Source of the DNA: Oculina patagonica
Lineage: Eukaryota
NCBI RefSeq assembly: GCF_052425735.1
Contig: NC_135767.1
Coordinates: forward strand, 8,060,001-8,124,000
Length of the DNA: 64,000 bases
Direction of reading: 5' to 3'
Shown: positions 1-64,000 of the stretch, piece by piece
Position numbering within the stretch: position 1 is the first letter of the stretch
Layout: each line of letters opens with the position of its first letter
Program-made: the position numbers and the translations under genes
Notes under the pieces: model-generated
The model's database searches: none
Told to the model about the DNA's origin: nothing
The model's input: only the letters and a program-made list of their open reading frames with translations

Positions 1-267
1 GAAAGTACTCGATTTGAAAGTTAGAACCACATTGTTCAGCATAATAAACAGCACCACATGAAAATAAACAAGGCAAAGTCTGTTCTTAGTCGGACATTTT
101 GGAGCAAAATTATCTCAAAAAGTTTCACTTAAAATGCTTTTTCTTGACAAATCACGAACCACGCTCACCCTCACGCTTCACCCTTGTGTTCTTGTTTCAC
201 CCACGCTATGTCCCACTGTACCACGTGTTTTGCAGGCTAGCTTTTCAATTACTTTTTTATCCATTAG

Positions 268-381
268 TTGCTGACAACTGCGCCAGCTCTCCATGCGGAA
301 ATAATGGTAATTGTAGTAGTTTTACTGGTGGGTACAACTGTACTTGTCGCCCGGGATTTACTGGAGGAAACTGTGAGATAG
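268..381 (+). CDS. EGF-domain exon
   Basis: ttag|TTGCTGACAAC...GAGATAG|gtaag; encodes [37 protein letters not shown]; 114 bp, phase 1-1. Confidence 0.9.
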   Translation: MLTTAPALHAEIMVIVVVLLVGTTVLVARDLLEETVR

Positions 382-3300
382 GTAAGTTGAATAAATGGCA
401 AACGAGTTTTTACTTTTATTCTTTCAGTTCTTATGATTGGTAACAACTTTAAACCTAACTATTTAACCGTAGCGTCCTCCGCAGTGCAGGAAGAGAGAGA
501 GCCCTGGGGAGGGAAAATTGAACCGATTCTCCCCAATCCTTTCCAATGACTATTCTTCCCCCCCCCCCTCCCCCCCCCCCCCAGTACTCTCCATCCCCAT
601 GCCACAGCTTTTGGGGGTTGAGTTTCTTGGTTCTTGCCGTTCAGTTTGTAATAATTTTAGCAGCAAGAAAAGCTTTATATTCCGTTTAGTAGAAGCTCAG
701 CTTCTGCTAAAGTGAAGTACCAACTGCAGAAAATATCTCAACCGCCGTTCATAGCTGTAGTAACGCTGCGATTCGTCCCGACTTTAGCATAGGATTTGTC
801 AAGTGTATGGTTAAAAATTTTTATTGCCAAGAATTTCTCCGACTGCAATAAACTCTCATATATATTTTGCATTAAATCTGACAGTGAGGACCAGTTTGTC
901 TAAAATACATTACAATTAAAAATTGTACAGAAAGTTTTCAGGCAACATGCGTTTCACGATATACTTCTTCAAAATCAGCTATGATTAAAGGACAAAAAAA
1001 CACGAAACGAATTTGCGGCATTAATAAGTGAGTCGTAGCTTTAACTATATAATCAACCGAGTATTTCAGTGGCAGTATTATTTTAATTTTCAGCAGGCCC
1101 GGGGAACCTAGCTGAGTTGTCAGATGCATCGATCATACACTCCATGCTTGGAACTAACTTTTCGAACCCGACGAAGGTTGGGACCACGTTTGGCTTTTGG
1201 ATGTAGCTATTCCGCGAAACAGTTCTGTTCATTCGAGAAGATACCAGTCATAAAAATAATAAAATAAAAAATAAAATAAAAATAATAAAATAAAAATTAT
1301 TTATTATTTAATTAATAAGAATGGATATATCTAACTCATTTGCGATTTTGATACTTTTTATGAAAAAAATCGGCGGACCTGGACCTTTTCGAGAAATTCG
1401 TAGTTGTCTGACATTACAATTTTCCTACACCTTGCTATATAAATGAAATTTGAGGAGTCTTTGTGGACTAATTCAAAGAGTATTGTAATAAATACTTGCC
1501 CGACCGTGCGTTTAACTGACATTAGAAGAGTTTTGCATTCCGTTTAGAATTGTAACGGTTAGTGAAGTAGAGATGAAAAAAGATGTGAAAAATGAAAAAG
1601 TTTTGCTAACTGATCATAGTTTGATAAATATGCTTTACTAAAGGAGATGTCAGTGTATAATAGCATGAATTTCTATCTCTGCAATTAGCTCAAATAATTC
1701 GCAGCCCACTGAAAATTTTGTTTGAAATCTGGTAATTAGTTGCAAACTCGTCTTGTTTCTTGCAGCTTTTTCAAGATAATCCGATAAATCTTAATAGAAA
1801 ATGACAGTTTAAGCAGGTTTTATAGAACACTGCGGATTTATACGGCTGCAACTAAATGAATTTGCATTTCTTACAGCACCCGATGACTTTTTGCCCTTTC
1901 TTTGATCCTCCCTGTCGTTATGTGCTCTCCCCCCATTAATGTTGTTTCAGAGGTGATTGTTATCACAAATAAACCAGAATTGATTTCTCCTTGACCCGCC
2001 ATTAATTAAGGCCTTAGAAAGTTATATTTATAATGCAGTGTCCAACGTTTTCCGAAAATGGTTTTCAATTAATCTTTTGTAGTTGACAACTGCACCAGCT
2101 CTCCATGCCAAAACGGTGGAACATGCACTAGGCATCCTGGTGGATATAACTGCACTTGTGAACCGGAATTCTACGGAGACAACTGTGAGATAAGTAGGTT
2201 AAATGAAGGCTAAAAAGAGGGCAATTTTATCTGTCAATTGTTTCGAACGGCTACAACACAATGCTTTTCCAACTATTTAACAAGTAGTCGCCGAAGGCGA
2301 AGTGAATCTCGGGGAATATTCGCCGAGATTCACTGAGCCAGGGGTGAATAATTGTTTTAGTCTAAGTTTTAGAGGTGAATATCAAGAACTATAAAATAAA
2401 GAACTAAAACACGGAAACAACAAACACAAGTGCTCGCTTCAATACGTGTAAACAAGTTTAATACATCGATTGTAAATCAGAATTTACAATTTATAATTAG
2501 TTAAAGCAACACTACGAAAAAGACAGATATCTAGTACCTTTGTTTTATCGTTGGCGACTTCTGAACAATTGTGTAAATCCTCTTGAAATGAGTCGAGTAG
2601 CTCTGATCTGAAGAGAACTGAATAATTTTTTGTCAACTGATCTGCCACTGAGTTTCTTGTGGCCGCGTACGATCTTCAAAACCATCGTCCTTAGCACCAA
2701 TTCTAATGCCTTGAGAACCATTTCTTGAAAATATTTTCGGTTCAAAAACCTTGGTAGCGAATTTCAAAATTCCAACTGTTTTGAATACTCCGGACTTGAA
2801 GTGATGTCTTTCGAATGAATGAAAATTTCATTCAGCAAATGCTGCCATGTTTACTTGCCTGGAAGACAAAGATGGCGCGGGTGAGTAACCAAGCCCTGAA
2901 ATGCTATATTCACCTCCAAGCGAAGTGAATATATCGTCAAAACCAAAACTTCTTGACCAATCAGAATATCGCATTCTTATATTCACCTCTATTAGTGCTT
3001 CGCCCCATCAGCGGACATTTAAAACAAGTGATCTGGCCCCATGTTACTGTTTTGCCCACAAATTGAAAGCTAGAACGACATGGCCATGATGGCATTGTCA
3101 GTAAACAGCATCAAATACGTATCTGAAATTGAACTAATCAAATTTTATTGTTAGACTGCAATTCTGCAGTACAAAAATGACATGTAATGGCTCAAAAAAT
3201 ATATAATTATAATGCAGTGTTCAAGGAGGGTCTGGATGGGGGGATAAAAAATTGTCAGTTTTCAGTTCCATGTTAGGTCATTTGTCAGTTGTCAGTTAAT

Positions 3301-6300
3301 TGTCTGTTAATACTTAACCATCATGTATATATATATATTACTGCCACTCTCCTTTCAATATTTCACAACATGAAATTATTACTTTTGTCAATTTTGAATA
3401 TACCTTGTCATCGGCCCTTTAGAGAAACAAGCGCTTGCTCTATGCCAATTAAATTACCGAGTTTTCAAAACAAACTTATGGCGAGATGGCAAGAATATTA
3501 CTATTCAAATCCATAAAACTGTTCCCTTCTTATATTTATAGATATTTTTTACTTAATTATCTCTTTATTATTTCCTATAATTTTTCGACAAGCTTGAAAT
3601 AAGTGCTTTAAAGTGAAAACCGACTCTGCTAACTTTTCTTTATCGATCTTTTTTTCACTTTAGAAAACGGTTCGTCTGGGGAATTCTTTGATCTCAATAT
3701 TGAAAATTGCACAGCATGCCCACTAGATACGTACAATACTGCCACTGGTGTAATAGGCCAGTGTACCGATTGCCCATATCAGACTTATACAGTTGCAACT
3801 GGCAGCAAAAACATCGCATAATGTTTAGGTAAGTATAACAGAGCTATTCTATATAAAATATTATTTTTTTATTTAAAGTGTTGTCGATTAGCCAGCAGTT
3901 TTCAATACCATGAAACTATATTTATCAAAATTAATTAATAATAATTAATTGATAAGAGAATCTTCGTTTACAATATTTACCTCATTAGCATAAGCGCTTC
4001 ACTTTCTGGTGGAGCTAAAAAAATCTCAATTTTTGAATATTAAAAGTACATGATACGATTAACTTTCGTTATGAATTTGAGGCCGATATATTAAATTTTT
4101 TTCTGTCACGCAGGTTTGCTAACTTGGTATTTTACAAAGAATGTATGGGCTCATTAGCGCTTTTGCCACCCAGAAATTTTGCAGTTTTTGAACGCTTATA
4201 TCTCCTTGAATATTGCACACAATGGGGCTGAAAATTTTGCCGTTAATTACGTTTCACAAGGTCTTTTAATAGCGGAGCTCCCGTGGCGCCGAAGGCGCCG
4301 CTAGCGGAGCATCCGTAGGCAGGCAAATGGTATCCTATCGAACCGAAAAAATTTTGGTTGTCGCCCCGTACGTACGTACGTTCGTACGTACGCACGCACG
4401 GATTAGGACTGGGGACGAGGTTGCCCGCCCGTGGCTAAAGAAAAGTAAGGAAATTACAAACAGCAAATAAAGCTCGCAAGGCAAGACAAAATGTACACAA
4501 GGGGTAAAATTACACAGCGATACTACACAGCAAAATATCTGAGAGGTTTATTATCCAACTGCGCTATTTTGTTTGTCTTTATTCATGTGTGAGTGTATCG
4601 AAGCCTTTACACTAAAAAAATTGCTCTCGTTCGATCGCTACACGGTTAAATTCAATTTATTGGTCTCTGGTCGCATTTTTCGCAACCGTAAAACGAGCAA
4701 TTGACGTTATCTTCTATCGACTGGATGATGTGGACGTTTCAGTTTGATCTACACGAAGTTATGTTATGAAAACGCGGGAAAATTTGTTGCGCGGTATTCA
4801 CTGTGTAGGCTGAATGAAACCGAGAGTATAAAAAAGAGCGACAGAGAATCGTGAACTTTCTTACTGTCAGTAATAATTCTCGCACAATGTCCTCAAAAGT
4901 CACCTATATACAGTGAAATTGTAGATAACGAAAGAGGTGTACGATGAGACCCGGAAAAATTGCGAAAGATATTCCTTGTGCACGTCCAGTTTGCTTGTTT
5001 CTGTTGTTTGCGGATGAATCTTCGGCCGTCAACATCAAGAATACAATAACTTTAGCAATGATTGTGTAAAAACGAAGCTAAACACTGCATGGATCAAGTC
5101 CGCTGAAGAAAGATACAGGAACCAGATGCAAGGTAACAACCTGTACTGAATCTGATTTTATTTCAGAAAATTTCATGGTGTTTATAAACTTAAGCTTACT
5201 TTCTGAGCGCAGTTTCGATAGACTCTGGGTCGGCAAAGTTTAGATCTTTCCGTAACTTAAGCTTATACTTTGCCCCTTTCAGTCGCTTTAACTGTGATGT
5301 GTAGTACATTTAAGCTTACGCTTACATGTCAGTTATTTTTTTTGTTCCCCTGAGTTGGTTTTATTTGCTATGGATTTACCGATTATCTATTGCCGTAAGT
5401 TGATTTTCTTTGGCCGTCAATAAAGTCGAATTCTAATCCTTTGCCGTGAGAGTTTATTTCTTATTGCTGTGAGTTTGTTCCGACTTTTAGTCTTACATTT
5501 TCTCGGCGGAAGAAATTCATACAGTATAAGTGACGTCTTTCGAAGTACTAAACGACGTAAAAGCAAAAAGCTCGAACAAAATCTATTTAAACTAAACTTG
5601 CTCTAAAAAACATGTTTACCCCATCTTGCTCGAGCGCGAGGTGAAAAATACAAACTGACTCATATTTTTCAAAGAAGTTCAAACAATTATTATGCTTTAG
5701 TATAGTCCAATTTTACACTGAATAACTACACTAGAGATGATTTAGAGTACGTTTAAATTTGTTTAAACTGTGCACATGGTAAGAAATAAAAGATAAGTTT
5801 TAAATTTGCATACGTGACTGAGCAACCCATTTCAGTGCGCCGATGTTAAAACAAATACAGGAAAGACAAGTAAGACGTGGATATGCCCACAAAATAAATT
5901 GACGTCATTTTGTATGAAGCAAAACGATAAGAGGATCGTAAAACTATTTTCCATTCTTAGAAATCAGAGAATAAACTCTTAATTAATTTTTAGGCCATGA
6001 GTTGTATTAAAGCAAAACGATAAGTAGATCGTAAAACAATTTTTTATTCTTTAGATAGGGCTGGAGAGAATAATAAACTTACTACAAATGTCAGTTGTCA
6101 GTTAAATTTTAGGCGATTTGTTAGTTGTCAGTTAACCCCATCCAGGCTCTCTCTAATTATAACGTTTGCTGAAAATGGTTTCCAATTAATCTTTTGTAGT
6201 TGACAACTGCGCCAACTTTCCATGCCAAAACGGTGGAACATGTACTAGGTATCCTGGTGGATACAACTGCACTTGTCCAGAGGAATTCTACGGAGACAAC

Positions 6301-9300
6301 TGTGATATAAGTAAGCTGAAAAAAGGCTAAAAGAGGCCATGTCAGGTGTTTTGAATGACAACAACAGATTGCAAAACAACCTCAGTGGGGCTTTTAAATC
6401 AAGAGATATTGCGACTGGAAAAAAAGCCCTTGGGAGAAGAAGCAAAACCAATTTTTCATAACACCTTTAACTTTACACTATACTCAGTGAGCACTTTTTT
6501 CCATGTTGCAAATTTTTAAGTTGAGGATTTTGGGGGGTAAGGAGGATAAAAAGTAATATTTCACACACGCAGGTACAGTTCAAAACTTTTAAACGATCAG
6601 ACCGCCGCCCCATCCGTGGGACATTTAAATCAAGAGATTGTCCCATACTGTGGTTTTCGTTCACAGATTGAAATTTAGAACCACATTGTAGGGACGTCAT
6701 AGTAAACAGCACCACATATGTTTAAGAGAGTAAACTGATCAAACTTTGTTCTTAGACATAAATTCTTGAGACAGTACAAAAAGTGTTTAATGATCTGCTA
6801 AAAATGGTTTTCAATTACTCTTTTGTAGTTGACAACTGCAATAGTTCTCCATGCCAAAACGGTGGCAATTGCACAAGGTATCCTGGTGGATACAACTGCA
6901 CTTGCCCAGCGGAATTCTACGGAGACAATTGTGAAATATGTGAGTTGAAAGAATGTAAAATGGCTTTTCATCTGTAATATGTGCAATTTCGAGCCCAGAG
7001 TCCTGCAACAGGTTGTCCGCCAGAACGGACTTTCGGAGAATGAAAATGATTAGGCCACGGTTTTATTGTTCATGCTCCAGGTATTAGCGGAGGTCACAGA
7101 AAGTAACGGCATCGAGAAAGCTGAACTAATTTAGAACACACCATTGAGGAAACTTTAAAGATTGAACATTTATCACATTCTGAGCATATTGAAGAAACAA
7201 TAATGATATGCATGAAGGAAGAAAGAGTTAAAATGTGCAATATTACGGCCTTTTAAAATGCTTGTGAAATAAAAGGTAAATAAATTCGTTTTAACTACTT
7301 TTTTATAGTTGACAACTGTACCAGCTCTCCATGCCGTAATAACGGAACATGTACTAGAATTCCTGGAGGGTACAGCTGTATGTGTTTGTCGGAGTTCTAT
7401 GGAAACAACTGTCAGATACGTAAGTTTGTAACAAGGCGAAACAAGTTTGAAATATTATTTGTAATTTCTTACGAACGCTAACATCTCAGAATTTAACTTT
7501 CAGGGCACAGATTTCTCTGAAGGACATTCCTGAAGCAAAAATGTGCAATGTTAAAGCTATTTAAAATTTAAATTTAACGGAGTGTTTATATATTTTCCTG
7601 ATTTTTTTTAATAACTTTTTATAGTTGACCAATGTATCAGCTCTCCATGCCGAAATAATGGAACATGTGCCAGGTTTCCTGTCGGGTACGACTGCACTTG
7701 TCCACCCGGATTCTACGGAGACAACTGTGAGATAAGTAAGCTGCAACAAAGCGAAACAAGTCTGCATTTTTATTTCTCATTTCGTATGTACGCTAGTAAC
7801 AACTTAGACCCAACTATTTTGATTTTGGGGGAAGATAGCTCTGGGAAGTAGATGCAGAACTCACTGTGTCAACTCTTTTTAAGCCTATCTTGAAAAATAC
7901 TACTTAACACACAACCAAAGCAACGTAAAGTTTAACAAAACAATTTTTAAGTTGTTTTACGTTGTTTGGGTCCTTAGCCTACAAGGCCCATTTCCATGGC
8001 CCTTATCGCAGTAATTATTCAATTTTTATTGGTAAATTACATATTTGGGATTGAAGAAGTAAACGTGTCCTTCCATATATAGCAAAAAAAAATTAAATAT
8101 CAAATAAAAGTTACATTCCACGGAAAATTATGATTCAATAACCTTTGGACAGAATTAGAGTTTTCAGCTCTAAATTGGTTTTAGTATTTTTGCAGGGGGG
8201 AGGGGGGACTTCCTTTGTTACACAACTTAAAAGATGGTCATAGCGGCGCCGGGCAATCGAGTGTGCGCAGTAGCTATCGAATGGTTGCTAAGGGCATAGT
8301 GAATAGCTTGATAAAGTTCATTGTTTAGTTCGCATGTTTTGGTCTTGTCCGTGTACAAAACACAATAGCTTTTTTCATTTTGTTTGCTTCTTTGAAGTTT
8401 GCCGGACATCAAAACAACAAACAGTGATAACGGTGACCATTCTGGCAAAAGCAAGGCTTGCGAATTATTCTAATTAAAATAACTCCAATGATTTTAAAAT
8501 GATTTACCAATTTGTGGTTGTTAAATGTCAACCGTGACAAATTTTTTGCTTGTTATTCTACGCCTCCAAAATATTCTCAGTGACGTGAAACATCAGGTGA
8601 GAAATCTGGCTGAAAATGCAAAAAACATTTGAGACATCAAACGAAAAAAACGGCACTATTCGCATTTCACACGCATGCAGTCATTGGTATTTCAATCTTC
8701 CTGAGAAAAACAAAACTTTGGGTGACGTATTTCTTAGCAACAGCTTGAATGACATAGACTTGCACCGTTTCCCGGCACCGCTATGTCGTCAAAGAAAAGT
8801 GCCGACTTTCTTCCCATCTCCTCCCTGTATTTTTGTGTTTACTTGCTTGGGTAATTGTTTGTGCTCAACTGATCAGAACCCAGACTCCTGCCTGACCGCG
8901 ATATTTGCAGATCAAGAGAGTATCTCTCCTTTCTTGATACATAAAAATGTGCGCAACTTGACATGAAAACAATAACTTATGTCATGTAAGAAACGTTCTT
9001 GATGGGTAAAAATGTGTGACAACTTGACATCAAGATTAATCACGTTAGTATATGAAACAGTGATTATTTGTTTTAATGAAAACATCATTTGATATAGCAA
9101 AAAACACAATGACATAAGAGAATGTTTGTTGACATAAATAAATGACAACTTGACATAAATTTAAAAAGGATGTTGTATAAAAATATATCTTAAAATAAAA
9201 CATTATCTCACTTGATATTTTGTCACGTTCGGACTAGCATAGGTTAATGTGTTTGCCTAATGCAATCTAGTGTCACAGGATTGTTTGTTGCCTTAATTTT

Positions 9301-9783
9301 TGAGAAAACTCTCACGAGAAACCTTTCTTTACAAAACGATAAGGTCGAAATGTATTTGTAGTTTTAGAATCATTTGAAACAATTTTAAGATCATTGTATT
9401 AACTGTCCCTTTTTTCTTATTTTCGTGTTAACCAGGCAACTCTTCTACCATCACCCCAACTACGCAAACAGCATCTTCAAAAGAAAGAGAAGAATCTGTT
9501 CTGCTAAAAATTCAGAATCTAGATAGCAAAAAGGTAGTGTTTTTCAGTTACTAGTGTTTTTTTAATTGTTATTTTACCGAAACACTAAGTCAATAATAAT
9601 TACGGGAACATCTCAAACTGAGGCCGTTACAATCAGAGAGCGCGTAATATCGGCTACAAACACCAGCCATTTAATAAAAAAGGTAAATCATAAAACGAAA
9701 AACCAAAACAGTGACCAAACCATCTGAAACATGGATCCTTCGGATTATAGCATGCTGTTGAAATATTCAGTTGCTTTATCATT

Positions 9784-9815
<32 letters not shown>

Positions 9816-11638
9816 GATGCACGAGTTATACATCTGATTGAAGCTTTGTTCTAAATATCACTATTTTGTGCTTAACTGTTAATTTTTATTTTTATATTAT
9901 TTTTATTAGTTTTTCTTTCTGTACCTTTTACAGTTTCCTTCCAAACCAGTCATTTGACAAAATGGTATTTTCAAGGGATAAGGTTCACATTCTCCCGGGT
10001 TATCCAAAGCAGTTGGCTGTTGATCCTCTCGTAGCGTTGTTGGCATTTTACCTACAATTTCCCCAAGGGCTCTCTGATAACATTGTACGCAAAGAAGTCG
10101 TGAAAGCCATCCTGGAGAGTGATGTATCAAGCATTGAAGAATCGATGAATGGTACCATCATAAGTGTTCAGTCTTTAGTCTCCACCACGGATCCCACAGA
10201 AAAAAGTGACGAGGAATCAAAACCAACGACTGCTATAATCATAGGAGCTTGTGTGGGTGGTGTTCTATTGTTGGTGATTATCATTGCCCTCGTGTTGGCT
10301 TGCAAGAGATCTAGAAGTAACGGGTAAGAGACACTGAAATCGTAAGAGCTCCAATAAGTTAGTTAAATCCAATACATTTTTCTGTGATACAATTACCAGA
10401 TTACTCATCTTAGAGAGATTTTCGATTCAGTGCGGTAAATCACTCTGAAAAATCACAAAAGACGCTGAGAATCGAGTTGATGAATCGCACTTAGAGCAAA
10501 TACATGTAACGGACGTAAAACGCGAGAAAACGCATGTGAACGAGTCATGGTTGGTTTGGGTTTTACCTCTGATTGGTCGAGAAAGTGACGCAAGTGAGTG
10601 GCGCGAGTTTTTTTAAACCAATCAATTGCGTAGTAATGCAAAATGAAAGCAAACGCGAATTACTTTCGACACAAGTAAAAATCACTCTATTTAAGGCAAT
10701 GGCATTACTTACTGCGGACCAAAGCAAATTGAATGAACGTGTACTAAAACCAGGAATACCACTAGGAAAGCTAACTAAATCCAAACACTAGCCACTAACC
10801 TAAAACAAACCTAAACCGTACGAGGGACACCCAATTAGTTAAATCCAATACATTTTTCTTTGATACAATAACAAGATAACTTACTGAAGAAAGATTCTCG
10901 ATCGGGTGTCGTAAAGCCAATCCTAAAGAAATCGCTCTGGCGAATAATCATTGGCCGCGCACATACTAGAACACAGAAGCCAAATTCAACCTTTGAAAAT
11001 ATTAAGGTGTTCGATCTATTTCGTGGCGCTTGTCATACGTTATCCGATCTTTTTTGTTTACGCGACGGTTAAGCCAGCAGGAATCCTGTTGCGCTTGGCG
11101 TAGCCGCAAACAAAAAGATCGTGTAACGTTTGACAAGCGCTACGAAATAGATCGAACATTTTAATATTAACAAAGGTCGACATTGGCTCCTCTCCTTCCT
11201 GTGACTAGAGTGGCTAATATGTGACGTCAGACCATGGTATGTTCTCCTCTTGGCAGTGAATCACGGCCAAGAGCACGAGAAAGTCTAAAGTTATTATAAC
11301 TAAGTTTGCTTCTGACACCAGTTACCACATACCATAACAAAGTTGAATTTAGTTCCAAACATTACAACCTCTTAGCTTTATTGCGTGACTAACTGTAAAG
11401 ACTCTATTATCTATGCGTGTTTACGTTATTTTTATTATTATTGATTACGAAGACTATAATTCTGAATTTAATGTTTTTTTTTTATCCTAATATACCATTA
11501 AGATCCATTAAACAAAGTTCAAAGAAGTCGGTTGACGTCACAAGTTACAACAACGATGCTTACGTCAGCAATTCCAACCACATCACTTCTGAAGGGCAAG
11601 TCACGGAAATGAAAAACTTTGAATTTTATGCCTTGTGA
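268..11638 (+). CDS. 3' part of a multi-exon EGF-repeat single-pass membrane protein (5' end lies before the window)
   Basis: AG/GT-bounded exons 268-381, 2083-2193, 6200-6310, 6829-6939, 7309-7419 and 7625-7735 are all phase 1-1, each one 6-Cys EGF domain. These are followed by stalk exon 9436-9533, TM exon ~9934/9950-10323 ([26 protein letters not shown]) and terminal exon 11503-11638 ending in TGA. Confidence 0.85.
2083..2193 (+). CDS. EGF-domain exon
   Basis: tgtag|TTGACAAC...GAGATAA|gtagg; [36 protein letters not shown]; 111 bp. Confidence 0.9.
3224..6152. mobile_element. TIR-bounded intronic insertion (MITE-type ends with ~2.8 kb internal cargo)
   Basis: Left end GAGGGTCTGGATGGGG and right end CCCCATCCAGGCTCTC, with TGTCAGT subterminal repeats at both ends. 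It interrupts a motif (ataatgcagtgtccaa|cgttttccgaaaatgg) that is contiguous in the paralogous intron at 2029-2060. No clear TSD. Confidence 0.6.
3664..3828 (+). pseudogene. Degenerate ephrin-receptor-like (GCC2/GCC3-type) Cys-rich exon with in-frame TAA
   Basis: ttag|...|gtaag, 165 bp, phase 1-1; [54 protein letters not shown]. The CxxCP..TY..CxxCP...GS pattern is present, the expected first Cys codon reads GGT, and TAA lies at 3819-3821. Confidence 0.75.
6200..6310 (+). CDS. EGF-domain exon
   Basis: tgtag|TTGACAAC...GATATAA|gtaag; [36 protein letters not shown]. Confidence 0.9.
   Translation: MTTAPTFHAKTVEHVLGILVDTTALVQRNSTETTVI
6829..6939 (+). CDS. EGF-domain exon
   Basis: tgtag|...GAAATAT|gtgag; [36 protein letters not shown]. 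Confidence 0.9.
7309..7419 (+). CDS. EGF-domain exon
   Basis: tatag|...CAGATAC|gtaag; [36 protein letters not shown]. Confidence 0.9.
7625..7735 (+). CDS. EGF-domain exon
   Basis: tatag|...GAGATAA|gtaag; [36 protein letters not shown]. Confidence 0.9.
9436..9533 (+). CDS. Ser/Thr-rich stalk exon
   Basis: accag|GCAAC...AAAAAG|gtagt; [32 protein letters not shown]; phase 1 in, phase 0 out. Confidence 0.7.
9779..9815. repeat. (TCA)n microsatellite
   Basis: Direct tandem repeat. Confidence 0.9.
9934..10323 (+). CDS. Juxtamembrane plus transmembrane exon
   Basis: Open frame containing a hydrophobic helix followed by basic residues (CKRSRS); donor GG|gtaag at 10324; acceptor at either 9933 or 9949. 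Confidence 0.8.
11503..11638 (+). CDS. Terminal exon: short cytoplasmic tail
   Basis: Phase-2 acceptor matches the phase-2 donor at 10323; [23 protein letters not shown]...FEFYAL*; includes NDAY, an NxxY-like motif. Confidence 0.7.
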
Positions 11639-12233
11639 ATTAAATTAGATATCCGCTACTTATTCTTAAATTAAGCTGACTAAAACTTGCTAAATATCAG
11701 CGCTCAAAGCTTCGAGAAAGCTACTATAATGAAAGGTACTTTATTATTGTTTGCTTTAACTTCGAAAATTTTCGGACAAAACCGAGTGATCGACAATTGA
11801 AACGGCTCAATGACACATCTGAAAATTTAAATGCCTAAATGTTTTAATAAAGAATTTTTCCTCTGATCTTTTTTGAACATCGAACATCACGTTTGTATCA
11901 ACATTTTCCAATCTATCGAATTGATTTTTCTGATATGAAATGACTTGAAAGCTTCAAGACTAGTTGTGGCTCAACAAAGGTTTCGGCGGGTTTTGTACAC
12001 GGCAGTTGGTTTTACTGTAGTGTTTACAAAGTTGTTGGACAAAGTTACAATAAATCGATCATTTACTTGTGTTCAACATATTTCCTTGTAGTATTTACTC
12101 CCCAAAGAAAATGGGCCGAAAATTATCGAAGTTAAAGTACACTACCCGTTTATGATCACCGATGGTGAGAGCTGATTACAGTAAGAACCTAATTTTTTCA
12201 GGTTAGCCTAAACATGTTCTTACATAAATGGTA

Positions 12234-12727
12234 GCAGAAACCCATAAGGGTTGAAACGTGTAACGCATGCGCACAGCGTTTGAATATTCATTTTGCTAAG
12301 TACCATATTTGGAAACACGAAGAATTTGTACGCGAATGCTTTATACACGTAATGACACACGCAACATAATTTTTGGTTTTGCGGTAAGGTGCTTGAATTT
12401 CGACCTAAACGCCGTAAATTTCTTACAGAAACTAAAGAAATACATTAAGTGCATCGAAGCGAAGTTCTCCAGACTACTTCAAGAAGATGAAACAGGAGAA
12501 TTTAACCAAATTTAACTTTATTCAACCAAGCTTGTTCAAAAACAAGATTACGCCATCGAGCGCGAGCTAGCGCGCGCTGTGAATTTAATTCAAATATAGT
12601 AATTTTGATTGGTTAAATGTTTCTCGTGGTTTTCCAAATATGGTACTTAGTGTAAATGAATGTGCAAACGCTTTGTACAATGCGAATCATAGGGAGTTAC
12701 ACGTTTCAACCCTTATAAGTTTCTGAT
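12234..12727. mobile_element. MITE
   Basis: TIRs CAGAAACCCATAAGGGTTGAAACGTGTAAC / GTTACACGTTTCAACCCTTATAAGTTTCTG. Confidence 0.75.
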
Positions 12728-13372
12728 GGTAGTTAACACAAGTTTAGGCTATTTAGGTTCTTATTTTCTAAAGAAAAATTTACATTTTTGCTAATAGAAC
12801 TTTTAGTCGTATTCGGCCAATTCTTGTATAAAATTTGCATAGGTCGCTTGTTCATCCAACACTGAAAGCGGCTGAAAGGGTTCGAGTTGTCAGGGACCGT
12901 AGAGCAGGGGGGGGGGGGCTGGGGGTGCTTAGCCCCTCCCCCGACAATATTTCTGAAAAAAATAAAGAATCACTTAGTGAAGAGTCTCTAAAGCTCCCCA
13001 CTTCATGTCACTTGTCAGCCCTCCCTTAAATTGGAAAAATGCTCCTCGGTCCCTGGTTATGGAGGATTGCTTTTTCCCACCAAAGCAAAGAATTGGTTCG
13101 AGTTTGCGGGAGTTTGGAAATGTCGACGGCTGGAAAAATCAGTGGTGTAGTTAGGTCGTTTACGAGAACCAAATCCAAGGAACGCGACTTTTGTTTCCAA
13201 ATTGGGAATTTTAAGAAATCGAGGTTTCCACTGTGTTCATTTTTATATCAGTGCTTTTTATATAACAGCTCAATTGAGTTATTGTTGAGCCTATTTTTAC
13301 ATTTTATTCAAGCAATTCTCTTCCTGTGTATATCATATGTAGCCAGTAACCTCTGTACCTTGTGTATTTTGC

Positions 13373-13562
13373 AATAGGCTATTTCCGAGTTACCCTTTGC
13401 CTCTGTTTCAAAACAAGTCTACGTGCGAAACCATTCAAATGAAAAAATGAGTTTGACTTGCATGAAAATGGACCTGAAGGTGAAACTCATTTTCATATGA
13501 AAGGTTTTGCGCGTAGACTCGTTTTGAAACAGAGGCAAAGGGTAACTAGGAAATGGCCCATT
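13373..13562. mobile_element. Palindromic MITE
   Basis: AATAGGCTATTTCCGAGTTACCCTTTGCCTCTGTTTCAAAAC ... GTTTTGAAACAGAGGCAAAGGGTAACTAGGAAATGGCCCATT. Confidence 0.75.
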
Positions 13563-14983
13563 TAACTGACCCAGAGCTGCTAAAATGGAACGTCAAAGGT
13601 GGGAGGTTTTTAGCCCACATGATTTTTTAGGGTAAGGGTATATGTATACAATGTATTTCAGTTTTAATTTTCGACACTATTTTGCTTTGATGGAAAATAA
13701 ACCCACACAAAACAAAGGGGAGTCACGAATTTTTTGTTCACTTCTGCTCTTGTTATTCTGTTCCTTCCTCCGCAAAAGGCAGAAAATGCTTGCATATGTG
13801 CTATCGTGGAACATATTGAGGGGTTATATGGGGCTATACTTATTTCGTCGTTTCTTCGTAAATGCCAAAATGTCATCTTTTGATTATACCGAGAAAGACT
13901 TGTTCTTCCATCGATCCAGTATTTGTTTAAGCGACAAAACACTGATGCTTTGTATCACGCGCGTTCTCCCAGTAATCTCTAGTCCAGTCCCTGAACTCTT
14001 CCTTCCTTGCCACATATAAGGGTTGAACCAAGGCGGAAGAACACAATCTCGTTCCCAAAGCCTGCGTCCCCCTTGGTCAGCGGTCAGGAAACGCGACAGC
14101 TCTGGGCGATTCAAAAACCAAAACCAGGAATTTCTGGTTCCGGTTTGCTTGTGCACGTGCGTCGAGGATTATGGATGAAATGAACAAGTTTTCAACAGCC
14201 AATCAGATTTGGCCGTCTTTTTGGCAGACTTTTAGTCTAGCCCAGAGGTCTTGATCCCTGGCGCAGACCACTTGAGACAAGATTGGGGAGAAAAGAGACA
14301 AGGATAACTTGAAAGGCGTGCTCAAAACGAACCAATCAAAATGCCAGAGGTGTGGCGTTGGTTCCTTGGAACGCGTGCGCTAGGAATGAAATTGCCCCCT
14401 CAAATGACGAATTGAACTACTCCACCAAGCGCTTGATTTTAATGCAAGACAATTTGTCGTAAATTGCGCGCAGGCTTTCAAAATCTCTCGCATCGCTCTC
14501 CCAAATAAACTTTTTTATTTATTTTACAGGAATCACAAGAGTAGCCTCGGCTCTTTTTCATCCTACCCCTTTCGTGCTCTCGTCACTTCCTTGCGTGCTA
14601 TATTAGTTTTTTAACAGAACAAAGCACGGCCAAGGCTTTTTTATTTGTTGAATAAATAAATATTTAAAGAATTTTCAAGAATTGGTACAAGGAAGTAACT
14701 ATATGTATGTTTTTGTTATGGTGAGTTTTGGAGCTTATCTTTTAGGGGGATAAGCCGGACTAATGCAACGTTTACTTTACTACCTCCAATCTTCCCTAAA
14801 TATTCATTATCTGGACTGTCAGGTGGTGGTGAGATTTTGAGAGGCCCCCCATAATGCTTTTAAACAGGAAACGTTAATAAAGTTAGTTTTACGATTCACT
14901 TATCCCTGGTTTTTTTTTTCACTCATTTTCCTAATTTGAGCATTTGAGATCAATATTAGGTTTCTGTCAGCTTTTCTCACTTT

Positions 14984-15236
14984 AGGGCCGTAACTAGAAA
15001 AAGGCAAGACGAGGCACTTGCCTTGTCTTGTTCTTAACCCAAAATTAAAAACATAATATGTTTAGTTGGGAAAATAATCCCCAGTTGAAAAAGATTGATA
15101 AAGAAAACCTTACGAAAAATAATTCAGAAAGAGTTTATTCAGGGCTTACAGTTCTCTACTTTTTCTGAAGGGCATGCCCCCAGAACCTCCAAGCAAGATC
15201 TTGCCTCGTCTATGCCAAAGGTCTGGTTACGGCCCT
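14984..15236. mobile_element. MITE
   Basis: TIRs AGGGCCGTAACTAGA / TCTGGTTACGGCCCT. Confidence 0.65.
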
Positions 15237-15771
15237 GCACTTACTCCTGAGTGAATATTGACTTGTGTAACAGTACAAGGGAGAGTACAGAGCCAATTTT
15301 AACACAGAGTACTTTCTTGATTTGTGTAAGTCATTAGCAACAAACAAAGGTCAAGCCTGCTCCCAGGTCACACTGCCGCAGGCCCATCCTAGTTTCTGTA
15401 ACATGAGAGGATTGTAGACTTTGGAGATAAATCATTATTGATTCAAAAAACGGGCTATGTCACGCAATTTTAGGCAATTTCAGCACTGACCAACCGATCA
15501 TAGTGAAATATAAGGTAAAAACTGTAGAATAATACACAGACAGGCCAAAAAGGGGCATGGATGGGCAGAATTCAAGAAAATTAAAACGGATTGCATTCGG
15601 GTAAACTTAAAAAACGTCGGTCCGACCTTTTTCAAGTTTATCTCAATTTGTATGAAAGTGTCATTTTCAGGGGGGGGGGGGTGCTCGAAAATCATCCTTG
15701 TTTGTTATGTGGCCGTGATTTTGCCAAAAAATGACTTTTGTTCTGCCCATTTGAAGTTTACAGCTCTTAGT

Positions 15772-16001
15772 GAGGCCCCATTAGGGGTTTTAAGGATACG
15801 GGATATTTGGGGAAAAAAATTATAGGGATACGGGATACTTCAGGGAAAAATTATAGGGTACGGGATATTAAGAAATAAGATTGTGTGGGATATCGAACTA
15901 ATGGGAATTAATGGGAATTAATGGGATACGGGATATTTAGGCCAAAAATTAATGGGATACGGTTAAGATACTTGGACCCCCCCCCCCCCTAATGGGGCCT
16001 C
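15772..16001. mobile_element. MITE with internal GGGATACGGGATA repeats
   Basis: TIRs GAGGCCCCATTAGGGG / CCCCTAATGGGGCCTC. Confidence 0.7.
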
Positions 16002-16229
16002 CAGTTAGTTAACGAAAATAAATAGAATTACCTAAAATACCGTGATCTGGCCCCTTTAAGCAATGACGCAACATTAAAATCGTAGAAATACGCACATTTT
16101 TCAGCTGATAGTTGAAAAGTCTCTGTAGACTTCAGTACTACAGAAACGACTATGAATTCATTGTCCGGCTGTTTAAGTACTAATGTTAATAATATTCTAT
16201 ATCCAGTCACAGCCACTACACTTACGCAT

Positions 16230-16941
16230 TTAACAAATCTCAAAAAGGCGAAGAAAAACTAAATAACATTTTTAGCAATAAAAATAGCTGCATCTTTTAC
16301 ATATTAAAAAAAAAAACAGAGCCAAGGGAAGCCCTGGGAAAACACAATTGTCACAGAGGATCTGAATGGTTGTACGAGAGATCGCTGTGCATTTGCAGAA
16401 TGTCTAATTGCTGGATCCATGTAACTACAGATCTTTTTACAGCAGGAAATGGCTTTTTTAAACTTCTTTGGAACTTCATGGTTGACTTCATTTATTTCGA
16501 TAATATCTTTATAGTCGAAGAGATCCGTAGTATAGAGACAGCATTCAGTATTCGTAGAACAGTATCCAATTCAGGTCTTTATAGACATTCAAATTAGTTC
16601 CGGTGGGTGGTTATTCAGGTTAGTCAAAGTATCATCTTTAAAATGTCTGGACCAAAGAACCTTGCTTTGTCGAGTTTTTCTTAGATTGGCTTGAATGCAC
16701 CAAAGATTATTCCAACAAAGATCACGAATTCAATGATACACAATGTCCATAGAGCAAACAACGATTGAAGGCTTCCATCAATGAACACAACATAGGCCCA
16801 CAGTAGGAAATGCAAAACAACTAAACGGTATAAGTCAAGATTGACTTTGTACTTTGCTGGATAAGCATCATCCGAAGCGGACTGGGCAAAGAGAAGGACG
16901 ATAAAAGCGACTTGTCCAACATAAACTAGACCTGAAGCCAT
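16230..16941 (-). pseudogene. TMEM121/CECR6-like pseudogene
   Basis: ATG at 16941. Premature TAA at 16681 is followed by EKLDKARFFGPDILKMIL*, and then, across indels, by DLFD, NEVNHEVPKKFKKAI and YVKDAAIFIAKNVI. These motifs are colinear with the three intact paralogues. Confidence 0.85.
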
Positions 16942-17610
16942 GATACAAACTCTGATCTTGTAGCTGTACGATATATGCGTTAGTTCTCTCCAAAACTACA
17001 AGGGCATATCAGCCAAGCCAAAGCAAGGTCTTTCCAAGAAAACGTACGAAGTGCAGGGTGCTCTTCCGAGAAAACTGATTTGAATACAGAAAGAAAGAGT
17101 CAGATAATAACTTACAAATGACGTCATTCCTATATAAATCTTTCTGAGAAATCTGTTACGGCCTGTTAGGTTTGTTGTCAAAGTGCCATTTACAGCTAAA
17201 ATGACTTGCTTTGCATGTAACACATTTTCATTTGTATTATTACGGACCATCGTTACTGTTTTACTTGCGCAACCACGGGAGTCGTGTTCGTTTATTCGTC
17301 TTTTATTAATTAAAAAAATTCATTCATACGTCTGCGTGCAACTTTGTAACACTATACCACGACGGCGTAAAAAGCACAGGTTTTAGTCATATTTACTTGC
17401 ACGCTCGCTCGCTTGCTTTGTTTATTCATCTATTATTTTTTAATATTTATTCATTTTTTCTGCCGACGCGCACACCATTAAAGGAGCTAGGTGTATTTTT
17501 TTGGTGTTTTCTGACACCTTTTTTTTTATCTACAAAATTATTCAATTGAAGGAAACCTCAAACTAATAGATGTCTAAGGTAAAAAAACACCTGAGAAGTA
17601 ATATTCAAAA

Positions 17611-17711
17611 CTCTTGACCAAGAACACAACACAGTGACCCCGGCCGGGGCTCGAACCCGGACCGCTCGATCCGGAGTACGGCGCACTAACCATTGGGCCA
17701 CCGCACCTCCC
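17611..17711 (-). mobile_element. 5' (tRNA-head) fragment of CORE-type SINE
   Basis: Reverse complement matches the head of the SINE at 33974 (GGTGGCCCAATGGTTAGTGCG...GGTTCGAGCCCCGGCCGGGGTCAC). Confidence 0.8.
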
Positions 17712-18188
17712 AATGCTCGTTTATTTTAAAACATTACATAAACCAAAAACAATGATTGTTACGACTAAGGAAGATCAGGTCGGATTACGAACGACACACT
17801 TGAGACTTGGCGGGGGGGGGGGGGAAATTGGCCACTTTTTTCAAGGTGCACCATCCATGACCTGTATGCAAATGCCTTACCTGCGTGCCAGAGGCGCTCT
17901 CGACAAACACAAAACAGCTCTTATGTTCACTTTATTTTAGTTCATATGGAAAACCGCTGTTCCCCCACAAAAATATAGACGTCAGTACAAGCTTTCACAA
18001 ATCCTTTTAACTGTAGACAACAAAGTTCGCTATTAGAGAGATTCTTATATCGATTTAAAAATTATGCGTTATACTAACTTAGACTACTAAGGTGCCTGGA
18101 GCCCCGATCCGAAATTTTGTACTTTTGGCCCCGTCGAGCTAGGCCCAGACTGCTGGAGAGAACGTTCCTTCTGGTCAAAAAAGTCTGC

Positions 18189-18503
18189 ATGATTAATACT
18201 TGGAGTAAATTGACTTCTTCAACATTGAGAGATATTTATGAGACTGTACAGACATACTATGAAGCTATGAATAAAGAAATCCTCAAATTAATAAAATTAT
18301 ATTAAGTAAGAGATTTATTGCCCCGAATAATATTCACAGTTTCGCCTTATATATCAATGCCAAATCTGTGAACAAACTTCGTATTTTTAAAAAGGAAAAA
18401 TACATTCTGATTTCGACAAATATTAAAAAGAGTGTTTTAAAGGATTCTCTAGAATATATTGTTTACACACAACTTAGAAGATTAAAATAACAACAAGCTG
18501 AAT
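18189..18503. repeat. Diverged direct duplicate of 19502-19690 plus 20021-20155 (downstream flank of the 20201 gene)
   Basis: Colinear similarity from gattaat(a/g)cttggagtaa to agattaaaataacaacaagct. Confidence 0.85.
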
Positions 18504-19505
18504 AAATGGCCAAGCTCACCACGAGTCTCTCGTAGCTCAGTTGGTTAGAGCGCCCAACCGGCATCTGGGAGGCCATGGGTTCGATTCCCGTCGGGGACTC
18601 AGAATTTTTCTTTGTCCCATGCTCGTGTCATTGTTGAAAAATTCATCTTTACTATTAATCACCGAGCTTAAAATTTACCAACTTTATTATTTATTACACA
18701 CTTGATGATTCGACATTGCTGATCCTAGCAGTATGCAGGACGTGTGTCACATATCACATGACCTAGTAAATAGCCCAGCTCACCACGAGCCTCTCGTAGC
18801 TCAGTTGGTTAGAGCGCCCAACTGGCATCTGGGAGGCCATGGGTTCGATTCCCGTCGGGGACTCAGAATTTTTCTTTGTCCCATGCTCGTGTCATTGTTG
18901 AAAAATTTATCTTCATTATTTATCACCGAGCTTAAAATTTACCATCTTTATTATTTACTACACACCTGATGATTTGGACATTGCTGATCCTATATATAGC
19001 AGTATGCAGGACGTGTGTCACATATCAACCTAGTAAATGGCCAAGCTCACCACGAGTCTCTCGTAGCTCAGTTCAGGTTAGAGCGCCCAACCGGTATCTG
19101 GGAGGCCATGGGTTCGATTTCCGTCGGGGACTCAGAATTTTTCTTTGTCACATGCTCGTGTCATTGTTGAAAATTTATCTTCATTATTTATCACCGAGCT
19201 TAAAATTTACCATCTTTATTATTTACTACACACTTGATGATTTGGACATTGCTGATCCTATATATAGCAGTATGCAGGACGTGTGTCACATATCAACCTA
19301 GTAAATGGCCCAGCTCACCACGAGTCTCTCGTAGCTCAGTTGGTTAGAGCGCCCAACCGGCATCTGGGAGGCCATGGGTTCGATTCCCGTCGGAGACTCA
19401 GAATTTTTCTTTGTCCCATGCTCGTGTCATTGTTGAAAAATTCATCTTCATTATTTAACACCGAGCTTTAAACTTACCATCTTTATTATTTACTACACAC
19501 TTGAT
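18503..19505 (+). repeat. Head-to-tail array (~3.75 units of 264-268 bp), each unit with a tRNA-like Pol III head
   Basis: tRNA-like segments start at ~18523, 18787, 19054 and 19322. A box TAGCTCAGTTGG, B box GGTTCGATTCC, then a T-run (AATTTTTCTTT). Units are highly similar. Confidence 0.9.
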
Positions 19506-19690
19506 TAATGCTTGGAGTAAGTTGACTCCTTCAACATTGGAAGATATTTACGCGACTGTACCGACATACTATAAAGCTATGAATTTGAATAAGGAAATCT
19601 CCAAATGAATAAAATAATATTAAGTTAGCGATTTATTGCTCCTAATAATATTCGAGCAGCTTCTTTCATTTCGCATGCCAAATCTGTAAA

Positions 19691-20020
19691 CGTTCAGCAA
19701 GCGTTCAGCACCATCTTTGAACAATGATTTAAAAGCTAGCAAGGAATTATGCTTATTCTCTTGACATTAACGTCTTTGTTTTGTATTTTCATGTGCATGT
19801 TTTAAATGTTAACGTACCACCTTTCAGTATTTAAATCCTAGCTACTTGTTTGTCACCTTAGTCTGAAGATGATATAGAATTATATCGAAATATAACAGTT
19901 AAGTATACCAACGTTTCCTTGCATTTGTTGTCTATATCATTGATACAGTGCATTTACTCAGTATTACATTTATCCTTTATCTCCTAAAATTATCAGCGGG
20001 TAATGGTTTTTCAATCTCTA
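19691..20020 (+). mobile_element. 3' end fragment of a Penelope-like retroelement
   Basis: KRSAPSLNNDLKASKELCLFS* (stop 19762-19764) resembles the GIY-YIG C-terminal 'PSLN..' motif and is followed by a hammerhead motif. The segment is absent from the paralogous copy at ~18370. Confidence 0.7.
19861..19896 (+). ncRNA. Minimal hammerhead ribozyme motif (Penelope type)
   Basis: gt-CTGAAGA-t-GATATA/gaat/TATATC-GAAA-TATA-ac; palindromic ATAT stem III; stem I only 2 bp. Confidence 0.55.
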
Positions 20021-20200
20021 AACACACTTCGTATTTTTAAAAAGGAAAAAAATACAATCTAATTTCAACAAATATTAAAAAGAGTGATTTAAAGGATTTC
20101 ATAAAATATATTGTTTACATACAACCTAGAAGATTAAAATAACAACAAGCTTAATTTTGACGCACCATCCCCCCTCCCCCACCCCACCTTCTCTGTACAT

Positions 20201-21004
20201 TCATACTAGCGTTTTTAATCTAAGTGGCAAACGTGAACGCCCTAGATGGCGATACTGCGACAGGCAAAGGGCAATTGCTACGCCATTCTTAGCAATGAAG
20301 ATAGATTCATCTTTACCATATCCAAAGAACACCACAACTCGAATGATCAAGAATAGTAAATTCAAAATCATTTGAACAAAGTTGCGAAGTATTGCAATTC
20401 GGGAATGAATCTTTGGTTCTTCTTTGCTGAGTTTGTTTTCTATCATCTGCCAAGGAGATAACAAAATACTAAAGCACGCTACTGCAACCATCGCTGTTGA
20501 GAATCTTTTGGATATTCCAAAGTGGTTCTGTTTCTCTTCCAAAACAATGTCTATCATTTCAATTCCATCGAAGAGATCAATGGCCATATATATAGACAGC
20601 GTAGCCACTACGTCGCTATGTTTCTCAAGTTCTCCCGAATTACCAGTCGTATTCAACAACAGTAGTAGAAGAAGTGGTGTAAAGCTTAGAATAACCTTCA
20701 AAAAATTTGGTCCAAGGAAATTTTCCTTGTCAATTTTCTCTCCAACAAGTACAAATAAGACAGCAATGTTGGTTACCAAAGCGAAGATGTAGAAACTCCA
20801 GACGTGAAATAACGAGCGAAGCTTCGGCGCTTTGGAAAGGATAACACAGATCCATGCTATAACTGCTGGGGCAAATGAGACGATCGCGAAGTACCAGTAA
20901 GAATTGTCTTCGTACTCGGCCAGATAGGCTGCTAGAAAGAAGCATTGAGTGACTATAAAAGCGAAGAATTCTGCTCGTAAAGCCCATGTAGCAAACGAAG
21001 GCAT
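20201..21004 (-). CDS. TMEM121/CECR6-like multipass membrane protein (267 aa)
   Basis: First ATG at 21004 (the ORF-track start upstream is TTG); splice-acceptor-like site at 21045. Several TM helices; motifs FLGPNFLK, IDLFDGIEM and DESIFIAKN resemble TMEM121 (DLLD..DM, AIFVGKN). Confidence 0.8.
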   Translation of the reverse strand: MPSFATWALRAEFFAFIVTQCFFLAAYLAEYEDNSYWYFAIVSFAPAVIAWICVILSKAPKLRSLFHVWSFYIFALVTNIAVLFVLVGEKIDKENFLGPNFLKVILSFTPLLLLLLLNTTGNSGELEKHSDVVATLSIYMAIDLFDGIEMIDIVLEEKQNHFGISKRFSTAMVAVACFSILLSPWQMIENKLSKEEPKIHSRIAILRNFVQMILNLLFLIIRVVVFFGYGKDESIFIAKNGVAIALCLSQYRHLGRSRLPLRLKTLV

Positions 21005-21443
21005 GTCTCTCTCTCCATCAAAGGCTCTATAAGCCAATGAGTCACTGAAAAACAAACCAACAGTATTATGGTTGCATAAAATATGCGTTCCTTTGTTCCA
21101 CGTGAACAAAGACTTAAGAGTTAAAGCTGAATAATCAATGAAATTATGTCAGCTGCGATGGCTAACACCATTTAACATATAACAAATAATTAAAGGAACG
21201 TTTTTAACACATTTAAAGTTATATCTTGTCCATAAGGAAATTTCAAGGAAATAACGATTCGTCGCGATCAAAGATTTTAAGAAAATTTAACCACCAGCTG
21301 TAACCGGGGTTACCGGTTATCGATCAGAAAAATTTTAATTACCTGTTGCTAATTCACACTATATAAACAATGTAAAAGCGATTCAAAACATTAAAATATC
21401 TGTATCACACAATTTGACTATCGCTTAGTGTAGAAATAAATAT

Positions 21444-22680
21444 GGGTTATTGACCAAGCGTGAGGTCAAGATGGCAGGATATTGGTAAATTTCTTTTCTT
21501 CGAGTGCTTGAACGAAGATTTGCCAAATCTGGCACTTATTTCCCCTACTGGGGCTTAGTATGGGCTTTATTCATGATAGCCGCCATGTTTGTTTTCCCGT
21601 TATAATGATACATGTAAATGATTACTGAAAATACTGAGTGGGCAAACAAATTTCAGTTAGCTTCTTATTATGTTTGATAATTTTCCCATAGCCTTACAAT
21701 GGTTTCAGTATTGCGGTAAAAATATTCTAAGTTTTACGCCATTTCGGCGCTTTTATAAAAAAGAAAACGGCTTGCGTAGCTAATTAAGTCTTCTAATCAA
21801 GCAAATTCTTCAAACTACCTTATTATAGGAAATTAACGCTTCATGAAATTAACGCGAATTTCAAAAATTCGCGTTAATTTAAGTCGCGTTAATTTTTGTT
21901 AACGTTAATTTCCGCGCCGTTAATTAAGTGGAGCGTTAATTTCCGCGACCTTAATTTCCATTATTTTGGCCCCAATTTCTCGATACAGTCTAGATGTTCT
22001 TATCTCATAGGAAAAAGCATTATTTCATCAGAGTGGACGCTCGAAGCGCTCAGATTCCTTCGCTTAACTCATACGTTTGGGTTTAGTATCACGAACATTG
22101 TTTCCTTCTCAGATTATACGCCTAGTGTTGAAATAAGCTTGTTCCTGTTGTTTGGACAAGTGTTTTTCTTTGTGTACGTCGCGTTAATTTCCTTCATTTT
22201 GAAATTTACCGTCTTTTTCGCGTTAATTTCCTTTATTGGGAAGAAAATTTTCCTTCGATTCGCGTTAATTTAAGTCGCGTTAATTTCAAATACCTTAATT
22301 TACACAAGCGTTAATTTCCTATAATAAGGTAATGTCAATATTGAAATCATTATTCCATAAATTGGCTCTCAAATGTAATTTTAGCGTAGATACTTCACTA
22401 TTTCGACGAGCCAATTCCCTGAGAAACGGCATTATTTCATTGTTCGCCCCCTGGAAGATAACGTGGCTAATTTCCAATACTAATATGAAAACCATCATGG
22501 TGGCTATCGTGAATATGGACTATTGTCCGCTGTGTCTTGCTAGAAAACATTTATGCTATACCAAATGAATGCTGAAATTCTTATTGACAAAGCTCATTTT
22601 ATAAGGTAAATATGGCTGGATATTGAACATGCAAATGAAGAATATTCAGCCATCTTGACCTCGCACTTTTGACTTGGTTA
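21444..22680. mobile_element. Three nested MITEs
   Basis: Outer GGTCAAGATGGC...GCCATCTTGACC; middle ATTCATGATAGCCGCCATG...CATGGTGGCTATCGTGAAT (~21560-22525); inner TACCTTATTATAGGAAATTAACGCT...AGCGTTAATTTCCTATAATAAGGTA (21816-22331, TA-flanked, CGCGTTAATTT repeats). Confidence 0.7.
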
Positions 22681-23941
22681 AAAAACAAAATAACAGACCT
22701 TCAATCTTTACTGTAACTGATACAAAGCTTTACCGCGAAATCAGTGAAAGCTACAAGAGGTCTTAATTTCCGAGAAAGATAGTTTGCATGCGTTGTTATG
22801 GTTTAGGGGATTCCCCGAGTTACTGTTAAAAAGGAACTACGTCATGGATGCAAATATCTTTCTCGGAAATTATAACCACATGCTGCTGTGAATTTTCTCC
22901 GGTTACAACTTATATCCTTGGTTTTTTTTTTAAGTTATTTACTATTACATTTTGTTGTGTGTAAACTAAGGCACAAAGATATCTTTCCTTAGAAAAACGA
23001 ATTCTATATAGGTGATCGTAAAATTTCTGTGACATTCAGGGAAAGAAATCGACCATTTCTAAGGTCTTTTCGACTTTCACTGACCTGCCATCAAAATCAT
23101 TGAAATTTTGGATAATTTGGATAATTTCTAGATCTCCCCGCCTAATTTCGAGTCATGTACAGACATTTTTATAAGCAGGGAAAAATACAACGCAAGAAGA
23201 TTAATCGAGTAAATTGTTAAACGAAACGTTTATTGACTGACAGAACATTCCATTAAATCAGAGTTTAACATTGTTTTAATTCTGTAATTTACTAATTTTT
23301 ATGGGCTCTTGCTCGATTATAGAAAAACATTCCAGCTATGTCTTTTGGTCACCGTTTAAAAGTATGTTAATGGAAAGAAAATTGCAGCTTGTAGCAACAA
23401 CGTTATTGGAACACTAACATCGTTTTGTTACGTAAAATTTTGGGCTGCCATTCGATGTTTACAACTCTAACTGAAACTTGACTAAAATCGTGTCAACAGA
23501 AATAACTATAAGCTAAGCAACTAAGATATACCATCAAATACACGAAAAACGATTTAAAAGAGAGCCATGATCTGTTCAAATTGAATTCAAACGGTATCTA
23601 ACATAGGTTTGGAGTTTTAGAACGTGACTATAACAAGCTGTTGTCAACAAACTTTTCGTACTCTGGCTTTTCAAACTTTGGGAATCAAACTTTCTTTTAA
23701 CATGTGCCAGCATAAATTTGACCAAACCATTTTAGCCGATGTACAATCTAAATGTTGCAAACGTTTACTAGAGCTTTACAGATCACACGACTTCAAAACG
23801 AAGGAGAAGTAAAATACTGAAAATAAATGGAATTTTGAAGGTTTTCTGGAACAATTAAACTACAGAGTGCTTCAGTCAAAGTGTCAAATGAGTTAATAAA
23901 AACTCCATGATTCGGTTGAAGTATAGACCACAGTTTTAAAT

Positions 23942-24769
23942 CTAATCCACAGATTCAGAGTCTCTGCAGATCCAATAGATCTCCAACGACGAGAGAAATA
24001 TGGCGATGCCATTCTTAGCGATGAAAATAGATTCATCTTTCTTGTACTTTATGAAGATCACAAGTCGAATAATCAGGAATACCAAATTCACCAAACTCAA
24101 CTGCATAGCATTACGGATAATAGAAAGCTTCTTGCGAAGTTGGTAGCTGTTGTCGTCAAGTTTATATTCCGCCATTTGCAACAACGACAACATAAAGCTA
24201 AAGCAAGCCACGGCGATCATCGCTATCCCAAAGCCTTTGGAAATTCCATGGCTGTTCTCTCTCTCGTCAAGCACAACATCGAGCATCTCGACTCCATCGA
24301 AAAGATCTATGGTTATCTGGATAGAAAACTGCGAAGCGAGCTGCCTGTAGTCTTCGCTTTCACTTAAATCGCTTGCAGTGTTTAGCAAAAACAGGAACAG
24401 AACTGGAGTAAGGCACAAGACCACTTTCAAAGTGTTAGGTCCAAGGAAGGTCTCCTTGTCGAGGTTATCTCCGCATAATGCAAAGGTGATGGCTATGTTG
24501 GGTACTAAAGCGACCACAACGTACAAACCCCAAGTAAAAAACATCCTGAGAAGTCCTGCATGGGTTTTCAGACAGTGCAGCCAGTAAAATAGTGCTGGAG
24601 CGTACAGAATTACTACAGCAATCCAAAGTAAATTTTTCGTGTATTTTGCTGGGTAAGCTGCGAGGAAACCACACTGAGCTAGAAGCAGGACAGCAAATGC
24701 AAAACGACCCACGTCAACAAATCGCAAAGCCTTGATTTTTCTCTTTAAAAAGGATAAGACTTTCGCCAT
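23942..24769 (-). CDS. TMEM121/CECR6-like multipass membrane protein (275 aa)
   Basis: Intact ATG-initiated ORF with FLAAYP, FLGPNTLK, IDLFDGVEMLD and KDESIFIAKNG; clear paralogue of the 20201 gene. Confidence 0.85.
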   Translation of the reverse strand: MAKVLSFLKRKIKALRFVDVGRFAFAVLLLAQCGFLAAYPAKYTKNLLWIAVVILYAPALFYWLHCLKTHAGLLRMFFTWGLYVVVALVPNIAITFALCGDNLDKETFLGPNTLKVVLCLTPVLFLFLLNTASDLSESEDYRQLASQFSIQITIDLFDGVEMLDVVLDERENSHGISKGFGIAMIAVACFSFMLSLLQMAEYKLDDNSYQLRKKLSIIRNAMQLSLVNLVFLIIRLVIFIKYKKDESIFIAKNGIAIFLSSLEIYWICRDSESVD

Positions 24770-25873
24770 TGTAGACTTGAAAAAAAACTACCGAAGCACT
24801 ATCGCTTCTGCGAATTCGGAATTGACACGTCACCTTTTCCGAGAAATGATGTAATCGACGGTAAACATGCAGAAGGGGGTTCCCCGTTTGGCACAATAGC
24901 GAAGAGCGCGAGTGACATCACGACTCAGAAAAGACCCAGATAAACAAACCGAAATGGCGGACGATTTTCCTAAAACACCATCTAAAGCAGCCGGTATTCC
25001 TAAAACATTTTTATAACACGAAAGCTTCAACCCCGAATCTCGCTCCTTTTTCCATCTACATTCCCGGATCTCGGCCTTCAAATAAGCCAAATCCCGTATC
25101 CCGAAAAACCTATTGGGTGCCCTCTAATTAAGCCAACAAATATACATATTTTCTCGATTCACTTTCACTGGAGCTCCCGGCCATCGAAAGAACAATCTTC
25201 AAACTATAGTCTGGCCTTATTTAAGTCTGATTAGTTCGCGGATTGTTCTTTTACAGCTAACTGGAATATCAAATTAGATTGTTTATAATACAGGTTGAGG
25301 AATTTCCGAACGCTGATTGGTTAAAACGAGCTGTCTTTATCTAAAATACTTGCCAAATTTGGAACAGAGTAGTATATATTTCAAGAGCTTGAAATACTAC
25401 TCTCTTCCAAATATGGAAAGTGTAACAATTTAGACTGAAAAAAAAAAAAATGGCTGACAATTCTATCGTTCAGCGTGTGGACAAAAAAAGGACACTGTAA
25501 TGAAATTAGCTGTCAAAATGAACGAAAAACTACGAATATGGAAAGCAAAACACAAATAATAGCATGATCTGTACGAAGCAGCTCGTATAAAAACAACAAA
25601 TGAAATATTACGAGCCGGTATTGCTACCAAATACTACTGCAACTCATTCTATTACCTATACAAATTTGTCGTTTTACTGTAATCTGTACCAACAGCTGGG
25701 ACAACTTATGCGATTTTACCGAAATTGGTCAAAATTTTCCACTTCACATTGTCCTTGGTTTTCACCGTCGTGATTTCCAAATTATTACGGTTGGGTACCT
25801 CCAGAGGAGGTTTTGTTGTGGAACACGTTTTTGCGTTCTAGGGAGGGCAAAGGCAGGCACAATCCTCTACTTT

Positions 25874-25907
25874 GCTCCGACGAAGGGCTAACACTCGAAA
25901 CGTCAGC
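25874..25907 (+). ncRNA. Degenerate minimal hammerhead motif (Penelope type)
   Basis: GCT-CCGACGA-A-GGGC/TAAC/ACTC-GAAA-CGTC-AGC; the core CTGA is mutated to CCGA and stem II has a mismatch. Confidence 0.6.
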
Positions 25908-27281
25908 TTTTCGTTACGGCAGTTTAATTATTTACCTTAATCTACTTCCAGTTGATAATCAACTTGTAACAGACAACGTAAGTAGTCGATCCTTAATTTG
26001 TTGTTCAGTTCAGGAGCAGTTACATTTTGTCGTGTGCAAAAGCAAGATGTAAAGAATTTTTAGCACGAATTACAAAGATTTTGTAAGCAAAAGATGTCCG
26101 GTATCGGTTAGCTTTTAAACCCGCTTAAGTCAAGGAAAAAGAAACTGAGAAAAGTTTTGGCATCAGTTTGCTTTCGATTTCTACAGGCAGCAAAGCCATT
26201 TGGATCACGTACGGAAGTGGTCATATCGAAAATACAAAACAACTTGCATGGCGACTCCCAATAAAAAAAATCATGGCGAACCAATTAGCCGTCGTTTTTG
26301 CAAAAAAACAAAACAAATTTTGCTTCTCGAAAACAAGAAAATGTTTCTACCTCATGTCAAAAACCTTTTTTGCTCCCCGGACACAAATTTTGCTTCTGAA
26401 ACCAATGATGCCCAGTGAAGCCATGGAAGCAATGTTGACTAGTTTCTAGTGCTGCTCGTTAAAAACATTCCCGGAACATTGTTTCCTCGTTTAGCCACTC
26501 GGGCAGCAAAACATTTTCTTTGCTTCCTGCTAATTTAGCCACCCAGAAAACATGACAAGGGAACAATGTTTCCGCAACAATTTTCCTAGTTTAGCCAGGC
26601 CTTTAGCGGGAAGCAAAGAAAATGCTTCCATGACTTCCATGGTGGCTACACTAGCTGGGCAACATATGTTTCGGAAGCAAAATTTGTGTCCGCAACATAT
26701 GTTTCCCGTGCGGCCATACTGGGAAAAATTTGACTCGGCAACTAGTGTTTCTGCAACAATGTTTCCTAGTTTAGCCAGGTCTTTTAAAACTCCGTTTTGT
26801 GACGATATGTTTTTCCGCACTGGAACACAATTCACGAATAAACGGAGACTTTAGAATTGTAAAGGGAACGCTCTGGAACATTCTGGAGCACTGGGGAAAA
26901 TTAGCTCTTTCAAGCAACTCGCATGACTTGAGGGGACGAAAACTCGTCACGATTTTCTGGTCACGGGAATCTACTTCAGTGGTCTTCTTACTGACGTCAA
27001 GGATGAGACAGAACTTGGGTCCAACCGCAGTCTTTTTTGCTTCGTTAAATAAAATCAAAAAACGTTTCAATATCGCTTGCTTATAAATGTTTTTCTAGGT
27101 ACAAAGTAGTGCCGACATGTCACTTAAGTAAATACGCCCAAGCGTAAAACAAAAAACTTAAATACTCTTTTCAAAGTAAGCGATTCTTAATTGATTGACA
27201 AGCAGGGAGAACCCCCTTTTGAAAGGATCTGGTCCAATACAAATTTCCCTATGCCGTGTATGAAAGGAGCTGTTGCAATCA

Positions 27282-27609
27282 CAGGGAGAAAAACACAGTT
27301 GAGGAATTGAATAATAAAAGAATATTACTCCCCTGGCTGCGTTTGTTTCCTAGGCGATACACAAGACAGCACTGTTGTCGTTTGCTGAGCTGTCTTGTGC
27401 GCGAGCGGATCTCAGATATGCTAATTTTCTCCCTTTATAATTATTATTAGAAAATAAGCATATCTGAGATTTATAATTATTATAAAGGGAGAAAGTTGCA
27501 TGTCTAAGATCCGCTCGCGCACAAGACAGCTCAGACAGCTCGGCCACCTGAGTAACGTATTCTTTTACTGATCAATTTATTCAATTCCTCAACTGTTGTG
27601 GTCTCCCTG
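27282..27609. mobile_element. Hairpin/palindromic MITE upstream of the 27940 gene
   Basis: CAGGGAGA...CAGTTGAGGAATTGAATAA...GAGCTGTCTTGTGCGCGAGCGGATCT is mirrored by AGATCCGCTCGCGCACAAGACAGCTC...TTATTCAATTCCTCAACTG...TCTCCCTG. Confidence 0.75.
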
Positions 27610-27939
27610 AGATACAGTACATGCAGGTATCAACACAAATGTCATTATGACTAGGCGACTAATTCATCATGACTAAGCGAGTTCTCTCGTAACAGTTTCT
27701 ATAAAAAAAACTCCTTGTAAACTACATATTGCTTTTAAGAATCTAAGTGTTCTGAGAGCTTAATATAAATCATTAAAACTTCCGGATTCCCAGAAACCAA
27801 ATATTGCTTCAACCGCGGTATTGAAATTTCCGGGTCAGTTCTTGCAATAAAATAGAACTTGAAGCACCTTTGCGATTCTAATCTCTTTAGCTGACTGGGA
27901 CGTGAACGTTCGGCAATTCTAAGGTATTTCGCGTAGATC

Positions 27940-28764
27940 ATGGTAAAACTGTTAACCCAATACATATTTTACGGTCGCCCCGCACTATTTGCAGTTCTGG
28001 CAATATTTCAAGCGTATGGGTTGACAAATTTTCTTGTAAAATACAAAGATTACGAAGGTTGGTATGCAATCGCCCCGGTGTTCTTTCCCGCTTTTTTAGC
28101 GTGGTGGTGGCATACATACGATCTGACAGGGCGTTTACGCTGGCTCTGTACTGTCTGGCTGCTTCATGTTGGCATTGGATTAATTCCTACAATTGGAACC
28201 ATATTTGGGCTCATCGAGAACGATCTCCAAAGAGGTGAACTATTAAGTCCTGGTAGTTTGAAATTGATCCTGTGCGTTTCACCACTTCTTCTGTTGATTT
28301 TATTAAACAACCCACTCGTGAAAACAGATTCAAATGAATATCATGCGTTAATAACTGACCTTTCCTACAAGATGACGATTGATTTCTTCGATGGAGTGGA
28401 TATGCTGGGCTTGGTTTTACAAGAAAGTGAAATCAGCCATGGAATTCCAACGAGTTTCGAGAAAGCAATAGTTGCTTTTGCATGTATTGGCTTTCTCCTT
28501 TCGCCGTTGGATTTGTTTGGGCACAAGGTCCAGCAAGATGGGCTCGTAAGAGGCAGTAATACAGCGGTTTCCATGCGGATTGTAGTTCAAGTTTTCATCA
28601 ATGCTCTGTTCCTTGGGGTTCGCGTGGCAGTACATATCGAATACGGTGCAGATGCCTCGATATTCATTACCAAGAATGTGATCATGATATTAATCCCCAT
28701 TTTTAAAACAATATCCTTCCTAAAATGTTGCGAGAAAGACCCTGAAGACGAACTTGAAATATAA
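27940..28764 (+). CDS. TMEM121/CECR6-like multipass membrane protein (274 aa), divergent paralogue
   Basis: Intact ORF with LLSPGSLKLILCVSPLLLL, TIDFFDGVDML, SHGIP and DASIFITKN; opposite strand to the other copies. Confidence 0.85.
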   Translation: MVKLLTQYIFYGRPALFAVLAIFQAYGLTNFLVKYKDYEGWYAIAPVFFPAFLAWWWHTYDLTGRLRWLCTVWLLHVGIGLIPTIGTIFGLIENDLQRGELLSPGSLKLILCVSPLLLLILLNNPLVKTDSNEYHALITDLSYKMTIDFFDGVDMLGLVLQESEISHGIPTSFEKAIVAFACIGFLLSPLDLFGHKVQQDGLVRGSNTAVSMRIVVQVFINALFLGVRVAVHIEYGADASIFITKNVIMILIPIFKTISFLKCCEKDPEDELEI

Positions 28765-29272
28765 ACACTCCTCCTAACATGAACCATGGAAAACAGTTTC
28801 CACGAATTTCAAAGCATTAGGAATACAAACGCTAGTTACATCCCAGAATTACTTAAAAATATAATTTGAATTTGTTTGTTAGATATGCTTTAGGATAGAT
28901 TGAAACTAGATAAAATTGTAACAAGTCAAAAGCTCTTACCTTGAATTTCAAACAGACTTCGTTGTTTATCAGAGCAAGATCTACATCTGATTTTTCAGAT
29001 TTCATATTTTTTAACTTTAATAATTTCAGGATGTTCTATTTATTACTCGTCTTCTGTGTTGTGGAGACATATCAGGACACAAATGGATATTTGTTAATAG
29101 CTCTAGTGTTATATCAGTTACCAGTTAACTATATATCATTGTAGGAAAGAAGAAGTATAGCTAAGAACAGGAGTAACAGGCTTGCAGGCCTGTTTGCTTA
29201 TAACTTATTAAAACTTTCAATTCCAAAAAACTAAGTGTTGCTCGCTTCCCCAAAGTGGCATGGCCGAGGCTA

Positions 29273-29646
29273 TAAGGGACGGGCCATTTTTTTTTTGCAG
29301 GGAAAGGAGGGGGGGGGGGGGTATGAAAAATATTGAAAAAAATTGTTTGCAGGGCCAAGAAAGACAAAATAAATTGTTTGAAAACACGATATTTTTAACA
29401 AAAAATAGTTTCTATTTCGAAAAAAAAATTTTGCAGAGGTGCATAAACTGAAGAGCCGTTATTTTCCTTAGATTATAGTACTGGCCCTGAAGAAGACTAG
29501 CTCTGCTAGTTGAAATATTGGCCAATAAATCTTGCCCTCCTGCCGTTGTACCAGCCTTGCAATCAATCTGGTTTTAAAAAGAAAGTTTGCAGAGGAATAT
29601 TTTTTATACCTCCCTCCCCCCTCCAAAAATAATGGTCCGTCCCTTA
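29273..29646. mobile_element. MITE carrying a hammerhead-bearing fragment
   Basis: TIRs TAAGGGACGGGCCATT / AATGGTCCGTCCCTTA; a shorter member of the same family lies at 41835-42021. Confidence 0.7.
29482..29524 (+). ncRNA. Minimal type-I hammerhead ribozyme
   Basis: TGGCC-CTGAAGA-A-GACTAGC/TCT/GCTAGTT-GAAA-TATT-GGCCA: 5-bp stem I, 7-bp stem II, intact core, palindromic ATAT stem III, predicted cleavage after 29519. Confidence 0.75.
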
Positions 29647-30029
29647 ACATTGGCAAGGCTGAGGACAACGCCCTTACAAAAAAAAATATTTTATGTAAGA
29701 ATCTCGCAATTATCCAGCTCTATATATTCAGTACTAGTGTATCTATTGGTTTAGGAAATAGCTCCAGCTGAATATGTAAAGAGAGCTTTCAACCCCAAAT
29801 AAAAATACGAGAATTTTGCCGTCGTCGTTCATGTTCTCAAAATACGCAGAATTTGTTCATTTACCGTTGCTGATTTGCTGATTTGCAGAGAACGGCCAGG
29901 ATATATATGAAGATTTTAAACGCATGCACGTGCAGAGCTATTGTTTAGAAGAGGATGTCGTTCGCGTTGCCGTCGTACTTAAGCTAGTACTTAACTGATG
30001 ACGTTTCAGTCACATACACAACGACATGT

Positions 30030-30294
30030 AAGGGTTATGAATGGTCCATCAAAACTTTGCAGTGCTCGCAAAATTAGGCTTCTGCTCGGAATGCTCGCAA
30101 AATTTTTAGTGAGTGCTCGTTTGCTCGTTGTCGCATATTTTTACAAGTGCTGGCATGCTCGGTTTTTCGAGGAGGTAGCTTTTTCAAAAGTGCTCGTTGC
30201 TCGTAAGGCTGGCATTTGTCAATGCTTGTGCTCGCAAAGAAAAACGCTCTGCGCGCATGCTCGTAAATGCTCGCAAAGACCATTTGATACCCCT
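30030..30294. mobile_element. MITE with internal TGCTCG repeats
   Basis: AAGGGTTATGAATGGTC / GACCATTTGATACCCCT ends; more than 10 TGCTCG units. Confidence 0.6.
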
Positions 30295-30687
30295 CATGTA
30301 CATAGTCAGCAAGGTTTGTTCAGAAAATCCGCTCAAATGGCTGTCTTGACGTCACAAAATAAGACAGAACTCTCAGGACACGCCTCATTTCAGCACATGC
30401 CTTGCCTCACCCACTTGAAGGAAAGAACCTGGTTACCACTGCTGCAAGCATGGCCGCTTCAGAAAGTGTGTTTGTGACGGAAATTTGCTCCCAGTGAGAA
30501 CGTTACAAGCGTTGCAAATCACCCGGAACACGTACCTGGCCAGCACCGGTAAAAATGTCACTCGTTGCTAGTTTAGGCAAGTTAAACGACTCCATAGCGA
30601 AAGCCTTGGTGGTGTTCTTCAAAAATAACGATCACAATGCTAACCGAAATTTAAATATTTCTTCCGCTGCTCAGCCGCGAACACCTG

Positions 30688-30696
30688 ATAATAATG

Positions 30697-30744
<48 letters not shown>

Positions 30745-31165
30745 GTTTTATTGGTAACATTTCTACAGAGTAGCTCTTCATTTACCAAACTAACCCTAGC
30801 CTAGCAAATAAAATGATATTTACAATTATAACTCTTTTATCGTTAACTAGTTACTGTATACTACTATGCTACCATACTATATACATTTATGCATTTAAAA
30901 AATACTATACTGTATACATCTAAGAAAAAATAAAAAATAAAAATAAATAAAAACAAAAATAAAAAAAGCTTCAGGAGATCAATCTGTTGGTTTAGTTTTT
31001 TTTTAAAGGAAGCGCTTTACTTCCCTGCAAACTGCATCATGGTCACAGTGTTTTTAAGGTTCGTTGGAAGTTTGTTAAATAAGGTAGCGGCGTGATCTTG
31101 AAAGGTGTTAGATATTAGTGGGATTTCTACTTGAATACAACTGTTTGACCTTAAGATTCTCAAAA
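30688..31165 (-). mobile_element. 3' remnant of an L2/CR1-type LINE with (TTA)n tail
   Basis: Minus-strand LRSNSC...TFQDHAATLFNKLPTNLKN is a typical LINE ORF2 C-terminus; (AAT)n tract at 30688-30743. Confidence 0.65.
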
Positions 31166-31522
31166 TAAACTGAAAATCATTTCCCATTTCCAAACTTTTT
31201 TGCATAACCGTCCATGCGGGGAAAGGCTCAAGTTTGTCGCCCGCGTTGGGGGTACTCAAAAACGTTTTATACGGGTACGGGGAGGCTCCGCCCCGAGGTC
31301 CAACCCCTTACCCTTATATATACCATTTTGACAGAAAAGGGCATCCCTTTCGTATACCTTTTATTAAAGAAAGGTACCCCTTTCATATACCTACACGACA
31401 CAACATATACTTTTTTTACTTTAATTATTTTTATTAGCTTTCAAAAAATAATACAATGTTTTAGTTACTAAACTACTACAAACACTACAAATAAATATGA
31501 ATAAAATTCAAAACTACTTTAC

Positions 31523-31579
<57 letters not shown>

Positions 31580-33900
31580 TAATGAACTTATATTGCGCAA
31601 GTATCAATCAAGGATTTTCACTTGCGCATTACAATATATATAAAAAAATATATCACTAACTGGCCCTAAAATTAATAAAAATACTAAAATGCATGATAAG
31701 TGTAAAATTACAATCAATAAAAAATAAAAATTAGCTTAAAAACGCCTTGAGTCTTAAGATACTTTTTAAAACTATTTACAGATAAAATATTTCTAATAAA
31801 AATGGGAAGATCATTCCATAATTTCGGAGCAGCCATATAAAAAGATCTGTCACCCAGGGTAATAAAAGACTTGATGGTAGGAAAGTTTAAAAGTATTCCA
31901 TCATTTGACCTTAAGTTATATCTACCACCAGTATCCCTAACAGATATAAGTTCGGTAATGTAAGGCGGAGCGAGACCATGGATAGCCTTAAACGTTAACA
32001 ATGAAATCTTAAAGTCAATACGAAACTTGACAGGCAACCAATGGAGTGATCTAAGCAGAGGGGTAATGTGACAATATTTGCTTTGTTCTAAAACAAGGCG
32101 AGCGGCTGAGTTCTGAACTCTTTGCAATTTCTGTAGCTGACATGCCGGTAGTCCATATAATAAGCTGTTACAATAGTCAATTCGACTAGAGATAAAGGCA
32201 TGCATCAATGTTTCCGTACATTCCTTACTAAGATATTTCCTAATCCTTCTAATATTATACAAATAATAAAACGCAACAGAGCTTGTTTTCGTTATGTGGT
32301 CGCCCATCGATAGATTGGAATCCAACCACACACCCAGATTTCTAACGGGGGACTGCGGAGCAATGGGAAAGGTGCCAATCACTATGTTATCAATTCTGAC
32401 TTTACCGAGTTGCTGTTTGGTGCCGATCAGAAGAAGTTCTGTCTTAGCATCGTTCATGAGCAACTTGTCTTGAGACATCCACTGCCTAATGTCTTGAGTG
32501 CAGTGTTCGATAGCAGCAATTGCATCAGCCTGGCCAGATTGCTCCTTTGGACTGAAAGAGATGTATAACTGTGAGTCGTCGGCATAACAGTGTACAGTTG
32601 GCAGGTGCTTTCTGACGACATCAAACAATGCGCTTGCATAGACTGTAAACAGAAGCGGGCCAAGACAAGAGCCTTGGGGGACTCCATAGCGCAGATCAAA
32701 CTTCTCAGACACAGATCCACGAACAGAGACTCGCTGGGAACGCCCAGACAAATAAGATCGAAACCAGTCGAGGGCAGTGCCATTCAAACCAAGCTTTAAC
32801 GACAACCTTTTTAGTAGAATGTTATGATCGACGGTGTCGAAAGCCGCACTGAGATCAAGCAACACAAGAATAGTAACGTGCTGCTTATTCATATTCAACA
32901 GAATATCGTTCATTACTTTCAGAAGTGCTGTTTCAGTACTGTGGTTTCTTCTGTAAGCAGACTGTGCGTCCGGATATAAGTTGTTGCTAACCATGTGTCC
33001 GTGAATCTGGTTGAACGCGGCTCTCTCAATGAGTTTAGATACGAATGACAAGTTACTCACAGGACGGAAGTTCTTAAATAAGAAGTCCAAACCAGGTTTC
33101 TTTAACAATGGAAAAACAAGAGCCTCTTTCCAAAGTTCAGGGAATTGCCCAGACTGCAGTGAAGTGTTAATAATGTTTGTGAGAACTGGGAGAAGAACCT
33201 CGCATTTGCTTACCAGTGTGGATGGCATAGGGTCGAGGGGGCAGGACTTTTTTGCAGAGCTTTGGATTAGCAGTTTAACATCATTACAAGACAGCATCTT
33301 AAATGCAGGAACCGATGGTGCCGGCTCAGCAACAGCAGTGGATGGAGTGTCATTTTCTACATGTGAAACAGCCGGATCCGTGTCAAGCCGACTACGGATC
33401 GTTTCAATCTTCTGCACAAAGTATTTCCCCAAGTCGTTAGAAAAAACTGCACTGTTTAAATGGGGCGGGAGGCCATCATCCACAGTGCGATTAAACAAGC
33501 GCTGACTAGCTCGGAATAGTTTCCTTTGATCACCACTGTTCTCTTCTATGAAGTTAGTATAATACTCCCTACGAGCCTTATTTATAAGACGAGTAGTAGC
33601 ATTGCGTTTTGCTTTAAAAACAGCAAAATCAGAGTCCAATCGCGACATCCTCCACCTCTTTTCAGCCTTTCGTCGTTGGCGCTTCGCCTCCCTAATCTCC
33701 TCACTAAACCACGGTACACGAGGTCGCTGGACGACCGTTCTTGTTAGTAACGGCGCATGCTTGTCCAAAGCAGCTTTCAGGGTGTCATTATAAGATGTTA
33801 CGAGCTCCTGCAAAGCATCTGGCGGTTCCTGGCATAGCTTCGAAGTTGCCAAGGACTCGTTCAGGGAATCTACGTTAACAGATTTTACTTTCCGGTAGAC
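31523..33900 (-). mobile_element. 5'-truncated L2/CR1-clade LINE
   Basis: Open ORF2 remnant, 3' UTR stem-loop (TGCGCAAGT...ACTTGCGCA) and (TTA)n tail at 31523-31578; no endonuclease domain or ORF1. Confidence 0.92.
31714..33852 (-). CDS. LINE reverse transcriptase (N-terminally truncated ORF2, 712 codons open)
   Basis: NFRPVSNL, QSAYRRNHSTETAL, LLDLSAAFDTVDH, GVPQGSCLGP, YADD, SRIDYCNSLL, LHWLPV, WNDLP; the ORF-track start is TTG. Confidence 0.9.
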   Translation of the reverse strand: MATSKLCQEPPDALQELVTSYNDTLKAALDKHAPLLTRTVVQRPRVPWFSEEIREAKRQRRKAEKRWRMSRLDSDFAVFKAKRNATTRLINKARREYYTNFIEENSGDQRKLFRASQRLFNRTVDDGLPPHLNSAVFSNDLGKYFVQKIETIRSRLDTDPAVSHVENDTPSTAVAEPAPSVPAFKMLSCNDVKLLIQSSAKKSCPLDPMPSTLVSKCEVLLPVLTNIINTSLQSGQFPELWKEALVFPLLKKPGLDFLFKNFRPVSNLSFVSKLIERAAFNQIHGHMVSNNLYPDAQSAYRRNHSTETALLKVMNDILLNMNKQHVTILVLLDLSAAFDTVDHNILLKRLSLKLGLNGTALDWFRSYLSGRSQRVSVRGSVSEKFDLRYGVPQGSCLGPLLFTVYASALFDVVRKHLPTVHCYADDSQLYISFSPKEQSGQADAIAAIEHCTQDIRQWMSQDKLLMNDAKTELLLIGTKQQLGKVRIDNIVIGTFPIAPQSPVRNLGVWLDSNLSMGDHITKTSSVAFYYLYNIRRIRKYLSKECTETLMHAFISSRIDYCNSLLYGLPACQLQKLQRVQNSAARLVLEQSKYCHITPLLRSLHWLPVKFRIDFKISLLTFKAIHGLAPPYITELISVRDTGGRYNLRSNDGILLNFPTIKSFITLGDRSFYMAAPKLWNDLPIFIRNILSVNSFKKYLKTQGVFKLIFIFY

Positions 33901-33973
33901 ACATACCGGTATACAGACACTATAAATATTACAAAAAAAAATTGTTTACACAAAGAGTCCTCTGTTTTACATT

Positions 33974-34268
33974 GGGAGGCGCGGTGGCCTAATGGTTAGA
34001 GCGCCGGACTCCGGATCGAGCGGTCCGAGTTAGAGCCCCGGCCGGGGTCACTTGTGTTGTGTTCTTGGGCAAGACACTTTACTCTCATAGTGCCTCTCTC
34101 CACCCAGGTGTATAAATGGGTACCGGCGACATAATGCTGGGGGGAACCCTGCAATGGACTAGCATCCCATTCAGGGGGGAGTAGAAATATTCCTAGCCGC
34201 TTTATGCTACGGAAACCGGGATAAGCTCCGGCAGTGTGGGCCGCTTGGCTCGTGGCTTCTCCTTTTAC
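33974..34268 (+). mobile_element. Full-length tRNA-derived CORE-type SINE
   Basis: A box TGGCCTAATGG, degenerate B box, CORE-like CTTGGGCAAGACACTTTACTCTCATAGTGCCTC...TAAATGGG; partial copies at 17611, 44452 and 58370/58840. Confidence 0.8.
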
Positions 34269-34421
34269 AATGCTATTATGTTGTGGCCATCGGTGCAGAA
34301 TTGCATACTAATTTATTTTTATACTTCTTCCATTTCTTATTGTAACTTGTTGTTTGATTTTGATATCATTGCCTCTACTGATTTTGGTAAATCAATGTAA
34401 TTTTTGAGTTTAATACTCTTA

Positions 34422-34570
34422 TCTCTTGCGGTTTTTGCGAAATTTCACGATTTTCGTAATTTTCGCAGATTTCGTAATATTCGCAGTTTCGTCGAGGGCC
34501 CTCCTTGACACTTGTGTTTTCTTCTCTTGCGGTTTTTTGCGAAATTTCACGAATTTCGTAATTTTCGCAA
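34422..34570. repeat. Short tandem duplication (TCTCTTGCGGTTTTTGCGAAATTTCACGA.TTTCGTAATTTTCGCA x2)
   Basis: Two copies at ~34422 and ~34522. Confidence 0.75.
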
Positions 34571-34634
34571 CTGCGTGCATTTCTGGACATATCTCGCAGA
34601 GGGTAGAATAAAAATTTTGAAATTCTTGCAAATT

Positions 34635-35135
34635 TTATTTAGGATCTGTAATTAGGACTCCTTCGTTGTTTAAGACTTTGCGAACAGAGCTTTTAGCTTT
34701 CTTATGCGATTCAAGATTGAAAAAGTATTTGTTATTTCTTTCGCCTCTCTCATACCAATTGGCTTTTGATCGGATTATAGCACCTTTTGCTATTCGTTCA
34801 TAAATGGAATTATATTCTGTTTTTAAAATTTCAAGTTCCTCTTGGTTTTCAACAGTTGGTGATTCATTGCACTTCTCTTCGCTCAGTTTTAGAGAAGTCT
34901 CAATATCAGATTTTTTTTCTTTTTTCACGAGCTTTTTCTTTACTATATTTGATAGAAACTTGTCTGATTCTGATTTTATTGAGAACCCATAACAATCTTT
35001 TATCTGTAACTTCGTTAAATTCGTTTAACCACACGGGCACGCTTTCATTTATCAACTTAATGAAATCATCATCCTCCGTAAGACTGGCATTAAACTTCCA
35101 GAAAGACGGACCCTGTTTCGGTTTATCTATGCAAT
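34635..35135 (-). mobile_element. Tx1/L1-clade LINE ORF2 internal fragment
   Basis: GPSFWKFNASL...; GAIIRSKANWYERGERNNKYFFNLE (EN-RT linker motif); frameshifted. Confidence 0.85.
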
Positions 35136-35704
35136 TAAAACAGGACGTTTTCTTGAAATGTTGATGCAGCGCTTAATAAATTAAGACGATACAGCCATAA
35201 GTTGCGTCTGTTCGAAATATTTAATTTAAAGGCCTTTTTAAATATCTTAATGACAGAATTTCCTACCCTTTCATATACCTAAATTTTTGAACTCCCTACC
35301 CTTTTATATACCTGAAGCCTAAAAAAGGTGCCCCTTTTGGACGGAGCCTCCCCGTATAGGCCATCATAGGGAGTTCCCCCGGGGGGGCTGCCACCTTTTT
35401 TAACCTAACTATGGCTATTGTTATTTGGCCAATCAAGCAATACCTATTGTGTGTTTGTTCGGCTTTTTGAATGACCAAAAAACAAAATCTCCTAGCAAAG
35501 GTAAAAGTTTTTCCTACCCAGTTGTTTTATTATTTCGCCATAACACCAAATGCAAATTAGTTTCGCATCCAGGACTTCTCGGTTCAACAAAAGCGTGGCT
35601 AACCGTGTGTTGTATACTAATTTAGTGGCTAGTTATTGGCGAGCCGGACTGTTCACAGTCCCCTATTTTTCCGTGAAGTCGTAGAGATCGATCGTTGAGT
35701 TCGA

Positions 35705-38298
35705 TATGGCAAGCCGACTGTAGCAATATTCAATATTTTTATATTTATTCAATTTAATATTTATATTTATGTAATATTTTTATATTCATTCAATTTAATA
35801 TTTATATTTATTTAATATTTTTATATTCATTCAATTCAGTATTTATGTTTATGTAATATTTTTTTATGTTTATTCAATTCAATCCCCGTATATGTATGTA
35901 AACACTTTTTAATCATTTAATTTAATCTGTCTATATTCATTTAATCTGTTTATATTCATTTAATTTAATCTGTGTATATTCATTTAATCTTGGGGACTGG
36001 GGCAAGCCATCAGATCAGAAGAAGGAAGGACTGGGAAAGAAGCAATATGGCGGATAAGGAGTCGGAGGAAGAAGGTTTCAACAATGAAGGTTTTGACATT
36101 GTAAGAGACCTGCCTGCGTTTTTAGCTTCGGTTTTAGATAAAACGGAATACATTTGTCAAAATGACGTTGACGAAGGAACTGCCGAAGCGCATGCTGAAG
36201 TGATTGACCAGAATATTACGCTCGGTCAGTAAAAAACACGGACTACGGACTACGGACTGGGTATAAAACCCAGACTGAGGTATAAAATGCGGACTCAAAC
36301 TGCCGACTAGGTATAAAACACGGACTGCGGTATAAAATGCGGACTAAGCATATAAAATGCGTTTAAAAGCGAACCACGGCTAGAAATAACGAGAACCCAT
36401 CAAGGATGTACATACATGAGCATAAAACTATTGTTCACGCAAAACTGTGCATGTGACCGCATGTAACGCAACGGACTTTATATGTCCTTTGTCGGCTCGT
36501 ATTACGTTGATGTTTGTTATCGAAGAGAGTAAATAAATCTTGTTCAGAGTTTACCGTTTTGTCATCCGTTGAACTTCGTAGGGATTCACCTCGAACAATT
36601 ATGATCTTTCTCGGCAAAGTACCTTACAGTCAAAACAAGCTACCTTACGGTTTACGGAGCTTACAGTCAAAACAACTGAAGGGTTTTTCTCAAGAGTCAA
36701 CAATTATTATTCAATGTACAGGAATTTGATATTTTTTTCTTCAACGTCCCGCTCGGAGCGGGACGGCTGTAGACAGGCTATCCCATTGTCGAAGTGAATA
36801 ATTCCTTGTTAAAACGAGAACTCGATTCAAAACCTGGTTTCAAACTCTAATGTTAAGTGGATTATCGTCTGGCTTCACATGACAGACACGTACGAATTTT
36901 GCTTATTTTCGCTGCTACACTAACAGACTAACACACGGTTTGATTTCACGTTTCGCCATTCGCTTATTTCAACACTCCCATGATAGCAAAAAAGAGGCAC
37001 GAAATTTTGATGAAGTGAAGTGGCTAAAAAAATTCTACTAGCAGAAGAGAAACACACGGGGGAAAGTGTCTGACCCGGTTTTCATTGTCATGCAAATTAG
37101 GGTTGTTTGTCAAATTCTCACGTGCCTGCCGCTTGAGGCCAGATATTCAGTTGAATCCCAAGATATCGAACCTTCAAGAGAAATCGAAAAAGGGTTCGAG
37201 ATAGCAAGGGTAATATTAGTATTAAAAAAACTGGAGGGGAATCGGAGAAGGTTCGAGTTTAGCAGGAGGTTCGAGTTATTGAGGGTTCGAGTTATCGAGA
37301 TTTAACTGTAATGAAATCAACAACATTTTGAGTTTTGATTCGAGTCTCCACTACAACTCCAACAATGGAAGACTAAAGCGCAGGAAAAAAACAAGTTTTA
37401 AGTGCCTCCCAATTGGAGGAAATTTTAAGGTGTTTTGACAGTGCTTTGCCGTAACCTATAAGCAGGCTTTCTGCAGGAAAAAGGCTAACTTTGTTGAGAA
37501 AGTCAACTTTTAATGCCAACAGCCTTTCTTCTCGTTAATTTTACCATCAGGTCACGTTTGTAAGCAGTTTCCATGCTTAGTCCGCATTTTATACTGCAGT
37601 CCGTGTTTTATACCTAGTCGGCAGTTTGAGTCCGCATTTTATACCTCAGTCTGGGTTTTATACCCAGTCCGTAGTCCGTAGTCCGTAGTCCGTAGTCCGT
37701 AGTCCATGTTTTTTACTGACCGAGCCAGCTGGAAAGTGCATGCAGAACAGCTTTTCTGTGGAACAGCTTCGTTTTGTCCTCCTGTAATATTCTGGTCAAT
37801 CACTTCAGCATGCGCTTCGGCAGTTCCTTCGTCAACGTCATTTTGACAAATGTATTCCGTTTTATCTAAAACCGAAGCTAAAAACGCAGGCAGGTCTCTT
37901 ACAATGTCAAAACCTTCATTGTTGAAACCTTCTTCCTCCGACTCCTCATCCGCCATATTGCTTCTTTCCCAGTCCTTCCTTCTTCTGATCTGATGGCTTG
38001 CCCCAGTCCCCAAGATTAAATGAATATACACAGATTAAATTAAATGAATATAAACAGATTAAATGAATATAGACAGATTAAATTAAATGATTAAAAAGTG
38101 TTTACATACATATACCGGGATTGAATTGAATAAACACAAAAAAATATTACATAAACATAAATACTGAATTGAATGAATATAAAAATATTAAATAAATATA
38201 AATATTAAATTGAATGAATATAAAAATATTACATAAATATAAATATTAAATTGAATAAATATAAAAATATTGAATATTGCTACAGTCGGCTTGCCATA
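35705..38298. mobile_element. Non-autonomous IS3EU-like DNA transposon with 515-bp inverted arms
   Basis: Termini TATGG...CCATA; exact 6-bp TSD GTTCGA (35699-35704 and 38299-38304); arms 35705-36219 and 37784-38298 are near-identical inverted copies. Confidence 0.8.
36220..37725. mobile_element. Internal TIR element with (GGACTAC)n subterminal repeats
   Basis: GCTCGGTCAGTAAAAAACA(C/T)GGACTACGGACT...GGACTAAGCAT at both ends in inverted orientation (~130-150 bp). Confidence 0.75.
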
Positions 38299-38489
38299 GT
38301 TCGACTGACTGCCATCTTGGTTCCTGAACGCGAGCGAAAGCTGGGGAGAGTGCAAAATGCCCGTGGGTAGGGGTGCCCGCATCCCTACCAACGGGGTTTT
38401 TGCTCTCTCCCCAGTTTTCGCTCGCGTTCAGGAACCCGTCGAACTCAACGATCGATCTCGACGATTTCACGGAAAATACAGGGGACTGT

Positions 38490-39138
38490 TAAGAAATGCA
38501 GTCGCTTCGCCTACGAGTGGATTCGCTAACGAGCAGTTCGCTATCGTCTTTAGAGGTCGATTCGCCTTCGTCTAAAGGCGTTTCGCTAACGAACTGTAGG
38601 TCGTTTCGCTTACGTATAAATAAAGTTATGACGCTAACGTCTCTTTTAGTAAGAAGAGAAACACTGAAATAATTTTGAAATCGCAGCCACCTTTTTGGCG
38701 TTTAAAATTCGCTAACGTAGTCGCCCTTTGCTCACGCTTAAAGAACGAGAAATATTCTTAGTCGAACTTTTGATCAACTTTCGGTCGAAGTCCTTTCGCT
38801 CCTATGTTTGCCATGTTTCCTAGGCCTAGGTGGTTTATCAAACTGGATAAACGTGGAGACACATTTAGTTTTGTTTATAACTGTCGTCTTACGTCTGTGT
38901 TTGATGGCATTGTCAAAATCCAAGTTGGAAAGGAATCTTTTATGCGGATTGATTCAGGCATTGTTATGTTCTATCACTACATTTCAAAATGTGAATCTTT
39001 ATAATACGTTAGCGAAACGACCTATAGCTATAGTTCCCTGGCGAACAGACTTCAGACGTAGGCCAATCGACCAAAGACGTAAGCTGAAACTGCTAGCTCG
39101 TTAGCGAATCCACTCGTAGGCGAAACGACCGGTTACCG
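38490..39138. mobile_element. Non-autonomous TIR element inserted in the right end of a host MITE
   Basis: Subterminal IR TTCGCCTACGAGTGGATTCGCTAACGAGC / GCTCGTTAGCGAATCCACTCGTAGGCGAA; CTGT duplicated on both sides; TTCGCTAAC repeats. Confidence 0.7.
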
Positions 39139-39259
39139 CTGTGAACAATCTAGTTATTGGCTTCATATTTTTATCCAATAGCCTATCCTATATTTTTATC
39201 CTAAAGATAACATGAGGGCAAGATTAGTGGCGCGAGTATTGGTTTAACGTGTCTTCGAA

Positions 39260-39362
39260 AACGTGTACACGCGAGCACGAAATCGAGTAAAAAAGAAAAA
39301 AAAGGAAACACGCCAGGACTAGACAGTAGACACGCCCCCATGTACCGCCTCCACTATATAAC
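39260..39362 (+). promoter_or_regulatory. Putative serpin promoter (GC box plus TATA)
   Basis: CACGCCCCC...CCGCCTCC-ACTATATAA about 50 bp before the ATG; near-identical block at 42276-42380. Confidence 0.6.
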
Positions 39363-39407
39363 TAAAGGAAGACTTGGAAGAGCTAGCAATCTGCAGAAAC
39401 CATCAAA

Positions 39408-40573
39408 ATGGCTGCTACAGAAAGCGGGGTTGTGGGGAAAGCGACGAACAAATTCGCTCTGGATCTGCATCAATGCCTCGTAGATGGCAATGAATTTGCC
39501 AATGACAATCTCTTCTATTCCCCTGCCAGTCTCCTCATTGCTCTTGCGATGACATCTTATGGAGCCAGGGGAAATACTGCGGCAGAAATATTGAAAGTTC
39601 TTCACGTTGCTTTGGTTTCTTCACCCGACCTCAACAAGAGCATGAAGAAATTCATTGACACGTTAAATGGAGCAAGCGACGAGAACAACAAGTTGCTTAC
39701 AGCAAACAGGCTGTTTGTTGAAAAGAGCGTTGAAATCCTGAAAGCCTTTAAAGAAGGAACTCGGAGTTTTACGATGCAGAACTCGCTCTTGTTGACTACA
39801 TCACAAATGCGGAGAAAGCCAGAGAAGAGATCAACCGTTGGGTGGAAGAGAAAACAAATGACAAGATTAAAGATCTTATTCCTTCTGGAATGCTGAGCTC
39901 AGACACAAGGCTGACACTAGTAAATGCTATTTACTTGAAAGGTTTGTGGCTGGAGCAATTCAATAAGGAAAATACACATCCTGGGTCATTTTTTGGGTCC
40001 AAGAATAAAAAGATCAAGGTGCAAATGATGTACCAAGAAGCTGATTTCAAGTATTCCAAATCAGAGAAGCTGGCTTGCCAAATACTTGAGATGCCATACA
40101 TTGGCAAAAAGATGTCCATGGTAATCTATCTTCCTAACGAAACCCAGGGCCTTGTCAAATTGGAAGAAAGGATGACTTATGACAACCTTCAAGAGTCTCT
40201 TTCCTTGCTTGATGCCTCAATGGTTGAGGTGCGAGTATTCTTGCCAAAATTTAAGCTGACTCAGCAGTTTGACCTCAACAATATTTTGTCCAAGATGGGA
40301 GCCAAAGAGATGTTTATTCCTGGTAAGGCTGACCTCTCTGGTATCTCGACAGAGCCATTGTATGTCTCCAAGGTGGTTCACAAGGCTTTTGTTGAGGTGA
40401 ATGAAGAAGGCACTGAGGCGGCAGCAGCTACTTTTATTGAGAGTGTTTTTTTCTGCCTTCCCTCAAAGCCAACATTCAAAGCTGACCATCCTTTTCTGTT
40501 TCTCATTCGGCACAACAGCTCTGGTGCCATATTGTTCCTGGGCCGTCTCATGAAGCCAAGCCATGAAGAATGA
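39408..40573 (+). pseudogene. Intronless serpin 1 with 1-bp deletion (pseudogene or assembly error)
   Basis: ORFs 39408-39896 and 39842-40573 join if one C is restored at ~39763 (actcggag vs actcgcgag in all paralogues). [28 protein letters not shown] replaces the conserved NAIYFKG. Confidence 0.85.
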
Positions 40574-41409
40574 AAGATTCAGAATTTTTTTTAGAAATTA
40601 AAAAATTAGTAGTACATTTGAAGTCTTTGAACCTTTTTGTATGGCTCTGTAAAGACTGCTATTACCCATTGGAGAGTTCACTTGCTGTTAGACCACTTTG
40701 TGACAATTATTTGTAGTGAACCTATATAATATGGTATTTTACAGAATTGAAGGACACAAATCATATCTACATGTCAGTTTAACATAAACTGTTCTGCCAG
40801 AATGTGTAGGAAATTATTAAATGAATGGCATTAAGTTACCGTATAGTTATTCGAAGGCGCAGCGAAAAAATCTGTTTTCTGAGGAAGCACCAAGGGGGCC
40901 AAGCCGAGAGCCCAACAAAATCAGACTGCATACCGGAACACAGAAAACAAGAGAAATGAAAACCTACTGTTTGGACACAGAAAAGAATAAGAAACTTAGT
41001 AAACGCAAAGTATATCGTGGAAAAAACGAGAAGAACACCTGAAGTCAGCATTTGTTGAAATAGAAAAGAAAACCAAGCATACTCATTTGAAACAATGATA
41101 AATCAATTGTATGTTTGCTGTTAGGGTCAAAACGTTTTCAAAATGTATTGCAGTTATAGCTCTGACCCTTATAAATATTGTGAAATGTTTTTCACAGAAT
41201 CACAGTTTATAATAGTGACGTACATTTAGAGGCTGTAATGTATGGACATTTTGTTCTAAAGTAATTTTTAAACCAGAAACCAGTGAACTTGTCAGCGAGA
41301 AAGTAATCATTTTTTAACTGAGAGATAAAATGTTGATTTCTGTAAAGATTTGAAAAGTCCTGAACCATTGTCAATAGTGAATCAGGTGTGCTATATTTAG
41401 AAATATAAC

Positions 41410-41680
41410 TACCATGGATTGAAAAAAATTATGCTGTGGCTAAAGCAACTTATGGAGCTTTTTGTGGAGGCTGCTTTTGACTTTTATAAATGCCCTGCAA
41501 ATGGCAATTAATTTGCTATTATGACAATACTTTCTATTCTCCTGCAAATCTTCTTACTGCCCTTTTGATGCATCTTATAAAGCCAAGGATAAAGCTGCTG
41601 CAGAAATATCAATCAAAATCAATCAATAATTAATTTTATTTAATGAATAATGAAAGTTCTTTATGTGGCTTCAGTTTCGT
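41410..41680 (+). pseudogene. Highly degraded 5' serpin relic
   Basis: ttataaatgccctgcaaatggcaat...gacaatactttctattctcctgcaaatcttcttactgccctt...gctgcagaaata...aaagttctttatgtggcttcagtttcg aligns to HKCL.DGN..DNLFYSPASLLIAL...AAEI.KVLHVASVS, with stops and indels. Confidence 0.75.
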
Positions 41681-42275
41681 ACGTTAGTAAAAGTTAGATT
41701 GACATTTCTGGAATTGTGCTACATTTAAACGTTTAGCTAAGGCATTTACCTAGCAATTCACGGGACTTCAATTCATAAACCTTGCGTTACACAACCTCGT
41801 CCCCTGGGGACGAGGTTTTGCATATGCATGTGCGTTAGGGACAGACATAGTGGAGGGGGGGAAGAATGAAAATTGTTTGAGGGCCTGGAAAGAAAATTGT
41901 TTGCAAAAACGATATGAAACAAAAAAAGAGACAAAAAATGTTTGCAGAGGGAAACTAAAAAAAAAGTTGCAGAGGAAAATTTTCATCCCCCCCCTCCAAG
42001 AAAATAATGGTCCGTCCCTTACTCAAGAGCGTTACAAACGTAACAATCACGCAGAACATGTACCTGGCCAGCGGTTGTCCATAGGAAAATCCAAAATGGC
42101 TGCTCTTGGACTGTTGTTTGTTCTACAAATACTACGTGACTAAATTGAGGTGGGAATCCAAGAAAGAAAAGCGAAGTAACACTAAGAAAATGTCTTCAGC
42201 CGTCAATGATTCCAATAGAGCAAAGCCAATATTACTGGCGCGAGTATAAATGCCCGTTCTTCCGTGAGCACGAGA

Positions 42276-42380
42276 ACGTGTACACGAGCACGAAATCGAG
42301 TAAAAAAGAAAAAAAAGTATGTAAACACGCCAGGACTAGACAGTAAGACACGCCCCCATGTACCGCCTCCACTATATAAA
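42276..42380 (+). promoter_or_regulatory. Putative serpin promoter (GC box plus TATA)
   Basis: Duplicate of 39260-39362; TATATAAA at 42373. Confidence 0.6.
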
Positions 42381-42421
42381 GGGAAACTTGAATGAGCTAC
42401 CTAGCTGTAAAAACCATCAAA

Positions 42422-43588
42422 ATGGCTGCTTCTGACGGTGGGGTTGTGGCAAAAGCGACGAACAAATTCGCTCTTGATCTTCATAAATGCCTCGCAGATG
42501 GTAATGAATTTACCAATGACAACCTGTTCTATTCTCCTGCAAGTCTCCTCATTGCTCTTGCGATGACATCTTATGGAGCCAGGGGAAATACTGCGGCAGA
42601 ATTAATCAAAGTTCTTCATGTTGCTTCGGTTTCTTCTCCTGACCTCAACAAGAGCATGAAGAACTTTATTGACACCTTAAATGGAGCAAGCGACGAGAAC
42701 AACAAGCTGCTTACAGCAAACAGGTTGTTTGTTGAAAAGAGCTTTGAAATCCTGAAAGCCTATAAAGAAGGAACTCGCGAGTTTTACGATGCAGAACTCG
42801 CTCAGGTCGACTACATTACAAATGTAGAGAAAGCAAGAGAAGAGATCAACCGCTGGGTGAAAGAGAAAACAAATGACAAGATCAAAAATGTTATTCCTCC
42901 TGGAATGCTGAGCTCAGACACAAGGCTTACTCTAGTAAATGCTATTTACTTCAAAGGCTTGTGGCTGGAGCAATTTAAGAAGGAAAGAACGCGTCCTGGG
43001 TCATTCTTTGTGTCCCAAAATGAAGAGATCAAGGTTCAAATGATGTACCAAGAAGCTGATTTCAAGTATTCTGAGTCGGAGAAGCTGGCTTGCCAAATAC
43101 TTGAGATGCCCTACACTGGCAAAAAGATGTCGATGGTAATCTATCTTCCAAATGAAACCCACGGCCTTGCCAAATTGGAAGAAAAGATGACTTATGACAA
43201 CTTTCATGAGTCTCTTTCCTTGGTTGATGCCTCAATGGACGAGGTGGAAGTATTCTTGCCAAAATTTAAGCTGACTCAGCAGTTTGACCTCAACGACGTC
43301 TTGTCCAAGATGGGAGCTAAAGAGATTTTTAATCCTGGTAAGGCTGACCTCTCTGGTATCTCGACAGAGCCATTGTTTGTCTCCCAGGTGGTTCACAAGG
43401 CTTTTGTCGAGGTGAATGAAGAAGGCACTGAGGCGGCAGCAGCTACTGGTGTTGGTGTGGACGCAGCATGCCTTCGCCCAAAGCCCACATTCAAAGCAGA
43501 CCATCCTTTTCTGTTTCTCATTCGGCACAACAGCTCTGGTGCCATATTGTTCCTGGGCCGCCTTATGAAGCCAAGTCATGAAGAATGA
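42422..43588 (+). CDS. Intronless intracellular-type serpin 2 (388 aa; clade-B/leukocyte elastase inhibitor-like)
   Basis: NLFYSPASL, INRWV..KTNDKI, LVNAIYFKGLW, LPKFKL, inhibitory hinge [19 protein letters not shown]. Start chosen by homology to paralogues; the upstream ATG at 42392 lies just after the TATA. Confidence 0.95.
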   Translation: MAASDGGVVAKATNKFALDLHKCLADGNEFTNDNLFYSPASLLIALAMTSYGARGNTAAELIKVLHVASVSSPDLNKSMKNFIDTLNGASDENNKLLTANRLFVEKSFEILKAYKEGTREFYDAELAQVDYITNVEKAREEINRWVKEKTNDKIKNVIPPGMLSSDTRLTLVNAIYFKGLWLEQFKKERTRPGSFFVSQNEEIKVQMMYQEADFKYSESEKLACQILEMPYTGKKMSMVIYLPNETHGLAKLEEKMTYDNFHESLSLVDASMDEVEVFLPKFKLTQQFDLNDVLSKMGAKEIFNPGKADLSGISTEPLFVSQVVHKAFVEVNEEGTEAAAATGVGVDAACLRPKPTFKADHPFLFLIRHNSSGAILFLGRLMKPSHEE

Positions 43589-44451
43589 ATTAATGGATTT
43601 AGAATTTTTTTTATTGAAAATTGTAAAAGTAGAAGTACATTTTGAACCTTTCTATATGGCTCTGTTAAATTACCTAAACTGATATAGAGAGTTCACTTGC
43701 TTTTAGACCACTTTGTGACACTTTATTATATGTAGTCAACCTCTATAAATGGCATTTTGCAGAATTGAAGGAAATCTGAAGTTATTAAATGAATGACTTT
43801 GTATAATTAAGTTGCTGGAAAATCAATTTTTTTGTTTGCTGATAGGGTCTAAAAGTTTCATTAAGTATTGCAAAAGTTACTGGGCCTCATAAATATCTTG
43901 AAATATATTTCACGATTTATAACAGTGGACATACATTTAGAGGTTGTATTGTATAGACATTTTGTTCCAAGGTAATTTTTAGACGAGAAACCAGTGAAAC
44001 TGGCAGCACTTGAGAAAGTAATCCTTTTTTTTTTCATCTTTTTTTAAGTGAGAGGTGCAATGTTGATCTCTGTAAGGACTCGAAGAGTGCTGGATCATTG
44101 TCAATATGGCAAGGTTTTCCCAAGGAAATTATCTCTATATGATGAAATGATTATTTTATGCTGATTATAGGAACTATAAAACATTTGTGGAGGTGTATGT
44201 TATTGTTTAGCAGTCTCAGACATAAAGTTCACCAGAGATATTGTTAAATAGTTTTCTAAAATATGATCTCATCTGTCAGAATGTGACCTTACAAAAAATG
44301 TGATTTGTTTGAATAAGAAATAAATTTTATGGAGAATAAAATTATTTTAATAATAATAAATTGTAATGAATAGTATTACTACCAGCTGAAGAATATTTCT
44401 GCCATGAAATTGAAAATATTTTTGGTTTTTTTTTTTTTTTTTTTTTTTGGG

Positions 44452-44557
44452 GGTCATAGTGACTCTATTCTACCAGGTGTATAAATGGGTACCAGTGACA
44501 TAATGCTGGGGGGGGGGTTACCCTGCAATGGACTAGCTTTCCATTCAGGGGGAGTAC
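44452..44557 (+). mobile_element. CORE-type SINE internal fragment
   Basis: CCAGGTGTATAAATGGGTACC...CCCTGCAATGGACTAGC...CAGGGGGAGTA matches 34103-34183. Confidence 0.75.
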
Positions 44558-46345
44558 AACCCCAAGAGAAATATGTAAAATATGTAAACTAAAATCCTTA
44601 ATTTCCCTGGGTGTCTTCCAGACACATCCGGGCGCTTATTAACTTTTCCTACCTACAGGGGGGTGCTTATTCGAGGTGGGCGCTCATTCGAGGTTGGGCG
44701 CTTACCTAAAAAACTTTTTTTTTTAAAACCAATCGAATAAATACGGTATCATTGTCTTATAATTACTACTATGAATAATTTAAAAAAATACCAATAAAAT
44801 TAAGAATGATGAACCTACCAAAAATTTTATTTAACACATAATTATGAAACAGATTTTCATGGTAGTAATTGTGATCAATTCATTACAATATATTAAATAT
44901 ATCTCTTATATTAATTAAATAATCTTCTATCCTCAAAAGTTTTCTAATTAGCAAATTGTATTATTTTGAAAAATTTCCAGGCCTCATTTAGATCTACAGT
45001 CAACTCCCACTACAATGGATACCTTTACCACAACTTGGGGTCTGTAGTTGAGGAGGTCCATAATTAAAATTAAACGGGAGTTGGGGTTTTTGTGTTTGGG
45101 GGGGGGTTGTTTTTTTTTTTTTTTAATAGGAGTTATTTTTAGCACTTCTCTTATTCACCCGGACTTCAACTTCTGTCTTATTTGCTTTTTCGAAGCAAGG
45201 TGGGAGTTCAGTAGATCATTAAATAAGTTATTATATCAAGCCCATATCTATGTTTAGGAATGTTATATGATTTCTTGGTCACAGCAATATTCTGACATTT
45301 TTTTTTTAGATAAGATAAGATAAGATTTTATTTACCTCTCCAAAAATGGTTTTCAGGGCAAATTACAATAAAATGTTAAAAATGTTTCATGGTTATTAAC
45401 TCTTATATAGCACTTTGTTCATACCAATAACGAACTTGCCAACTGCACAAACGACTAACATAATTATTTTGTACTTTTCAGTTAACAAAACATTATTTTT
45501 TTTACAGAGGACTGCACTAGTTTCTTGGTTAAAAATTGCTTTGCAACAAAATGTCCCCAGCCCATTAACGTATCCTAAAATGATTCAAGAGTTTTAGTCA
45601 TAAAAACTATAATTAAAAATTTTTCATAGTATTTTTGAGGGCCAATTCCTAATGCAATACATTAATGAAAATGTTTGACCCTATCAAAATATGATTTACA
45701 TGCTATTTTAACCTACAAATAGTCAAACTTTGTTAACAATTTATTTTAATAATAATTTACTAATCCACTTAAATCATCTGCAGCAATATTGTAGAGCACA
45801 ACTGAACATATTCATATAGAAGTCTGCGTAATATAAATGGTTATTATAATATTACAATTATTATTATCATCATCAACAGTTCATGTTAGATCTAATACAC
45901 ATTTCTACATTTCTGTAAATAGAGGATAATACATAGTTGCGCTGAGATTGAAGTTCATCTTGGAGTGTTCATATTGATATTGAACGCGAGAAAAGAAATT
46001 TCATATCTCCAAGCAACCATGTATTATTTTATTTTATAAACCTACTAATAACAAGGTTTTTGATGATTTTCCAAAGATTTCCGACCATTTTCAGAAGAAG
46101 ATTTCAGAAGATTGCTGAAGAATGCCAAGGAAGATCTGAAGATGTTTCAACTACATCTCGACAAACTTTGGCTCATTTAGTATTGAAACATGCTTAACTT
46201 GTCAGCAAACGTGTCGAAATTGATATCTACCGGAAATCACATGTGAAAGATATCATATCTTTTACAGTGTAAAGATATGATGATTTTTCTCATTGAGAGA
46301 AATCCTGGTGGTGGTAATTCAGCTCTGAGTTTATGAAAATAAAAT

Positions 46346-47515
46346 TCAGCCTTCATGAGCTGGTCTCATGAGACGGCCCAGGAACAATATGGCACCAGAG
46401 TCGTTGTGGCGAATAAGAAACAGAAAAGGATGGTCAGCTTTGAATACCGGCTTCGGCAATGGCATAGAAAATGTATTGACACCAATAGCAGTAGCTGCTG
46501 CTGCCTCAGTGCCTTCTTCATTCACCTCGACAAAGGCCTTGTGAACCACCTTGGAGACAAACAATGGCTCTGTTGAGATACCAGAGAGGTCAGCCTTACC
46601 AGGAATAAACATCTCTTTGGCTCCCATCTTGGACAAGATGTTGTTGAGATCAAACTGCTGAGTCAGCTTAAATTTTGGCAAGAACACTTCCACCTCATCC
46701 ATTGAGGCATCAAGCAAGGAAAGAGACTCTTGAAGGTTGTCATAGGTCAACTTTTCTTCCAATTTGGCAAGGCCGTGGGTTTCGTTGGGAAGATAGATTA
46801 CCATGGACAACTTTCGGCCAGTGTATGGCATTTCAAGTATTTTGCAAGCCAGCTTCTCTGACTCAAAATACTTGAAATCAGCTTCTTGGTGCATCATTTG
46901 GACCTTGATCTCTTCATTCTCAGACACAAAGAATGACTCAGGATGTGTTCCCTCCTGTTTGAATTGCTCAAGCCACAAACCTTTGAAGTAAATAGCATTC
47001 ACTAGAGTCAGCCTTGTGTCTGAGCTCAGCATTCCAGAAGGAATAAGATCTTTGATCTTGTCATTTGTTTTCTCTTCCACCCAGCGGTTGATCTCTTCTC
47101 TGGATTTCTCCACATTTGTGATGTAGTCAACCAGAGCGAGTTCTGCATCGTAAAACTCGCGAGTTCCTTCTTTAAAGACTTCCAGGATTTCAAAGCTCTT
47201 TTCAACAAACAGCCTGTTTGCTGTAAGCAGCTTGATGTTCTCGTCGCTTGCTCCATTTAAGGTGTCAATGAACTTCTTCATGCTCTTGTTGAGGTCAGGT
47301 GACGAAACTGAAGCAACATGAAGAACTTTCAATATTTCTGCCGCAGTATTTCCCCTGGATCCATAAGATGTCATCGCAAGAGCAATGAGGAGACTTGCAG
47401 GAGAATAGAACAGGTTGCCATTGGCAAATTTATCGTTATTTGCAAGACATTTATGAAGATCAAGAGCGAATTTGTTCGTAGCTTCCGCCACGAACCCACT
47501 TTGTAAAGCAGCCAT
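46346..47515 (-). CDS. Intronless serpin 3 (389 aa)
   Basis: Intact ORF with all serpin motifs; [29 protein letters not shown]. Confidence 0.95.
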   Translation of the reverse strand: MAALQSGFVAEATNKFALDLHKCLANNDKFANGNLFYSPASLLIALAMTSYGSRGNTAAEILKVLHVASVSSPDLNKSMKKFIDTLNGASDENIKLLTANRLFVEKSFEILEVFKEGTREFYDAELALVDYITNVEKSREEINRWVEEKTNDKIKDLIPSGMLSSDTRLTLVNAIYFKGLWLEQFKQEGTHPESFFVSENEEIKVQMMHQEADFKYFESEKLACKILEMPYTGRKLSMVIYLPNETHGLAKLEEKLTYDNLQESLSLLDASMDEVEVFLPKFKLTQQFDLNNILSKMGAKEMFIPGKADLSGISTEPLFVSKVVHKAFVEVNEEGTEAAAATAIGVNTFSMPLPKPVFKADHPFLFLIRHNDSGAILFLGRLMRPAHEG

Positions 47516-48112
47516 GTTTGCAGTCGTTGTAGCAGTAGTTACCAGGTTTTCTCTGAGGTTCTCTCAAGTTGAGGCGCGGCAGGTGGTGCGTCACGCGTGT
47601 CACGCACGATGTGTCGCGTAGCTTTTTGTCTACATGTAGGGCCCGGTGTCCATCCCTTTGGGGGGTCAAGTTTTTGACCCCTTGTATTAACTTTTAACGC
47701 AATTCAAGGCTGAGCGAATTTTCTTGGTGTCTACCATTTTCCTTTTAGTTAATTTCGGACTTTTTGCGAGATCCGTACTGAAGGCTAACAATTTATCTAA
47801 CGCAGGATTGGAGACGACACTGTTCGGGTTTAGCGTGACTGTAACGTAAGGGTTGATATGTCAACTTTCGTGACAGCGCGTGACCATCTCCCTTGTGTTA
47901 AATGCATAGTTCGTGCAAAATAAAGGTGATGTGAAATTTGCTGAGAATGTCTTTTCCGGGAGAATTTTAATACAAAAGAAGAGAAAGAGAAATATGTAGC
48001 ACGGATTTAAATTACAGGACAGGACAATCGGCCAAACCCCCTCGAGACACGCCCCCCATTCTCCGCCTCAAAGGAAAAGAACCTGGTAACAATCGTTGCA
48101 CAAACTACAAAC

Positions 48113-49271
48113 ATGGCTGCTTTTGAAAAGCAGTTAGTAGGAGAAGCAGCGAACAAATTCGCTCTTGATCTTCATAAATGCCTCGCAGCTGGCGACAACT
48201 TGTTCTACTCTCCTACAAGTCTCCTCATTGCTCTTGCGATGACATCTTATGGAGCCAGGGGAAATACTGCGGCAGAAATATTGAAAGTTCTTCATGTTGA
48301 TTCGGTTTCGTCACCTGACCTCAACAAGAGCATGAAGAAGTTTATTGACACCTTAAATGGAGCAAGCGATCAAAAGAACAAGCTGCTTACAGCAAACAAG
48401 CTGTTTGTTGAAAAGAGCTTTGAAATCCTGGAAGCCTTTAAAGAAGGAACTCGCGAGTTTTACGCTGCAGAACTCGCTCAGGTCGACTACATTAGAAATG
48501 TTGAGAAAGCCAGAGAAGAGATCAACCGCTGGGTGGAAAAGAAAACAAATGACAAGATCAAAGATCTTATTCCTTCTGGAATGCTAAGCTCAGACACAAG
48601 GCTGACTCTAGTGAATGCTATTTACTTTAAAGGCTTGTGGCTGGAGCAATTCAACCAGAAAGAAACATTTTTGGGGTCATTCTTTGTATCCCAAAATGAA
48701 GAGATCAAGGTTCAAATGATGTATCAAAAAGCTCATTTCAAGTATTCTGAGTCAGAGGAACTGGCTTGCCAAATACTTGAAATGCCATACATTGGCCGGA
48801 AGATATCCATGGTAATCTTTCTCCCAAATGAAACTAACGGCCTTGCTAAAATGGAAGAAAAGATGACTTATGACAACCTTGAAGATTCTCTCTCGTTGCT
48901 TGATGAGGCAATCTTGACGGATGAGACGGAAGTGTTCTTGCCAAAATTTAAGCTGACTCAGCAATTTGAACTCAACAACATTTTGTCCAATATGGGAGCC
49001 AAAGAGATGTTTATTTCTTGGTAAGGCAGACCTCTCTGGTATCTCAGCAGAGCCATTGTTTGTCTCCAAGGTGGTTCACAAGGCCTTTGTCGAGGTGAAT
49101 GAAGAAGGTACTGAGGCGGCAGCAGCTACTGGTGTGGTTGCGTTCTTGGCGTGCTTACGCCCAAAGCCAACATTCAAAGCTGACCACCCTTTTCTTTTTC
49201 TTATTCGGCACAACAGCTCTGGTGCAATATTGTTCCTGGGCCGTCTCACGAAGCCAAGTCATGAAGAATGA
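48113..49271 (+). pseudogene. Intronless serpin 4 with +1 frameshift (pseudogene or assembly error)
   Basis: atttcttggtaag vs attcctggtaag at ~49013-49019. ORFs 48113-49024 and 48966-49271 together make a full serpin. [28 protein letters not shown]. Confidence 0.85.
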
Positions 49272-49970
49272 AAGATTTGAATTTTTTATAGATGAAATTA
49301 TAGAAGTACATTTGAACCTTTCCATATGCATAGGCCGCGGAGCAGGGAGGCAGGGGGGCTGTAGCCCCCCCCCCCCAAAAAAAAAAAAAACAACAAAAAT
49401 TTGGGGGAGCTCAGCCCCCCTCCCCCATGTTTTGGTGCCGAAAATATCGCGAGCGCAGCGTAAAATTGGTTTGTCAAGATATTCCATCTCGTGAGTGAGT
49501 TAAAACATTTTCAAAACTTTCTTAGAAGTCTTCAGGAAACTTCCTTTCCCCTCAGAAAAGTTCCATTATATGATCGGAAAGGTTCATATGGCCTTCAAAC
49601 AATGAAAACCTGCCGAGTATTTTTGGTCAGTCTCTGCCCTTCACGTTCCAAAGTGCTCTGCCGCCTCTGATACAGTTTATTTATTACATGATAGAGAGTT
49701 CACTTGCCCCTTGACACTGACAACCTTCAGTTGTGACAATTATATGTAGTGAACCTCTATAATATGGCGTTTTGAAAAATTGAAGGAAATCATATCGACA
49801 TGTATAACATGAACTGTTCCTCTGGAATTTGTATGAAATTATTAAATGAATGGTAGCTGTTAATAATGCTATTGACCCCCACAACTTTAAGACGTATAAA
49901 CTCAGAGCTTTTTCAGTCATTGACCCTGACTGCGGAACAATCTGCCCTTGGCAATTAGATCTATTGACAA

Positions 49971-50150
49971 TGTGTGGTTCAAGACAATATCCATACCCAC
50001 CCCATGGAAGGTCAAAGAAATCCTGAGGGTGGGAGGTATCAAAAGCCAAATTTGTAAAGGAAAGTAGGGGCAACTGGACCAGAGGGGTGGGGGGATCAAG
50101 CCAAAAAACCTTCCATGGGAGGGGTATGGATATTTTTTGAAGCTACACAA
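49971..50150. mobile_element. MITE
   Basis: TGTGTGGTTCAAGACAATATCCATACCC / GGGTATGGATATTTTTTGAAGCTACACA. Confidence 0.7.
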
Positions 50151-50897
50151 TACAAATATTTTTAAATCTAAGTTAAAGACCTTCCATTTTAAGCAAGCTA
50201 TAAACGATTTATCTTAGCATTGTGTAAAGCAATGATATATGTAGCAATGTACATGTACAATGTATTATTATTATTATTGTTATTTTTTTGGATAAGCGCT
50301 ATATAAATATTGTATTTGTATTGTATATTTAGCTGTGTAGAGTGATGTGTGGTGTTTTTTTGGGTATGATAGGAACATTTTAGAGGTGTATGTTATTATT
50401 AAGAAGCCTTGGACATAAAGTTTGTCAGAGATGTGAAATAGTTTTCTAAAATAAGATATGTAAGAAATGTGACCTTACAAAATCATATGATTTGTCTTAA
50501 TAGGAAATTAATTTGTTAAGAATAAAATTATTCTTATAATATAGATATACATTTAATAGATAGATGGATATACAATTTAATATAATTGTAATGAATAAGC
50601 AATATTACTGCTAAGAATTTTAAAATAATTTTAGAATTAAAAAAAGAGCTTATCAATCTCACTGAAATTTGCTTTTATCATCAGTAAATTTTTTAATGGC
50701 CCTGTTAGGTAATTCCCAGAGGAGAACTTAACGAAAAAGCAGAAAGAAACATGACTATTTTTTTACTTATTTATTCCTGGGTATGAGGGCTGGGTGAAGG
50801 GGGCTACTAAAAAACGAAAAGAGAAAGAGAAAAAAGATAGGGGACAAGCCCGGGGGTGGGCAGTATTCCAAAAAAAGCTGGGGGGTGTACAGCACCC

Positions 50898-51337
50898 AGG
50901 GGGGGTACTCCCATAAATTGGCTATTCAGGTATGTGCCGCCCAACAGGGTATGCTTTTTTGCCTCCCTGACTCTGGAACAGAGTCGCTTTATCTTCATGC
51001 CACAGACGGAAGTTAGGTACACTGTAAGGCTTTTAGCGACTTTTTAATTTTTACTTTTGACAAGGGCCTCTATTGATAACAGTTTTTTATTGTAAAAGCT
51101 GATAGAGTCACCCTATTTAAATAAAGGCTTTCTCACTTTATGATATTCTCCAGTGTTTTTTATTATTTATATCTATATATTTTTCCGTCGTGCATATTTT
51201 CTGAAACAGGGTGCCTAATATTTCCAATGTTTGTCTGGGACAGGGTCGCAAATTCACCTTATTTTCTCTGGAACAGGTCCAGGGTCAGGCAGAGACTCAG
51301 CGGTACATTGCCGTACAAAATGTTTGGGAGTACCCCC
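50898..51337. mobile_element. MITE
   Basis: TIRs GGGGGGTACTCCCA / TGGGAGTACCCCCC; same terminal motif as the 31248 element. Confidence 0.7.
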
Positions 51338-52244
51338 CGGGGGTGGGGGCACAGCACACCTACTAAAATCCTCACCCTGTTTCAGACCTGACCCCAAAAA
51401 TTGATATCCTTTTACATACCAGCCGAAAAACTGCTTTGGCTTCAAAATACGTACTCTATGACTAAAGGCCTAGACTTGAAACAAGTCGACTCTTATGAGT
51501 GATGTAGTCGCGATAACGAGGAACAAGGTCGCCGGCTAACGAGGATAGCACACAAAATGGACTTTGAAAAAGTCTACTAAGGGCTCAGCAATCCCACATT
51601 GTATTTGAACGAAGTCTAAACTTACTTAATGCAACTTTCGGGGCTGAGAAAATTTTCTTGTTGTCCTCTCCGATCAAGCTAAGAACGAATATATTTCCGA
51701 CGAACAGGTGCTCTGACTATGACAATGTAAAATGCAATGTACGTGTTTTTTTTTCTTCTTCTTGCCTGAATGTAATGTGAGGGTTGATTATGTATAAGTT
51801 GCGTGACTAAGGAGGCTCCCAAAGTGGTTTTAGGGAACAACGGAACATGGCCATGGCTGGAAACACAGGAACAAAAGCTGTGCTTCTGTGTTTTAGGGAA
51901 CAGTGTTCATAAAAATGGACAAAATGCTTTTAGGGAACAAGGTAACACAATGAATTTTTTGAGGGAACAAGGAAACATGGCCGGTCCTACCCTGTGAGGC
52001 TCTTACTTAGTGTAGTGAGTGACCTCCTTTGTTTTCGCGTAAAATTCTAATCATTGGAACTCCCTGAACGTAACATGTCTCAAGATTGTCTTTTGTTGGA
52101 TTATTTTGACCAAAAAAATAGAAAGAGTAAGGAACACACCTTGAAGCACTTACAATAAATTATATATGAACAAAGAACTGGCTTGAAATCCAGGATAGAA
52201 CTGAAAAAAAAAAAACAAAAACAAAAATGAAACGACCAGCCCTT

Positions 52245-53345
52245 AAACCTTTGCTTGAGTTTGCAACAAAGAAAAGCCACTTCATATTCGACGGCCAGTA
52301 CTATGATCAAGTTGATGGCCTAGCCATGGGTTCACCATTGGGTCCTGTTTTTAGCTAACATTTTCATGCGTCATTTTGAGGAACAATGGGTATATAACGC
52401 AGTGAACTGTCCATCCATTTGGTTTAGATACGTTGATGACACTTTCTCCCTGTTTGACAGTAAAGACAAAGCTTCAAGATTTCTACATTACCTAAGCAAC
52501 AGGCATCCCTGTGGAACTCGAAGAAAACCAAGAGATCCCATTCTTAGATGTCCTCATCAAACGCCATGAAAATTTAATACCTTCTCTACAACAGTACACC
52601 GCAAAAAGAAATTTACAGGTCTTTACACCAAGTGGGATTCTTTCACGCCAAGGAAGTATAAAATCAATTTAATCCGCACCCTCACCTATCGCTGTTTTCG
52701 CATTTGTTAGACATCCTCTTCTTTACAGGCTGCTATCTCTGATCTCAGGAAGACATTGCTTCAAAATGGTTACCCGAATGGTATAATTTCCTACAACGTT
52801 AATGATGTCTTAAATAAACATATAGGAACAGTCCTTCTGAAACTGTTACCACGGTTCCCAAGAAATACGTAATCGTTGTGTTACCTTATCTACAACCATG
52901 GACATTTTTGGTTGAAACGCTCTTAAAAACATGAATTTATCACCGTAATAACTGTTAAATATGTGTCAGTACCCCCGTTCCCCCTTTCAATGTTGGCAAG
53001 TGGTAAGATGCTCTCACGTGTCAGATGAATGTTTTTATCAAAATTGCATAGGGGTGAGGAGGGGCAAAATATGTGTGAATAATTATTTTCCAATACTTGT
53101 GACCATGGTTGTAGGTTTCCAAACCGAAGATTTTAAACGCCGTCTTAAATCTTGTGTTAATAAATTTTATGGCTTCGTGAATCTTAGGTTGAGTTTTCAG
53201 AACACTTGCCGGATTAAGTCCTTTTTTCCTTACAAAGATCGTTTCAATCGCTCGCAAAAATCGAAGGTTGTCTACAAAGCCAGTTGCTGGGACTGTGACG
53301 CTTTCTATATTGGCAAAACAAAACGACGACTGCATGACAGAAAGG
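52245..53345 (+). mobile_element. Degenerate Penelope-like retroelement (RT plus GIY-YIG)
   Basis: FDGQYYDQVDGLAMGSPLGP, WFRYVDDTF, IPFLDVLI, TGLYTKWDSFTP and VVYKASCWDCDAFYIGKTKRRLHDR, across frameshifts and stops. Confidence 0.9.
52891..53113. mobile_element. TA-flanked (Tc1/mariner-type) MITE inside the Penelope element
   Basis: TA-CAACCATGGACA...TGACCATGGTTG-TA; removing it restores LPYLGFQ. Confidence 0.8.
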
Positions 53346-53757
53346 ACTCCAGAAACGCTTTGAGGTATGAAACCTTTCTTCAGCCACAATTTGAAGACAG
53401 AACATTCCACTTTTGTTCTTTTTAAATCGAAATTAGAGGCGAATTTGAAAAACTTGCTGCGAAACGACCGCATGAAAATTTTTCATTTGAATGAAATTGA
53501 GGTAGGCTTAACCATACTTGAATGCGTAAATATTTCAACTAGATTTGCTGACTTTGTGAGAATCTTTTGGTAGTCGGAAAAAGGATTATAAATACGATAT
53601 ATGAATGAAATGGTATCTTGGTTTATTTTCAAAAAGCCGCCAAAGAAGAGATTAAAATAAACTTTCACTTTACCAATGTTGCGTGCGTTTGTAAATGCCG
53701 TAAGCGGCCGTGAGTCTTGTAAGTTCTGTGCTCTTTTTAATGCTATATTCTAAACCC

Positions 53758-53921
53758 ACTAGAATATGGTTTTCCTATGTCCTATAAGAAAATAATGCAC
53801 TTATGAGGTCTAGAAAAGCAGCTGAATGCCCTCGCCTAACGGCTCGGGCATCCACTAGCAGCTTTTCTAGACCTCAAGCGTGCATTATTTTCTTATAGAA
53901 CATGGAAAACCATCTTCTAGT
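53758..53921. mobile_element. Palindromic MITE ~150 bp upstream of serpin 5
   Basis: ACTAGAATATGGTTTTCC...CTATAAGAAAATAATGCAC is mirrored by GTGCATTATTTTCTTATAG...GGAAAACCATCTTCTAGT. Confidence 0.75.
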
Positions 53922-54072
53922 AGGTATATATAAAATATAGTATAAGAGTCCACCCCCACCCCCCCCCCCCCCCCTCAAACACCCCCGCCGCAGCCCCACA
54001 ATTGGCCACGCCCCCTTTCAGACACGCCCCCAAGAAAAGAACCTGGTAACGACTGGCAACGAATGCACAAAG

Positions 54073-55224
54073 ATGGCTGCTACAGAAAGACAGCTTGTGG
54101 GAGAAGCTGCGAACAAATTCGCTCTTGATCTTCATAAATGCCTCGCAGCTGGCGACAACCTTTTCTATTCTCCTACAAGTCTCCTCATTGCTCTTGCGAT
54201 GACATCTTATGGAGCCAGGGGAAATACTGCGGCAGAAATATTGAAAGTTCTTCATGTTGATTCGGTTTCGTCACCTGACCTCAACAAGAGCATGAAGAAA
54301 TTCATTGACACCTTAAATGGAGCAAGCGATGAGAACAACAAGCTGCTAACAGCAAACAGGCTGTTTGTTGAAAAGAGCTTTGAAATCCTGGAAACCTTTA
54401 AAGAAGAAACTCGCGAGTTTTACGATGCAGAACTCGCTCTGGTTGACTACATCACAAATGCTGAGAAAGCCAGAGAAGAGATCAACCGCTGGGTGGAAGA
54501 GAAAACAAATGACAAGATCAAAGATCTTATTCCTTCTGGAATGCTGAGCTCAGACACAAGACTGACTCTAGTGAATGCTATTTACTTCAAAGGCTTGTGG
54601 CTGGAGCAATTCAACCAGAAAGAAACATTTTTGGGGTCATTCTTTGTGTCCCAAAATGAAGAGATCAAGGTTCAAATGATGTTCCAGAAAGCTGATTTCA
54701 AGTATTCTGAGTCGGAGAAGCTGGGTTGCCAAATACTTGAAATGCCTTACATTGACCGGAAGATGTCCATGGTAATCTATCTTCCTAATGAAACCCACGG
54801 CCTTGCCAAATTGGAAGAAAAGTTGACCTACGACAACCTTAAAGAGTCTCTTTCTTTGCTTATGTATTCCTCAGCGGATGAGGTGGAAGTGTTCTTGCCA
54901 AAATTTAAGCTGACTCAGCAGTTTGACCTGAACGACATCTTGGCTAAGATGGGAGCCAAAGAGATGTTTATTCCTGGTAAGGCTGACCTCTCTGGTATAG
55001 CAGATGCGCCATTGTTTGTATCTAAAGTGGTTCACAAGGCCTTTGTTGAGGTGAATGAAGAAGGTACCGAGGCTGCTGCAGCGACTGCTATTGGAATAGC
55101 TTTGATGTGCATGCCATTGCCGAAGCCAGTGTTCAAGGCTGACCATCCTTTTCTGTTTCTTATTCGGCACAATGAGTCTGGTGCCATATTGTTCCTGGGC
55201 CGTCTCATGAAGCCAACAAAGTGA
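54073..55224 (+). CDS. Intronless serpin 5 (383 aa)
   Basis: Intact ORF; [29 protein letters not shown]; upstream ATTGG and two CACGCCCCC boxes. Confidence 0.95.
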   Translation: MAATERQLVGEAANKFALDLHKCLAAGDNLFYSPTSLLIALAMTSYGARGNTAAEILKVLHVDSVSSPDLNKSMKKFIDTLNGASDENNKLLTANRLFVEKSFEILETFKEETREFYDAELALVDYITNAEKAREEINRWVEEKTNDKIKDLIPSGMLSSDTRLTLVNAIYFKGLWLEQFNQKETFLGSFFVSQNEEIKVQMMFQKADFKYSESEKLGCQILEMPYIDRKMSMVIYLPNETHGLAKLEEKLTYDNLKESLSLLMYSSADEVEVFLPKFKLTQQFDLNDILAKMGAKEMFIPGKADLSGIADAPLFVSKVVHKAFVEVNEEGTEAAAATAIGIALMCMPLPKPVFKADHPFLFLIRHNESGAILFLGRLMKPTK

Positions 55225-55309
55225 TTGAGATCAAGAGATTTGGAATGTCTCTTAGTATAGTAGTACATTTGAACCTTTCAGCCTATCAACTTTATCTCAT
55301 AAATTAATA

Positions 55310-55834
55310 CAGTCGAAGCTCTCGTAAGCGGACACCCTCGGGACGCGAAAAAAGTGTCCGCAACTGGAGCTGACCGCTTACGAGAATGGTTCTCGTAAGC
55401 GGCCACTAGAGGTTTAGGGGATAGATGGCCGCTTACGGGAGCTTGCCCAGCTAACATAATGCTAATATGCATGTAAGTGGTGTTTCGAAATGTAACCGGA
55501 CGTGGATGACGACAAAACAAACACTAAAATATGGTACTGTAATCACTGTAAAACCATTTTGACGAACAGCGTTGTGAAGTTGACTGATAAAAACAAGATA
55601 CAGAGGTTTTTAATAGGATTTTTTTGGGATGTCCGCTTACGGGAGCTTAAAAACAAAGAACATTAAGTCTAAGTCGTATTCTCTGAAAGTGTCTGCAGCC
55701 CGCTTACGGGAATGTCCGTTTACGAGAATGTAAAAATACAGAGTTTTAATGGGAGTTAAAACGGGGTTTCAAACAAGGCGGCCGCAAGTAGATCTGTCCG
55801 CTTACGAGAGTGTCCGTTAAGAGAGCTTCGACTG
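55310..55834. mobile_element. TA-flanked (pogo/Tc1-type) MITE downstream of serpin 5
   Basis: TA-CAGTCGAAGCTCTC...GAGAGCTTCGACTG-TA; internal CCGCTTACG repeats. Confidence 0.85.
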
Positions 55835-57420
55835 TAGTAATTTAATAGCATAAATAAAAAGACCAAATAGTGTTGTGCGAACAGGAAAAGTATCACATGC
55901 GAGGCACAACCTTAAAATCTAATAAAAAATTAGATAGATAATTTTCCAGGTTCGGTCACATTATCACACCACAGAAAGAGTTTCATTACTTGTTCTTATT
56001 TAGAAAGACCAAACATCGCACAGATGTATGATTTTGGAAAATTCACTTCATAAACTGTCAGTGTATTTTTTGTACTATTTTTTCATAGTCAAATGAGATC
56101 TGCAGCTTAAACATAGATTCATACCTACCAGTAATTTAGCTATAAGGATACTGGTAGGGACAGGGCTTGAAAAAAAAAGAAACTTGAATTCCACAGATAG
56201 CCCTTCAGACAAGCAGCTCTTAAATATTGCTTGTCCAGAGCTGTTGCATGCTTGTCTTAATTTTCTTTTCAGTAATTTTTAGTTAATTTGAAAGATGACC
56301 TGCCTTGGCCCTTGCCCAACAGGGGAACCAAGCACTTAAAAGTTACAGTATTTGTACTTGTCAAGCAGAAACTATACTTGTACTGGACAACCAGGTGGTA
56401 CTTAATGTTTCAGCATTGTACGGATAGGGACAGCTGATGCAAATCCACCACTTTTTCACTGTGAGAAAAGAATAAAACTAGGTAGTGTGATGTCAACACA
56501 GACAAAGAGGTTGCCAGTCTGTGGTCTTTGCCGTAGAGTTGAAGTCTGTAACACAGAAAATCTCAACTGTGTCCCAGTATCAAAGTGCCCAATATTGTTG
56601 GTATTAACAAGCCTGAGGTGTTTAAAGTATATCAAAATTTAACTATTAGGATGAACACTAATAGAGATCAGTGTACCTTCTTTAGGTAAGGATTAAATAT
56701 TTTAAACATATTTGACACATGAGTATAGTAACTTTCAAAACTTTTACGCAAACTATTTAAATTACTTTAATGCAAAATAATGATTTTTCAATGGCCCCTT
56801 GTGAAAATTATTTTAATAACATAGCTTTATATATGAATAAATGAATTTACATGAAGTAAACATTTTAAAATCAATAAATTCTTTGTGTGAAAGTTAATAC
56901 TGCAGTGAGTTCATGTGAGAGGTAAAGACATGGCCAGACTAAGTTAAGAGTACTTGCCCTATTCCCCAAGTCAGATCCTATGCATGTCTAGCCTGTTCAA
57001 GGCATGCAGTTAGTTGGGAAGCGGTGCGAAGAAAGGCGAGCGAAAAACTGGTGAGGGGACTCTGCGCTGCTTCCCAACTAACCGAACGCCTGGAACAGGC
57101 TAATGCATGTCATGCCAGAGAGCCCACTAGAGACTGCAGGAAAAGTGAGAGGCTACTCATAGTCTTACCCTGCCCCTCTCCCCCCCCCCCCCCACCCGTA
57201 CAAATTCTCTAAAAACCAGATCAGAGTTTCTAAGGGTCAATTGATTTTTTTATTTACATTTTCGTGAATTTCTCCCAAAACGATCAGAACAGTCACGCGT
57301 TCAGTCACGCAACCCTTCCTGCGTCACACGCACTTGGTCAGCGGTTTTCCGCAGGAAACCCGCCAAAATGGCCGCCTTGTAGCTTGCTTGTGAGTCAGAA
57401 GGATAATTTGTTCCAGTAAT

Positions 57421-60400
57421 ATGGCGAAAAAGAGATCAGAATCCGCAAAAGCAAAGGAAGACAACACCAAGAAAACTTTCTCAGCATCCAGAGGTAGTGT
57501 AAACAGCAAATCCAATGCGATTTCTGCGAGGAATTCTCGATCCACAACAACACGCGCACGGTCAGCGAAGCGGGACTTGAAATCAACAGATGTTTGTTCG
57601 AAGAGTACGTCCGTGAATCAAGGTGATTCAAAGGATATTGTAACTGAAAAAGGTAGGAATTCTTTAGCTACAGACTACTGCTAAATGGCGCAAAGACGCG
57701 TTGCTATATTTTGTCGAACTTTATCTACTCGTTAGCTTATGTTATGTAATTGGGTCATTCCATTTAAGATCCGCACCCCCCCCCCCCCCATTGAGGGTAT
57801 TTGGTCGTAACCCCCTCGGAAATTACATTTGAAGACCCCTTCAGCTTTTTTGATCAAAGTGCCGACACATACCCCCCTTCATTAAATTAAAAAGATCAAA
57901 AGTACCGACATGGCTACCCCCTCAGAAATAACTGCTGAAGACCCCCTCCCTCCCCCTAGGATTTCCTAAACCCTCAATGGGGGGGGGGATATTAAATGGA
58001 ATGGTCCATTCTGAATCAAAAACACAAATTAATGCAGTCAACAGGTTACGCAGGGGTTGTAACAGGGTTAAAACCGCTGATAAAGAAGTAGGAAAGGCAC
58101 CTTCCAAATCTTCTGGATGGTGCAATCTGGTGGATAGCATTATCCATTCTTTGAAAAACTGGCATATTATGTACATGCAGGTTTATATGCCGAAGATCTT
58201 TGGCGTGACTTTTAAAAGCGCACGTCTTTTTGTCTTAGACTGTGTGGCAAAGAATTTTGTGTGGCACATACATAGATTGTACCCTGGCACTAAGCTACAT
58301 GTAAACTTAAAAGTGCTTAGGTTATTGGCAATCACCTTGCAGCTCTGTGTGAGACCTGTTGGCTTTTAATATGGTTAAACTGGACTCTGGATAGAGCAGT
58401 CTGGATTGGAGCCCTGGCCAGGCTCATTGCATTGTAGTCTTGGGTTGTTGGGTTCTTTTCTCTCTCAATGCCTCTCCACCCAGGTGTATAATTGGGTTCT
58501 GGCAAGTCAGGGTCATAACAAGGTATATGGGATCAGGGATCAAAGGCCTGAAAAGGGGTGGGATAAAGGATCATACATGTAGCATTGGGATCTGGGATCA
58601 CAACCTGTGGGATCAGGATCAGCAGTATTTTTCATGGAATTGCATGGGGATCAGGCTGTCCTAATCATATATTGCACAACATTGCGGTGAAATTATAAAG
58701 AGAGAATCTAGTGGGGTCGACAAAATTTGGGGGGAACAGGGATCAAAGCTACCCTTATTTTGAGATCAGGGATCAAAATTCTGGGTAAAAAAATGGGATC
58801 AGTTATGAAAAAATATTCCCTCCTTAAGACCCTGGACAAGTCTAATGCTGGGGGTATAAAACCAGATGCAATGGACTAGCATCCCATCTTATTAACAGGA
58901 TAGGCTTCAATGGTTTGGGCAACTTGACGCAGACTAAGCCTTTTTACCTTACGTTGTACTTTATAGGTCCCTCTAGGCATGGCAAGAAAAGGAATACATC
59001 ACTTCAAGAGTCTAGTGAATCTCCTGTGAAAAAGCCTAAAGTAGAATATTCAAAGGTGCAAACACAGAAAGATGCTCAAATCACAGAGGATGATAAACGC
59101 TGCTCCTTGCAAGAGCAAAGAAAATCAGCTGCACTTTCAAAACAAGCAGGCAAGAATGGTAAAGAAAAAAATGAAATCAAATCACTGGCTGGTTCGTCTT
59201 GCAAGCAAGAGGTACACAATGCAACAACAGGAAAAGGGAAAAGAAAACAAAAGCAGAGTCCTTTGAAACATAAACATGTTGCTACTCCAGAGGATATCCA
59301 AAAATCACCAAGAAAAGATAAGGTTGTGGGAAAAAAGCTGAGACTAGATTCAATAGGAAGTGAAGGAGAAGGGAACACAAAGGATAATTTGAATACTGGA
59401 GAAAAGAGTTCATCTGACGAGTCTAGTGACGATGAAGGCGTGGCATGGGAAGACGTTGATGGTATGTCAAAGAAAGTTAAAAGAAAGATAGAAAAGAAAG
59501 AAAAAAGTTGAATATCTTCACTGTCCCCAATTCTTGGTTTTCACGTGACGTCATCAAAATTCTAAAATCTAGAATTGCAAGACCCCTTAATTTTTTATCC
59601 TTCACTGGCTATAATAGACATCCTTAATATACATGTACATTGAAGGTTTTTAGCTCGATAGCATCCTCTGTCCTTGATAGATTATTTTGAATTTTAGAGT
59701 TTATGCCACACAACATCAAAGATGGCTGCCAGAAGGCTGCCACATACAGCTGCATGCTTAAAAAAATGCATCATCTTGTGATTTTTAACAATCTGAACTG
59801 TGTTCATGAGGGTGTTCTGACCGCTTTTTGTAGTAGAAGTAAATTTCAGATCTGTGTTTGATCATTGATTTCCTGCGGCCATGTTGGTGTCCCTCTGCGT
59901 GGGCACCAACATGGTGTTTCCACAGCTACCAGCCAGCAGTCATTCGTATTCAGAGCTACTCGGCTTTGGAATGAACTACCTGGGACTCTAACAGATGTGA
60001 ATAATTTGACTTATTTTAAGGCTGCTATAAAACGTTTTGGGGGAGCAGAGATAGCGCAGTGGTGAGAGCGCTCGCTTCCCACCAATGTGGCCCGGGTTCG
60101 ATTCCCGGACCCGGCGTCATATGTGGGTTGAGTTTGTTGTTGGTTCTCGTCCTTGCTCCGAGGGTTTTTCTCCGGGTTCCCCGGTTTTCCTCCCTCCACA
60201 AAAACCAACACTTCTAAATTCCAATTCGATCAGGAATTCGAGGGCCACAGGTTTGTCAGTCAAAAGGCTGTTACGTGCAACCCTCGTAAAACAAAGTTGA
60301 TTTATTTTTTATTTAACGTCGCACTTGGGAGAATTTTATGGATACATAGAACCCTTTTAAACGTAGCCCTTTATACTAATTAGAATGATTTTATTTTTTT

Positions 60401-63400
60401 AACTGTACACTTTAACATTTCATTGTAATTTGACCCTGAAAAACCATTTTTTGGAGAGCCAAATAAAATCTTTTCTTTAATACTGTGCACTCTAAATTTG
60501 TGTGGAACGTTTCAATGACAGATAGCTAGCTGAGATAGCTGAGACTTGAACAAGTTGTTTATCTAGTTTATCTGACTAGTTATTTTCTACAATGTGTGAT
60601 ATTCTTGATTTTTAAGCTTTTCTTGACTGATACAGTTGTAATTTTTTTTTTCTAGAGGCAAATGTTGTTGATCATGTGCTGGAAGGTCATACAGCATCAA
60701 CATCACATCACCATCAATCACCAAGCAAAAAGAATGTTGAAATCAGTATAACAGTACCTGGAGCTAAAAAGAGAAAGAAAGGATGGTAATCTTTCATTAT
60801 TCGTACATCTTCTTCTTCAAGAATATATATTTTTAAGAAATGTCAAATATATTTTCTCTCCACTAACCACCAATAATACACCTTATTAACCATTGAAGTA
60901 CATGTGCCATACTGGGATAATAATTATTGACTAAAGGTCTTGACAGTGGGGATTGAGAGGGGAAGCCTTTGGAATAGAAGGCTGAGGGTTGATATTTTCC
61001 CAGTAGAAGCGGAAAGAAAGAACTCAGGGAAGAAAGAACTCGCTTGAATGGCCGACATGTCAAACGTCACATTATCTGTTTTCAACCACAGGTAATCTTT
61101 GCTAGGCGATGTTCGCTCGCTTTTTGTTTCTACATGTATGGTTAACAATGGGTAATTCATGAACTTGCAGTTTTTACAAGCGTCTCGCGAGACGAGTGTC
61201 TCGTCTCGAGAGACGAGACTCTCGTCTCGCGAGAGGGTGGTAACTTACTTTTGAGCGGTACTGTAGTTAATAAGCGATTTATTACATGACTGAAAAAGAT
61301 TTTTATTGATATTTAAGTGGAAAGCAGAAAGGATAAAATGAATAGGATTCTGAATGAGAAACCACCAGGTGTTTTGGTTAGAAAAAATTCCTTAACGTTG
61401 TGCTACTAACCAATAAAAAGTAAGAGAGTGTTTTTTCACACAAATGAAGTTACTAACTTTTTTCACTTTAGTAAGCCATTACTACAATGCAAATATTAAA
61501 AATGCACAGGATCATTCGGGACAATACCCGGTTCAATATTTTAAGGAACAATCTGATTGGTTTATTATTTTTAGTTATTGGCCCTCAGCTGTGTAATAAA
61601 ATACAGCACTGCCACTTTAAAATAATAAATTCTGTACATGCGAGTCACTCAGTTTTTACCATTAATTTTTCTTTGTACTTTAATTTTATTTTTCCAGGAG
61701 CCAGGAGGATGTTATGAAGTTTATTAAAAGGGCAGTTAACAGATTTAGAAAAGATGTCTTTATCAGAATTCATAAGGTACCTGTAATGTAACTTAGCTAC
61801 CCGGTAATTGTTTTTGGCAACCTTCCTCATAATCCATCCTCTTGAAAGGAACAGAAAACTGCTGGGATGTGATCAAACTTATGGTAATCACATAAAGCAA
61901 AAAATATAACAGGGAAACCTGCAATTGTTTTTAATGTACTTATAATATTACAGTGTGAACCAGAAAACTATGAACACTTAACTCTATCTTGCACATGTAA
62001 ATTTCTGCAGAAAACCGTCGAATGATAACTCAAACTGCAAGAAAATATTAATATGTACAAATGGACAGCGATGGAGCCAGCAGGTTATTTTTCGTGAATA
62101 ATTTGTCAACTATTTCCTCTACTTCCTTTTTTAAAGTATAATAAAAGTGTTCATGGTTTTCGTGTTTTCACTGTAATAAACTGTTGATTAAGGGTATGTT
62201 TTCATCTTTTTGCACTTTACAGGTTCATCTTTTGACTCTCATTGCTCATGGATTTTTCAGGAATGGTGTTTGTAATGAGCCACTACTTCAGGTACATGTT
62301 TATATGCAAAATTTAAAGACAGATTCCACTGATTGGAGAAAATATTAGTGCAAAAGTTAATTTTTAAAGAATAATCTACTAATAGCACGTACAGTGTACG
62401 GTAACATTTTGTATACTGTTTGAAACATCTCACTGTATTTCATTCCTCTACATGTAAGTGGCCCTGCAATTACAGTAAATTCTAAAGCATTCTCAAGAAA
62501 GGTAACATCCGACCTTGTAAAATTAAAAAAAATCCCCAATATTTTGTTTTGAACTGACGTTAAACATGGGTTTCAACTGAAATATAGATCATTTAAAATA
62601 TTTATTTTTCTCTCACAAAGCCAGCTTGAGTGCTTAAGTTTAAGTTTTTGTTAACTCTATTCAAACTGTTACCATGCTGTTATTGCTCAAATGATCAGCA
62701 GAAACGGTCTTATATTGCAGTTGTTGAATAGGGTGGGAGGTGGGTTTGACCTGTAGGAAAATAAAATCGAACCTCCGCTGCTTGGCTCTACAGCTATAAA
62801 ATTAATGCTGTCAAGATTGAACCCAATCACTTATCGCAATGAGTAGGGGAGGGAGTTCCCAGTGGTGTGGTATGTTCATTCATCAGTGCCGTAGCAAGGG
62901 TAAAATAAGTCGGGGAGCACGCGAGCGCGAGAGCCGCTATGGGGGTCTGGGGGGCATGCCCTCCCAGAAAATTTTGAAATCTAGAGGCTTGGAAATGCTA
63001 TTTCCAGCGCTCTCCAAAAGCTATCTGTGATTTACGCATATTGCGAATTTGAGACATTTTGACATTTTTTGAGACATTTTTTTCACATTGTTGTCACGAT
63101 TTCTGGTTTGTTTTAGTTTTGGCTGTTTAATACGTATTGTTGTGCATCACCCTACATACGTTAAAAAAATGAAAAGAAGTACAAATGTTTATTGTTTCAA
63201 ACCTCTCGGGAGATAAAATTGTATTTTCAACATTTTATACAGGTCTGTTTTTACTTTTTGGGAAAAAAACTGGGGGGGGGGGCACGCCCCCCGGCCCCTC
63301 CCCTTGCTACGGCACTGTTCATATGTATCCATTAGTTGGGTGGTGGGGCGAGATCATATACATGGACGGATAGCAACTGCCAAAGGTGCCTGATATGCTG

Positions 63401-63927
63401 ATGTCCAATTTTGTCCTGTAACTGTAAAGCCTGGTTTTCACTAGCGACGCAAGCACAAGCGCAAGGATAACAGCTATTAATTCTCCATGAAAATGGCTTT
63501 GACTCAAGCAAAAGCACTTGTAAGCGCTTTGCATTTTAGTCCTTGTGCTTGTGCCTGCAGCAAGCACAAGCACAAGGATTAAAATTTGTCCTTTGAATGA
63601 AACATCGCCAGCGCAAGGCCGTGCGATTCGATCAGTTACTATGAATCACCAAAGAACCGGGCAGAACCCGCATTTTGCGTCGATAGTGAAAACCATTATC
63701 ATACTATTACAGCAGCCAGAATTTTGCCTCCTGATGGTGCAAATTATTGGGTGTGTTTATTTATTGATAAACTGATATAATTTCAACATTTTTCATCCTT
63801 TTCTAAAAATTATAATTATTATTTATAACTTTCTCCAGGCTGTGCTGCTATCCCATGTTCCTAGCGAGTTTCTTTCTGGAAACAAAAGGAAGTGGGATGT
63901 TTTGCGGCTAACAAACTTCTTAAAATG
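57421..63927 (+). CDS. XPC: DNA repair protein XPC/Rad4, coding exons 1-6 (continues beyond the window)
   Basis: Phase-compatible exons 57421-57652, 58967-59461, 60656-60785, 61698-61776, 62223-62291 and 63839-63927 give a Lys-rich N-terminus, acidic ..WEDV and VEISI, then FIKRAVNRFRKDVFIRIHKVHLLTLIAHGFFRNGVCNEPLLQAVLLSHVP...LTNFLKW. This matches the XPC motif RRAMKRFNK...HKVHLLCLLANGFYRNNIC...LSNLVKW. Confidence 0.93.
57749..58010. mobile_element. MITE in XPC intron 1
   Basis: GGTCATTCCATTTAAGATCC...CCCCC / GGGGGATATTAAATGGAATGGTCC. Confidence 0.7.
58370..58888 (+). mobile_element. Degraded CORE-type SINE interrupted by a GGGATC-repeat MITE (58508-58834)
   Basis: SINE motifs either side of CAGGGTCATAAC...TTAAGACCCTG. 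Confidence 0.6.
60041..60314 (+). mobile_element. tRNA-derived SINE (V/Meta-like central domain) directly after a LINE 3' remnant
   Basis: A box TAGCGCAGTGG, B box GGTTCGATTCC, TTTTCTCCGGGTTCCCCGGTTTTCCTCCC core, (ATTT)-type tail; preceded by SFVFRATRLWNELP...FKAAIK (59935-60035). Confidence 0.8.
62884..63317. mobile_element. MITE in XPC intron 5
   Basis: TIR CAGTGCCGTAGCAAGG / CCTTGCTACGGCACTG; TTCAT duplicated on both flanks. Confidence 0.8.
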
Positions 63928-64000
63928 GTTAGTACAGTAGCAAGAATTAGCCGAAACAGTTTTAAGATGTAACCCTCCCCCGGCCATGCATGTACGCATT

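Follow-up and report, generated by a model that had tools for sequence, protein, structure and literature searches.

Five serpin copies lie in tandem within 16 kb of the genome of the coral Oculina patagonica, close to one another over most of their length and different from one another in the reactive-centre loop (RCL). The question they raise is whether their loops have been driven apart as a set of protease baits, or whether a similar picture can arise in some other way. The copies occupy positions 39408-55224 of the window analysed here, a stretch of 64,000 nucleotides (NC_135767.1, positions 8,060,001 to 8,124,000, forward strand), and their features are collected in Table 1. We think it probable that these are inhibitory serpins of SERPINB1-like type, each encoded by one exon and devoid of a signal peptide, which form a tandem cluster shaped by birth and death, with two conserved specificities beside a labile subgroup. 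As the analysis shows, copies are gained by duplication and removed by loss, and homogenisation does not reach the 3' module that bears the RCL. This leaves two ancient specificities (S3 and S5), kept by purifying selection, together with a younger, short-stalk subgroup whose loops change at about the neutral rate or faster and whose members turn over quickly.

Table 1. Features of the serpin cluster, in window coordinates; a slash separates P1 from P1'.
Feature	Positions	Strand	Remarks
S1	39408-40573	+	1-bp deletion between 39763 and 39764, giving ORFs 39408-39896 and 39842-40573
S1 hinge; variable loop	40403-40432; 40433-40465	+	FIESVFF/CLPS; short-stalk 'PTF' subgroup
S2	42422-43588	+	Intact, 388 aa; PF00079 E = 7e-128
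S2 hinge; variable loop	43418-43447; 43448-43480	+	GVGVDAA/CLRP; PTF subgroup
S3	46346-47515	-	Intact, 389 aa
S3 hinge; variable loop	46519-46490; 46489-46454	-	AIGVNTF/SMPLP; loop type kept in many other corals
S4	48113-49271	+	Extra T at 49014-49016, giving ORFs 48113-49024 and 48966-49271
S4 hinge; variable loop	49101-49130; 49131-49163	+	GVVAFLA/CLRP; PTF subgroup
S5	54073-55224	+	Intact, 383 aa
S5 hinge; variable loop	55057-55086; 55087-55122	+	AIGIALM/CMPLP; loop and 3' end orthologous to another coral's P0004
S3-S4 spacer	47516-48112	.	Short, head-to-head; presumed bidirectional promoter region
S1 upstream region	39150-39407	+	S2 equivalent at ~42165-42421

Copies, frameshifts and inhibitory signature

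A sequence-only reading of the window had reported five intronless paralogues, nearly identical over long stretches. Five copies without an intron are indeed present, with pairwise identities of 82-87% (amino acid) and 87-90% (nucleotide) and identical runs of up to 131 nt or 80 aa, but only three of them are intact, S1 and S4 being frameshifted. In a profile search, S2, S3 and S5 each matched PF00079 over positions 2-370 of 370 (E values from 7e-128 to 2e-126), while the ORF pieces of the frameshifted copies matched positions 2-111 and 133-370 (S1) and 2-289 and 288-370 (S4). Public gene models are wrong for three of the five genes. Three further copies of the PTF subgroup, two on chromosome 2 and one on contig 13, are found elsewhere in the genome; in this subgroup (these three with S1, S2 and S4) the loop is one codon shorter than in S3 and S5. 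Recent retroposition is unlikely to lie behind the intronless state, since the anthozoan relatives seen are all single-exon and promoters are shared between copies.

The S4 lesion, a single T added beside a short T run, lies in a context typical of long-read error, and on the scaffolds of S1 and S4 the excess of private nonsynonymous changes is not significant (11:19 and 21:12, respectively, against 87:79; p = 0.16 and 0.26). Both observations would suit assembly indel errors in genes that are all intact and functional, a reading that we hold to be possible but doubtful, given that in S1 the lost base is a C within CTCGCGAG, outside any homopolymer. Nor do contigs from four other public runs, all of them short Logan contigs whose spanning of the exact base is unproven, list an indel at the S4 site. 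A search of 5.8 billion proteins yielded an intact allele of neither S1 nor S4, only this assembly's own gene models; the sole 100% match to S1 is the 357-aa model from its own assembly. As there is neither an intact allele nor a correcting indel listed, S1 and S4 are either recent pseudogenes or the products of assembly indel errors.

The shared hinge of 10 residues reported at first reading is identical in all five copies, and the strings from P7 to P1/P1', by the canonical 17-residue count, are exactly as first given. Every copy carries the hinge consensus (P17 Glu, P15 Gly, P14 Thr/Ser, small residues at P12-P9), and among 40 homologues E333, G335, T336 and E337 never vary and A338-A341 are conserved to at least 90%. 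By direct count, P15 Gly and the conserved strand-1C Phe are spaced by 23 residues in the short-stalk copies S1, S2 and S4, as they are in SERPINB1, and by 24 in S3 and S5; we take the corresponding spacing of alpha-1-antitrypsin as the reference for an inhibitory length. The identical Ala-rich hinge and a loop length compatible with full insertion support the earlier assignment of S1-S5 to the inhibitory-type serpins. By the family mechanism, an intact copy would be a suicide-substrate inhibitor: a protease would cut the exposed loop at its hydrophobic P1 (F, A or M) or at a neighbouring residue, the Ala-rich hinge would then insert into sheet A with the protease trapped, and the loop sequence would set the target. 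A structure prediction for S2 from a 40-sequence alignment was poor (mean pLDDT 63.7, pTM 0.64), with the loop and other segments disordered.

Mosaic scaffolds and divergent loops

Outside the loop 271 of 380 columns are invariant among the five copies, against 0 of 12 inside it. The constant scaffold described earlier owes part of its constancy to gene conversion or recombination, since the genes are mosaics. Their 5' two-thirds group by species or neighbour and their RCL-bearing 3' ends by orthologue. Thus the 5' tree joins S4 to S5 (support 100/99) and places the two genes of another coral together (90/86), while in the 3' tree S5 pairs with its orthologue P0004 (99/100); AU tests reject the swapped groupings (p = 2.6e-7, 1.2e-4, 6.6e-5 and 9.9e-4). 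S4 is 89-98% identical to S5 over its first ~675 nt, the 5' part of S5 being homogenised with it, and resembles S2 and the chromosome-2 copies at its 3' end. The similarity between S2 and S3 begins 3 nt before the ATG and ends about 10 nt into the variable loop.

Divergence in the loop was assessed against the remainder of the gene in sliding windows. The 12-codon RCL window has a pN of 0.467, compared with a mean of 0.071 elsewhere, and as the maximum of 364 windows lies far beyond chance; synonymous divergence is likewise highest there among the 364, on about 8 synonymous sites per pair. An RCL dN/dS above background, set as a check beforehand, was found: pooled over all copies, ω is 0.84 in the RCL and 0.28 in the scaffold (p = 0.0013), and the RCL tree is about 4.8 times as long as that of the scaffold. 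Diversifying selection, which had also been proposed, fared otherwise, since ω is never significantly above 1 and the loops of the S3 and S5 types are under purifying selection (RCL ω 0.18 across species, p = 0.0018 for a value below 1). Both loop types come back in many other corals with hardly a change: among the coral proteins retrieved, 20 carry an S3-type loop and 15 an S5-type loop, and the loops of S5 and P0004 are separated by one nonsynonymous and three synonymous differences. S3 (NTF/S) and S5 (ALM/C) are thus old, fixed specificities and no arms-race library.

The PTF subgroup behaves differently. Its RCL ω is 1.80 (p = 0.22 against 1, p < 1e-5 against 0.2), and P7-P1' reach 1.4 with flanks at 0.27 and a loop tree about 8 times as long as that of the flanks. 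In some pairs pN far exceeds pS, S1 and the chromosome-2 copies yielding 0.64 and 0.20 in the loop, and a chromosome-2 copy differs from its counterpart in another coral by five nonsynonymous loop changes and one synonymous. Such figures are those expected of a 'bait library', in which positive, diversifying selection against proteases of pathogens or symbionts drives the loop differences. We nevertheless consider that explanation unlikely: ω in the labile loops is not significantly above 1 (p = 0.22 and 0.58), the pooled value remains at 0.84, the S3 and S5 loops evolve under purifying selection, the loop is also the peak of synonymous divergence, and frameshifts affect two of the three labile copies that lie in the window.

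A loop ω statistically indistinguishable from 1 would equally suit relaxed constraint, the short-stalk copies being redundant duplicates that drift to loss with neutral loops, S1 and S4 already dead. This has somewhat more to recommend it, although we still doubt it. The frameshifts in S1 and S4 agree with such decay, as does a broken copy in another coral, whose syntenic locus holds a serpin with an internal deletion, and the protein collection mentioned above contains no intact or transcript-derived S1 or S4 protein. However, the flanking scaffold of the same genes has an ω of 0.27, so that constraint must have acted on the short-stalk genes overall up to recent times; S2 remains intact, as do the contig-2 and contig-13 copies; the loops of the chromosome-2 pair do not differ at all, although the scaffold dS of this pair is 0.077; and hinge and P' stalk are kept in every copy. 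We retain the birth-and-death cluster, with its two conserved specificities and its labile subgroup, as the best explanation; the two frameshifted copies here and the internally deleted one in the other coral speak for such birth and death.

Location, expression and likely targets

The first reading had found no signal peptide, and this is borne out by low N-terminal hydropathy, by in-frame stops upstream and by secreted paralogues that carry theirs in the same exon. The maximum Kyte-Doolittle value over 12 residues at the N-terminus is 0.7-1.0 in the cluster copies; for comparison, the secreted paralogues on contigs 8 and 2, with the signal peptide inside the same single exon, provide an internal control at 2.2-2.6. 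No copy has a hydrophobic segment in its first 36 residues, and the serpin domain begins at residue 12 and ends 2-4 residues before the C-terminus, with no N- or C-terminal extension. Upstream, S1, S2 and the contig-2 and contig-13 copies have about 250 nt of conserved sequence in common. In S1 and S2 this region contains a CACGCCCCC box and, about 40 nt before the ATG, a TATA-like TATATAAAGG box, with in-frame stops between. The S2 ORF is open from 42392, 10 codons earlier; the ATG there follows the conserved TATA-like box at a distance of about 10 nt and is probably upstream of the transcription start.

From these features the products are likely to be cytosolic. Serpins of clade-B type can leave the cell without a classical signal peptide, by means of uncleaved internal signals. 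Export in the manner of ovalbumin and PAI-2, with action in mucus, in the gastric cavity or in nematocyst discharge, would follow that precedent, and the classically secreted serpins of this genome do show a need for extracellular inhibition. Those dedicated paralogues, however, make a second route unnecessary, the first 36 residues offer no hydrophobic segment, and a free loop cysteine suits a reducing compartment; we regard export as highly improbable.

Putative transcript contigs from two runs (X23 and X13, whose RNA status is guessed) are short and 95-99% identical to the copies. They hint weakly at transcription of the cluster and could derive from paralogues. Across the S3-S4 spacer (47521-48123) there is no contig depth from the two probable RNA runs, while DNA runs cover it. 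A scan of this spacer for bacterial-type promoters and terminators was set aside, the host being eukaryotic.

At canonical P1 the family mostly has a hydrophobic residue, a preference suggestive of targets of chymotrypsin or elastase type, in line with the earlier proposal. Judged from the sequences, the role of the cluster is likely to be cytosolic protection against such serine proteases, be they enzymes from granules, lysosomes or phagosomes of the coral itself or enzymes of microbes living inside its cells. That S2, with Asp at canonical P3, might be a bait of caspase or granzyme type is speculation.

The best match of known structure is human SERPINB1 (LEI/MNEI; PDB code 4ga7), aligned over the full length, hinge and loop included, with E = 1.6e-90. 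Like the coral copies, SERPINB1 has no signal peptide, an identical 10-residue hinge and, at the scissile region, a Cys directly after a hydrophobic residue. HMMER aligns the coral P1' Cys with Cys344 of SERPINB1 after a one-residue gap, although by strict hinge count the coral residue is P1' and not P1, and S3 and S5 have a loop that exceeds that of SERPINB1 by one residue. In the human protein the site for chymotrypsin-like proteases is Phe343 and that for elastase-like ones Cys344, and only the activity against elastase and PR3 is lost on oxidation (PMC11327461). The suggestion that a P1' Cys confers redox sensitivity therefore needs qualification: the residue is no innovation, Ser or Cys being present at P1' in 90 of 101 homologues, but it does match the oxidation-sensitive Cys344. 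By analogy with SERPINB1, sensitivity to oxidants probably follows from the loop cysteine, at least for the elastase-type reaction.

A broader, joint reading would treat the RCL-bearing 3' third as an exchangeable cassette, recombination between tandem copies (breakpoint at about codons 225-275) putting old and new loops on locally homogenised scaffolds. The short-stalk set (S2 and the copies on two other chromosomes) would have been recently recruited and positively selected against proteases of coral pathogens or intracellular symbionts, and the loop Cys would act as an oxidant switch in bleaching-type stress. As a whole, we judge this combination decidedly unlikely.

Relation to other serpin clusters

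RCL-hypervariable serpins have long been known from rodents, and the coral cluster is a case of this known mode of serpin evolution in a new lineage. As here, the rodent Serpina1, Serpina3 and clade B clusters consist of tandem paralogues with a conserved body and divergence concentrated in the RCL. Gene conversion and selection have been invoked for them (Hill & Hastie 1987 and Ohta 1994, cited by PMC3966226), and in the SERPINA genes of rodents episodic selection is concentrated on the RCL (PMC12646145). The rodent genes encode secreted plasma serpins and have introns, whereas the coral genes are intracellular-type, single-exon and cnidarian; moreover, ω above 1 is not established for the coral cluster, and two of its loop types are demonstrably conserved between species. 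In Manduca serpin-1 and similar genes a constant scaffold is combined with many alternative RCL modules through mutually exclusive exons (Jiang et al. 1994, summarised by PMC3966226). There the diversity resides inside one gene, while in the coral it is spread over several genes, each without introns, and recombination reassorts their 5' and 3' modules.

The classic mode of tandem duplication, scaffold homogenisation and loop divergence thus also works in a non-bilaterian and on single-exon intracellular genes. Work on Vibrio-associated bleaching has long used Oculina patagonica as a model. For coral immunology the cluster offers testable candidate cytoprotective inhibitors, two of their specificities common to stony corals and a few lineage-specific, and the unique loop sequences provide paralogue-specific tags for expression studies of infection, symbiosis and bleaching. 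Full-text searches of one literature collection turned up no publication that deals with serpin clusters of stony corals or with the loops of such serpins.

Vertebrate clade B genes are given as having 7-8 exons (PMC1308813). That 7- or 8-exon structure is absent from the coral copies, whose putative kinship to clade B is by best match; as all copies are single-exon, we file the family as SERPINB1-like and not as a member of clade B. Cnidarian serpin genes have been described as intron-poor, with three then known in Nematostella vectensis (PMC2556349), compared with at least 20 loci, in several clusters, in the Oculina patagonica genome. The earlier idea of an independently evolved repertoire can accordingly be kept for the expansion only, the family itself being common to many stony corals. 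Prokaryote-looking serpins from metagenomes are similar to about the same degree (40-47%). The metagenome scan returned three full-length close coral sequences and one partial, the rest being distant and mostly prokaryote-looking.

The serpin copies and their reading frames

Five copies of one serpin gene (S1-S5) occupy the span 39.4-55.2 kb of the window, which has about 38% G+C and zero N. Three of these, S2, S3 and S5, are uninterrupted open reading frames of 383-389 codons that match Pfam PF00079 end to end (E ~1e-127 each). S1 and S4 consist of two overlapping ORFs apiece, and nucleotide alignment traced each split to a single base: one is missing in S1 between 39763 and 39764 (CTCG-GAG vs CTCGCGAG in the other copies) and S4 has one T too many at 49014-49016. 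The five intronless paralogues proposed by the sequence-only reading are therefore real as serpin copies, but in only three of the five is the frame intact.

A 5.8-billion-protein collection yielded no intact allele of S1 or S4, and contigs of four public runs around the S4 site, the exact base of which they are not shown to span, list no correcting indel. The excess of private replacements in the S1 and S4 scaffolds is not significant; if real, the breaks are recent. The public gene models of three copies in this assembly appear to be wrong: that of S1 is distorted to 357 amino acids, that of S3 to 340 despite the intact 389-codon ORF, and that of S4 to 338, with a foreign C-terminus and without the reactive-centre loop (RCL).

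Serpin copies and other features of the window (slash, scissile bond)
Feature	Position	Strand	Frame	P7-P1/P1'
S1	39408-40573	+	1-bp deletion	FIESVFF/C
S2	42422-43588	+	intact	GVGVDAA/C
S3	46346-47515	-	intact	AIGVNTF/S
S4	48113-49271	+	1-bp insertion	GVVAFLA/C
S5	54073-55224	+	intact	AIGIALM/C
Putative reverse-transcriptase-like ORF (712 codons)	31714-33852	-
S2-S3 spacer repeat	44305-44706
S2-S3 spacer repeat	45310-45510
S2-S3 spacer repeat	45913-46113

Loop divergence and selection

The ten-residue hinge is the same in all five copies and every P7-P1' segment following it is different, the strings reading exactly as had been claimed. Pairwise, S1-S5 are 82-87% identical in protein sequence and 87-90% in DNA sequence, with 271 of 380 columns invariant outside a 12-codon loop window and none of the 12 inside it. 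The similarity of S2 and S3, as delimited by a repeat finder, runs from 3 nt before the ATG to about 10 nt inside the variable loop. In a 12-codon sliding-window scan of seven paralogues from this genome, the loop ranked first of 364 windows in nonsynonymous divergence (pN = 0.467; other windows, mean 0.071, maximum 0.302) and likewise in synonymous divergence (pS = 0.503; mean 0.222, maximum 0.479).

By the Nei-Gojobori method the scaffold has dN of 0.05-0.10, dS of 0.2-0.49 and a dN/dS ratio (ω) of 0.16-0.37. Maximum likelihood codon models (GY+F1X4, 13 sequences) bear out the expectation that ω is elevated in the loop relative to the scaffold, the loop evolving overall about 4.8 times as fast.

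Maximum likelihood estimates of ω
Sequences	Region	ω	Test
All 13	scaffold	0.28
All 13	3' flank	0.19
All 13	loop	0.84	no different from 1 (p = 0.61); above 0.28 (p = 0.0013)
Conserved types (S3, S5 and counterparts in other corals)	loop	0.18	below 1 (p = 0.0018)
Short-stalk subgroup (S1, S2, S4, contig-2 and contig-13 copies, P0005 of another coral)	loop	1.80	above 1 not significant (p = 0.22); far above 0.2 (p < 1e-5)
Short-stalk subgroup	flank	0.27

Splitting the sequences by loop type was decisive for this picture. The S5 loop and its counterpart in the orthologous gene of another coral are separated by 1 nonsynonymous and 3 synonymous changes. Against three orthologues, the S3 loop shows 2.5 nonsynonymous and 4.5-5.5 synonymous ones, and among the retrieved coral proteins 20 loops are of S3 type and 15 of S5 type. 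On this evidence the cluster comprises two old, fixed specificities, the S3 and S5 types, and one labile subgroup with a one-codon-shorter loop. The proposal of diversifying selection on the loops went too far: in no set does loop ω significantly exceed 1. It also passed over two loop types that are kept across coral species, with ω below 1. For the short-stalk loops, neutral drift and positive selection would look alike at the present sample size; two of the three members in the window (S1 and S4) are frameshifted.

Mosaic structure of the scaffold

In a sliding-window nearest-neighbour analysis, identity between S4 and S5 is 89-98% for the first ~675 nt, after which the two rank with the least similar pairs. 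At its 3' end S4 is nearest to S2 and the contig-2 copies, and S5 at its 3' end to the other-coral orthologue (93%, vs no more than 84% to any paralogue). Trees of separate segments bear out this pattern. Codons 1-225 unite S4 with S5 (support 100/99) and the other coral's two genes with each other (90/86), whereas codons 276 to the end, with the loop removed, unite S5 with its orthologue (99/100) and place S4 in the short-stalk group; AU tests rejected each of the swapped groupings (p = 2.6e-7, 1.2e-4, 6.6e-5 and 9.9e-4). The paralogues are therefore mosaics. The scaffold is indeed alike across copies, as first noted, but its constancy is in part caused by recombination, which had been overlooked.

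Both the mosaic evolution of body and loop and the RCL as a hotspot of divergence recall the tandem serpin clusters of rodents. For the rodent inhibitors that Hill and Hastie were the first to report, Ohta concluded likewise, invoking gene conversion and selection (PMC3966226), and recent work on tandem rodent SERPINA genes finds the RCL to be a selection hotspot (PMC12646145). The coral cluster is a genuine and cleanly analysable instance of this known pattern, of which a literature search found no description in the stony-coral lineage.

Loop cysteine, cellular location and the wider family

The nearest relative of solved structure is human SERPINB1, the leukocyte elastase inhibitor (4ga7, E = 1.6e-90), which has an identical hinge. 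The S5 loop aligns to that of SERPINB1 across a single gap, so that the coral Cys, P1' under strict hinge counting, falls opposite Cys344. SERPINB1 inhibits chymotrypsin-like proteases through Phe343 and elastase-like ones through Cys344; once oxidised it loses inhibition of elastase and PR3 and retains that of cathepsin G, and its C344A variant resists oxidation (PMC11327461). Of 101 retrieved homologues, 59 have Ser and 31 have Cys at canonical P1', and 76 have Met, Phe or Leu at canonical P1. On these data the loop Cys is an ancestral family trait with known redox precedent and no new device, its presentation as a novelty having been overstated. Asp occupies canonical P3 in S2, and two other-coral proteins, P0059 and P0064, have Asp-Cys at canonical P1-P1' (...AVLD/CARM... 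and ...VAVD/CARK...). The latter resemble caspase or granzyme-B-type baits, such as that of the viral serpin CrmA.

Several serpins on contigs 8 and 2 have a classical hydrophobic signal peptide encoded in-exon, with a 12-residue hydropathy of 2.2-2.6; the N-termini of S1-S5 have no such peptide (0.7-1.0). Upstream regions were compared at 39150-39407, 42165-42421, 47516-47600, 48040-48112 and 54000-54072. About 250 nt are common to S1, S2 and the contig-2 and contig-13 copies, with a TATATAAAGG box ~40 nt before the ATG and in-frame stops between the two; a CACGCCCCC box ~60-70 nt upstream of the ATG is common to all eight close copies, and S3, S4 and S5 have a different proximal motif, AACCTGGTAAC. 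Because of these shared boxes and stops, genes of the S1/S2 type, at least, are unlikely to have a signal-peptide exon further upstream. On sequence grounds, inhibitory, cytosolic-type proteins without a signal peptide, as originally proposed, are indicated. In two runs guessed to be RNA, contigs lie on S3 and S4 coding sequence; the 600-nt spacer separating the two genes, covered by DNA runs, has none from these two. Since these contigs are short and 95-99% identical they may derive from paralogues, and they hint at transcription of the family without distinguishing individual copies.

Searching the entire genome in six frames added three close paralogues, 87% identical, that lie on contigs 2 and 13, and brought the total to at least 20 serpin loci; every one is single-exon, and their loops are of many kinds. 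A second, larger single-exon cluster on contig 8 (10.02-10.17 Mb, L009-L023) and one contig-2 gene at 38.44 Mb (L013) are 41-55% identical to the window serpins. Loop sequence varies from copy to copy, and several of these genes are broken; the contig-8 cluster repeatedly pairs a gene lacking a signal peptide, head to head, with one that has a classical signal peptide in its exon. Since sea-anemone serpin genes are intron-poor, with just three known to Kumar and Ragg (PMC2556349), the intronless state is probably old and the copy number in Oculina patagonica an expansion. Many serpins in metagenomes from sediment, sludge and hot springs (L038-L105), probably of prokaryotes, share 40-47% identity with S3, which puts them about as close to it as human SERPINB1.

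The syntenic locus in the assembly of another coral (ENA ERZ25067872) adjoins the same TMEM121/CECR6-like genes and holds one short-stalk serpin, the S5 orthologue and one serpin with an internal deletion (L025:13660-14560), which lacks ~110 central codons and retains a distinct loop, GVMATFASFCPTPMF. In the window, the TMEM121/CECR6-like genes (20-29 kb) are followed by the 712-codon ORF and then by the serpin cluster, and the S2-S3 spacer repeats, presumably transposable elements, are of very high copy number (summed contig depth 10^3 to 5x10^4).
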